Shown in pieces: positions 1-64,000 of a stretch of DNA of 64,000 nucleotides. Each line of letters begins with the position of its first letter. Within the stretch, counting starts at the first letter, position 1. The translations under genes and the position numbers were made by a program. The notes beneath the pieces are model-generated. The model ran no database searches, had not been told where the DNA came from, and was given only the letters and a program-made list of their open reading frames with translations. This DNA is from Somniosus microcephalus (lineage: Eukaryota): contig CM126207.1 in the NCBI GenBank assembly GCA_052327205.1, positions 209,436,001-209,500,000 of the forward strand, written 5' to 3'.

Positions 1-40
1 TTTAATGCATCATCAATTCAGTCAGATAATCCTCCCCTCT

Positions 41-408
41 TCACTATTATTACGTAGGGAAACATGGCAGCCAATTTGCACACAGCAAGATCCCACAAGC
101 AATTGGGTATATGACCAGATAATCTGCTTTAGTGATGTAGGATGAGGGATAAATACTGGCCAGGACACCGTGACAACTCCCCTGCTCTTCGAATAGTGCC
201 ATGGGATCTTTTATGTCCACTTGAGGGGGCAGACGGGGTCCTCAGTTTAACGTTTCATCTGAAAGACAATACCTCAGACAGTGCAGCGCTCCCTCAGCAT
301 TGCCCTGGAGTGTCAATCTACATTATTTGGTCAAGTCTCTAGATTGGGGTTTAAATACATGACCTTCTGTCTCAGAGGAGAGAGTGCCATCATTGAGCCA
401 AAGCTGAC
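41..408 (-). mobile_element. tRNA-derived Deu-domain SINE (SacSINE1-like), partial
   Basis: Collinear with the copies at 10241, 42755, 54337 and 57906. Confidence 0.8.
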
Positions 409-950
409 GCTCTGGAATTCCCTCCCTATACCCCTCTGCCTCTCCACCTCCCACTTCTTGGTATCGTCAGAAGGACAGCTCTTTTATAGGTCTGATCAAA
501 ACAAGTACCTAGGCCTGCTTGGTGAATAATCTTGGTTCTATTCAAGTATAAAACTGACACCGTCTTTCAGTGCAAGAAACAGAGGTGCAGGACAAAACGT
601 GGACATCAAATTTCTTAGGACAGACAAAACTCCAGTTTCAACAAAGACAATGCGTCTCGACAACCAAAAGGTACGGTCCACGAACATCGAGTGAGGGTCA
701 GCACATGAACCCCGGAGAATGGTCCCAGCATCAGTGGGTCAATCTCTTGCACTTGTCTAAAAGTTGAGGGTTTTATAGGAGTCGGAAGTGTTTCAAATAT
801 TGAGGGAATGAAACCCAATTTGCTTAAACTGATCCTCTTAATAGTAACATCAATGGCATGTTCCATGGTTCACTGTGCGTACAGTTGGATCTACAATACT
901 TTTGTAAATAGATCCTGTCTAAGAATTAGGTCTGAGTACCAGGGTCTGCT

Positions 951-2841
951 CAACAACAACAAAAACTTGTATTTATATAGCGTCTGCAACATAGCAAATC
1001 GTCCCAAGGCGCTTCACAGGACTGATCAAACGAAATTTAACACCTAGCTACGAAAGGAGATATTAGGACACATGACCAAAAGCTTGGTCAAAGAGGTAGG
1101 TTTTAAGGAGCATCTTAAAGGAAGAGAGTGAGGTAGAGAAGTGGAGGTGTTTAGGGAGGGAATTCCAGAGCTTAGGGCCTAGGCAGCTGAAGGCACGGCC
1201 TCCAATGGTGTAGCAATTAAAATCAGGGATACACAAGAGGCCAGAATTGGAGGAGCGCAGAAATCTCGGAGGGTTGTAGAGCTGGAGGAGGTTGCAGAGA
1301 TAGGGACGGACAAGGCCATGGACAGATTTGAAAACAAGGATGAGAATTTTAAAATTGAGGCGTTGCCGGACTGGGAGCCAATGTAGGTCAGCGAGCACAG
1401 GGGTGATGGGTGAACGGGACTTGGTGCGAGTTAGGATACGGGCAGCAGAGTTTTGGATGAGCTCAAGTTTATGATGGGTGGAAGATGGGCGGCCAGCCAG
1501 GAGAGCCATGGAATAGTCAAATCTAGAGATAACAAAGGCATGGATGAGGATTTCAGCAGCAGATGAGCTGAGGAGAGGCAGAGACGGGCGATGTTAGAGA
1601 GGTGGAAATAGGTGATCTCAGTGATGGAGTAGATATGTGGTCGGATGCTCATCTCGGGGTCAAATACGACATCAAGGTTACGAATGGTCTGGTTTGGCCT
1701 CAGGCAGTTGCCAGGGAGAAGGATGGAGTTGGTGGCAACATTCCCGCTAAGCTGCACAGGCCACTCACCGGTTTTTACTTGGAAGAAACCACGCATGCGC
1801 GAAAATTTGAATGGGCCACTCAACCAGTTAACAGGACTACGCACGAAAAAAAATTAGAGGTAACATTGGCTAGGGGATGGAGTTTGTGCTGCAGACCAAA
1901 GACAATGGCTTTTGTCATCTTAATATTTAGTTGGGGGAAATTTTTGCTCATCCAGAGCTGGATGTCGGACGAGCAGTCTGACAATTTAGAGACAGTGGAG
2001 GGGGTCGAGAGAGGTGGTGGTGGGGTAGAGCGGAGTGTCGTCAGCATACATCTGGAATCTGACATGTTTTTGGATGATGTCACCGAGAGGCAGCATGTAG
2101 ATGAGAAATAGGAGGGGGCCAAGGATAGATCCTTGGGGGACACCAGAGGTAGCGGTGCTGGAGCGGGAAGAGAAGCCATTGCAGGCGATTCTCTGGTTAC
2201 AGGTGGATAGATAAGAATGGAACCAGGTGAGGCCAGACCCACCCAGCTGGACGACAGAGGAGAGGTGTCGGAGGAAGATGGTGTGGTGAAACGTGTCAAC
2301 GGCTGCAGACAGGTCAAGAAGGATGAGGAGGGATAGTTCACCACGGTCAGAATCACATAGGATGTCATTTGTGACTTTGATAAGAGCCGTTTCAGCACAG
2401 TGGCAGCAGCGGGAACCTGAGTGGAGTGATTCAAACATGGAGTTCTGGGAAAGGTGGGCACGGATTTGGGAGGTGGCAGCACATTCAAGGACTTGAGGAA
2501 AGGGAGGTTGGAGATGGGGAGGTAGTTTGCAAGAACAGAGGGGTCAAGGGTGGGTTTTGGAGGAAAGGGGTGATGACGGCAGACTTGAAGGGGCAGAGGA
2601 CAGTACCGGAGAGAGAACAGTTAACAATATCAGCTAACATGGGGGCCAGGAAGGGAAGTTGGGTGTTCAGCAGTTTGGTGGGAATAGGGTCGAGGGAGCA
2701 GGAAGTGGGTCACATGGACAAGATGAGCTCGGAGAGAGAAACTAGAGAAAGATGCGAGTTTGGGGCTAGGGCTTGGGGAACCTTAGGATAAAGTTTGGCC
2801 TGGTGGGCTAGGGGGAAGGGTGGGAAGTGGCAGAGGCAGCT
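951..2841 (-). mobile_element. L2 LINE 3' fragment (decayed reverse transcriptase plus 3' tail)
   Basis: Broken ORFs with [27 protein letters not shown] and LHWLPV motifs; (CAA)n tail on the plus strand at 951. Confidence 0.92.
1736..1868. mobile_element. 133-bp TIR-bounded insertion inside the L2
   Basis: Interrupts L2 sequence ggtgg|ctagg; ends CAACATTCCCGCTAA / TTAGAGGTAACATTG (11/15 inverted match). Confidence 0.6.
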
Positions 2842-3221
2842 ATGAAGTCACCAAAACCACTGCTGTTTCCTCTGATTCTTGGAAAGGATCCTGGGAGTAA
2901 GGAATGGAGGGAAGAACAACAATGGAATCAAGAGAATTTCCCTGCAGATTGCAAATTTCATAAAAGGGACAATCTCGCAAGGACACGTCTCTTCCCATTT
3001 GATGTAGGTTATACAAAATTTTTAAAAAGCTGTAGAAACACAATGCAAATTTTTATGTTACGTTTGTATTTTTAATCAGTTTAATATATTAAAACAAATA
3101 ATACATGAGCAGTTCACAGCTTTCCTCCAGTAACTCAGGAGAGACACACAAAGACTAAGCACCCACTAAACTGGCTCATCTGCCACTGAAGAGAATCAAA
3201 TTCAACACCTAAATGACTTAC

Positions 3222-3309
3222 CAAAGGACAGGAGGGTCTGTTTAGAAACATCACGCACTTCATTGTCAGTCTGGCAAAGGTAGACGAGTTGATCTATACT
3301 CTCTTTGGC
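3222..3309 (-). CDS. RIPOR1: RIPOR1 probable penultimate exon, 88 bp (AKESIDQLVYLCQTDNEVRDVSKQTLLSF-G)
   Basis: ctttag|GCC, G|gtaagt; phase 0/1; LVYLCQTD motif. Confidence 0.94.
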
Positions 3310-3511
3310 CTAAAGAAAACAAATGAAGTTAAAAGAAAAAGAGTCTCCAAATTCCTTATTTTTGCTACTTTTGGGGTTAAACTGATGACCAATTTTTTGC
3401 CAAGATCATTCTCTACTCTCTCAAACACTTTTGTCTAACATAGACTTTCCTGGCCCAGTCTGGGGGGTGGGGGAGAGGGGAGAAAGTGAAGAAGCTGTTC
3501 CCAAAGGGTCG

Positions 3512-3616
3512 CGCTGTCACTCCATCAGCCACTAGGGGGCACACGGAACAGCCGGCCTGCCCCGCCCTCAAGTGCAGCATTGTGGGAGTAAACTGGTGTC
3601 TAATTGCATATGTAAT
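3512..3616 (+). promoter_or_regulatory. Candidate CTCF site with adjacent GC box, ZNF143-like and POU-like motifs
   Basis: CCACTAGGGGGCAC 3529-3542; CCCCGCCC 3560-3567; TCCCACAATGC on minus at about 3577-3587; ATTGCATATGTAAT 3603-3616. Confidence 0.55.
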
Positions 3617-3661
3617 ATGGCAGCACAGCTGCTCGCTCTGCCAACATCATCATTTGAATAC

Positions 3662-4493
3662 AAGGAGGAAAAGCTGCAAATGTTGGAAATACACAGCAGC
3701 TCAGTCATCTGCAGAGCGAGTAGAAAAGACAGGTTAGAAAGTTTCGGGTGTGTCCCCGGCATCAGAACTCAAGGGAAAGATAGACTAGCGTTTTAGAAAG
3801 GTTGGAAAATTGAGCAGACTCGAGGGAAGCAAGAAGAGAACCAACAGATACACCAATCACAGACAGGGGGTTTGGTTAGACCACCTGCAAACGGCTTAAT
3901 AGGAAGTAATGAAATTATATTAAAAAAGGTGATAATTTCACCCTTGGCCATTGTACTTTTTAAAAATCTCTGCATTAACTCATTGATGATCTGGTCACTC
4001 CAACCGCTCGCCTCTCTTCTGCAACCCTGTGCGTGCCCGGATGACCTGGGAGAGGGATCACAGGCTGTCCACTGATATCCAGCAGTGCCCACCGGCTGCA
4101 AGTGTAGGAGTTGCCTTAAATACAATGCAGGAGTGGTGCCCGCCTCTGCGGGCAAGTACTTGTCGAATATATTCTTCTGGTGGTGGCACTGGGATAACGA
4201 TGCTGATGCCTTATTGGCCTATCAAAGGAGTCTCACTGATTATCTTTTATACCACCTGTCCCTATTGAGTAGTTTGCAGGTATTTACCCTAGTCCCTCTC
4301 TGACTGGTGCGTCTGTTGATTTTCTCCCCATCCCATCCCCTTTGTCCTCTTCAATTTTCCAACTTTTCTAAACTGCCCGTCTACCTAGGCTTTCAGTTCT
4401 GATGATAGGTACTTGCCCAAAACTCTCAACCGGTCTTCTTGTTGCAGATGCTGACTGGCCAGGTGTGTATTTCATGCATTACCTATTCCTCTT
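3662..4493. mobile_element. Penelope-type inverted-repeat element with two degenerate hammerhead-like cores
   Basis: Arms of about 240 bp (3662-3905, 4260-4493) are reverse-complementary; CTGATGA at 4399 (+); CTGATGC...GAAAC at 3765-3741 (-). Confidence 0.65.
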
Positions 4494-5257
4494 AGAATTC
4501 AAAAACATTACAAGATCCTTTCCCCAAAAAAAGGAAACTGAAAGAGGCTGAAAATAACCAGAACATTTTAGGGAGAAGATGTCTTTGTTCAGTACATCGG
4601 AATTGCTGGACAAGTAAAGACCGAGATCCATCTCGTTCACCTTCTACCATTCTGGTAGTTGCATAATACAATGATAATGGAGTTGTTGACTTATCATAGC
4701 AATCAATCTCTATGGACTAGTCTACAACAGGCCCAGACATGACGCAAGGAAACCCCCTGTGTTGGAGAGCTTTGGAAACCATAGGTCCAAAGTCACTTGT
4801 TCCTCTCAAGCCTGCAACACTTACCCAGGTCATGTCTCAAATGATTCATATACAGTACCATATCCCCAAATGTTTCATCCTCCTCATTAGTCTAATTCAG
4901 CTACGTTAAAAGGTTGCTTTATAGCTTTTGCAGTATGCAATAAGTACAAAGGGTGGTTATGTATATACATATATCTCAAAAAGTACACAGAGTTACACTT
5001 GGGAGTCTTCAGAAGCAGGTGGACTACATGTAAAAATGAAGCCAAATGAGATACAATCCCATAAATATTAAACTGTAACATTTTTGTTTTAAAAAATGTT
5101 ACAAACATTGAGAACTGGGTCAGGCATGTGGAAAGTTGTTACAGTTGCACTTCAAGCCGTCCATTAAACCACCTGACATATCCGCACAGTAATTAATGAT
5201 TTAGTGATGGCAACAAAATGGTTTTCAAGCACACGGAGAAGCCTTCATTTACAGCCA

Positions 5258-5437
5258 TTTTTTTTGTTTGTTCATGGGATCTGGGCGTCGCTGGCAAAGC
5301 CAGCATTTATTGTCCATCCCTAATTGCCCTCGAGAAGGTGGTGGTGAGCCACCTTCTTGAACCACTGCAGTCCGTGTGGTGAAGGTACTCCCAAGAGTGC
5401 GGTTAGGGAGAGTTCCAGGATTTTGGCCCAGCGACGA
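5258..5437 (-). mobile_element. 3' end of the CR1/L2-group LINE family seen at 33421
   Basis: Near-identical to about 33430-33600. Confidence 0.85.
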
Positions 5438-5518
5438 TTTCAGAGCGAGCTGAGGCAGTGTTACCACGGGTTCAAGTGTCAGGAGTGCTTTTTCCAATCA
5501 TTGAACTGAAGGACTCAC

Positions 5519-5602
5519 CTTTAGATGTGCCAGTGCCGTACACCCTACTTTTCTCAGCTGTCCGTCCTCATTCTCAAGCAGCTCCAAATAACAAACCAGG
5601 GC
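5519..5602 (-). CDS. RIPOR1: RIPOR1 exon, 84 bp (ALVCYLELLENEDGQLRKVGCTALAHLK)
   Basis: tttcag|GCC, AAG|gtgagt; phase 0/0; translated by hand. Confidence 0.94.
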
Positions 5603-5931
5603 CTGAAAACAAATGTTCACATCAATTAGTCTGGCACACAAGACAAATCATCTTCCAGCCTTCAGATACTAGCACTGCTTCCAAATTAATGCTGATACAA
5701 CGTAAACACTGATCTTTGTGACACAATGGGGCAGTGTTGAAGTCAACAGTTAAGTGCTAACAATGACCGATCAATGTAAACTCACGTGTCACTGCACCTT
5801 GGAGGAGGATCTACGATATTTACATGAAATCTTTTGAGACAATATCAAGCCAGTCAGCAGAGAATCTCTGCTTCATGTCTGGTTGGACTCCAAAACTGGG
5901 TTCAGGCTGCATTAACATTATAACTGCAGTG

Positions 5932-6163
5932 GAACATCAGGAACAGCAGCAGGCCATTCAGTCTCTCGAGCCTGTTCTGCCATTCCATTAGATTATGGCT
6001 GATCTGTAGCGCAACTCCATTTTCCCACCTTTGCTCCATATCTTAACAAAAATCTATCGACTTCAAGTCTTGAAAATTTCAATAGACCCAGCAACCACTG
6101 CCTTTTAGGGGAAGAGAGTTCCAGATTTCTACTATTCTTTGTGTGAAAAAGTGCTTCCTGATT
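5932..6163 (-). mobile_element. CR1 LINE 3' fragment
   Basis: Shares the ggccattcagcc.ctcgagcctg tail with the copies at 22721, 27088 and 46417. Confidence 0.8.
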
Positions 6164-7327
6164 GCAACCCTGGGTGGGACTGTACTCGCCTGGTTCCATT
6201 CTTATCTATCTACTCGTAACCAGAGAATCACCTGCAGTGGCTTCTCTTCCTGCTCCCGCATCACTACCCCTGGGGTCCTCCAAGGATCTATCCTTGGCCC
6301 CCTCCTATTTCTCATCTACATGTTGCCCCTTGGTGACATCATCCGAAAGCACAGCGTCAGTTTCTACATACGCTGACGACACCCAGCTCTACCTCACTAC
6401 CTCTTCTCTTGACCCTGTCCCATGGTCTCTAAATTGTCCGACATCCAGTTCTGGATGAGCAGAAATTTTCTCCAATTAAATATTGGGAAGACCAAAGCCA
6501 TTGTTTTCGGTCCCCGCCACAAACTCCATTCCCTAGCTACCAACTCCATCCCTCTCCCTAACATCTGTCTGAGGCTGAACCACACTATTCGCAATCTTGG
6601 TGTCATATCTGACCCTGAAATGAGCTTCCGACCACACATCCATGGCATAACTAAGACTGCCTATTTCCACCTCCATAACATCGCCCGTCTCCACCCTTGC
6701 CTCAACTCATCCGCTGCAGATACCCTCATCCATGCCTTTGTTACCTCTGGACTTGACAATTCCAATGCACTCCTGGTTGGCCTCCCACATTCCACCCTAC
6801 GTAAACTTGAGGTCATCCAAAACTCGGCTGCCCGTGTCCTAACTCGCACCAAGTCCCATTCATCCATCACTCCTGTGCTCGCTGACCTACATTGTCTCCC
6901 GGTTAAGCAACGGCTCAATTTCAAAATTATCATCCTTGTTTTCAAATCCCTCCATGGCCTCGCCCCTCCCTATCTCTGTAATCTCCTCCAGCACCCCACC
7001 CCCACCCCGAGATATCTGCGCTCCTCAAATTCTGCCCTCTTGAGCATCCCTGAATATAATAACTCAACCATCGGTGGCCGTGCCTTCAGCTGCCTAGGCC
7101 CTAGGCTCTGGAATTCCCTCCCTAAACCTCTCCGCCTCTCTACCTCCCTTTCCTCCTTTAAGATGCTCCTTAAAACCTACCTCTTTGACCAAGTTTTTGG
7201 TCACCTCCCCTAATTTCTCCTTATGTGGCTCGGTGTCAAATTTTTTTTTGTCTTAATACTCCTGTGAAGCATCTTGGGACGTCTTACTACGTTAAAGGCG
7301 CTAGATAAATACAAGTTGTGGTTGTTG
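6164..7327 (+). mobile_element. L2 LINE 3' fragment, relatively young
   Basis: ORF 6422..7213 (263 aa) is an intact ORF2 C-terminus; QGSILGP and YADD motifs frameshifted upstream; (GTT)n tail. Confidence 0.93.
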
Positions 7328-7476
7328 CAAAATTAAACCATTCCTAATTTACTAGGAGCCGCCAAGCTCCAGGCCTTTATCTCTCTCCCCTTGTACAGAT
7401 ACCGGAAGCAGCTGACTGGATCAGCAGAGTTTGGTGGGAGAGAAGCGAATGCATTGGCAGATCCATTGCTACCAAC

Positions 7477-7673
7477 CTTTTCTCTGAATTTGGAGTCTTC
7501 TGCCAGATTTTTCAGCACAGAGGCAGTGGTGTTGCAGATCTTGGTGTTGTCCTCCAACAGAAGCAGGCCCATGGCTTTCAGTCCGTCTCTCTGGAGCTGG
7601 CTCCCCGAGAGATGTTTCAGAGTCTTCAGCACCACGTCCTTATCAGAGGACTGCAGATTCTGGACCAGGAATA
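7477..7673 (-). CDS. RIPOR1: RIPOR1 exon, 197 bp (V-FLVQNLQSSDKDVVLKTL...KFREK), ARM/HEAT-like C-terminal region
   Basis: ttgcag|TA, AAG|gttggt; phase 1/0. Confidence 0.94.
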
Positions 7674-8721
7674 CTGCAAGAAATGGAAAGTGCAGGGGAA
7701 AAAAACCAAAACAGAAATCACAAAATATTCGTGGATGTTTCTACTCTCTCCAGAGTAAACAGACAACATGCACCATGTCAGGGCCTGACTGCTTCAGACA
7801 TAAACAAATGAAGTAATTTTTTCACACCAATTACATGCCCTCCCCTCCCTTTTTTGGGTTACAGCTCCACACGCGACAGTCAGCCTTGGGTATATGACTG
7901 GAGTGGCCATTCATCATGTTTGTGTCTGAACTGGGGATGTCAGGTGGTTATTTGACATCTGAACCTAACTTTGTCCTCCCCCCACAGCATTACATGCACT
8001 CATGGTAGGAGTCTTGGTTTGCCATCGGGTGGGGGGAATCCCTTGCCGATATTTCCCTTCCGTAACCCAGAGGTGCTGTAGCCAAATGCGGTAGATGTAT
8101 CCCCGAAATACATACATATTTTATATATTATATTATATATGCTTTATGTTTTTGGTGTTGTTTTAAACCTTCAATAAGCATTAAAAAACAAGCCATACTG
8201 GAACATTGTGATTTGCATAAAAAATGGAAATCATTCCAGAAAAAAAAGTAATCATATTGAGATGTCTTTCTGAGCAAATAGGTTCCTGCAGGGTCACAGT
8301 GTGCTCGCATCGGTTAACAGGACCCTGTATGAAACTGTCCGCAGGGCTGGGGATATCGGCCGGACGATGATCACACGGCAACGCCAGTCTCCGCTAATGA
8401 AGGGAATGGGCCCAGGCAGTAGAGTGCTTCTACAGGAAGGCTTCCAGTGGGCACCATACCAATTCACAGCACTCTTTATCCCTCCACTGACCTCAAGGCT
8501 GCCACCTAGTGAGCTATGCTGGCAGAGTCTTGTCTGCTGCCCAATACTGAATGCTGCGTGATACAGAGGGAAAAATACCAAGAACATAGCTCAGGTAGAA
8601 AGGCAGGAGCACGGGAAGAGAGAGGATTGTATAAAAGGAGGCTCGACTTAGGTGTCAACGTGAGGCTGCAGTTTAAGATGCCTCAAAGGCCTATCTACGA
8701 TATAGAACAGTAAGAAAGTAC

Positions 8722-8880
8722 CTTCCTGTGCCAGCTCCATGATGTAGGAAGGTAAGGAGGACACGTTCTGCTCCTCAATGTGACTCAAGTACTGGAAGAT
8801 TGTCAGCAGTTCCACATGTCCACTTCGGGCACGTTTCGGCAATGTTCTGTCCAAAAACCTTTCCACTAGTTTAATAAAAA
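8722..8880 (-). CDS. RIPOR1: RIPOR1 exon, 159 bp (V-FIKLVERFLDRTLPKR...MELAQE)
   Basis: tttcag|TT, G|gtactt; phase 1/1. Confidence 0.93.
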
Positions 8881-9741
8881 CTGAAAGGGCAGATTAAATA
8901 AATGAACTGTTTCACTAAAGGAATGATTAAAGTCCACATGCAGTGTAAATACCACTGTCTGGAGCATCACCAACATTTACCAGAGTCTAAACTAAAATAT
9001 GTTAAATAAATGTATTTCGGTGTGTTCATAAAGATCACTTTACATTTAAATTCAAATCATAGGGGACTTAATTTTCAGAGCATAATAAATTGTCCAAACT
9101 GCGAGTCCCATTTACTTTCTGACTTCAGCAGTACGGCACTACAGAATGTAACAGGACGTAAAACGTCTGAATCAGCGATGCATCAGACAGATTGTACAGA
9201 GCAGATCATCCTTACTTGTACCCGTGTGTTCGTGCCAATGTCCACTTACAGAGGGCTGGATCTCAGCCTGTGTGCAGAATGAAATTAGCTCTGGGGTATA
9301 AGGGGCAGTGGGAAAGGGGGGGGTGGTGGAAGAGAAAGGTGAGCTCAAGAGATGGGCAGAGCAGCTGGGCAGCTAACCTGCTTTCTCACTTCAGTACACA
9401 AAGAAACAGAGATTCCTTTTTTATTAATGGGTTCAACCTGTGTCCATTTGGTGGGGCAGAGTTCAGTATGTCTCTATAAACTATTCAGTGCTGGCCCCTC
9501 TGCAACCTGCAATTATCTACAGCAGGTTTGCAATATATTTGGAGGTTGAGCAGATTGATTGATTGCATTTCTCTGCACTGAATTTCATCTGCTAAGTGCT
9601 ACACATGGCGACAAAAAAAATCCAAAAAGGGACAATTACTTAAATGAAAATAATGTGCATGGAAAACTAAAATGAAAAGCTTGATCTTAATCTTATTTAT
9701 GTCTCCAGTAAAGAAGCTGCCCAGTGAACGTGGCCACTCAC

Positions 9742-9900
9742 CTGCTTCTGCTGGGCCAGAGAAGTGCTCGTTCACTCTGCTCCCAAAACTCAAGTTCAGC
9801 TTCTGCAGAACGCGCTCGACTGTGGCGCTGTACAGGTTCGAGCTCTCGGTGCAGTGCGTCCAGAACGAAAAGACCGTTTTATCTTTCAGCAGTGGCATGA
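9742..9900 (-). CDS. RIPOR1: RIPOR1 exon, 159 bp (V-MPLLKDKTVFSFWTHCTE...GPAEA)
   Basis: cttcag|TC, G|gtgagt; phase 1/1. Confidence 0.94.
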
Positions 9901-10240
9901 CTGAAGGGAAGCAAATTACAAAAAAGGGGGGACAATATAAACACCGACTTCCTTTAGGTTATACAAGGTTTTAAACAAACAAAACAAAAAGCAGCCTGTC
10001 CTCCCAGTGAAGGTATGGGACAGATCTGCAGTGAAACACTCAGCTTCTGGAAAGCTAGTTTAGTCTTAACGGTCGCTTTTGTTTCCACCCAATAAGTCCA
10101 TCTCCTGTGGATATTCCACAACCCCTATCGCCATTAGTCAAACAAAGCTCGACTGATAAAGGGCGACAGTTCACCTGCCCGAACTTGCTGATTAATTTAG
10201 GGATCAGTGCGGTTACTCAAGTTATTTTGATAGGAAAAAC

Positions 10241-10642
10241 AGAAATGCATTTATATAGCATCTTTCACTACCATGGAAAGTCCCAAAACACTTTACAGCC
10301 AATTTGCGCACAGCAAGCTCCCACAAACAGCAATGGGACAATGACCAGATAATCTGTTTTATGTTCGTTGAGGGATAAATATTGGCCAGGACACCGGGGA
10401 GAACTCCCCTGCTCTTCTTCAAAATAGTGCCATGGGATCTGTTGCGTCCACCCGAGGCGGCAGACAGGGCCTCGATTTAACATCTCATCTGATAGATGGC
10501 ATCTCCAACAGTGCAGCACTCCCTCAGTACTGCACTGCTGAGTGTCAGCCGAGATTTTTGTGCTCAAGTCTCTGGAGTGGGACTTGAACCCACAACCTCC
10601 TGACTCAAAGGCGAGAGTGCTACCAACTCAGCCATGGCTGAC
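10241..10642 (-). mobile_element. Deu-domain SINE
   Basis: tRNA-like head with B box (GGTTCAAGTCC on minus), conserved core, L2-like tail. Confidence 0.85.
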
Positions 10643-10782
10643 CAACACACGATTACCATTATACATTTTAAATTTTCCCCTTGCAATTGTGAAAGGGAAT
10701 CAGATGGTGTGGAACAGGAATGGGCTTCAAAGAGCCAGTACATTACTATCGGGTGATGTTTAATTTGAGACGGCCCACTCAC

Positions 10783-10918
10783 CCTCCTCGGCAGTGCTTA
10801 TGTTTCCAGATTTGTCCTCACTCAGTCTGGAGACCACCTCTAGAACATGAGCCTCTCTCAGAAGCTTGTCCAGTGCGTAGATCTCCCGGCATCGCAGAGG
10901 TCCGTAAATACCCAGTTG
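10783..10918 (-). CDS. RIPOR1: RIPOR1 exon, 136 bp (QLGIYGPLRCREIYALDKLLREA...STAEE)
   Basis: ttgcag|CAA, G|gtgagt; phase 0/1. Confidence 0.95.
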
Positions 10919-11122
10919 CTGCAACAGGAAATATTGGTGTTGACATACAGAAAAGATACAGGTGTTAACAACACGGATTCCTCCCCAGCACAAGGCCTCT
11001 GACCGGCCAGGTACACATTATCATCCCAGTGACCAACTTTATGCTGCACTATCACCATGTTTAATAAAAGATCAGAATGAATGGACTTCACTTAATCAAA
11101 GTTGTGTAAAACAAAGATGACA

Positions 11123-11550
11123 ACAGACGTGCATTTATGTAGCGCCTTTCATATCCTAAAGCACCTTACAGCCAATAAAGTACTTGTGAATTTTAGTCAC
11201 TGTTGGAAACGCAGCAGCCAATTTGCACACAACAAGCTCCCACAAACAGCAACAAGATTGTTTATTTCAGTGATGTTGGCTTAGGGATAAATATTGGCCA
11301 GGACACCGGGAGAACTCCCCTGCTCTTCTTCGAAATGGTGCCGTGGGATCTTTTACGTCCACCTGAGAGAACAGACAGGTTCGCAGTTTAACATCGCATC
11401 TGAAAGACAGCCCCTCTGATGGTGCAACACTCCCTCAGTACTGCAATGGAGTCGCAGCCTGGCTTATGTGCTGAAGTCTTTGGAATGGAGCTTGAACCCA
11501 CAACCTTCTGACTCAGTGGCGATAGTGCTGCCACTGAGCAAAGGCTGACA
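11123..11550 (-). mobile_element. Deu-domain SINE
   Basis: Collinear with the other copies. Confidence 0.85.
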
Positions 11551-11638
11551 TCCAAAGTGGAGCCAGTAGGTATCAAGGTATCAATATTTATTCCATTTTA
11601 ATCGCCATTTACACAAGATTAGTGCTGGTTTAAGCCAT

Positions 11639-12349
11639 GGGCCGGATCTTGCTGAAGCAGGGCAGCTCGTTAAGACTTTTTCCTGCACCGTTCAGCTCAA
11701 AAAATATTTGCGCCGTAACTTGCTGGAAGTGCGAGCTGATAACGGCGCATTGAGGGCAACGAGGCATCTGGGGACCTTAGTGGACGGCGGGACCAACAGG
11801 GTATCGCCTTAACCAAGGATTGAGAAAGAAACAGAGAAGGAGGGTGATTTAGAGCCCAATCAGGTAAAGAACGAGAAATAAAGAGGGAAAGAAAGATTGG
11901 ATTGAGGAGAGAAAAAAAGGGTCAGACAGAAAAAAAAAAATTTAGATTTTGAAATTTTAAAATCTCTAACAATTGACTACATGCAGGAATGAGAATGAAC
12001 ACTTGAAATTGTTCCCATTCTGGGCCAGAGAGGTTGACTGGCATTACATTAACAATTATCACGTCGCTAAAAATGTACTTCCGCTCTTAATTGCCAGGCT
12101 TCTTTCTGTGGCGAGTTTAATAGGCAATTAAGATGCAAATCCAACAAGTTCTGGAAAATAATGGGGTGGCAAAGGGCGATATGCCATTTATGCGAAGCAA
12201 ACAGCGGAGCGGCGTAAGTCAACCAGCAAGTTCTGGAGATTCGCAACACACAATGTATATCTTAATCCCCTGAACTTGCTGGCCGCTTTGTGCATTAATA
12301 ACGGTGTGCATCATTGACACGCCGTTACTTATCCAGCAAGAACAAGCCC
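11639..12349. mobile_element. PIF/Harbinger-like MITE, 711 bp
   Basis: TIR GGGCCGGATCTTGCTG vs GGGCTTGTTCTTGCTG (13/16); 3-bp TSD CAT at 11636-11638 and 12350-12352. Confidence 0.7.
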
Positions 12350-12682
12350 CATATTTCACTTGGATTGCCTTAATTCAGATCACCCCATGTTGGTCATTCT
12401 ATACAAAGAAAAACTGTTTTGGTCATAGATCAGCCAAAAAAAGGTACTCAAATTTACGTACCGAATTGAAAATAACATTTTTCAATCCATTTCAGTTTCT
12501 GCCGCACCATATTACTCTCAGCAGATGGGGGCGTTGCAATGGGTAAAATGACTTGCGAAATAGATTTACACAGTGTCCAGTGCCATCTGCTGACAGAAGG
12601 GAGTACTACAGAACAGTTTTAAAAGGTTAAATAAAACTCCAAGTTGGAACATGCATTCGGATTTACTTGCTTAGCCCTGGCC

Positions 12683-12866
12683 TCCCTGAATCCAAGGGCT
12701 GTGGAGGCTCAAGTCGTTGAGTATATTCAAGGCTGAGATCAATAGATTTTTTAATATTAAGGGAATCAAGGGATATGGGGATAGTGCAGGAAAGTGGAGT
12801 TGAGGTAGGTGATCAGCCATGATCTTATTGAATAGGCTACTCTTGCTCCTATTTCTTACATTATGT
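12683..12866 (+). mobile_element. CR1 LINE 3' fragment
   Basis: gctgtggaggct...ttcaaggctgagatcaatagattt...ctcctatttctt tail. Confidence 0.75.
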
Positions 12867-12904
12867 TCTGTATAAGTGCAATATGATATTGCACTTATAC
12901 AGAA
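12866..12904. repeat. Perfect inverted repeat, 19-bp arms with a 1-nt spacer
   Basis: TTCTGTATAAGTGCAATAT-G-ATATTGCACTTATACAGAA. Confidence 0.95.
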
Positions 12905-13586
12905 TGTTATAGTGTTATATGTTATATAACAAAGAAAGATGGATCACTTGTTTACAAATTGCAGCCAGTCCGAGTGAATGTGGACTCCACACGGCAAGCT
13001 TTACACTCTCCTCCTTTCTGGCAGGCAATTGATAAACTTCTGCTAGATTAGACAGCAGTGCTCGAGATGTCAGTTCCTAGCAGGTGCTAATTTAATGGTT
13101 CAATGCTGCATTATCTTGTGAGCACTTCCAGAGAAGAGGGAAAAAAAAGCACACCCTGGTCTCCTTTGACTTGCAAATCATTTTTAAATGAAGTACAATT
13201 TAGCCCCAGTCTTCCAGTGGAAGGCATTCATTTGCTCTACTTATTTGCGATCATAGTAAAGATCCAGGTGTCAGAAAAACAAAACTGGCACTCACTTTCT
13301 ATAGAAGAAGCAACAGGGCGATCACGTGGATCAAGCCTCAAGTTTGAGGGACTTCTAACAGGCAACTGTCCCTCCTCACCAACCACCCCCCAGTGCACCC
13401 AACGGCAGCATTAAACTCCTGTAACCGTACTGCAATAACACACCGTGCACAGCCATCCTGCCTCGCAAACGCATCCTGTGCCATTTCAGTATAATGAGAA
13501 AAGAGCTGCTTTAGCGCAGAACTTTGTGAGGTATGCCCAAAGTCTCGGTAACTACCAGATAACGTGAGAATCTGACTGATGTTTAC

Positions 13587-13755
13587 CAGTAGAAGCCTGC
13601 TGCAATTGTTCAAGTGCACGATCAGAACCTGGTCCAAGTGTTCATTCCCTGTCGTCATTGGAACTGGACTCCCTTCGGAGCCACTGCCAACTCCGGTATC
13701 CTCCGTTAGTGCTTCGCTGGGTCCCGCAGCAAGTCCACGCACACTACTGCTGTGC
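13587..13755 (-). CDS. RIPOR1: RIPOR1 exon, 169 bp (R-HSSS...[11 protein letters not shown]...CSRLLL)
   Basis: cgacag|G, CTG|gtaaac; phase 2/0. Confidence 0.92.
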
Positions 13756-13902
13756 CTGTCGGAAGAAGCAGAAGTAAAGACACTGCAATAACTCCAGGAC
13801 TGCTATACTTGCATACGCATTCAGGATGTCCATTCAGGAGATACACAGACAAACTGATCTTTCCAAATCTGTGAAATCTTCACGCAAACCTTCATAAACT
13901 GC

Positions 13903-14150
13903 AACAACTTGCATTGATACAGCGCTTTTAATATAGGCAAACGTCCCAAGGTACTTCACAGGAGCGCAAGATGTCAAAAACTGACACCGAGCCAAAGGAG
14001 GAGCTATTAGGACAGGTGACTAAAAGCTTGGTCAAAGAGGTAGGTTTTAAGGAGCGTCTTAAAGGAGGAAAGAGAGGTAGAGAGGCAGAGCAGTTTAGGG
14101 AGGGAATTCGAGCTTAGGGCCTAGGCAGCTGAAGGCATGGCTGTCAATTG
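13903..14150 (-). mobile_element. L2 3' tail fragment
   Basis: Matches about 951-1205. Confidence 0.85.
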
Positions 14151-14939
14151 TGGAGTGATGGGGGTGGGGGGTGCGAGGCCCCTCTTTGTAGAAAAGGGCA
14201 ATATGGCGCCAACATGTGCTGCAGCCCAAGGTTTGGGGCTCTACACGAGCCATTCCTCCACGAGTCTACTTCCTGAACTTAACAATGTTCTCCTCCACAG
14301 TCCTCCTGAGTCAGTGGATCTCAGCTGGGGCAGCAGCTGTCTCAACACCATGGGATAGGGAGTGGAAAATCCCCCAGGGTTCCTGACCGGAATGGACATC
14401 AGGTGAGGGTGGATGTGTGCCTCCCATCACCCCCCTCCACACCACTGTCAAATAGCCTGCCCATACATGAATAATAGCAATTTGTACAAGTTATTAAGTG
14501 CTTATGGAACCACCCTCTTCACCTACCAACCCCCTCCCCGTAACCCAGCAAGGGGCCAACTCCGTCAGCTATTAAGGTGGGGAGTAGGAGAACATGGAGG
14601 CAAACAGCTCGAGCTCTGGCCTTGTCAGACCAGTTGACTGTTCCGATCATCAACAGAGTGTTCCACGTTGAGCAAAAAAATACAGCTGAGCCTAACCTGG
14701 GACAGCTCCCTTTGGCTCGCTTGTAATGACATGAATCCATCCTTAATGAGGTCAGACAGAGGCAGCTTGGTCACAGATCTGATCAAGAACCTAACCTGAA
14801 TCATGTCCAGCTGCGGAGATTCTACACTCACACGGCCCCCCACACACACAATATAAATGTCTCAATGTTAAATGGCTCATCAACAATTCCAAGTCAGTTC
14901 ACAGGACTTCACACACAGTCTACGAGAAGTGGGTCGTAC

Positions 14940-15079
14940 CTTCCAGTCTTCTCTGCCTCGTCTTCCGAGAATTCCGAATCCTCCATGTCGGACGTGTTGA
15001 GGAAGTCGAAGCTCTCCAGTGCATGTTCTACAGTCAGGCTGATGCTCGAGGCTCTGCTCCTGTTCACACCTTGCCTCTG
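14940..15079 (-). CDS. RIPOR1: RIPOR1 exon, 140 bp ([27 protein letters not shown]...KTG)
   Basis: ttgcag|CAG (tandem acceptor), AG|gtacga; phase 0/2. Confidence 0.93.
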
Positions 15080-15491
15080 CTGCAAGAAGACAACACTCAA
15101 TATTCAGCAAACAAAACTTTCACTACCATCTCCTGCAGTGCTGCACATTATCTGCAGTTCCATTTCTTCCCCCAATTAATTCTGCATCCTTTGTGATCCA
15201 TCATGAAGGGTATTTTAAGTGGAAGTTAAAACCGCCACCAAATGTCCCACAGCCCAGCTGTTCCAGTCTCTTTAATGGGAGTCATTTCATTAAACAACCT
15301 GGCTCCAGGAAAGTGTCAGCCTACATCTAACCTTCGCTCACACTTCACAGCCGGGCTGCGGGTCCAAGGGTGAGCAAAGATCATCCCACGGGACAGAGTG
15401 GGATTGAAATCCAGGACAATTAAGGATCAATTTGGAGTCTTTTTACTCACGACTACGCGAATTGGGCTGGGAAAGAAAGAACTTTTTAAAG

Positions 15492-15907
15492 ATCACAGAA
15501 ACCCCACAGTGCAGATAGAGGCCATTTCGGCCCATCGAGCCTGCACCGACACATATCCCACCCGATCCCCGTAACCCCTACACCAACACATATCCCACCC
15601 TATCCCCGTAACCCCTACACCGACACATATCCCACCCGATCCCCGTAACCCCTACACCAACACATATCCCACCCTATCCCCGTAACCCCACGTATTTAAT
15701 CCCCCTAACACTAAGGGTCAATTTATCATAGCCAATCAACCTAACCCGCACATCTTTGGACTGTGGGAGGAAACCGGAGCACCCGGAGGAAACCCACGCA
15801 AACACGGGGAGAATGTGCAAACTCCACACAGACAGTCACCCGAGGCCGGATTCGAACCCGGGGCCCTGGCGCGGTGAGGCAACAGTGCTAACCACTATGC
15901 CACCGTG
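15492..15907 (-). mobile_element. HE1-type V-SINE with an internal 4 x 37-bp tandem duplication
   Basis: Minus strand shows A box (TGGCATAGTGG), B box (GGTTCGAATCC), V-domain-like gggtttcctccgggtgctccggtttcctccc and a CR1-like tail. Confidence 0.88.
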
Positions 15908-16989
15908 TGAAATGAACATCTAACATGAACCTGTAAGACCTGATCAGGTTATGACTGAATCACCATGCTCTGTATTCACAGTCATTGTGGCATGGTCAGT
16001 GTTACAGCTGATAAAGATGCTCCAATCCTCCATGTAGACACCCCCACATAATATCACTGGAGACGGCAGCCACCTCTCACTTCCCCACAGCAGTCACGCA
16101 TGATGCTGACAGTAGGTGGCGCCATAAGATTAGGCTCAGCCAATTCCATGCGAATCGCTGCAAATCGGTTTTTAAAACTGAACTTTCAGTTTTCTTCATT
16201 TAACAATTGTGGGAACTTCTCCAGCTTCCTGGATAAAATTTACTCGGTCGAAAAAAAGGGCATTTTAAACTTGAAAAATACTCCAACAGACAAGAAAAAT
16301 ATAGGACATAATAATGGATGGAAAATGCATCAAAATAAAACACACGGCAATGGATAACAGGGACTGGTTACATACAGAGTAGCGGATGGGTTATAGTGGA
16401 TCGCAAACCAGTAATTCAAAGGGACATCATAAAACAGCAACAAGAGTGCTTTGGTGGACGGCTACCTCCTGAATCCCAAAGCTGGTTTATTGCCTGTTCC
16501 CTGCCAAATACCCAATTAAGACCATACAGATTCCACTAATGATGGGTCAATGTCTCTTGATACCAATTAAAGTACTTCCGAGCGATGTAGGACATCAATG
16601 GGATATCGGGCAGTGTGGCAGGACTCCAAAAAAATACTCGATTACTGCATAGAAAGAACCACCCGCCATCGAATCGCAGGGTTGAGGCACAGCGTGTGCT
16701 TTACAACAGCGATCTGCGGCCCACCATTAGAATTATTTTACAGCACGGAGGGGGTTTCAGATTGATGTGTTTATTGTGCCGGCAGCAGCCAATCGCCAAC
16801 TGTTCACGTGCTGTGCTCAATTACTGGAGGCGCCAACACAAACCGATCAGCAACTGCCACGAAACTGCAGCAGCGTCATCGAGAAAGTGCTACATTCAAA
16901 AAATCCCGCCAAACAGAAGCAGCCTCAGAGACAGACAGAGACTCCCCACCTCTCAGTCCACTTCTCTCGCTCAATATGCAGCTTGCGCA

Positions 16990-17303
16990 GGTTCGGTAGC
17001 CACGTGGTTTTGGTACTGGACCAGCAGCCCAGAGGTTGGGAGTTCAAATCCAACCATGGTGTCAGTTGCGAAAGGGTGTTCAATAAATCTAGCCATTTGT
17101 AGGCACCAGAGAATGAAAGCAGCCTGACAGTCCTATAAACCCAGCTGGTTCCTTAATGTCCTCCAGTGAAGGGAACCTGGTCTGGCCTCTGTGACTCCAG
17201 TCCCACACTACGTGCTTGACGCAATGCCCTCATGTCCCAACTAGGGATGGGCAATATATACAACCTTGCCAGCCTCGCCCACGTCCCAGGAACAAATAAA
17301 AAA
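16990..17303 (+). mobile_element. tRNA-derived SINE (Meta-SINE-like), degraded
   Basis: B box GAGTTCAAATCC; core and tail shared with the copy at 62732. Confidence 0.7.
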
Positions 17304-17581
17304 CTAATAATAATCCCCTGCAGCATTTAACACTGAGGATCCGTTGGGATTTGACCCAAAACCTCAACATTTTGGGGTCCTAACAACCTGAACTGCAGAG
17401 AATTGGAATTTCGATTAAGGGATCAACCCAGTCAGAAATCACCTTACACTATACACTGAGGAGCTCGGGCAGATGAGAACAGGCGCTAGGCTCAAATCAT
17501 GGGGTTATCCCAAAAACCCCAACAAACTTTTAAACTGTTTGTGTCCTCTTCCCACATCAGCGACTTGAGCTTGCAAACCAC

Positions 17582-17760
17582 CTCCCACCACCACTGGCCC
17601 CTCCCATTACCCCCCACACCACCACCGGCCCCTCCCATTACCCCCCTCCCACCACCGGCCCCTCCCATTAACCCCCGGCCCCTCCCATTACCCCCCTCCC
17701 ACCGCCACCAGCCCCTCCCACCACCACCAGCGGTCCCTCCCAGCATCCCCCTGGCCCACC
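17582..17760. repeat. C-rich degenerate tandem repeat (ggcccctcccattacccccc)
   Basis: About 4 to 5 imperfect copies visible. Confidence 0.8.
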
Positions 17761-19009
17761 TCATTAATGTTTGAGTACAATAAAAGTAAAATTCTGCCAC
17801 AGTCACTAAAAGGCACACCTTGACAAATGACACACACTCACGTGGTTATTGGTAATCTGGCAGTAAAATGTTTGGCAGCTTTGGTTGTATTTAGGTCAGA
17901 AATCCATGTGGGCAGCCTGGGTTTGGAGCAGACCCTTCAACTCTCCTCTCGACTGGCACCAAATAGGGACTTCTGCCCATTTCTTAACTGAGCCACCGTT
18001 GTCAACGGAACATCTTGGAGTAACACGCCCCTTCGTGGTGGGGAGAAGAGAAATGAAGAGACAGGCCTCTTATGGCGTCCTGCCCCTCTGACTGGGCACA
18101 GAAAACGGTTGTCTACCTTCGAACAGTGCCGATCTGCACAGAGAGCAGCTGGGCAAGGACGGGAATGCTCCAATCTGAGTGCGTCACATGTCTGACACAC
18201 CCAATCCAACCAGTCAGCCACAACTGCGGTACATGTCAGGAACTCTGCAGCCATTCCGCAGGGGACCTCGGTCATTGGAAAAGGGCAGCTTCGTTTCCTC
18301 TCCCCCTCCTCCCCCCGCCTTCATATGGCAATGGGGATGGGGAGAAATTTATAGAATAGCTGAATGTTACAAAGAAATTCCAGCAGTCAAAGTGCTAACT
18401 GGTTATACACCAGCATCTGGAGTTTCAGTTGTGACTCTGCTGCTTGTAGTTTCAGGGCATCATTCAATCTTAAAGTTCACACCCACTCACTTGAACCATA
18501 GCACTAGGACTGCAATTTCTCAGAGGCCACGACATCCCGAATATCCTTTATTGCCTCTGTAACCTCTGCACCATCTTAATTAACCACTGTCCCAATTCCT
18601 CCCACTGCACAGCATCATCAGGGCCCACAACAGACCAATGGGATCTCTCTCTTCTATCCCGAGTATACACAACTAGTACAATGTCAGGTCTGCAGGCAAC
18701 TTAAGCCGACACTGCACAACCCTCTCACCAGAGAGCAGAAGAGCTGCAAATGCCAAACGGAAATCCCTTTGATGCTTTTCTGAAACTGTTTGGTGACATT
18801 TGAGCCACATGTCACTGGTGGAGGGAGGCACGCAGAGCGAGGGCAGGGAGGCTCTTTCCCCAAACATACTTGTTCCGTTTGAGGATGGGGTACAGAACAT
18901 AAACCAATTGCTTCTACATGGGAGGGTGATGAAATTGGAAATTGAATCACCTTGTGACCGCACTCGTAGCAATAGCTGCCCGATCGCCTTCCGAGCTGGT
19001 GAATGATAA

Positions 19010-21247
19010 GGGGGGGGGGGGGGGAAGGAAGAAGAGAGATAACGTTGGGGGGGGGGGGGGAAGGAAGAGAGATAGCGTGGGGGGGGGGGGGGGGGGGAAG
19101 GAAGAGAGATAGCGTGGGGGGGGGGAAGGAAGAGAGATAGCGTGGGGGGGGGGGAAGGAAGAGAGATAGCGTGGGGGGGGGAAAGGAAGAGAGATAACGT
19201 TGGGGGGGGGAAAGGAAGAGAGATAACGTTGGGGGGGGGAAAGGAAGAGAGATAGCGTGGGGGGGGGAAGGAAGAGAGATAGCGTGGGGGGGGGAAGGAA
19301 GAGAGATAGCGTGGGGGGGGGGAAGGAAGAGAGATAGCGTGGGGGGGGGAAGGAAGAGAGATAGCGTGGGGGGGGGAAGGAAGAGAGATAGCGTGGGGGG
19401 GGGAAGGAAGAGAGATAGCGTGGGGGGGGGAAGGAAGAGAGATAGCGTGGGGGGGGGAAGGAAGAGAGATAGCGTGGGGGGGGGAAGGAAGAGAGATAAC
19501 GTGGGGGGGGGAAAGGAAGAGAGATAACGTTGGGGGGGGGGAAAGGAAGAGAGATAGCGTGGGGGGGGGGGAAGGAAGAGAGATAGCGTGGGGGGGGGGG
19601 AAGGAAGAGAGATAGCGTGGGGGGGGGAAGGAAGAGAGATAGCGTGGGGGGGGGGGAAGGAAGAGAGATAGCGTGGGGGGGGGAAGGAAGAGAGATAGCG
19701 TGGGGGGGGAAGGAAGAGAGATAACGTGGGGGGGGGAAGGAAGAGAGATAACGTGGGGGGGGGAGGAAGAGAGATAACGTGGGGGGGGGAAGGAAGAGAG
19801 ATAACGTGGGGGGGGGAAGGAAGAGAGATAACGTGGGGGGGGGGGAAGGAAGAGAGATAACGTGGGGGGGGGAAGGAAGAGAGATAACGTGGGGGGGGGG
19901 AAGGAAGAGAGATAACGTGGGGGGGGAAGGAAGAGAGATAACGTGGGGGGGGGGGGGAAGAGAGATAACGGGGGGGGGGGGGAAGAGAGATAACGTGGGG
20001 GGGGAAGGAAGAGAGATAACGTGGGGGGGGGAAGGAAGAGAGATAACGTGGGGGGGGGGGAAGAGAGATAACGTGGGGGGGGAAGAGAGATAACGTGGGG
20101 GGGGGGGGAAGAGAGATAACGTGGGGGGGGGGGGAAGAGAGATAACGTGGGGGGGGGGGAAGAGAGATAACGTGGGGGGGGGAAGAGAGATAACGTGGGG
20201 GGGGGAAGAGAGATAACGTGGGGGGGGGGAAGAGAGATAACGTGGGGGGGAAGGAAGAGAGATAACGTGGGGGGAAGGAAGAGAGATAACGTGGGGGGAA
20301 GGAAGAGAGATAACGTGGGGGGAAGGAAGAGAGATAACGTGGGGGGGAAGGGAGAGAGATAACGTGGGGGGGGGGAAGGAAGAGAGATAACGTGGGGGGG
20401 GGAAGGGAGATAACGTGGGGGGGGGAGGAAGAGAGATAACGTGGGGGGGAAGGAAGAGAGATAACGTGGGGGGGAAGGAAGAGAGATAACGTGGGGGGGG
20501 GAAGGAAGAGAGAACGTGGGGGGGGAAGGAAGAGAGATAACGTGGGGGGGGAAGGAAGAGAGATAACGTGGGGGGGGGAAGGAAGAGAGATAACGTGGGG
20601 GGGGAAGGAAGAGAGATAACGTGGGGGGGGAAGGAAGAGAGATAACGTGGGGGGGGAAGGAAGAGAGATAACGTGGGGGGGGAAGGAAGAGAGATAACGT
20701 GGGGGGGGAAGGAAGAGAGATAACGTGGGGGGGGGGGGAAGAGAGATAACGTGGGGGGGGAAGAGAGATAACGTGGGGGGGGAAGAGAGATAACGTGGGG
20801 GGGGAAGAGAGATAACGTGGGGGGGGGGGAAGAGAGATAACGTGGGGGGGGAAGGAAGAGAAATAACGTGGGGGGGGGGAAGGAAGAGAAATAACGTGGG
20901 GGGGGGGAAGAGAGATAACGTGGGGGGGGGAAGGAAGAGAGATAACGTGGGGGGGGGGGAAGAGAGATAACGTGGGGGGGGAAGAGAGATAACGTGGGGG
21001 GGGAAGAGAGATAACGTGGGGGGGGGGAAGAGAGATAACGTGGGGGGGGGGGAAGAGAGATAACGTGGGGGGGGGGGAAGAGAGATAACGTGGGGGGGGG
21101 GGGGAAGAGAGATAACGTGGGGGGGGGGAAGGAAGAGAGATAACGTGGGGGGGGAAGGGAGATAACGTGGGGGGGAAGGAAGAGAGATAACGTGGGGGGG
21201 GGGGAAGGAAGAGAGATAACATTGGGGGGGGGGGGGTGAGAAGAGAG
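19010..21247. repeat. Minisatellite of about 2.2 kb, unit G(n)-[AAGG]-AAGAGAGATA(A/G)CGT
   Basis: Directly visible; unit about 22-30 bp with a variable G run; plus strand almost all purine. Confidence 0.98.
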
Positions 21248-22720
21248 TCTGCAATGGATCAATAACAGCAATAAGAGAAATGTTTTGCACTCCTTTCCTA
21301 CCATGGTGTCTGGCCGTGTTTGAGCCAACAACCTACTCACATTATGCACTAGGATAGATAACAAAATCTTAGTGGAGGTTGGGTGGGTTCAACCATCGCT
21401 GGACTGGGAATCTGTGCACCAGTGGAACTAAAATGTGGCCAATCTACTGCCTGCTACTGGTGGTAACAATATAACCAATCTCTGGCCCCCTTCACCTGTG
21501 ACACACTGCCCCTCCTCCCAGGGTCGCTCCATGTGGTCTCTACTCATGGACTGCCCAGGTGAGCCGGCATGTTAAGTGACTTGGAATTCAGTGCGGCGCT
21601 CTCTCGATCTCCAGTTAAAGTAGTCAGGGGAATGCCGTCAGGAGGCAGCGGGCCCTAATGATATGCAACTTAAGAACGGCCAATGCTGTGTTTTTAATGT
21701 TCTCCTTGTGCCTGGTCCCCACTTGGCAGCTGCTCACAGGAGACATGATTCAAATCAGGAGCTCGCGTGGCACATCGGGGTCTGTGGAGATTCACCCACC
21801 CATCGTCCCACAGTGCAATGTGCTGCAGGGTTCCCGAGGGTGACCCCCCCCCTCCCCACCCCCACCCTAGCCAGACGCTGGCTGAGACTGTGGCTCTGGA
21901 CAAAATCACGAGTCTTCAGTACCTGAACACATCATCGTGTAACTGGACGTCAGGTCGACAAATGATCCTTCACCACTTTTGCAAAAAGTTCAAAATTGTC
22001 CTTATCTTTCGAGCACTTGCAGCGGATTCAGGATTAATGAGTGCCGCTTCCTTATTGGAGTTAAACATTTTCTGAAGAGGGAGATTACAAAAGCCCCATA
22101 AAACGTTATGGCTACCTTGATTGCAGTCAAGAGATGCTACATGTAGATTAATCCAGTCGGAATCTCAGCATTCACAAAGTTGCCGTTCATTTTCAGACCA
22201 CACAACGGTTTCAACATCCTCAAGACACCATTCGGTGTCTCAATGCAATAAGTACACAAGGCATTTTCAGGCGCTTTACAGATGCTGAATCACAGGAAGG
22301 ATGGTTTTCAAATGATCTCAGCACACAATGCGGCTGATACTCACGCAGCACAATATCCAAATAATATCACATCTTAATGTCGTCACCAAATATTTTCAGA
22401 ATGATTTGGGCCAACTCGCCCGATGAGTCAGCCAGTCAAGGCAGTGAGAAGCCAAGTCATACAGAGAAAGGTCCCGGGTGCGAGCTCAGGTCCATCATGA
22501 AATAGCTGATCTCAGCTGGCCAGTGGGAAGGGGGGTTGGCGGGGGTGCATTGGGAGCAGGGTATGGGGTTGGGGAGCGGTGTATTGGGAGCAGGGTTCCT
22601 GTGTCAGATTGCTATCCAGTGCCCTGTGCTGGTGGAAAGCATGTGTGGACATTGGAAGAAGATAGGAGTTTGTTGGGGGGGGGGGGGGGGGGGGGGGGAA
22701 AAGAGAAGGACTGGGAGGGA

Positions 22721-23740
22721 CATCGGAACAGGAATAGGCCATTCAGCCCCTCGAGCCTGTTATGCCATACAATGAGATCATGGTTGATCTGCGACCTAAC
22801 TCCATATACCCGCCTTTGGCCCATATCCCTTAATACCTTTGGCTAACAAAAAGCTATCAGTCTCAGATTTAAAATTAACAATTGATCTAGCACCAATTGC
22901 TGTTTGCGGAAGAGAGTTCCAAACTTCTGCCACTCTTTGTGTGTAGAAGTGTTTCCTAATTTCACTCCTAAAAGGTCTGGCTCTAACTTTTAGATTATGC
23001 TCCCTAGTCTTAGAATCCCCAACCAGCGGAAATAGTTTCTCTCTACCCTATCTGTTCCCCTTAATATCTTGAAAACTTCGATCAATTCACCCCTTAACCT
23101 TCTAAATTCTAGGGAATACAACCCTAATTTGTGTAATCTCTCCTTGTAACTTAACCCTTGAAGTCGGGGTATCATTCTGGTAAACCTGGGCTGCACTCCC
23201 TCCAAGGCCAATATATCCTTCCTACGGTGTGGTGCCCAGAACTGCTCACAGTACTCCAGGTGTGGTCTAACCAGGGTTTTGTGTAGCTGCAGCATAACCT
23301 CTACCCCTTGTATTCTAGTCCTCTAGATATAAAGTCCAGCATCCCATTAAACTTTTAAATTATTTTCTCTTCCTGTTCATGACATATTAATGATCTGTGT
23401 ACCTGAACCCCCAAGTCTCTTTGGACCTCCATTGTTTTTAGCTTTTCATCATTTAGAAAGTACCCTGTTCTCTCCTTTTTAGATCCAAAGTGGATGACCT
23501 CGCATTTGTTTACAGTGAAATCCATTTGCCACAGTTTTGCCCATTCACTTAATCTGTCGATATCCCTTTGTAATTTTATGCTTCCATCGACACTGCCTAC
23601 AATGCCGCCTATCTTTGTGTCATCGCCAAATTTGGATAGATGGCTTTCTATGCCATCATCTAAGTCGTTAATAAATATTGTGAATAGTTGAGACCCCAAC
23701 ACAGATCCCTGTGGGACACCACTAGTCACATCCTGCCAAT
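22721..23740 (-). mobile_element. CR1 LINE 3' fragment (reverse transcriptase plus tail)
   Basis: SGVPQGSVLG, SKFGDDTK, LVRPHLEYC and RRLRGELIEVFKI motifs. Confidence 0.93.
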
Positions 23741-24619
23741 TTGGGGAAGGACAGGGAGGGGGTGGGGAGGACAGGGAGGGGGGGGGGGAAAGAGAGGGAG
23801 GACAGGAAGTGGGGGGGGGGGGGGGAGAGGGAGGACAGGAGGGGGGGGGGGAGGGATGGACAGGAAGGGCACGAATGAAAACCGAAGAAACGTAACTGGT
23901 CTTCACTTGGCTCCTGCCTCCGACTAACTTCAGCTTTGCATGCAGAGAAATGCTAGGCACAAACTCTTAATCTGCCATTCAGTGCCCAGTGCGTTCATGG
24001 ACTTGTGCCTTTCCATAGCAATGGTGAAATGTGAAATCCAGGTTGGAACAGTGCGCTGTTCGATAATCAAATGCGGCTGTGTTTAACCAACCATCCCTGG
24101 GAGTATTTTCCCAAAATATTATTCCAGCCACACGCCAACAGCCTCTCTTCCCAAATTCATAGCGTTCAAACATTACTTTTAAAAACAAAAGCAAATGCCA
24201 GAATAACTTCAATAGGAGTTGGCAAAGTCTCCAGTGCGCATGGCAAACACAAGTACTCCCGAGTCCTGACCGGGAAGTGCCAAAGCCTCGGGAGCCATTT
24301 TGCTTGGTCCTCAGGGAATGCTGCCAACTCCCCCTTCATTACATTACAGCAGTGGTTGCTGGCTTGACGTGAACTGAATTGGCATCTGCGCAATGAGGGA
24401 GAGCTGCCCTGGCTCGGATTTAATAAACGGACTGCAGCCAGCTGCACGACAGACATTCAATGAGGGTTTCATTAACCTCCTCAGGTCAAGCCAGCCCACA
24501 TCTCTCAAAACACAGCGCCCCCCACCCCCTCAGACATATCAGCAGGTGGAGAACGGCAGCAAGGCTCATCTTCAGTGACAATCCCACCACCCCCCAATGT
24601 TTATCTATGTCTTTGACTG

Positions 24620-25130
24620 CCAGCTGTTGCACTCCTGACTGGCCTCCTATTTTCCACCCTCCATAAACTCGATCTCATCCAAAAGTCGGCTGCCCATGTC
24701 CTAACTCGCACAAAGTCCCATTCACCCATCCTTGACCTACATTAGGTCCTGATCCGGCAACGCCTCAGTTTTAAAATTCTCATCCTCATTTTCAAATCCC
24801 TCCATGGCCTTGCTCCCTCTTATCCCTGTAACCTCCTCCAGCCCCACAACCCTCAGCGATCTCTGCGCTCCTCTAATTCCGGCCTTTTGCACATCCCTGA
24901 TTTTAATCACTCCACCACTGGAGGCCGTGCCTTCAGCTGCCTAGGTCCTAAGCTCTGGAATTTCCTTGCTAAACCTCTCCGCCTCTCTACCCCCCTCTCC
25001 TCCTATAAGATGCTGCTTGAAACCTACTTCTTTGATCAAGCTTCTGGTCATCTGTCCTAATAGCTCTTTATGTGGCTCACTTTGATAATGCTCTTGGTTA
25101 AAAGGTGCTATATAAATGCAAGCTGTTGTT
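24620..25130 (+). mobile_element. L2 3' fragment
   Basis: Matches about 6760-7320. Confidence 0.88.
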
Positions 25131-27087
25131 CCACAAAATTTCAAATAAGGCGACAAATTAAATTCTTCATACAAATATAGCTGTACTGAAACCGGGACAC
25201 ACTTTCATTTAGTGACCTCAGGAAAAAAAAAAAATCTAGTCTTTTAAACTTGCTGCACAGCCACAAACCCCTAGCTATGTAGGCAATAAACAATGTGTGC
25301 GTGACAGGAGCAGCATTTCCATTCCGGCACGAGTGAAACTATGTCGAGGAACTGTGCCAGAGAGTGAGGTTGAAGTACAGGATGCCTTACCCTAACCAGC
25401 CTAATAGTTTCTAACATGGAAAGCAATTCATTCACTCTACAGCACAGAGGCACAGGAAACATCCAATTTTAGGGACCAAACTAATGTGCCTATCATAGTG
25501 CAAAGGTCAGGAAACTAGCCCAAATCCTCTCAGTTACTGCGAGGGGTACTTAAAGTGGAAATTGTGGAACAGCATAAAATGCTTTAAAGTTCTAAAAAAA
25601 TATATCTTTGCATTTCCAGACAGTTATACAACTATTTCCCACCCCCAACAATTGTTAGATCTTTACTTCACTAACCCACTCCCACTCCAAACTTCCTTTA
25701 ATTTCCTCCTCAGCCACACTACCCTTGACTACTGTAAATGTATTCAACAAGTAATAAATACTACAATAACTGCCTGAGGCTCCCAATGGAACTGTGCCCT
25801 GTTTATACTGAATGGCAGATAATCCAACCCTGCAATACAAGAACTGCACAGGTGCAGAACTTTCAACTCATCGTCACCCCTAGAAAAGGTCTGCAGGTGC
25901 AGCTCCCTTAAAGTCGTAGTTTGACTTCCTCACACCCTCGAAAGACCAGAGACCGAAAGACTGATTTGCAAGCCTGAATGGGCAGGCGCAGTACCCCGGC
26001 CTAGCGGCAAATGGGAAGGGCGCGGACCTCTGGAGCAGTCACCGCCTCGGGTGGATTGCAGCAACCTGGGGCGGCTTGGCTTTGTTTATTTTGCCACGCT
26101 TCAGTTGGAGTCAGTATCATTATGGTAAAGCCAAGGCAATAAAAGACAGTCAGGCAGGTGACCGGCTCAGAGGCCTCTGCCCGTGCTTTGTAACTGGGCA
26201 GCTGTGCATTTAACTGATCTGCAGATCCAACTCTCTGTGGGGAGGATGTCGCCTCTGCTCCCAGCCACCCAGCAGATTTACAGGCTGAAATCGAGGACTC
26301 AACAAATGGGGAACCAGCTAGGCAAACTTAACCATAATAAAACTGCACAAACCCCACCTGACAGCCAGAATATACTTGCCACCCACAAGAACACAAGTGT
26401 TGTGCCAAGTCCGTGTTTTAACATTTATCAAGAAAACAGTTTTGCTCTGGTTATGTTTTCAGTCGATCTCAGAATACAAGTAATCAGGTGCCATTCACAA
26501 CTCCTCCGACAATGAAGCAGCACATCTCAGCCTACAACAGGACCTGAATAACACCCAGACTTCAGCTTGATTGGTGCCCCTGCTACTGGACTCAACACCA
26601 CCCCATTCACCACCAGTGCACTGTGGCTGTAGTATGTATGATCTACAGGGTGCACTGCATCAACTTCAACAGCATCTCCCTCCCCTGAGATCTGTACCAT
26701 CAAGAAAATTATGGATCTCAGAATCTTTACATAATGGACCTGCACTTTTACAATTGTCAAACAATGGGCCCAGGCAGCAATGAGCACTATTCGTGTCTCT
26801 GCTAGGTGCTGCTATACACAAATAGGAACAGCTGTATTATAGATACACGTGTAGCCTGGAATGGAAGCTATTTTGCCATTTTATCACAGCTTAGGCACAA
26901 GAAGACCAGTGTACCAGGGAAGCCTGAGTCAATCTCAGGTTCCACTCAATATAGGTCAGATCCTCCCAGGAGCAGGGCAGAAGTTGTAATGAAGTGGGTA
27001 GAAGTACCAACATCTCCTTAATCAGCCTGTCTTTGCAATTTTTATCTGCTAAACAGCAGGCACCCTTATTAATAAGGCCTGGTGTGA

Positions 27088-27477
27088 ACATAGGAACAGG
27101 AGTAGGCTATTCAGCCCCTCGAGCTTGTTCCGCCAATTAGATCTGTATCTTAACTCCATCTACCCACCCTGGTGCTGTAACTCTTAATACTCTCACCTAA
27201 CAAAAACCTATCAATCTCAATTTTGACATTTCCAATTGACCTAGCCTCAACAGCCTTTTTTTGGTGGGAGAGTGTTCCAGATTTCCACTACCCTTTGTGT
27301 GAAGAAGTGCTTCCTGACATCACCCCAAAACTGCCTAGCTCTGATTTTAAGGCTATGCCCCCTTGTTCTGGACTCCCTCACCAGAGGAAACAGTTTCTCT
27401 CTATCTACCCTATCAACTCCTTTAATCATCGTAAACACCTCAATCAGCTCAACCCTTAATCGTCTATACTCAAGAGA
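27088..27477 (-). mobile_element. CR1 3' fragment
   Basis: ORF 27247..27438: DRVDREKLFPL..SRTRGH...FFTQRVVEIWN. Confidence 0.88.
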
Positions 27478-28027
27478 AGGCTGGCTTCGAGAAATTGCCA
27501 GCAGTGAGCACTGTGTAATGTAACAGAATTCTGCACGAGGGAAGGATACTTTTCAGATAGGCCACTTCAGTACACTGAGATGACCATTACTGTTCTTCCT
27601 CATTAGATGAATAAAATCTTCTTAGGATAAAGAAATGGCTCAACATTTGAATAGTGATAATATGGCAGCAGTTACTGTAACAGGGAATGGAGGAAAAACC
27701 AATCCATTAAAGAATTTCAACTTGCAATCTCACTCTATCCTCAATATGTCACTGTACTCTGGCAAAAGAAACAAATTCACCAACGACAAGAATTATTTAA
27801 CTCCTGTTGAGGGAACAATTTTAAAAGAATTTTCTAGTAAACATGATCAGTTTGGAGATTTCAAAAGATAGCGCAAAATTCCAATAACCAACTGGCAGTG
27901 TTAAATATCATTAAAATGCACCCATAGCAGATAGTTATTTAAAAAAGAAAACAGCTTGCAAATTACATTTTCATACCAGGACATTCACACCTAAAGAAGG
28001 GCACAAACCCAAACCAAAAACACTTAC

Positions 28028-28795
28028 CATCAGCACTTCTTCTAAATGTTTGACCTCCAGCTCTAACTTCTGGAGTTCTGGGAACTGGCCACGACAATCG
28101 TCAAGTGTTGAATTTAATGCCATCAGGGCTTCCTCTATCCCTGGGTCTACAGGCTTCACCTTTCCAGACTCTGCAGGCCCGGTTCTCTCATCATTTGGTT
28201 TGGTTTTCTCCTCTGTAGAGGCAATGCTCTGAACCACCGGGACAGCAACAGCTTCACGTTCTGGTGTCACCAATGGACTACACGTGGCTTCTGGGATTTC
28301 TGACTTTTCCAGTGGAGCCTCAGAGTGTAGCTCAGCATCAACAGTCTCTTCAGTCACAGGGTGATCAGCTTCTGCTGCTGAGATTTGTGGAGGCTCCACC
28401 AAATTCGATATGGCAACTACCTGTGGTTCTGGCTCTGCGCTCATTGACGCATTCAAGTCCATTGCAGCGTCTACACTTGCTTCACTGATATGGCTGAGAG
28501 TTCGGGAAATTGGCACATTTCCATTAAATATTGCATGCTTTAGGGTCTCTTGCCCTTCTTCTGCCTCCTCCACTTGCTGTCTGGTTACCTCAGGATTAGC
28601 TGCCTGAGGTTCTTCAGTCTGTGCTAATGTTATAGTGATTCTAGGGACCGTTCCCTGGATTTCCGGTTGCACCAGTGTTTTTTGGGAATGTCTAACACTC
28701 GTCGACAACTGTGGGCTGGAAGAACCATCTGAAGAATCAGAGGAGATGGACCAGGCAGCACCATTCTCCAGCTCTTCCTGCCTGCGCAGCATATT
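28028..28795 (-). CDS. RIPOR1: RIPOR1 large exon, 768 bp (NMLRRQEELENG...GQFPELQKLELEVKHLEEVLM)
   Basis: gtatag|AAT, ATG|gtaagt; phase 0/0; overlaps ORF 27971..28792. Confidence 0.95.
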
Positions 28796-29284
28796 CTATA
28801 CAAAACAAAATAGGTACAAGTTACAATCTGCTCAGTAGCCAGAACACGTGTTAAATCAAGCACCACTTCAGAATAGCGCACCGCAGGTACATTTAATTCC
28901 TGAAGAAGTACGGCATCATCCAGACTGACTGGGATGATTTTCAAACTGACTGAAGCAGCCCTGAAACAGAGCTCAAAACTCAAGAAAAAGAGGATCAACA
29001 TCAACATAGCTCCAGCTCAGTCAGTCTGTCACAAATACTGCACCTTGCTATGAAATGTTCAACCCGTTGGCGTGAATTCAGTCAGGACTCTAAACCAGGC
29101 AAGCCCAAGAACAATGCCCCTGGCTTGATTTAACTTAACTTCAAAAACAGGTTCCGCCTCTTCAATATTAGAGGGACTGGGCAAGGCTGGGGTCTTGTAC
29201 ACAGTCAATCCAGTAATACAGGCCTCACTGCAACATTGAGACCAAAGCAAAATACTGCAGATGTTGATAAAAGGTCACTGACCT

Positions 29285-29480
29285 GGGTCTAAGGTCTGGA
29301 ATTCTCTTCCTAAACCTCTCCGCCGCTTTCCCTTCCTTTAAGGGTCTCCTTAAAACATACCTCTTTGACTAAGCTTTTGGTCACCTGTCCTAATGTCTCC
29401 ATCTTTAGCTCGGTGTCAATTTTTGTCTTGTGAAGCATCTTGGGATGTTTTACTAAGGCGATATACAAATGCAAGTTGTT
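29285..29480 (+). mobile_element. L2 3' tail fragment, preceded by a short Penelope-type remnant at about 29245-29285
   Basis: Matches 7100-7320; aaaatactgcagatg...aaggtcactgacctg resembles the element at 38583. Confidence 0.75.
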
Positions 29481-32400
29481 ATATGCATTAGTTTAAAAAA
29501 AATAATTCACCAATGATGGAGAGTTCAGGCACAGGGTTGATTAAGTGAAAGAGCTGCCACAAATCAATGGTCGAAATGTACCTTTTTACAACATTCAAAT
29601 TAAGTCAGGGTTTCAGACACAACACAGGTGTGATCATTGGACCGAGGGGACTCGTGCTCTGGGATTCCAGATCAATTTTTTTTTAAATTACCGATCGAAT
29701 ATACCTCACTTTTCCAGATACAAAATTAACAAGCGAGGCTAATCTTCAGTAAATAATCACTGCAATATAATAAAAAAATCACGTGGGCTCAAACACCAAG
29801 GTTCCAGACATGGCATCAAGAGGTGCTGGCTGGACAGCAGGAGTATCTCCAGAGAGAATAAGGGATACCAGAGTCTGTCAGCCCGTCCTAACATCAACTT
29901 GCATTTATATAGCGCCTTTAACGTAGTAAAACGTTGCAAGGCATTTCACAGGAGTGTAATCAGACAAAAATTCCAGTTTGTTCACGCTGTCCAGTAGCTG
30001 ACCCGCCATTGCCCAAAGCCTTGATGCAGCTGCCTGTTCCGCAGGCAGTGTAGAGTGTGAACTAGATAAATCTGTTGCAAAATGTAAACAGTGGGCTGTG
30101 TAGCTAATTTTTATTTATTTATTTATATAAAAACAGTAACTCTACTGGCCCAGTAAAGAGGAACCTGGGACAGCTTTTTTGTGCTTCACTTAAAAGCTGG
30201 GGAAGAACCAGCTCCTATTCTAAACTGGAAACAGAAACAGACTTGACATTCCATGCAAGATGGAGAACTGCAACTAAGCCTGCTGTGATCTTTTCACATT
30301 ACACGGACTCCCAGAAGTTAACCAGCTCCTACTAGTGCAGCAACTTACCAACTAAACTCTTCAAATAACATGCCGTGAAAAAGTCTGCAACTGGCTTGCG
30401 CGTCCGACTCCATTCTTAACACTGCTGGGCGTTGTTGTAATCGAACAGGTTAAAACGTCCGAGTTATTATGAGATTTGCAACTCTGCCCCCCCCCCCCCC
30501 CACCTTCAATTCCCTCTCCACTGTGCATCCTTAGCAGAACTTAACTGGTGCCTGTCGCCCTACTCAGTGCTTACTAATATCTGAAGTTCTGGGGGGAAAA
30601 AAGAGGGAATTAAAAAAAGAAATGCAGATTAGCATGGCTATGAAGCAGCTACACACTAAATACTACACCACAGGCACAGGACTAATAGGAAGCAAGATTA
30701 TATCTCACCTAATTGTGATAAGCCTACTGCAGCACTAGCCTAGGCTAGTAACTATCAGGACTTACACAGAACACTACCTTACGAGTGCCAGGCCTGAGGA
30801 AGGACACGTCATTGCACGAATAACTCCGATTCACTCCCTCAATAAAAACACCTCGAAATAAGTCCATTAAGGACAAACTGTGCTTTCCTGTCAAAGGCTG
30901 CAAAGGATTCTTGTGGGTAGAAACAGTAAATGAAGACGATTTAGTCTACAATTAAATGATGAAAGAAACATTTCAGATTGCAATCTCACTTACCCCTTTT
31001 AGGGCCCACTTGCCCACATTACTCGGGCAAAAGGGTGAACTAGCACTCTGCTCCCAGACTTTGGCCATTGCTGCTCTATAACTAGATGCGAGGAAGTGTA
31101 CAAGATACTGGTTCTGATAGGGAATTGGAGGAATGACCCTGCATCCAGGATGCAGTGCATTGGTGCATGATCTGGACCCCCACTGCCCAAGTAAAGATTT
31201 TAAACTGATGTTGTTGCCCTGAGTGAGTTGGTGCTGCGCTGAGTGATGGTGCTGGAGTGGAGTTTCGCCACAGTATTGGGTACACGTTAACTTTACAGAA
31301 CTAATCTGTGATGTGGTGAAGAACAGCAATAGAACAGAGGTTATTAAGGACCGAGTAATACTGTACACCGATAATCAACTACAACAGGACTTTAATTACT
31401 GCCCTGTGTGTTTAAGGTCACTATTGGGAACAGGTGGCATAACACCCATTAACATATGGCAAGTTCTGGATTTAACAATCACAGTGAATGGTTTTCTTAT
31501 ACATTGACATCGAGTTTTCTCTGAAGCAACCTGCAGCACCTCAAATGATCAGGTTTTTCGAAGCACTCGAATTAGCCTATAACTTTCCACATTGGTTTAA
31601 AATACTGCCGCACCCCAATATCCAACAAAACTTAGTCACAAACTGAAAAGAGCCTTTTCCCTGCATAATGTGGCAATCACATTTCAAATTTTAAATCAAG
31701 AAATTCATCACCACAACTGTAACAAAAACAATGTCAAGCTATATAAAATCAGAATGAAACCTCAGGGCAAATTTAAGGCTGCAAACAGCTCACATCCATA
31801 CAAAATATCTGAGCTTCCTCCTCACAGTTTGGCCTTGATTGGATTACTGCCCAATGATCTGTTGCCCCGCCCCACCCCCAAATGTACTTTTAGTTTTGTG
31901 ATTCACCTCAGCCGGAGAATGCTGCAAAGACATAAAATTCACTTTCTTATAAATTTAGCAGAAAGCTGCATAAACCAGAACAAAGCCAATGGGAAAGTGT
32001 TAAATGGGCTTCTTTGGTGGCTCAGCAAGCTCAGAAAAGCCCCAGACGCAATCCTGGCCTGTCGTGAGTTAGCTGATCTGAAGTGGGGTAGCGGAGGAGG
32101 GGTGTACAATCGGTGTCAGTGCCACCAGGCTTGGGGAGGAGTTCCTGATCACCATCCAGCGACACCTTAAGGCGAGCAGGGGGAAGGGCAACAAGAAAAT
32201 GAGCAGGTACCAATAAAAAAAGTGTTAAATTTAAACATAACATGGGGTCATGGAACTGGTTTATTCGAGGACATGCTCCACCAAATACACCCACAGGCTG
32301 ACCATTTCCTAATCACCGCATGCAATTACAGGACTACGTGCCATCATTCAGAAAGTGGAAGTGTAAAGGACGACATGCCCAAACAAAGGATGCAGACAGT

Positions 32401-33420
32401 CCCTTGGAGGGGCCTAAACAAACAATCACTTCACAAATTAAAACCAAAGCTAATTCCAAAAATAGGTTTAATAAGTTAAACAGTTTCAAATGATGCCCTG
32501 AGATGAAACAGATGGGAGATAAGGGGGGGGGGGGGGGGAAAGGGGCAAGCCCAGCTACTTTAGAATAAAAACAAGAAGCATGTACATAGCGACCAGTGAA
32601 CACCTCTGCCACAGGCTCGGCACTTAATCAGCCTACAGCGGTTTAATTGCCTCGTACCTTCCAGACAGCAGATTAGTACCTGAAGGAATATTCCAGCCCA
32701 TCAATAGCACCAAGACATTCAGAGTAAACACTTGCTTAGCTGCCTAATTTCTATCATTTATAAATTTGAAGAATGGAACCATGATGCCCAATTTAAGGCC
32801 TCTGATATTAGAGACTTTCAACAGATTCATTTTCGAGCAATAACTGCCGAGAGTATATCGCTGGTACCGTGACGACAAGAGAAAATGCCAATCTTACAAC
32901 TGAAGTTACTGGTTAAACAGAGACAGAATTATATAATCTGCACTGGCAGCTGGGAAACACAAGGTTAGCTACCTCTCAAATTATACAGCTTGTGCCTCAG
33001 GCTGTACAAGTAGACCTGAATGTTGTAATTTATTAACAGCTTCAGTCAAAACGTAGCTCTCTCTTGCATCTCCCCTCTCCCATACTGGTTTCCCTTTGTT
33101 AGATAGCCATCCCTTTCCCCCTCCCTCCATCACTCTGATAACGTTGAGCTAAGAATGTGCAAGCCATACAGCTAGACTGAAAGGTTTTCTGTGCCCAAGG
33201 TGCAGTGAAATTGTAAACATGTTTATAAAGGATGGGCGATGATTTTGCTACGTGTAGCTTTCTCTTCCCCCACCACCCCCCCTCCACAAGCATGCACCCC
33301 CACTCCTTTTCTATACGGCGTGCGTCGCAGTCGATGCTTTGTAATAGCTGATGACCCCACCCCACAGCAGATCCTTATTAATGCCACAAAACCCTATTTA
33401 CAGCTCCCCACTGGTAAAAC

Positions 33421-34360
33421 ATTTTTAAATTAGTTTATGGGATGTGGGCATCGCTGGTAAGGCCAGCATTTATTGCCCATTCCTAATTATCCTCGAGAAG
33501 GTGGTGGTGAGCCACCTTCTTGAACCGCTGCAGTCCGTGTGGTGAAGGTACTCCCACAGTGCTGTTAGGTAGGGAGTTCCAGGATTTTGACCCAGCGACG
33601 ATAAAGGTTCGGCGATATACTTCCAAGTCAGGATGGTGTATGACTTGTAGGTGGTGGTGTTCCCATGCACCTGCTGCCCTTGTCCTTCTAGGTGGAAGAG
33701 GCCGTGGGTTTGGGAGGTGCTGCTGAAGAAGCCTTGGCGAGTTGCTGCAGTGCATCTTGTAGATGGTACACACTGCAGCCACTGTACGCCGGTGGTGGAG
33801 GGAGTAAATGTTTAAGGTGGTGGATGGGGTGCCAATGAAGCGAGCTGTTTTGTCCTGGATGGTGTCTAGCTTCTGGAGTGGTGTTGGAGCTGCACTCATC
33901 CAGGCAAGTGGAGAGTATACCATCACACTCCTTACTTGTGCCTTGTAGATGGTGGAAAGGCTTTGTGGAGTCAGGAGGCGAGACACTTGCCACAGAATAC
34001 CTAGCCTCTGACCTGCTCTTGTTGCCACAGTATTTATGTGGCTGGTCCAGTTAGGTTTCTGGTCAATGGTGACCCCCCAGGATGTTGATAGTGGGGGATG
34101 CCGGTGAATGTCAAGGGGTAGTGGTTAGACTTTCGCTTGTTGGAGGTAGTTATTGCCTGGCACTTCTGTGGCGCGAATGTTACCTGCCACTTGTCAGCCT
34201 AAGCCTGAACGTCGTCCAGGTCTTGTTGCATGTGGGCATGGACTGCTTCATTATCCAAGGAGTTGTGAATGGCACTGAACACTGTGCAGTCATCAGCGAA
34301 CATCCCCATTTCTGACCTTATGTTGGAGGGAATGTCATTGATGAAGCAGCTGAAGATGGT
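33421..34360 (-). mobile_element. CR1/L2-group non-LTR retrotransposon 3' fragment (family distinct from the other CR1 and L2 copies)
   Basis: ORF 33483..34028: AGQRLGIL...IYKAQVRSVM.YSPLAW...SWNSLP. Confidence 0.88.
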
Positions 34361-34643
34361 ACAAAGACAATGATACAAAAGACAATTCTGAACCCAGGTA
34401 CCAATCTTCAGATCGTAAAATTAAAACAACGGAGCAATTGGGTTGTAACAAACATGATTTGCTACCTAGAGTTTTGATTGAAAAGGATATGGTGAGGGAA
34501 AGCAGTTCACAAGTTTCAAGGAATATACTGGTCTGGCCAGCTCTGCAAAGCCTGTGTACACATTCAGGGCATATCACCACTGCCGCCCGTGACAGAATAC
34601 GCAGCAGCACCACATGCAGGTGAACATCCGCGGAGAGACTTAC

Positions 34644-34773
34644 ATAAAAGGCCTGTTCCCGCAGGGAAGGGGTATCCGGCGGACTCTGGTTGTAAGTGGA
34701 GAATCGCTTGTTCACAGTGGGCACCTTGTTGACGGAGCTTGCAGCAGACGTTTGATCATCTTTGTCAAATGGA
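34644..34773 (-). CDS. RIPOR1: RIPOR1 exon, 130 bp (N-PFDKDDQTS...PPDTPSLREQAFY)
   Basis: tttcag|T, TAT|gtaagt; phase 2/0. Confidence 0.96.
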
Positions 34774-35100
34774 CTGAAAGACACAGAACGATTGAGCAAA
34801 ATAAGACATGATACACGGACACCGCTGGCACTTCAAGACACAAACTGAAGGAATAACTCGCAAAGATCTTTTTTCCACGCATTCTAACTTTGAAATTCAG
34901 CACACGGCACACTGCTCCAAGATTAGTGCAGGTAATTGACATCAAACACACACTGTTGCCTCCTTTCAATAATACTTACTGCTGGGTAGTGTCAAATTAT
35001 ATTCGATGATGGCATTTTGCTTGATCCAGTTTTATTAGAAAAATAATCCTGTGAAGAGAGCTTTGATGGGGGAAGGATGGGGGTTGGAGTCAGTACACGT

Positions 35101-35461
35101 AGTGTAGCAATGGTGCAGCAGTAGCACTCTCGTCACGGAGTCAGAAGGTGGTGGATTCAAGCCTCACTCCAATGACTTGAGCACATCATGCTAGGCTGAC
35201 ACTTCATGCAGTACTGAGGGAGTGCTGCATTGTCGGAGGTGCCGTCTTTCGGATGAGGCATTAAACCAAGGCCCCGTCTGCTGGCTCAGGTGGACATAAA
35301 AGATCCCATGGTTCTATTCGAAGAGGGGCAGGGGAGTTCTCCCAGTATCTGGACCAATATGTATCCCTCTACCCACATCACTAAACAATTTAATTGGTTA
35401 TTTATCCCATTGCTGTTTGAAGGGTTTTGCTGTGCGCAAATTGGCTGCCGTGTTTCCCTAA
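35101..35461 (+). mobile_element. Deu-domain SINE, 3'-truncated
   Basis: Collinear with the copy at 54337. Confidence 0.8.
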
Positions 35462-38400
35462 TACTGCTTTAGTTGAGCTCACCCTAAACTCAGCACAGAC
35501 CAGGGATTGAACCTGGAATCTTCTAGGTCTGTATGGCTCAGTTACACAAGGCAAAACATCTACTCACTGAACCACTGGTGAAACTCAAATGTTGAAAATT
35601 GAAAGATATGACAGAGGCTGGCTGGCATTCAAACTGAAGCCTTTTGAAGGGAACTCCGGCCACTGTCCCTGCTTGCAAAATAATGGATTTAATCGTGCAC
35701 AAAGCATGGTCAGACGTGTAAAGTTCTGAGCATGTTTTAAGCAGATCTTAGTCCATGGTGCAGAAGCAGTTTGACAAGCTTGATGAAACTCCCAAAAAGA
35801 ATGACTCGAGGGGAAGTCAAGATTTATGCATGGACAAAAAGATATCAGCTGATCCCAAAACACCCATTAGCAAAAGGAAAAGTCAGTCACGTCCTCGCAA
35901 GAGGCCTACGAGGTTGCTGTTAATCACAACATTTAAGTTGCAAAGTGTTGAGTTCATGTTAAAAAGTAAATCAGAACAATGGTGAATATCAAAGTCTTTC
36001 TTTATATTTTAAATTATTCTGCAAGTCCACTGATGTCATATTTTCAGTACTCTAGTTACTCAGTAATTTTCAGCTAATACAGAGAGCTTTCAATTCAAAT
36101 GTGACACAAATGTGTGCAGATTGGGATTCGATTGTCTAATCTTGACCTCAGTGCACTCATCAAGAGCTGAAAGGTTCTTCGGAGAGTGACCACAGTTCTC
36201 CAGTTTACAACTGGCACAATTTAATTGGTTTCCAGCATATCCCCTGGGACTGGCCATTGAACAGTGCAAAACTGGGTCAAGTTCTGCAGCACCAGCATAT
36301 GTATCTGGGAGAGAAGGATTAGATTTGTGTGGATTAAAGGGTGAACTTTTTGTTCCACAACAAATGATGTCACACATTGGGATCTACCCACAAGACTTAC
36401 ACAACCTAGCAGCTGCATTATTAATTTTGGAATCCAATTCCTACATCAAAAATTAAAATTTCAAAGCAACAATGTTTGGGGTTGGGGGGGGGGGGGGGGG
36501 CGGGGGTTAGGGGAAGAGACTTGTGCATGGAATATTAACTTTAAACACACAAGACAGCTTCACTTTGGTTAAAAATTGCAAATTAAATGCTGGCACAACC
36601 CATGAACTTTCAACTAAATGAGCATTCATCACCAGCGCCAAAAATTCAGCATCAGTGCCAGATAACCTCTGTGGCGGGCAGTCTAACATTCTAATTTGTT
36701 CATTGGGCAGATGCTTCTCTTACACATTCTGTCGGTGATTTTTTAAATGCAAGTGTTGATCATCAGCACATCAACATTTCCCTCACATTACAACGGTGAC
36801 TACACTTCGTTGTCTGTAAGGCGCTTTGGGACGTCCGGTGGTCATGAAAGGCGCTATATAAATGCAAGACTTTCTTTCTTTCACTCTGACTGGTAAACAC
36901 TCTCCCTACTGCCTCAGCATCCTTTCCGCGCACCAGTGAGGGAAGGCACCATCTCACCAAGAGCGACTGACACAGCCCCAACAGCCTCGGGGAAACATAG
37001 GGTCACATTATTCATCATTAAACAGACACAAATCCTGACATCTACCCTGCACCTACTGAATTAAAGGAACTTCAGTCCTGTGATGCAGATTGTAATTGAT
37101 GGTAGGCCTTGGATATAAAAACACTGAAAAAAATAAAATATACTGAACAGCACTATTGAATAAATATATAAATGGTTCTGAACGTTAGAGCAAGGGGACA
37201 GGAAGTTACTCGCAAGAGGAGGGCACGTGGAGTCACAAGTGTTTTGTTCAAAGACTTTTAGTTAACGATGCAACATCTGATGAGCATTTCAGTGCCACGT
37301 CAGTATAGACTCCGATGCAATATAGTGAGAGGAGGCATCGGAGGAGGCCTTTTGAAGCATGTGAAGAGCTTCATTTGCTTCTGTACTGCTTAAAGCTACA
37401 ACGATGGTGGAAGGAGGCTAAAACTTGTGGTTCTGGCTCCATTCATATCACAGCATCTTCGGGCCAAAATTCCCAAATCTCAAGACAATTTAGCAACCAG
37501 CTCTCATTCAAGATCCAGTCTAAATGAAGAGATGGGCTGATCCAGTGCTGACTCGTGAGAAGCACATAATGGCTGAAAAAAATAACGGCACAGAGATAAT
37601 AGAGCACAGGAAAGCAAGTCAAGAAAACAAGTCAACAAAACTCTGCTGTGCACAGATCTCATGTTCCATTTACTTACACGATTCACAGTTTTAATGAAGG
37701 TAGAGCTCAAAATCCCAAAACCCACACCCTTTCCATTCGCCTTAAGTGAACAACTTTACCAGCTGATTGATGTTCACCAAGTTTAAATATGTAAGAAACT
37801 TTTTCTCTCCTGCAGTTTATCTAGTGAATAACTGAATGGAAGAGGAAAGTCCCAGTCTGCGCTGAGTGAACTGCTATCACCCAGGGCAGCAACAGGGGTA
37901 ATGCAATTGGCCTCAGGACTCCTGGTTTAGCGAGGAGGGGGGGGCGGGAGAAATCAGGCAGGGTTCCCACTCCAGATTAATCAACATCCCTGCTGGAAAG
38001 GATGGAAGTATGGACAGGATCAGGGTTAGACGTGATGACCCCTGTAGTCAAATAGTCTGTCTTCACTTGCCATCAAGGGTCATGAATGAACAGCCACTTT
38101 GACGAGATACAGGAGGGCAACTGGCAACCATGGAACTGCATCCCAACAAGACATGAGGAGAGGAGAAAATTGGTGAAACCGTCTGCAAATAAATTCTTCA
38201 GGAGAAAACATTCATTCCTGTTGCTGGCATTGGGAGTTAAACAAACAATGACTCTGATAACTCGATGTTTGTTTAAGCACCAGTAACATTTGAATGGCTC
38301 CATACTTCAGATTTCTCTACTCCTTTTCCCCTCATGCACTGCCTGGGCCTGTTCTTGCCAGTCCTTTTGTCAGTCGATTTAAGCCCCATTTACATTGCAT

Positions 38401-38582
38401 GCTCTGAAACAAAACAAAAGATAAACAACCCACACATATTCTGCTGCTGTGTCTGAAAAGGGGTTTGAAAATGCCTGAGGAACGAAAACCAGCATCCAAG
38501 AAGGGCACCAAGAAAGCCTTGAGTAGTCACAGTGAAGGGCAGCCCTTGAAAAGCCCCAATTTATTGAAGAACAATCCTTAAT

Positions 38583-38775
38583 TGGGACAAAAGCAAAATA
38601 CTGCAGATACTGGAAATCGGAATTAAAAACACTCAGCCGGTCAGGCAGCATCTGTGGAGAAAGTTAATGTTTCAGTTCTGGTGAAAGGTCATCGACCTGA
38701 AACGTTAACTCGGTTTCTTTCTCCACAGATGCTGCCTGACCTGCTGAGAATTTCCAGCATTTTGTGTTTTTATTT
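38583..38775. mobile_element. Short Penelope-type hairpin repeat with a minimal hammerhead-like motif
   Basis: Inverted arms ggtcaggcagcatctgtggagaaag / ctttctccacagatgctgcctgacc; centre AGTT-CTGGTGA-A-AGGTC-ATC-GACCT-GAAA-CGTT-AACT. Confidence 0.75.
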
Positions 38776-38899
38776 TTAATCCTGAACTGGGATTTGATTA
38801 CAGAGTACTGCTCAGTGAGCTGAAAGGTGTACAATTCTCTTGCTTTCACAGGTTTTGGGACTTTTAGCTCTATTCTCATTAGAGTTGTTCATCGTGCAA

Positions 38900-39710
38900 G
38901 TGAAAGATATACAGCACCTACGCGGTTGCAAAAGTGAATATGGTGTTAGGATGCATAGCTAGGACAATTAAATATGAAACTACAAGTCCTATTCTTACCT
39001 TGTCTGGCCACATCTAGAATAGCGTACAGAGTTTTGGTCCCCTTACACTGCGAGAGATACCAACATCCTGGAAGAGGTTCAGAGGAGGGCTACTCGATTG
39101 ATTAAGGGCTCTTAGTCCCTAGTTAGTAGGACAGGTTTGAAAAGATGGGCTTTTTTAACCTTGAAAAAGCGTAGACTTCAAAGAGATATTTAAAATGATG
39201 AAGGAATTGGATTTTGTCAATGTGGATAGGTTACTTGAGCTTGATAGGCAGGGCAGAACTAGGGGGCACCAGCACAAGTTACGAAAGCATAGTTATGTTA
39301 GATGCCAGGAAGTTACTTCTACTCCAAAGAGAGTCATCGACCTCTGGAATAAGTGGCCAGTGCGTGCGATCAGTGTGGATCCGCTGCAACATTTTCAAAG
39401 TGGAGCTGGATAATTTCCTGTGAGTGGAAGACATCGAGTTATAGATGGTAGGTGGGTTGACAAGGGTAGAGTTACCAATCACTGCCGTCTCCTGGAGCTT
39501 GAATGAATGCCTGAGGCCGGGGGGCAGGGATGGGCAGTCAGAGAGAAACATCCCAGAGCTTTTCCCTCCTAAATTGGGCAAGGTTTTTTTTTGTGCCTCT
39601 CCCAAGGGATTGTGTGACTGGGGAAGAGAGGTTGCAGGTTGCACCATGTGTCAAAGGGCAGGCATGGTGGACCATCTGGGTCTTTTCCTGTCCTTTTTTT
39701 TGTATGTTCT
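38900..39710 (+). mobile_element. Old CR1 fragment with a long 3' UTR (related UTR copy at about 47003-47215, minus)
   Basis: RTRGH..KL and RVIDLWN remnants; UTR similarity between the two loci. Confidence 0.75.
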
Positions 39711-40035
39711 GCAAAGCTATTGTTCACTTGCTGATAAATAAATACAATTCTGTTGAAAAACAGCCCAACCAAGGAGTGGGCTGTTAATAAAAAGGGATGG
39801 AACTGAGCGAGTCCTCTGCAGTTGCGCAACAATTCTGAATGACACACTTCTTGTAAAAATCACAGCAGAACTTGTAGCAGATTGCAAGTGAAAGGGTTCA
39901 TTGTAATCAGATGAAAGTAGTCCTTTGATTATCTAATATTCGTACAAGTTCTTGCTGCGGACAAAGCATTTCCCGTACCATTAACACACTACAAAAGGCT
40001 AATCTCATCTGATTTTTAGACTAAGAAAGACTTAC

Positions 40036-40184
40036 TTCCAGATGACCTCTAGACTGAGTTTAATAGTTCCCAGGTCATTGATATCCACAGCGACAGACTG
40101 AGGCAGGGCTGCAAATAAATCTTTTGTTTCACAGGAGACGTTGCCAACTATGACGTGATTCGCCAGGCTTTTCAGCTCCGTTAC
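40036..40184 (-). CDS. RIPOR1: RIPOR1 exon, 149 bp ([24 protein letters not shown]...LEVIW)
   Basis: ttgcag|GTA, AA|gtaagt; phase 0/2. Confidence 0.96.
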
Positions 40185-40717
40185 CTGCAAGAATGAACCG
40201 ATTAACGTCTTGCTGCTTCACAGTTTTCCATAACAGTTCACATCTAGTCCAAAAATGCCATGCAATAATGCCAACCAAATTATGGATGAACCCATTCTGT
40301 GTTGTTGTTGTTGCTGCTTTAAGTGGTGTTTTGTGCACTGTGTTAAGACACAGACAACAGCACTGCAATGCAGAGTGTTTGAAGCTATAATGGACCAACC
40401 AGCATGACTCAACTTTTGCAGAAGCCCAGATTAAGATCTGCTCCTGAAATTTCTTCCCTCTCTAATCTCATTAGGGTTCCGCTTGCCTCTTTAAAAAAAG
40501 CTTTCTTCCCTGACCCTCTTTTGGGGGGGGGGGGGGGGGGGGGGGCGGGAATACACATTTACCTTTGGCCTGCCTTTCCAGGCTATTAGAGTCCATCAGA
40601 AAATGGGTAGCTTGACAACGAATCCGCAGATTCTGAGGTGCTGTTTAATTTTAAAGAGTTGCTAAGTTTACTAAAATTCAAGTTATCCAACATTTTGTTA
40701 CACTTTATATATCTTAT

Positions 40718-41110
40718 TGGCCCAGCTCCCCTGACAGACCAGTGAGTTTATCCGGTGAGTATCTGACATATAGGCCAGGAAGGTTCCAGGCTCAATTCTC
40801 AGTATGGGTTAAGTGATCTCAGCTAAAGTGACAGTACAAATACTACGGCTGGCCTCAATGCCCAGGGGGAGGGAGTGGGGGGGAGGATCCCCGTTTCTTT
40901 TACTATCCAGCTACCCTCTCCTGGTAAGTTAACCTGTGCAGACAGGATCGGGCTCAGCTACGATACCTCTGCAATCACTGCGACTCTCACCCTTAAGGCT
41001 CACACATGAAGAATGGGTACTTGGGTGAGGTACTGGCAAGTGATTAGTGTCTGTGGAAACGTACCCCAGGAACCGCGCCTCCAACAAGGAGTCAAAGCCT
41101 TCAATAGAGA
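40718..41110 (+). mobile_element. Old unclassified SINE-like repeat
   Basis: Degenerate homology with 42430-42752 plus 43222-43300, 57528-57815 and 37850-38080 (ggctcacacatgaa...tgaggt...gtggaa.c.tacccc). Confidence 0.6.
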
Positions 41111-42016
41111 AGCCTGCCATCACTAAACAGCCACGAGGAGATGTACAAAACACTGGGTGACTATCTCACTTTCTCCCCACCGAGTCCAGCTAAGCACAAG
41201 CTCAGCACAATGTTCATTTTGTGCAGCAGTTTTATCTCATTTCCATTTACACAGTGGTTAAAGTTTGACAACACGATTATGAACCCTGCACGTCACAAGC
41301 ACCTATACATTTTTTTTTATTTGAGCACTAACCCCCACTGCTGCATCTCTCTCTCTACATGGTGCAGGAAAAAACCATTACAATTATTGAGACCATTTTA
41401 AGGTCTGGTATGGAATTAAATGGGTTGGCTCGGGGCCAGTACAGTGTTACACAAAGAGCTGTGCGTAGGGCAGGAACATGCAGATAAACAACTGCAGCTC
41501 TCCATGTGGCAGGTTCAGCTGGATATTCAGAGGGAGGCAGTGCATGAGGCCTTGGAGGGGCAGGAGATTGCTCGAACGTTGTGAGAAACGTTGTAGCGGG
41601 GGAGAAGGGTGGAAACAGAAAAGAAGAAATTTTATATTGCAGTCTTTGTTTACACTTCAGTTTTTGCTTAAAAGGATTTTATTTTCATTACGGCCAACAT
41701 TAATGGTCACAGGCTTGAGTTTTGGCCCCAGGATTCAGCTTTTTAGTTTGGCAGTCTCTGGCAAAAAAGGCTGCAGAGTCACTTCTTCCATTAATTAATT
41801 TGTGAGAGCTCATCAGCGCAGACTGACCTCCTGCTGGAGAACTTTCTCTTCGTAAACAGGAACATGTCAAGTAAACAAAGTTATGTCGAGTGTCTCCTTG
41901 CATCATCTGAGAGCACTGCACTCAGCCACTCTCTCCAAACATTTTATTCGATGAATCTTAATAAGTGAAAGGTGGCAAATCAATGTTGCTCTTTAGAGTT
42001 GGCCTGAGATCCTTAC

Positions 42017-42142
42017 CTTGATTGAGAGGAACTCTGTAACAAGAGGCTGGAAGACCATTTCCTCACCGTCCCATACTTGCTTCCCATTAGCTTCAATGCG
42101 ACCTTTCAACTTCCACCGCTGACGACCGTATTTCATAAATAT
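42017..42142 (-). CDS. RIPOR1: RIPOR1 exon, 126 bp ([25 protein letters not shown]...FLSIK)
   Basis: taacag|ATA, AAG|gtaagg; phase 0/0; translated by hand, not in the ORF track. Confidence 0.96.
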
Positions 42143-42754
42143 CTGTTAGGATAAATCATAAAATCGTTCTAAGTGCATTCATCCCTCTACTCCCTCTCAG
42201 ATCAAAATATACATCAAGGCTGTATGGTTAGACAGCAACATATGGATGTTTCTACAGGAGAAATACTAAGACATCAGTTACTCACAATCTTTCACTAACT
42301 AAATTTTACAGCTTTCAATCATTTATATTAAAGTGTTCCATTACTAAACAGCTCCTGTTTTCATAGTTGCTCTGAATAAAAACGTAAACTTTGCTGTATT
42401 GTTCTTTCAAGTAAACTCCCCAATGACTCCACAAGTTTATCCAGTGGAGGAGCCAAGCCAAACAGACGAGAAGGTCCCATGTTTGATTCCAAGTTTATGC
42501 TGAGGTAGCGGATCTTATTGGAAGCAGTGCTACAACTAACCTCGCCACCTGGGTTAAAAAGGGAAGGGGAAAAATAGGCTGGGAGCCTGACTCCCGATCA
42601 CTGCCTGGTGCCCCTCCGCTGTAAGTGAATGAGTGTGTGGACAATGGTCGAGGACAGGATCAGGCATAGATGTGATGCTTCCGGTGATCAAACAGCCTGC
42701 CAAAGCTCGCTGCTGTAGCTCACACGTGAATAATGGTCCCTTGGTTGAGGTGGA

Positions 42755-43221
42755 GAAAGAAAGATTTGCATTTATGTAGCGCCTTTCACGACCACGGGAT
42801 GTCCCAAAGCACTTTACAGCCAATGAAGTACTTTTTGAAGTGTAGTCACTGTTGTAATGTAGGAAATGTGGCAGCCAATTTGTGCACAGCAAGCTCCCAC
42901 AAACAGCAATATGATAATGACCAGATACTCTGTTTTAGTGATGTTGGTCGAAGGATAAATATTGGCCAGAATACCAGGGATAATTCCTCCGCTCTTCTTT
43001 GAAATAGTGCCATGGGATCTTTTATGTCCACCTGAGAGGACACACGGGGCCTCAGTTTAATGCCTCATCCGAAAGACAGCATCTTTGACAGTGCAGCACT
43101 CCCTCAGCACTGCACTGGAGTGTAAGCCTAGATTTTTGTGCTCAAGTCTCTGGAGTGGGACTTGAACTCCCAATCTTCTGACTCAGAGGCGAGTGTGCTA
43201 CCCACTGAGTCACAGCTGACA
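42755..43221 (-). mobile_element. Full-length Deu-domain SINE nested in the older SINE-like repeat
   Basis: Complete head, core and tail; host repeat resumes on both sides. Confidence 0.88.
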
Positions 43222-43659
43222 CTTGAGTGCTAGTGGGTGACCAGTGGAACCATACCCCAAGCAAGCAGTCAACATCTTCAGGAGAGATGGGGAGAAGCAG
43301 AGGAGGGAAGGAGGAAAGATGTTCTGTGATGAAGAAAAATTGCTACCATTAATTAAGGCTCCGGGAGTCAGGAAGTTAGAGAACTGAATGTGAAAGCAGA
43401 AGCCCCATTTTGATTGCCAGAAACTACAGGAGGATTGCAGGACATGTTAATCTTAAAACGTTATAAAGGATGAAGAACTTTCACTAATTCACCACCCACG
43501 TAATGATTTTTTTCTACACCTTGCAAATAGTGTTTAATAACGTATCATCTCAGAATGGGCAACACTTTGCTTAATGTGGTTAGAGGAAAGAATTTGAACC
43601 TTTGAGGTTTGCTTGGATAAAAAAAAACTTCTCATAAGCGGTTTAAAATTTTTCCTCAC

Positions 43660-43703
43660 CTCATACTGATCTCCTGGGCAGAGGCGTGCAAATCCCGCAA
43701 GCC
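43660..43703 (-). CDS. RIPOR1: RIPOR1 exon, 44 bp (G-LAGFARLCPGDQYE)
   Basis: tttcag|GG, GAG|gtgagg; conserved FAM65 motif. Confidence 0.95.
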
Positions 43704-44147
43704 CTGAAACAAGACACGAGAACTTTATTAGAAGCACATGCATAAAAAACTAGCACAGAGGAAAGAAAGCTATGAGTTCTACAGCACCAATCGCAGCCAC
43801 TAAACCATTACTGTATGAACAAGGTGGCTGCAGAAGGTACAGGTTATTAGGTACTAAAAGGAAGGCTGGATTATAATATGGGGGAAATACTCAACGTCAA
43901 GATCCATTTGACACTTTAGCTGAGTGATGCCCCTTCTACCACCGAACTTTGGAAGACTACTAGAGAATCCTCAAACAGATTCCCATGTGCGAGTGTTCCC
44001 TCTGTTCATACTTCTGTTTGAGAACAGCAGTACAATCATTTCCAATTTTTTTTCAGACCATATTGTGCAAGATTTTTGAATGGGAAATAAAATGCAATAA
44101 TCCCTTTTTTTTTTTTAAAAAGACACCAAAAGTAAGGAGGGGTGTCA

Positions 44148-45410
44148 GAGTCATAACGGCACAGAAGGAGGCCATTTGGCCCATCGAGTCCGTGCCGGCT
44201 CTCTGTAGAGCAATTCAGTCAGTCCCATTCCCCCGCTCTATCCCCGTGGCCTTGCAAGTTTATTTCCCTCAAGTGCCTATCCAATCTCCCCTTGAAAACA
44301 TTATGGCCTAGAAATTCAGTTAGGCCCCGCCAGCAGGCTAACGCCCAAAAGTTAGCGCTGCGCGCGGAGCCCGTTGCGACCGCCAGAAATTCACTTTTAG
44401 CGCCCCAATTCGGAACCGGGCGCTGTTCCAGGGTGTGCCCACCTCCGCTTGGGGCGCTGAAAGTGAATTTCAGCGCTCCAGCTGCCGCTGCGCCACCCGA
44501 TGCGGTGCGGCAGGCTGGGGTACTGCAGGCCTCCTCCTTCTCTTAAGGAGGAGCTGCCGGCAGCCGTGAGATCGCCGCTGGATTCTGGCAGCAAATGAGC
44601 CCAGCACCACGGAGAAGTGCCGGACTCACGGGAATCAGCCACCAATGCCGCGGGGGGGTGGTGGTGGAGGCCGGGGAAGGAGGTGCGGGCAGGCGGCCGC
44701 CGAAAAAGCAGCCGGCCGCACCTCCACCTTAAAGCGCCCCAGTAGCGCAGCAGTACGGCCCCGTTTCACGAACGTTGTTTGCGGCCGCTGCAGAAGAGGC
44801 GGCCGCAACTAAATATGGGGTTTGGGCCGGAAGCGGGGCGGTACCGGGGCACTGCGCACACCGATGACGTCATCGGTGTCGGCGCAGTGCTACCGGCTAC
44901 CGCCGCCATTACCGCAGCGCTGAATATCAGCGCAACCTCTTATACTGGCGCAGAAACCCTCTTTAGGCGCCAACTGGGCGCAAAGCTTGCAGCGCCCAAC
45001 TGAATTTCTAGGCCTAAGTGTCTCCGCTTCGACCACTTCCGTCAGCAGCAAGTTCCAGGTCCTCGCCACTCGCTGCGTAAGAGAGTTTTTCCTCACATCC
45101 CCCCGTATCTCTTGCCCAAAACCTTAAATCTATGTCCCCTAGTCCTTCTACCGTCAACTAATGGGAACAGCCTTTCCCCGTCTAGCCTATCCAAACCCGT
45201 CATAATCTTGTACACCTCTATCAAATCACCCCTCAACCTCCTTTGCTCTAATGAAAACAAATCCAGCTTCTCCAACCTGTCCTTGTAGCGAAGATCCTCC
45301 ATCCCCGGAACCATTCTGGTAAATCTCCTCTGCACCCCCTCAAGGGCCTTCACATCCTATCTAAAGTGTGGTGACCAGAACGGGACGCAATACTCCAGTT
45401 GTGGCCTAAC
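44148..45410 (-). mobile_element. CR1 3' fragment split by a MITE
   Basis: ORF 45093..45353: LEGVQRRFTRMVPG...RRLRGDLIEVYKIM; tail at 44148-44304. Confidence 0.88.
44305..45014. mobile_element. GC/CpG-rich PIF/Harbinger-like MITE, 710 bp
   Basis: Perfect 17-bp TIR GGCCTAGAAATTCAGTT; flanks TAT / TAA; cleanly interrupts the CR1. Confidence 0.88.
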
Positions 45411-45419
45411 ATCATGAGG

Positions 45420-46355
45420 AATTTATTAGAAGGAACAAAATGTTAAATTTGAATCGTTGGGAGATCGGGGAGTTAATGTAGGGCAGCAGGATGGGGTAAT
45501 GGATGAGCAGGACAGGATACAGACAGCAGAACTTTGGACGAACTGAAGTTTAGAGAGCGAGGCGGATGATAGGCCAGTCAGGAGAGTATTGACGTAATTA
45601 AGTCTGGAGGTAAGAAAAGCAAGAATGAGGGCTCTAGCGGCAGATGGGCTGTGATGGGGATAAAGGTGGGCGACGTCACAGAGGTGGTCTTTGTGATGGA
45701 GAGGATATGGTGTTGGAAACTTAGCTCAGGATTGAATAGGACACTGACGATGTAAACTGCCTGGTTCAGGCCGAGACAGTGGCCAGGGAAGGGGACGGAG
45801 TTGGGAGCGAGAGTATGGAGATCGTGGCGGGGGCAAAGACGATAGTTTTGGCCTTGCTAACATTTAGCTGGAGGAAATTAGGACTCATCCGAGACTGGAT
45901 GACGGACAAGCAGTCTGATAGCACAAAGACAGTGGAAGGGTCAAGAGGTGGGTGTCATCAGTGCACATGTGGAAGCTGAACCCCTATATGTGAATGATAT
46001 CTCAGCATGTAGATGGGGGGGGGGGGGGGGGGAAGAGGCTGCCGTTTCTGTGCTGCCGGAGGGGTAGCAACCTAACTGGATACATTCAAAGGTGGAGTTG
46101 CAGGAAAGATGGGCACAGATCTGGGAGGTGACAATACATTCAAAGACCTTGAAGAAGAAAGGGAGTTTAGAGATGGAGTGGCAGTTAGCGAGGGTAGATT
46201 TTTTTTTTTTTTTTTAGCAACGTGGGTGATGATGGTGGTTTTGAAAGGAAAGTGGGTAGTGCCTGAGGGGGAAGAAACTATTTACAATCTTGGCCGTCAT
46301 GGGAGCCAGGAAAGGACGTTGGATGGTCAGCAGTTTAGTGGGAATGGGTTCCAGG
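45420..46355 (-). mobile_element. Old, internally deleted L2 fragment
   Basis: Degenerate collinearity with about 1340-2700. Confidence 0.75.
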
Positions 46356-46416
46356 AACCTTATAATAACCAGAGTACCTCCAGACTCAAAAAGGAGAACA
46401 CTTCAAAATACACATA

Positions 46417-46945
46417 CATAGGAACATAGGAACATGAGTAGGCCATTTCGCCCCGGGAGCCTGTTGCACCATTCAATGAGATCATGGCTGATCTGCGACT
46501 TAACTTCATATCCCTTAATATCTTTGGTTAATAAAAATCTATCAATCTCAGGTTTAAAATTAACAATTGTCCCAGCATCAACTGCCATTTGGGGAAGAAA
46601 GTTCCAAACTTCTACCACCCTTTCCATACAGAGGGGTTTCCTAATTTCACTCCCGAAAGACCTGGCTCTAATTTTTAGGCTATGTCCTCTAGTCCTAGAC
46701 TCCTCTATCAGAGTAAATAATTTCTCTCTCTCTACCCTATCTGTCCCCCTCAATATCTTGAAAACTTCAATCAAATCACCCCTTAACCATCTGAATTCCA
46801 GGGATTACAATCCTAGTGTGTGTAATCTCTCCTCGTAATTTAACCCTTGGAGTCCGGGTATCATTCTGGTAAATCTATGCTGCACTCGGTCAATATATCC
46901 TTCCCAAGGTGTGGTGCCCAGAACGTCAAACCACCAGGTCTAATG
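46417..46945 (-). mobile_element. CR1 3' fragment
   Basis: ORF 46403..46774: IEVFKILRGTDRVEREKLF...; same subfamily as 22721. Confidence 0.9.
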
Positions 46946-48864
46946 GAAACTTTAAATAAAAATCTTATTATAAAAAGGTCTTTGCCTTGGTGCACTTACA
47001 AACATACAAAAATGACGGGCAGGAAAAGGCCAGCTGGTCTAACAAGCCTGCCTCACACTCATGATGCTTGGAGCATCACGACTAGACACTTCACAGCAGC
47101 CATGTAATCTTCTGGGAGAGGCAAAACAAACTCAGGGTCAAAAAGGGAGAAAAAAATCTGGAAAAGACCTCTCCGACCTCCTCAGGCGATCGGAACCAGT
47201 CCAGGAGACCACATTGTGTGCTAAAGTTAACTTCCTGACCTACACTTCACCATGGAAGGGTCTTTTTGTTGGACTGACCAAACATGAAGGTACCAACAGT
47301 TGTATTAATGATGGGCTTTTTTTCCTGACATTGCTTTCGTAACTGCTCACCAGTTAGTGGCAGTCAAAGATACAACACAGGCATCCTCAGCAATTTGACG
47401 AGCTTGAAAGTTAGCCAATATTCAAAGCAAATTATTCTTCTATAATTTGCATTTAGTTATGAGCCCTAAACTAAATGCTTACACTCAGTTTTCCATCGTG
47501 ATCTCATTAGCTGCCAGCTCTCTGCAGACAGATTCTGAAAGGATATCTGGTTGCCAGCAGTTATATATTCACAGTTGCTGATGAGGCATGCAAACATATT
47601 CCTCAGTTCAATTCTTTGTGCTAACACCCACAATGGATCGTTTCAAGTACGCAGCCCTTTTCAAGACTATTCCAGCTCAAAATAAGCCAATTGTAAACAG
47701 AATTCCACAGCAGCTTTAAGACTCTCTTTTCTTGGATAATTTTACTCAGTAAATACACATTCACAAAAGTAGTGAAAAACCAACAAGCAGCTATCTACAG
47801 TTCACACAGGGTTTGCTGAAGGACACCAAAACATGAACAGGAGAGAACACGGCTCTTTGAGCCACGGTTAGCTGAAGAGTTGAATGCAGCATAAATAAGC
47901 GGTGGCATGAGCTATGTGATTAATCAGGAACTGATTACTTAAAACTGTAATCAATATTACTTAAATACTCCATTAATGGAGCGGTCACTAAACTATCTCT
48001 TTAGAAATGATTGAGCGCTCCCTGCATATTTAATCAGGCTGCTCAAAGCCGGCATCATTGTTTGGCATTACCCTATTGTGGGCTCCGCGACATCGTGGCT
48101 TTCTTTATTGTCTGACAATGCTTGAAAGAACTCTGTTCAACGCAAGTTATCGAAAAGTGTCCATTCCATGTGTTTTACATTTGGAGAATACCACAAAGCT
48201 GGGAGGTTTTGTTGAAAGCACAGAAGGTAAAATGCAGTCGTGTCAGAAGACAGCTTATTAAAATCATAGCAAGAGCTAGAAATTCTCATTCTCTCCAGCT
48301 TTCCCTTCTCGCTCACCCAAATACAACATGTACCATCTGCGATCCCCCACCCCAATACAACATACTGCAGTCCTGATCCTCTCCCCCAACAAGAACAATT
48401 GTTGATGTCACTCTCCCTCCCCTACTGCCCCCATCATATCAACACACACACACATTGACCATAAGGGCTGCCAGGGCTCTTGTATTGGAGGAGTAGGTGG
48501 ATAAAGGGAACCTGGGTTGACGCTCCTTTAGATTGCTCCGCCTTGTAGGAAAGCACCTGTATTACTCAAGAGTCTCTTTACTCCATACCAGCCAAGCAGC
48601 CTAACAAGTGATCATCTAGGGCAATGGATGGCAACCTATGCATCATTAGCTCTAAAGTGCAGCACACTGCGGCATCGGCGTGCTTCCAAACGAGCTGTCG
48701 TGGTTACTAACACAAAATTTTTATTTATTTATTTTTTTATTAAAAAAGATCAATAAATCACTACAGAAGCTCTTCATTACATTCGCTATCCGTCCTCCAT
48801 TTGTGCAGCACTGTAGATGTGCTTTATAGTGAACCAGTGGGTTACATTTTTAAATCAACTTAAT

Positions 48865-49541
48865 GGCCTGGATTTTATGGGGTCTATGACAGCGTACGCA
48901 CAACATACGCGGTCGTAAGTGCCCCGCAAGTTCTGGGTTTCCGCATGCTCGAAAACCCGGAACTGGCGATCTGTTAAGATTCAGCTTGACAGATCATCCG
49001 CATGCGCAGGAAATAGCCCAACTCTGCACCAGGGAATGCCCATGAAACTCTTGTATCTGGTAAAAGCAGGCGTAGGGCCTTCTTTTACCAGCTTAAGGGT
49101 TTAAATAAATTTATAACATTTATTTAGATCATTTAAACATTCAAAAATCTTTTAAATTATTTTAGGTTATTTTTGGCCCCTTTAAAAATGTTTAAATTTA
49201 TTTTTCAAAAAATTAAATGTGTCTTAAATGTTTAATTAAATTGTATTTTTATTTAGCTTGTGTGAAAGTGTGTTTTTTAATGTCATTCCTTATGGGGATT
49301 CCGTACGTAAATGAAATGCCCATAAGCATAATGGGGATCCCCCTTTGTGATTGGTTGGGCTGATCCACATGATCCCAGGGACGCTTGCAAACCACATGCG
49401 CCCCGGGATACGTGGGCCTTTACGCCTGCAGACCCAGGAGCGCAAGAGTCCGAAGATACGGAGGCACTGGGTAGTTGCGTACTTTTCTTGCGGATCGGAG
49501 GCATTCACCCTCGGGAAGCCTCCGACCGCAATTTCAGGTCC
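48865..49541. mobile_element. Probable Harbinger-like MITE, CpG-rich ends with an AT-rich centre
   Basis: Imperfect TIR GGCCTGGATTTT / GGACCTGAAATT; architecture like the element at 11639; TSD not clean. Confidence 0.5.
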
Positions 49542-51198
49542 ATTAGTTACAAAATGATGGGAAATAGTAGCTCTGTGGAAGCATTCTGAATTGGCCATCG
49601 GCAGCCATTATTTATTTTTATCCTTTTTAATGCAAAGCCTACTTCCATCCAAGGATTGTAAATCTGCTTGACCCCAGTTACATGTTCTACAGTCCAAATG
49701 GCATTTGCGTAAATCACGAGGCCTTTCCTGCTCAAATGAACATCGATTATTGCATTTCCAGCTCTGCAACAAGTCATGCTACAGAGGCAGGAGTGTTGAC
49801 GGAGGGCAAAATTTCACAGCATCAACAATGCCCGTGAGGCTGGGAGCTCTGCCATGAACCCAGACCCTTAATTATGGGCTGATCTACTGCCTTTGATGAG
49901 TGGAAATAAATGGTGATTTAGAAAAAAATATTTCTGTAAAAATCTTGCACTGCTGAACTTAATTTCAAAAACATGAGGCCTGGCTGAAAGCATTGCTCCA
50001 CTTCCTGCTGTGTCAGCCTCCTCACTAACGTAGTCTCTTGTGAATCCCGTCTCTACTGATCTGTAGCAGATGTTTCCTTGATATCACACAAAATCCTCCC
50101 CAAAAAAGTTGAGGATGTTCTCATGCCCTAAAGTAACTCTCCCAAGGCAACATAGCCTTAGTTTAACTAAAAAAAAATCCAATATATTCTTATGTAAATC
50201 CATGAAAAATAAATTATGATTTAGTACCAATTTGAGCTCAATTAAAATAAACTTAGCAACTATATATAAACAAATCTGTCCAATTTGCTGACGTCATTAC
50301 AATGAGGTCACACATCTTTTCCAAGTTTTCTGAAGATAACTACACTGTTCAAAAAGGACAAAGCTCTCTCTAAACTGGACCGTTGGTCAGCCTTGTTGGA
50401 ATTTTTAGAGATGGCTGCCGATAGCCTCTGTAACGGAAGACAGGTTTCAGTTCCCTAATGTGCCAGCAGTTCTATCCTGCCACAGTCTGACTTTCAATTG
50501 GGCAAAAGGCAGCAGTCCTATTCACAAGACATCAATGGTGACATGACCTAACTTTGGTCTCTTGTACAAAGTTACAATCACCACTCTGAGCCTGGTTGGT
50601 CAGGTTTAAAATTAGAGTTGTTTGCATCAAAACAGATTTGTAAAACTGCCAGTTACGAGAATGGAAAGTTCTGTGTCATGTTCATCAAAAGTTTTAGAAC
50701 TGACAAGAACCCAAACTTAGCAATTGTTAATTTTAATAAGCAGTGATTGGTATCAGCTGGTTGGTTGAACAAATTGATTCAGCACAAAACAAACAGATAA
50801 TGTTCACAATTTGTATTTCAAATCATCACTAATTCGATGTACAGCACCTCAATTGAGAGGTCCCAGGAGTCTACTGACTTGATGAATTTTACAATCACAA
50901 CACTATGTGACTATCAAGGCATATCAGTACCTGGATTTTTAAAAAATCTCAACGTGATTGCCATTCTGTGGATGTGTATTACTGCACTGACAAGGCTGTG
51001 ACAAATACAAAGCCTACTTATACTGCACGACTAAATGCTGTTAGACAACTCAAATGCAAATACATCAATTTCATTTCACAATGAAAATCTCTCCCTTAGT
51101 GTAAAGCCACTCCATACCATACATGGAAACAAGTACAAGGCATATAAAGATGATGCCAGGCTGGATTTGGTTGACTAAGCTTCCTTCTTTACACGGTA

Positions 51199-51468
51199 AT
51201 CATCTTCTTAGGCATTCCGTCGGAACCGAGGATGACTTGCTTCCACATTAAAAATGAGTTCTCAGGTGACTGATGAGTCCAATGCGGGACCTAGAGTCTC
51301 TGTCACAGGTGGGGCAGACGGCGGTTGGTGGGGCAGACGGTGGTTGAAGGGGTGGGTGGGTGGGTGGGGTGCTTGGGTTGATGTGCGCTCCTTGCGCTTG
51401 GCTACCGCTTGCTCCCGGCGAAGAGACTCGAAGTGCGCAGTGCCTTCCCGGATGCTTCCGGGAAGGCG
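51199..51468 (-). mobile_element. RTE-clade LINE 3' end
   Basis: IREGTAHFE.LRR...AKRKER and CPTCDR.SRSRIGLISHLRTHF C-terminal remnants; short tail. Confidence 0.8.
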
Positions 51469-51490
51469 CTGAACTCGGTAATGCACACTG

Positions 51491-51806
51491 CATCAAACCC
51501 ACCCACGGGGCCTCCTGCTACATCAAACCCACCTCCAGGACCTCCCGCTACATCAAACCCACCTCCCGGACCTCCCGCTACATCAAACCCACCCCCGGGA
51601 CCTCCCGCTACATCAAACCCACCCCCGGGACCTCCCGCTACATCAAACCCACCCCCGGGACCTCCCGCTACATCAAACCCACCCCCAGGACCTCCCGCTA
51701 CATCAAACCCTCCCCCAGGACCTCCCGCTACATCAAACCACCCCCAGGACCTCCCAATACATCAAACCCAGCCCCAGGGCCTCCCGCTACATCAAACCCA
51801 CCCCCA
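51491..51806. repeat. 30-bp minisatellite, about 10.5 copies (CATCAAACCCACCCCCGGGACCTCCCGCTA)
   Basis: Directly visible period of 30. Confidence 0.97.
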
Positions 51807-52934
51807 TAAGCGCAAAAGGATCACCCAGTTAATTAAATCAGTGAATTGTTATCATTTCTAAACAAGTATTTCACATTCAGTTAGTTTATGAAATCAATCT
51901 CAAATGGATACAATTGCAAAAGCGAGTGCAGCTTTACTGAAATGTTCCCCTTTCCCTGTAGCTTTCTTTACTTATTCACAAACGCTTGATAATTGTATAT
52001 GAAGATTTACAGTGAAAGGCTGCACACTGCTTCTCCCTCTGATGCAAGCTTCTCTAATTTTACTTCAAATCCTCTGTTTTCTTCAGTTACACAGCAATAA
52101 AAGGAAGTGATTGTCAGTGTTATTCATCCTCATATGGTAATCTTTAGCCACTGACATGTTTTCCTCCCACAGCTCCAAATGATAATGCAGTTATCTCTGT
52201 TGCCTAGTAACCCACATTTCAGCTGCCCTAGCCAGTCTAGTAATACTGATTCTACTTACACATTTTACAAGATGTCTAGGTGATGTAATCTATCTGCTCC
52301 ACATTGCTCATCAGCAAGTGTTACAGCAGGCAATCGCCACCTGGGATAAAACCACTTTATAAAGTGAACTTACTGGCTTGAATACAAATGCTGTATTTCA
52401 AAGAGCAAAACCATTCCTATGGGGCCATATAAAACAAAATCTTCATGAAAAGGTACTCAGCAAACCGTAATCGTTTGAAGAGAGAGCGAGCAGAGCCATG
52501 AGCCATTTATCATCACTTCATGAGCAAAGGATACAATGAGTTCCTGCCATAATTGACATGTTTTGTCAACAAAAAGGAAATGCTAGGCATTTTAAATGAA
52601 GACAATACCTCTAAGGCCTAGTGTGGCTCTCCAAGGCCTTTAAGGCAACAACGATTTCACAGAAAATCTTGTGCTCTTTCAAAAAATACTTTTGTAAAGT
52701 GATGATTCATTTGGAGAGCACTGTGAAGACAATCATCCAGGTATCGAAGATCTTGGGCTCATTTAGTTTCTTATCTCCAAGTCGTGCACAAGTCAATGTG
52801 GCCAGCTTCTCTAGTCTCTCCACATAAATACTGGGGATAAATTAAAAGGAGACTGAATCTCGGTTCATTCAAACCCCCAGTACCAACATCTCATAACACC
52901 AAGGTCCAGGAAGTTGTAGCAAACACAGCAATTT

Positions 52935-53372
52935 GACCGAGGCTGAACCAGACTGTTTGCAACCTTGGTGTCATATTTGATCCTGAAATGAGCTTCCGAC
53001 CACACATCGACACCATCACTAAGACCGCCTATTTCCACCTCCGGAACATCGCCTGACTCCGGCCCTGCCTCAGCTCATCTGCTGCTGAAACCCTCATCCA
53101 TGCCTTTGTTACCTCTAGACTTGATTATTCCAACGCACTCCTGTCCGGCCTCCCACATTCCACCCTATGTAAACTTGAGGGCGTACAAAACTCGGCTGCC
53201 CACGGCCTAACTCGCACCAAGTCCCGTTCACCCATCTCCCCTGTGCTCGCTGACCTACATTGGCTCCCGGTTAAGCAACGCCTTGATTTTAAAATTCTCA
53301 TCCTTGTTTTCAAATCCCTCCATGGCCTCGCCCCTCCCCATCTCTGTAATCTTCCCCAGCTCCACAATCTCA
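52935..53372 (+). mobile_element. L2 fragment
   Basis: Matches about 6570-6995. Confidence 0.9.
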
Positions 53373-53417
53373 GGTTATTAAAAAAAAATCAACGTTTCTG
53401 TAAGGAGTGTTACTCAC

Positions 53418-53481
53418 CTTTCATTCTCACGTGGAATTCTCCTAACTGGTTCTCTAGCTCACTCTCCATTGTGCACATACT
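53418..53481 (-). CDS. RIPOR1: RIPOR1 exon, 64 bp (SMCTMESELENQLGEFHVRMK-G)
   Basis: ctccag|AGT, AAG|gtgagt; phase 0/1. Confidence 0.95.
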
Positions 53482-53679
53482 CTGGAGTAAAAGAAAAGGG
53501 CTTTTTCACTTTGGTACATTGGTGTTTCTCAATTAAAAACAAAGTCAATAGTTAGGACATCACATGCTCCTGATCTACAATTGTTATAGAAATCAGACCA
53601 TTTCCCTTCTAGCTGCTTTGATGCCCGCTTGGGATCTGATCTGGTCAGTCTCAGTTCAATGCCTAATGGACATAAATCA

Positions 53680-53914
53680 TGATGTGCCTCAATGAATCCG
53701 AGACTCAACGTTAACAGAGCAAAGCAAGGCTTTTATTAACTCAAAGTAATACAAGCAGGAGAAGTGTCTCTCATCCAGAGATCTGCTGTACTGCCTGTGA
53801 GACATGCTGGGGCCTGCTTAAGTAGGGGCCAGGTATGGGCGGAGCCCTACACACAATACAATACAGGTAAGGAAATGAAACTGAAACTAAACTCCCCTGC
53901 TTGTCACAGTCACA
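53680..53914 (-). mobile_element. Solo LTR, 235 bp (Gypsy-like by TSD length)
   Basis: TG...CA termini; 4-bp TSD ATCA (53676-53679, 53915-53918); minus-strand order is ISRE-like, GC box, TATA-like TACTTAAG, AATAAA (53737-53732). Confidence 0.7.
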
Positions 53915-54336
53915 ATCAAACACAGAGAATACAGAGTACCTGATGAATGGCATATTTCATCACAAATCACACAGTAGAAAACTGACCAACTGCCACCATT
54001 TTGCTCTTGCACATCAGATAAGTGCAACACAGACAACACTGTGGAGTGGTAGAATGTGGCTGCATGCTCAAGATTCCCTATGTGGGGAGGTCTAGTGTTG
54101 GCCATGCTGTTAAAAGCCGAGCAGAAGCTAGGCATTCTGACTTCTCCACTCCTCCCCAGAGGGCAAGGCAAAAATTGGTGGGCAATTGACCATGGACACT
54201 GCTGTGCTCACCTAGTTGCTGATTACAGAATGGGAGAGGCATGGGAGAAGGTTCTTGCCTGCCCTCACAATCAGGGAACATTGTATCGTGCTTTGGGGTG
54301 GAGGCAGGGCCAGAATATAGAATAAAATGGTATCAC

Positions 54337-54803
54337 AGCCTTGGCTCAGTTGGTAGCACTCTCACCTCTGAGTCAGAAGGTTGTGGGTTAAAGTCCCACT
54401 CCAGGGAATTGAGCACATAAAGCTAGGCTGACACTCCAGTGCAGTACTGAGGGAGTGCTGCAGTGTTGGAGGTGCCGTCTTTTGGATGAGACGTTAAACC
54501 GAAACCCCGTCTGCCCTCTCGGGAGGACGTAAAAGATCCCATAGCACTATTTCAAAGAAGAGCAGGGGAGTTATCCCCGGTGTCCTGCCCAATATTTATC
54601 CCTCAACTAACATAACAAAAACAGATTATCTGGTCATTATCACATTGCTGTTTGTGGGAGCTTGCTGTGTGCAAATTGGCTACCGCGTTTCCCACATTAC
54701 AACAGCGACTCCATTTCAAAAAAGTACTTCATTCATTGACTTTAAAGTGCTTTGAGACGTCCGGTGGTTATGAAAGATGCTATGTAAATGCAAGTCTTTC
54801 TTT
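54337..54803 (+). mobile_element. Full-length Deu-domain SINE (SacSINE1-like)
   Basis: A box TGGCTCAGTTGG, B-box-like motif, conserved core, L2-like tail ending gcaagtctttcttt. Confidence 0.88.
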
Positions 54804-55463
54804 ATTTTACAAATTTACAGAAGCTATACTAACAATTTACAATGTACCAGTCAATGTGTCCAGTTTAGATTGTCAATGGTGCATAATAAAATACACAAGC
54901 ACTGGAAAAGACAGAAGGGAAACAGCACTGACCCGGAGTGTAAAGGAGATGAACAATGAGGAATGGTTAGAGGAACTTCAGCTTCTCAGTCTGGAATAAT
55001 AGGTATGTGGAGAAAATCTCAGAAATAAATAAAATACTGAATGGTATAGATAAGGGAAACTCAGATTATTTCAAGAAAGTAGGCCAGAGGACATAAATTT
55101 AAATTAGGGAACAGCAAATTTAGAATAGATAGAAAAAGAATTTGCATTTTTATAGCGCATGATCTCAGGACGTCCCAAAGCACTTCTCAGCCAATAAAGT
55201 AGTTTTGAAGTGTAGTCACCGTTACCAGCAAACACAGAAGCAGGGAATGAAGCTGGGACCTTCCTGATCCGTATGGCTCAGTAACACAACATGGACTATA
55301 CTTAGACATCACAATGCTGTATTAAGGAAACTGTGTGTTACTTTGACAAATGACCTTTGCATTTATGCTTCAAAGATCCAGTCCAGGCTCTGGACAGCAA
55401 GTGCACCAAGCACAGCGCCATTTCCTAACTTCCTAGGTACAATCTTTCAGTTCCTGGCTTTAC

Positions 55464-55613
55464 CTCCGTGTATTCTTTGTAGCCCTTGTTAGCTTCAGCC
55501 AAGCTCTCTCTTGCTTCTTTGCTGGTTTGAGACACAGAATAAGCACGCACCATGTTGTTTGCACCATCCCGTAATCTTCGTTGGATGCAGTAAGATTCAT
55601 ACAGCTCATCAAT
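55464..55613 (-). CDS. RIPOR1: RIPOR1 exon, 150 bp (IDELYESYCIQRRLRDGANNMVRAY...KEYTE)
   Basis: ttgcag|ATT acceptor, GAG|gtaaag donor; phase 0/0. Confidence 0.96.
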
Positions 55614-57369
55614 CTGCAACAAATTTAAAAGAAAATAAATCAGGCAGTCATCTACTTTACCAGAATGATGCTGCGGGTGCAGCGGAGATCAGACTTTATT
55701 AAGCAGATATTGTATACCATAGGTTTTCAAACCAGGGCCCAAGGAGGTGTGTATATACTGGGGGGGGTCTCCTCACACAGCACGGTTGTAACACTCATCT
55801 TAAACAAATGCCCCACGTGCTTTAGAAATGGGAGTTTTCAGGAACTGACAGAAGGTCTATTATATTTTATACATTTCATTAAAAAGGTTTTGATAAATAT
55901 AGCTGAGAGGTCTGTTTGGACTGGAGGTAGAGTGAACGGTTAACTTGAATGCCACTGCAAAAGATTTACAGCTGAAGCATCCCATTGACTAGAATTTCCC
56001 TATAAATGGGATTGTGTTTTTGCCTCTCCCCAATTTATTCCCCCTCCTCTCCCGATGAAAGTTCAGCTCCATCAGCACCAGGCACCTTCATGTGCAAGTC
56101 AAGACAGCAAATGGTGATGGGCTGTGCACCACGAGAGACTGTTACATTGTTAGAGGTGCAGTCTTTTGGATCAAACATTAAACCATATTCCTGTCTGCCT
56201 GTTCTGGTGGACGGACAGGATCCTGCAGCACTATTCGAAGGAGGATAGAGGAGTTCTCCCAGTGTCCTGGCCAACATGCCCCTGAAGCAACACCACCAAA
56301 ACAGATTAACCAGTCACTTATCTCATTGTGGTTGGGAGATCTTGCTGCGCTCAAATTGGTTACATTTGCTTACATAACAGTGACTACACTTGAAAAATAA
56401 TTCTTTACTTGAAGTACTTTGGGATGCCTTAAAGGCATAAAAAGGTACGAGATAAATACAAGCTCTTTCATTCGTGTACACTTTCTAGTGCGGTGTGCCA
56501 CTGAATTGTGACCAGGAGCTGGAAATTTGAGCTACTTTTCCTCTCCCTAACCTGCAATGCTGAGGCCAGTTGCAATGGCGCTATCACCGCTTCAACTGAG
56601 ATCAGCCACTTCATTACAAACCAGCGACTGAACCAGACTTACAGATCGCAATAGGCTAGGTTTAGAATTTCTAATTCCTATTTAAAAAAAGGAAAAAAAT
56701 CCCACTGAATTTAGAAAATTTAAAATGACAAAGAGATTGCCAAACTGGGCACCGCTCCCAGTATCCACAGGAGATTCTAAGTACTGGAACACAGTGACAA
56801 AGGCTGACAGACACACACTGGCAGAGTGAAATAGCTCCCTTTGTAACACATATCATCATGTAGCAGTTCACTGGAACACACCTTCTCTTTAATGAGTCCT
56901 CTATGAGCTGGCATTGTGTTGCCACTTACTATAGACATTAGGCACTTTGTACAACTAACAGAAAGAAACCGTTCCACAATCAGGAACTGTAGCCAGGATG
57001 CTGCCACATGACAGCTAACTACAATTATCTGAATTTTCACATAATTCTCTGTTATAAAGGGAGATGTTTATAAACCGACTGGTCCTCCTCGGTCTTCCCT
57101 TGTTCCCATGCTTTGGGGTTTAAAATTGGTGCTCAGAAGTAGTCAGGGAACAGGCTCTGTAAAACTGATCTTCGTCGGAACAAAAGTAATTGATGTAAAA
57201 CCGTGCTCCAGTTAGATCATGAATTAGGGACATTAAACTGTGGCCAGCATTCCCTAAGTCACTGAAAAAGATCTAAAATGTGTCACTGAAGGGGAGGTGG
57301 AGGAGGGAAATTAAAATTTCTACCTTCCCCCACCAGCAGCCAAGGCAGTCAGTAGAGACAAGGAAGGTT

Positions 57370-57526
57370 CAAAGATGTGCGGGTTAGGATGATTGGCTAT
57401 GATAAATTGACCCTTGGTGTTAGGGGGATTAAATACGTGGGGTTACGGGGATAGGGTGGGATATGTGTTGGTGCAGGCTCGATGGGCCGAAATGGCCTCT
57501 ATCTGCACTGTGGGGTTTCTGTGGTT
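57370..57526 (+). mobile_element. 5'-truncated HE1-type SINE, same subfamily as 15492
   Basis: Near-identical to the reverse complement of 15492-15758 but with one 37-bp unit. Confidence 0.88.
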
Positions 57527-57860
57527 CCAGGTCTGGTCCCTGCTCTGTTGAGGGGGGCAGTGCAATTGGCCTCAGTGTGCATGTTGCGTGGAGGCAGAGG
57601 AAAAAAAAAGAGAATGGTCACGGTCTCTGATCCCGATTGCAACTCCTGCTCCAAGTTCAGATGCCTGGACTTCAGGTGATCATCTAAAAACGCTCTCTGT
57701 TTAGGTTCACACATAAGCAATAGGCACTTTAGTGAGGTGCCAGAGGGAACTAGCACCTGTGGAACCATACCCCCCAATAAGCAAACAGTGCCTTCACGAA
57801 AGGGAGAAAATTGGCAGAGCTTTTACATAAAATGTCTGCTCTCAAAGTAGCTTTTAATAG

Positions 57861-59110
57861 TTATAACTTGTATTTATAAAGCGCCTTCGACATAGTAAAA
57901 TATTGTGTCAGCCGTGGCTCATTGAGTACCACTCTCGCCTCCGAGTCAGTAGGTTGTGGGTTCAAGTCCAACTCCAGAGACTTGAGCACACAAATCCAGG
58001 CCGACACTCCAGTGCGGTACTGAAGGAGCGCTGCACTGTCAGAGGTGCTGTCTTTCAGATGAGACATTAAACCGAGGATCCGTCTGCCCTCAGGTGGACG
58101 TAAAAGATCCCAAGGCACTATCTTGAAGAGGAGCAGGGGAGTTATCCCCGGTGTCCTGGCCAATACTTATCCCTCAATCAACATCACTTTAAAAACAAAT
58201 ACAAATGATCTGGTCATTATAACAGTTTGTGGGAGCTTGCTGTGCACAAATTGGCTGCTTCGTTTCCTACATTACAACAGTGACTACACTTCAAAAGTAC
58301 TTCATTGGCTGCAAAGCACTTTGGGACGTTCTGAGGTCGTGAAAGGCGCTATAGAAATGCAAGCTTTTTTTTATTTTATCTCAAGGCGCTTCACAGGAAT
58401 GTTATCAAACAAAATTTGACACCGACCCACATAAGAGAGATATTAGGGCAGGGAAAGAGGTAGGTTTTAAAGAGCTACTTAAAAGGAGGAGGGGTGGGGA
58501 AGTTTAGGGAGGAAATTCCAGAACTTATGCCCTCGGCAGCTGAAAGCACGGCTGCCAACGGCGGAGCGATTAAAATCGGGGATATCCAAGAGGCCAAAAT
58601 TGGGGGAATGCAGAGATCTTGGGAGGGTTATAGGGGAGAGATGGGGAAGGATTTGAAAACGAGGAGAACTTTTTTTTAATAATAATATAAATTGGGCGTT
58701 GCCAGACCAGGAACCAATGTAGGTCAATGAGCACAGGGGTAATGGGTGAACAGGACTTGGTGCGAGCTAGGATACAGGCAGCAGAATTTGGATAAGCTCA
58801 AGTTTATGGAGGGTGGAAGATGGGAGGCTGGCCAGGAGAGGATTGGAGTAGTCAAGTCTAGAGATAACAAAGGCATGGAGGAGGGTTTCAGCAGCAGATG
58901 AGCAGAGACCGGGGCGGAGATGAACGATTTACAGAGGTGGGTGTATGGGGATTTGGTGATGGGGCGGATATGTGGTCGGAAGCTAATCACAGGGTCAAAT
59001 ACGACACCAAGGTTGCGAACGGTCTGGTTCAGCCTCAGACAGAGGCCAGGGAGAGGGATGCAGTCGGTGGCGAGGGAACGTACAAGTGAGAGCAAGACAT
59101 GCTGCAAGTG
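57861..59110 (-). mobile_element. L2 3' fragment interrupted by a SINE
   Basis: Tail at 57861-57905 resumes at about 58378; collinear with 951-1740. Confidence 0.85.
57906..58372 (+). mobile_element. Full-length Deu-domain SINE nested in the L2 tail
   Basis: Collinear with the copy at 54337. Confidence 0.88.
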
Positions 59111-59274
59111 TGGAGGTCTCTGCCTTTATACATTTTAGGATTTGGGTTGCTATTTAGATGAAAGTTGTTTCATTTAAAATTCTTCACAATGGCAACTAAA
59201 CCATTAAATAGCTGTTACTTTGACACTTATTCTGTTAGTCCTTTGAAAGCCTCATTATATTAGGGACATTGATA

Positions 59275-60068
59275 AAATGGGGCAAATTGGCTGTGTCAGT
59301 AAGTGAGAGGTGATGCATTTTGGTATATAAAAAATAACTGCAGTAATGATACTCTGAATGGAAGCAGGCTCAGTGCTGTGGAAGAGCAGAGGGACTTTGG
59401 GGATACCGGATGTTAAAAGCAGCGCCTCAGGTTGACAAGGTTGTAAAAAGCAACGAATGGAATTCTAGGTTCTATCTCAAAAGTATAGAATATAAAAGCC
59501 AAGAGGTAATGATGAGCCGATATAAAACCTTAATGAGGCCTCAGTTAGAGTACTGCGTGCAGCACTGATCCACACTATAGGAAGGATAGTGAGGCTTTAG
59601 AGAGGGTATAACACAGATTTACAAGAATGCTGCCTGCTATGAGGAAATACAAATACTAAGGAAGACTCAAAAAGTTGGGTCTTCTTTTAGTTAACGCAGA
59701 CTACAAGGCAATATAATAGAAGCTCTAAAATCATGTAAGGTTGGGCGGGGTAGACAGAAGCAGACTGTTTTCAGTAGTTGAGGAGCAAAAACAAAAGGGC
59801 CATAGATACAAGATTCAATGCAAGAGATTTAGAACAGAGGGCAAGAGAAACTTCTTTAAAAAGGAGATTTGGGAGGTTGTAGAATTCACTTCCAGGGTTC
59901 GTGGTTGAGGCAGAAACTATGTCAACATTGAAGATTAGATTGAATAAGTGGAAGAAAAAGGGTCCGAATATGATTAGAACTATTTGGTTGAGTGGAGCGT
60001 AAACGCCGACACGGACTGCGTGGACCGAACGGCCTGTTTCCACGTTGTAGCTTCTTTGTATTTCTATG
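59275..60068 (+). mobile_element. Old CR1 3' fragment
   Basis: YKTLMRPQLEYCVQ-type remnant at about 59520; tail tggaccgaacggcctgtttcc. Confidence 0.8.
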
Positions 60069-60949
60069 TCTGGTTCAGTTTAAGAAGCCGTGAGCCACAT
60101 ATGCCCAGCTGAGCCACACTGTAGGCATGTTAATAACACCGTGCCAAAAGTAGGTTAAAAGAAACCAATAACAAGCAATAGAAAGGCAGGAAGGAATTAA
60201 TGAACACTTTCGAGTCAGCAATAGTGCTTCTGCAATTCTAATAAATCTGTAAGACAGTGCTTCAGTCTTTGCCCAACTCAATCATACAAATGTTATTTAG
60301 CAATAACCTGTACACACTGCACCATTAAGCCGCAATGATGTATTTATTTCAGAACTGCTTTTCTTAAAGGGCACTCGTTTACCACAAGACTGGAAGAACC
60401 AACTCCTCCAGTCTGATTGAATAACCCCCTCCCCACACTAATGCAGTGCGTTTAGGCAGCCCGTCAAGTCTCATGTTAAAAGCACGCCACTCCTTTTGCT
60501 TTTGAAACCTTCACTATAAAAGTTTGAGATGACCTCATATCCACAAGTGCTGAAGATCACGTGACACACCAACTGCATCTGGAGCAGAGATGAGCTCACG
60601 GCCCTCAGATAAAAGACCACAGCAGCTAAAGCTGAACGTTCATTACATGGTTAGTGTATAAACACTGAACGATGAACTGGCTTGGCTTTCCTACCCACAT
60701 AAAAATTTCAGCTTAACTCAAATCACCATCAGCACCACAAGATTACCAGTTCGTCGTTCTAGTCCAGAGCAGCAGCTCTGGTCAGTCTGATACAACATTT
60801 ACTTGACAGACACACGCACACACCAAGAACACGGCAGAATCACTTGAGCTCACTTCATCCAGAGGATAAGCATCGTCTGTTTTAAGTTGAACTTCTTTCA
60901 CCTATTTGACCATGTGATCAACATCCTAACTCAGCTCCGTGGCCTATTA

Positions 60950-61327
60950 CAGGAAGCTCTCGATTTACCAGTACCTAAATAACCGGAAATCTCTGTTAAT
61001 CGGCAAAATTCAGGAGTAGGTTCAGGTAAGTTTTACTTCATATTAGTGGCCGTTCCTGGATCTGTGGCCGTGTAACCAGGGCTCCTGCACCTGTTGCTAA
61101 GCAACAGGGATGCCTGGATTTTGTGGCTGGGGTTCCTGCACCTGTTGCTAAACAACAGGGACGCCTGGATCTTGTGGCCTGGGTTCCTGCACCTGTTGCT
61201 AAGCAACACAGAAGCCTGGATATGTTGCTGTGTACGGGGCTCTCGTACCTTTTACTATACCTCTCTGTAATCCGGACTTTTTGATAAACCAGCACCACGC
61301 CGGTCCCGGATAAGAGAGAGTTTCCTG
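60950..61327. mobile_element. Tc1/mariner (pogo/Tigger-like) MITE, 378 bp, with an internal 3 x 51-bp repeat
   Basis: TA on both flanks (60948-60949, 61328-61329); TIR CAGGAAGCTCTC / CAGGAAACTCTC. Confidence 0.72.
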
Positions 61328-62731
61328 TACAACTCAAATGCTTGGATGATGCAGGAAACCATTTTTTTTTTTTTTTTTTAAATAGACACAATGACTGGAT
61401 AAACCAATATATTGACAGACAATCCAAATTTATTCATTAATTTTCTAATACAGAAACTTAAAATTAACCTTAAAAAATAAATATAACCAAAGCACAAAGG
61501 ACAGAAATTCAGTCATGAAGACCAGTGGAAGCCTGGCTGCTGGAATTTGCTCATCAGTGTATTTTAAGCAGTGACACACTAAATGAGTCACTGAAGGCAA
61601 GCAAAGTCAAAATGAAAATAAGCAGACTCACTGAAGAGACTGTGGAGCTGCTGAAAAACAAGCAAAGACTTAGTGTATGTGCTACGTAAAATGTTGCCAC
61701 TTAAAATCTTTTATGAAATATCTTGGATTAAGAATAAATCATTTGGAAATTCATATAGCTGCACTTTTGGGGGCAAAAAGATTGGAGTTTTGGTTGCGGC
61801 CCATGTGCAAATTAATCTTTTTCCTGGGAAAGGTCTCAACTTTGCCTGATAATTCAGGGTGAACACATCAGTACAGTAGACAATCGCGAAGATTTGAGCC
61901 GCAGCCCCTCTAACCACTTCATGCTAGTAGCTACGCAGCTATGGAATGAAACTTTGCAGCAATTGTTTCTGTTAATTTGTACACGAACAATATAATTTAA
62001 CCTAGCAGAGTCTAGTGCATTAACATTCAGTTTGGGGTCAGAAGCAGCATGCACCATGAAAGGAGGCACTGTGCAGACCATAAAAACAGCTTCATCATTG
62101 CAGGCTTGTACACATCTTCCCCGGCCACTGTGTGAGGCCATCAGCCCCAGGGAAATGACTGTTGACTGCGATTTTAAAACGGCACGTGCGCAAGTTTGTA
62201 CACACACTTGTTTTAAAGCGCATCTGGCCACTGTAGAAACAGCTCATAGTGTGAATGAAGCCGTTTCTGTGGCAACACGAGCTGTAGGCAATATGTAGAA
62301 CCGTATCAATAGCAGTACTGCAATACAAGTGCCGTAAGGAGAGCTTGCAGCTAGCAAGAAAGGCTCCAAAAAAAAATTGGGACTTTTTTCCCTCTGCAAT
62401 GGAGATGGTTGGGGAAATCCAAAGTTGGTTTTCAAAATTGAGGTTTTGAGGGGGAAAATAGTAAGAAAGACTGTTTGCTACAATGGGTCACAGACTCAGG
62501 ATTATCACAAGATGACATTTTCTCCTCAGAGCCTCATGAGAACTTGCAATGGTTTACCACAAGTGACTAGTGAGGAAGAGGCTAGGTAAGTATTTCAAAA
62601 ACAAAGGATACAGGGATATGGGATGAGAGTAGATAGCACCAGTTGAAGAGATAGCACAGGCACAGATGTGATGGACCAAATGGCCTCCTTCTGTGCATTA
62701 AATGTTAAGATTCGTTAAGAGACTTGCACAT

Positions 62732-63137
62732 GGGAACAGTAGCACAGTGGCTATGTTACTGATCTAGAATGATCCAGAGGCATGAGTTCAAATCCCACCA
62801 CGCAGCTGGGGAATTTGAATTCAGTTAATTTAATAAAATCTGGAATAACAAGCTAGCATCTAAAAAAAGTGACCATGAAACTACTAGATTGTCATAAAGA
62901 CCCATCTGGTGCATTAATGCCCCCTTTAGGGAAGGAAACCTGTCGTCCTTACCTGGTCTGGCCTATGTGTGACTCAAGACTCACAGCAATGTGACTGAAT
63001 CTTAAATGCCCCTCTGAAATGGCCCAGCAAGCCACTTAGTTGTCAAGAAGGTGTTTCACCACCACCTTCTCAAGGGCAATTAGGGATGGACAATAAATGA
63101 TGGCTTTGCCAGCGACGCCCACACAATGAATGAAAAG
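62732..63137 (+). mobile_element. tRNA-derived SINE (Meta-SINE-like); tail shared with the LINE at 33421
   Basis: B box GAGTTCAAATCCC; core ...tttagggaaggaaacctgtcgtccttacctggtctggcc...; tail caccaccttctcaagggcaattagggatgg. Confidence 0.78.
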
Positions 63138-64000
63138 AACCAATTCACTCAGCCACTGTTGGATGAAGTCTCATCCCAATTATCACAAGGATTTAACAGC
63201 AACAAACAGCAGAGGAAAATGAGTTTTCAAAAAGTAACTTTAGAAGTAAGCCCTGCAGTGCTTTACTGTTGCTCAGCAGAGAGCACAGCTTGGTCGTGCA
63301 GCTACCGCTTTAGAAAGGCAATCGACAGCTACTGTGCATGAAGCAGCTGTTCACAAAATGGTTAAGTCGGTCTGAAGCCTTGTGCTGTACATAAGAGATG
63401 AGCGGCCCCTTTATATTACAGAGAATGGAGTCAAGTCAACACAGTTCTGAGATATGCTGGAGCCTCCAGTGCGCTGGAACCTCACCCACATTTAGATTGT
63501 GGGACAGATTGCACAGAACCAGCAGTAACACAAAAATAAGCAGCTGGCCAGTAGACACTTTGGGCCACCACATGGCTTCAGGTAGAGCGTACAGGCCAAA
63601 GGTGGGTAAAGTACATTGCTGGCCTGTATGAGTGAGCTGGGACGTCAGCCCCCTGATGACTATTGGGGGCAGTGTTTATACTTAATTTGCCCCCATTAGC
63701 ACAGTTACCTTTAGAGAAATGTGGGACCACACCCATCTCGTTTACATTAGAGATGCGCTACCTTGGGGCTCCCATTAGCAGTAGTGCTGTATTACAAAAG
63801 GAGTACTTTATACTGAAAGCTTCTGTTCCTGCAATTTCCTTCTCCTTTAAAAGGAATGTGTTTTGGCTCAAAGAACACAGATTTTTAATTTGATAGGTTT
63901 GATGCAGAGAACAAACATACTGGTGGCAAAATACTGAATTATGCAAAATCATCACCATCTAATTTCATTACCAAATGAGCCAGCTCCACACTCTGTACCT

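Follow-up and report, generated by a model that had tools for sequence, protein, structure and literature searches.

A solo LTR in a RIPOR1 intron belongs to a Mag-like Gypsy family that likely primes reverse transcription with its own RNA

The repeat element in a RIPOR1 intron of the 64-kb stretch of shark DNA analyzed here (the window) is a solo long terminal repeat (LTR) of a multi-copy Ty3/Gypsy family, and this family likely primes reverse transcription with its own RNA instead of a tRNA, as suggested by a pairing between the bases after the 5' LTR and the poly(A)-signal segment of the LTR that recurs across many related families. At RIPOR1 the LTR is probably a passenger, and any effect on the RIPOR1 protein is most likely small.

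Results

A solo LTR in the RIPOR1 intron

Homology between the intronic element and 18 of 19 other copies spans 53680 to 53964, and the nineteenth copy carries an internal duplication close to the 53964 end. All 19 copies are delimited at both ends, TG...CA termini are common to many of them, and exact 5-bp target site duplications (TSDs) were also found at four of five other solo copies (Table 1). The initial annotation had described a 235-bp TG...CA element flanked by a 4-bp TSD, ATCA. The TG...CA ends were retained; the length and the TSD had to be replaced, because homology to the other copies reaches 53964 and the right-hand ATCA (53915-53918) therefore lies in the LTR interior, the real TSD being the 5-bp AATCA. 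The LTR at 53680-53964 has neither a primer-site nor a polypurine-tract flank and is without internal sequence on either side, and we infer that a full element integrated into the intron and that its two LTRs then recombined to leave the solo LTR.

Table 1 Features of the RIPOR1 intron and its LTR (positions in the window).
Feature	Positions	Strand	Remarks
Solo LTR, Ty3/Gypsy multi-copy family	53680..53964	-	285 bp; 96-97.5% identity to 19 other copies
TSD AATCA, left copy	53675..53679		
TSD AATCA, right copy	53965..53969		
ISRE-like motif in U3	53871..53888	+	fits, in two overlapping places, the fish consensus (G/A/T)GAAAN(1-2)GAAA(G/C)(A/T/C)
GC box	53837..53844	+	present in 29/30 5' LTRs
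TATA-like TACTTAAG	53817..53824	-	in copy L047, 83 nt ahead of the pairing segment
Predicted LTR RNA start (~53792), initiator-like GGCAGT	53790..53795	-	32 nt below the TATA-like T; inferred
13-nt segment with AATAAA (53732-53737)	53731..53743	-	pairs with bases after the 5' LTR in full-length copies; likely end of the self-primer
Leader of hypothetical read-through RNA	53482..53792	-	7 upstream ATGs; best donor 5/9 consensus letters
RIPOR1 internal coding exon, 64 nt	53418..53481	-	in-frame ATGs at 53478, 53469
Preceding RIPOR1 coding exon	55464..55613	-	LTR in the 1,982-nt intron below

That the LTR is multi-copy, as had been proposed, was borne out by an own-genome search that returned 1,390 candidates (the 40 scored were 95-98% identical) and by exact-pattern counts of 3,246 LTR 5' ends and 1,214 junctions between 5' LTR and internal region, with reversed controls giving 0. 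The same LTR flanks gag-pol in a full-length copy (L021, 3915-8295; LTR, gag-pol, LTR). The solo LTR has the U3-R-U5 order and lies in sense to RIPOR1, sense being the minus strand of the window, in agreement with the initial annotation.

Contigs touching the LTR ends (53957-54224 and 53370-53706) had a depth of 8.3 compared to ~20 for nearby unique contigs in run X1, and of 4.8 compared to 6.7-6.8 in run X2. This depth of about half to two thirds could mean that the insertion is heterozygous, depth being no measure of copy number.

Coding content and relatives of the family

In L021, Pfam domains for protease, RT, RNase H and integrase are arranged in Ty3/Gypsy order, and the LTR-to-LTR spacing of ~4.1 kb leaves no room for env. 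An in-frame stop at 6850-6852 separates RNase H from integrase in this copy, the one scanned for a chromodomain, where Pfam detected only rve and no chromodomain in L021:6853-7989. The RT active-site motif encoded in L021:4183-6852 is YLDN, not YxDD; YxDN was present in 24 of the 38 scorable homologues, and the term YLDN did not occur among the papers listed in a literature search on this motif. Homologues of gag numbered 47, including those of stingray, mantis shrimp and Trichinella, and the two CCHC arrays seen in L021 Gag occurred likewise in 35 of them.

Two CCHC arrays are described as usual for Mag and Micropia/Mdg3 elements (PMC2577118). With the Mag clades the family shares these arrays, the TG...CA ends, a TSD, AATAAA and the PR-RT-RH-IN order, and its short LTR has ends resembling the TGTNATRT / AYANAACA motifs given for Mag C (PMC3601003). 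In contrast to Mag and other Metaviridae solo LTRs, the family is without a tRNA-type primer site and carries the YLDN motif. We therefore call it Mag-like Ty3/Gypsy, without a chromodomain; the homologues available for comparison included neither a named Mag nor a named SURL element. The family is young. A first look for related gag genes in the own genome gave ~48,000-49,000 candidates, many in open frames of ~1,315-1,330 residues, an abundance by which the lineage is both very large and young in the shark genome.

Two other arrangements were considered and discarded. An LTR pair 6.9 kb apart on C5 is not one element; it is a tandem duplication containing a 4.4-kb element. Split repeats of the DIRS type, prompted by L013, were rejected because a DDE integrase core is encoded between the LTRs. 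A minisatellite (L021:1409-3914) surrounds the full-length copy, which is part of the 6.9-kb tandem duplication. No tRNA genes were found in the 64-kb window.

Pairing between the primer site and the poly(A)-signal segment

From the second base onward, the sequence following the 5' LTR is the reverse complement of the 13-nt AATAAA segment in 29 of 30 junction-selected copies. Priming by tRNA was rejected: none of the 30 junction copies, which were chosen by that junction, has TGG after the LTR, and the primer-site sequence tracks the family's own LTR in each family. When the 5' region of one copy was folded the helix formed with z = -1.65, 12 of 200 shuffles being as good, which is modest when taken alone. 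Other families of the same genome had an 11-15-nt stem at the same position in 29 of 40 loci (four mis-oriented loci of this set were left unassessed), with different sequences in at least four families. Among metagenome loci, a stem of 11 nt or more was found in 46 of 65, in 45 of them at the primer position, compared to 4 of 195 shuffles; these 65 are the loci out of 80 with enough upstream DNA and an N-terminal match, the remaining 15 having been dropped, with about a dozen families recurring in many of them. Where both LTRs were present, the LTR ended one base before the stem in 11 metagenome loci. The pairing thus appears to be kept by compensatory changes across many families.

Self-priming is known for the Tf1/sushi chromoviruses and the plant Tcn1 and TAR elements (PMC6317226, PMC10085805); complementarity of the primer site to the element's own LTR is the criterion given for it (PMC6317226), and the self-primer of Tf1 is described at the 5' end of the RNA (PMC10085805). 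The shark family has in common with Tf1, Tf2, Tj1, sushi-ichi and Tcn1 a primer site after the 5' LTR that is complementary to the own LTR. It differs from the Tf1/sushi chromoviruses, which carry a chromodomain, in the lack of one in the single copy scanned, and, whereas the Tf1 self-primer is 5'-terminal, the pairing segment here has the poly(A) signal at its end and in shark families is predicted to lie ~40-60 nt downstream of the RNA start. Our literature search, with Repbase, GyDB, most subscription journals and supplements outside it, returned no report of self-priming in a Mag-like lineage or of pairing with a poly(A) signal, and the accessible text of PMC12471100 and PMC6934838 does not describe pairing with the poly(A) segment.

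In the mechanism that we propose, the helix after the 5' LTR would both hide the 5' poly(A) signal and supply the primer for reverse transcription, and the primer would begin at the RNA 5' end and run through the AATAAA segment, a length of ~55-62 nt. At four metagenome loci (L115, L116, L122 and L123) the pairing is 5 nt longer than in sister copies and reaches the start of gag. Occasional over-copying of a primer that continues 5' beyond the 13-nt core would produce such a lengthening.

The predicted RNA start and over-copied insertions

Four other shark families carry a TATAAA 71-89 nt ahead of the pairing segment, and the RIPOR1-LTR family has a TACTTAA within this range (83 nt in copy L047), which makes the TATA call reasonable and suggests that the pairing segment is not at the RNA 5' end. 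Conservation of the TATA box was not found in the closest sister subfamily, unlike in the four other shark families. Most relatives from other organisms (L104-L183) have no TATA box at a fixed distance, which weighs against the long primer. The 13-nt segment of these relatives often opens with an initiator-like word (TCAGT, TTAGT), and they may start their RNA at the segment itself, like Tf1.

At 12 loci of the RIPOR1-LTR family (L052-L063), the primer site continues as an antisense copy of the LTR, an arrangement that we refer to as an over-copied insertion. The copy stops after 32, 40, ~64 and 65 nt at four of them and reaches the LTR end at the other eight. The stops at ~64 and 65 nt correspond to LTR positions 173 and 172, located 31-32 nt below the TATA-like T, and one of these two informative loci had prompted the start-site prediction. 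In a second family (L187-L216; 30 of 210 matches fetched and 26 measured, one value being set from the family offset), 20 of the 26 copies stop at +60 to +26 from the TATA T, none at +25 to -5, and six beyond. Under a constant stopping rate such a gap has P = 0.002, or 0.005 with equal positions merged, values to be read with the provisos that copies may share ancestry and that indels can end an extension early. A third family provided three loci only, two of which were unmeasurable. Over-copied insertions that reach the far end of the LTR make inverted repeats, and the insertion at L013/L055 is flanked by a 5-bp TSD.

These stops would be explained most simply if plus-strand synthesis sometimes copied into an RNA primer reaching back to the capped 5' end. 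Since 8 of the 12 loci in the own family and 6 of the 26 in the second pass the TATA box, which needs DNA fold-back, DNA-level template switching also happens, and the long over-copied cases would be such fold-backs. We place the predicted start of the LTR RNA near 53792, at about TATA+30, where the sequence GGCAGT resembles an initiator. A long primer that begins at the RNA 5' end and reaches the poly(A) signal is moderately probable.

An ISRE-like motif inherited with the family

The fish ISRE consensus has been given as (G/A/T)GAAAN(1-2)GAAA(G/C)(A/T/C), and fish interferon-stimulated promoters are described with the ISRE within 70 nt of the TATA box (PMC3688568). The intronic LTR resembles these promoters in spacing, its ISRE-like motif lying <70 nt from the TATA-like box, so that an ISRE consensus is found near the core promoter. 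The promoter motifs are all intact in this copy, and their places on the minus strand agree with the initial annotation (ISRE-like 53871-53893, GC box 53837-53844, TACTTAAG 53817-53824, AATAAA 53732-53737). The string GAAANNGAAACT occurs once in the 64-kb window compared to 0.28 expected (25 of 100 shuffles have at least one), and in 20 of 20,000 dinucleotide shuffles of the 285-bp LTR; it is thus unremarkable in 64 kb and unusual within a single LTR of this length.

The 19-mer at 53870-53888 has 1,872 exact copies genome-wide. The ISRE-like motif was present in all 23 LTR copies of the first 21 loci, which were chosen by likeness to the RIPOR1-intron copy, and in 18 of the 30 junction-selected 5' LTRs, and it was absent from all eight sister-subfamily copies among those 30 and from the loci of four of the five other shark families or subfamilies checked. 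The motif claimed earlier is therefore real in its U3 location and in its double fit to the fish consensus, and it is a trait inherited with the family, not one special to the RIPOR1 locus.

We asked what such a motif could do near RIPOR1. MER41 and other ERV-derived elements are interferon enhancers, and the MER41-type enhancers of mammals are a precedent for the LTR being an interferon-responsive enhancer of full-length RIPOR1 or a neighbour, as one of ~1,900 family-spread motifs. What is shared is a repeat family with an interferon-type motif in many copies; the shark family differs in being non-retroviral Gypsy. The double consensus match, the 1,872 exact copies and the presence of IRF9 in sharks (PMC10107944) favor an enhancer. 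The absence of the motif from the sister subfamily and from most of the other families checked, together with its resemblance to a slippage repeat, argues against one, as do the two CpG transitions among the seven sites at which the intronic LTR differs from most copies, which, small as these numbers are, fit methylation. We regard an enhancer as very unlikely.

RIPOR1 exons and RNA at the locus

Exon-by-exon matching to PL48 (PF15903) succeeded at three loci, the RIPOR1 locus among them, with exon 53418-53481 covering PL48 positions 170-193. In three sharks, proteins under the name RIPOR1 match exon 55464-55613 with 100% identity, which settles the gene assignment made in the initial annotation. 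The downstream exon does begin AGT ATG TGC ACA ATG, as read before, at 198 nt below the LTR. The residue of its first ATG is Met in 111 of 111 matched homologues (111 of 120 listed fit the pattern), and that of the second is Met in 16 of the 111, including all shark and ray proteins printed. Both exon ATGs are thus old internal methionines that predate the insertion, with no sign of a new start. A LINE fragment lies below the exon (52880-53365 of the window). Above the LTR (~54320-54800), a short interspersed repeat of very high abundance carries or abuts a sense AATAAA at 54806.

RNA was examined in two raw, shallow runs, chosen by species label, of a near-identical organism (organism B, under another species label); 24% and 31% of their reads were taken. 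A search for sequencing runs listed 24, among which no treated samples were identified and none was given as RNA containing the large exon. Over 340-510 nt, contigs of organism B show 0-2 letter differences from the window; they enter both LTR ends by 26-27 letters, the rule for bridging being 31 letters. The RIPOR1 exons had a depth of ~1-3 on the expected strand, and the lower exon was not deeper than the upper one. The unique-intron bins 53526-53603, 53994-54305, 54852-55085 and 55242-55397 had depth 0 in both runs, and 15 of 130 RNA joints were inspected. At this low power, the missing intron reads argue only that no LTR-driven or LTR-terminated form was dominant in those two samples. Five molecules 'beginning' at 53743 in run X21 were set aside, as they lie antisense, next to a 2-bp indel by which copies differ.

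Polyadenylation and promoter activity of the LTR at RIPOR1

The initial annotation had raised intronic polyadenylation of the RIPOR1 pre-mRNA at the LTR AATAAA. Read-through of the 55464 donor would add 12 residues before a stop at 55427, so that an N-terminal product would end 12 residues into the intron, and the sense AATAAA has U/GU-rich sequence below it and, in a solo LTR, no pairing partner. Another sense AATAAA occurs earlier in the same intron, at 54806, among 37 on that strand of the window, and the three unique-intron bins between 53994 and 55397 were empty of reads in both shallow runs. We found no positive support for this form, and consider it even more doubtful than an enhancer.

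The other proposal was promoter activity: induced by interferon, the LTR would start transcription inside the gene, and translation from the exon ATGs would yield an N-truncated RIPOR1. Such a product would lack the Rho-binding region and keep the C-terminal region that binds CCM3/MST. The intact ISRE-like motif, GC box, TATA-like box and initiator, all in sense orientation, would suit such a promoter, as would the in-frame exon ATGs, which have A at -3, the second in a strong Kozak context. Approximately the first 204 residues (P0001 numbering) would be lost. In human FAM65A the HR1 Rho-binding domain is reported at residues 138-205, and its deletion is described as abolishing RHOA binding and sparing CCM3/MST binding (PMC5201024), from which a product of exon 53418-53481 would plausibly be Rho-blind.

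Set against this, an RNA from the predicted start at 53792 would meet the LTR AATAAA at about +56. Without a pairing partner in a solo LTR, RNA started there would likely be cut at this signal ~60 nt on, or else contain seven ATGs ahead of the exon; the frame opened by one of these overlaps the exon out of frame, across both exon ATGs. The leader offers no good donor, as scored by a simple count of consensus letters and no trained model, and no reads fell in 53526-53603 in either run. The exon methionines are conserved internal residues, and the placement of the LTR is expected by chance, ~3-8 sense family LTRs being expected within 200 nt above an acceptor if 150,000-250,000 internal exons are assumed. 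With old methionines, a leader hostile to translation of the exon and a chance placement, the truncated RIPOR1 was left without positive support.

The closest precedent is LTR16A1-ACE2, also an intronic retroelement above an internal exon with a product truncated at the N-terminus, whose isoform is described as seen as a transcript and shown to be inducible; for the RIPOR1 LTR, by comparison, no such transcript was seen in the two shallow runs, and it is without a splice donor. The start in the published version of that case was reportedly reassigned to a MIRb element. We judge an LTR-driven, N-truncated RIPOR1 to be the least probable of the three functions considered for this LTR. Equally remote is the combined scenario in which a self-priming non-retroviral Gypsy spread ~1,900 working ISREs and the RIPOR1 copy drives a Rho-blind, CCM3/MST-binding isoform, or serves as an enhancer, in antiviral responses, and in which short RNAs of the solo LTR, terminated at its AATAAA, might themselves act as primers for the family; here it is the interferon-RIPOR1 part, as opposed to the priming part, that is unlikely.

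Discussion

The reading of the intronic LTR as a passenger leaves its promoter layout (ISRE-like motif, GC box, TATA-like box and a start near 53792) as one that would serve the retrotransposon. For RIPOR1 itself the locus matters little, intronic solo LTRs being common.

The interest of the element lies in its family. New in the proposed scheme are the implied primer of ~55-62 nt, in place of the short 5'-terminal primer of Tf1, and the implied start site near 53792. With 1,872 copies bearing the ISRE-like motif, the response of a whole family to interferon could easily be tested in sharks, and over-copied insertions give access to RNA start sites with nothing but the genome sequence. If the scheme is true, the design of this family is a different one, a single helix serving both to hide the 5' poly(A) signal and to define the primer, and tRNA-free self-priming would no longer be confined to the Tf1/sushi chromoviruses but would include an animal lineage that is widespread and not chromoviral.
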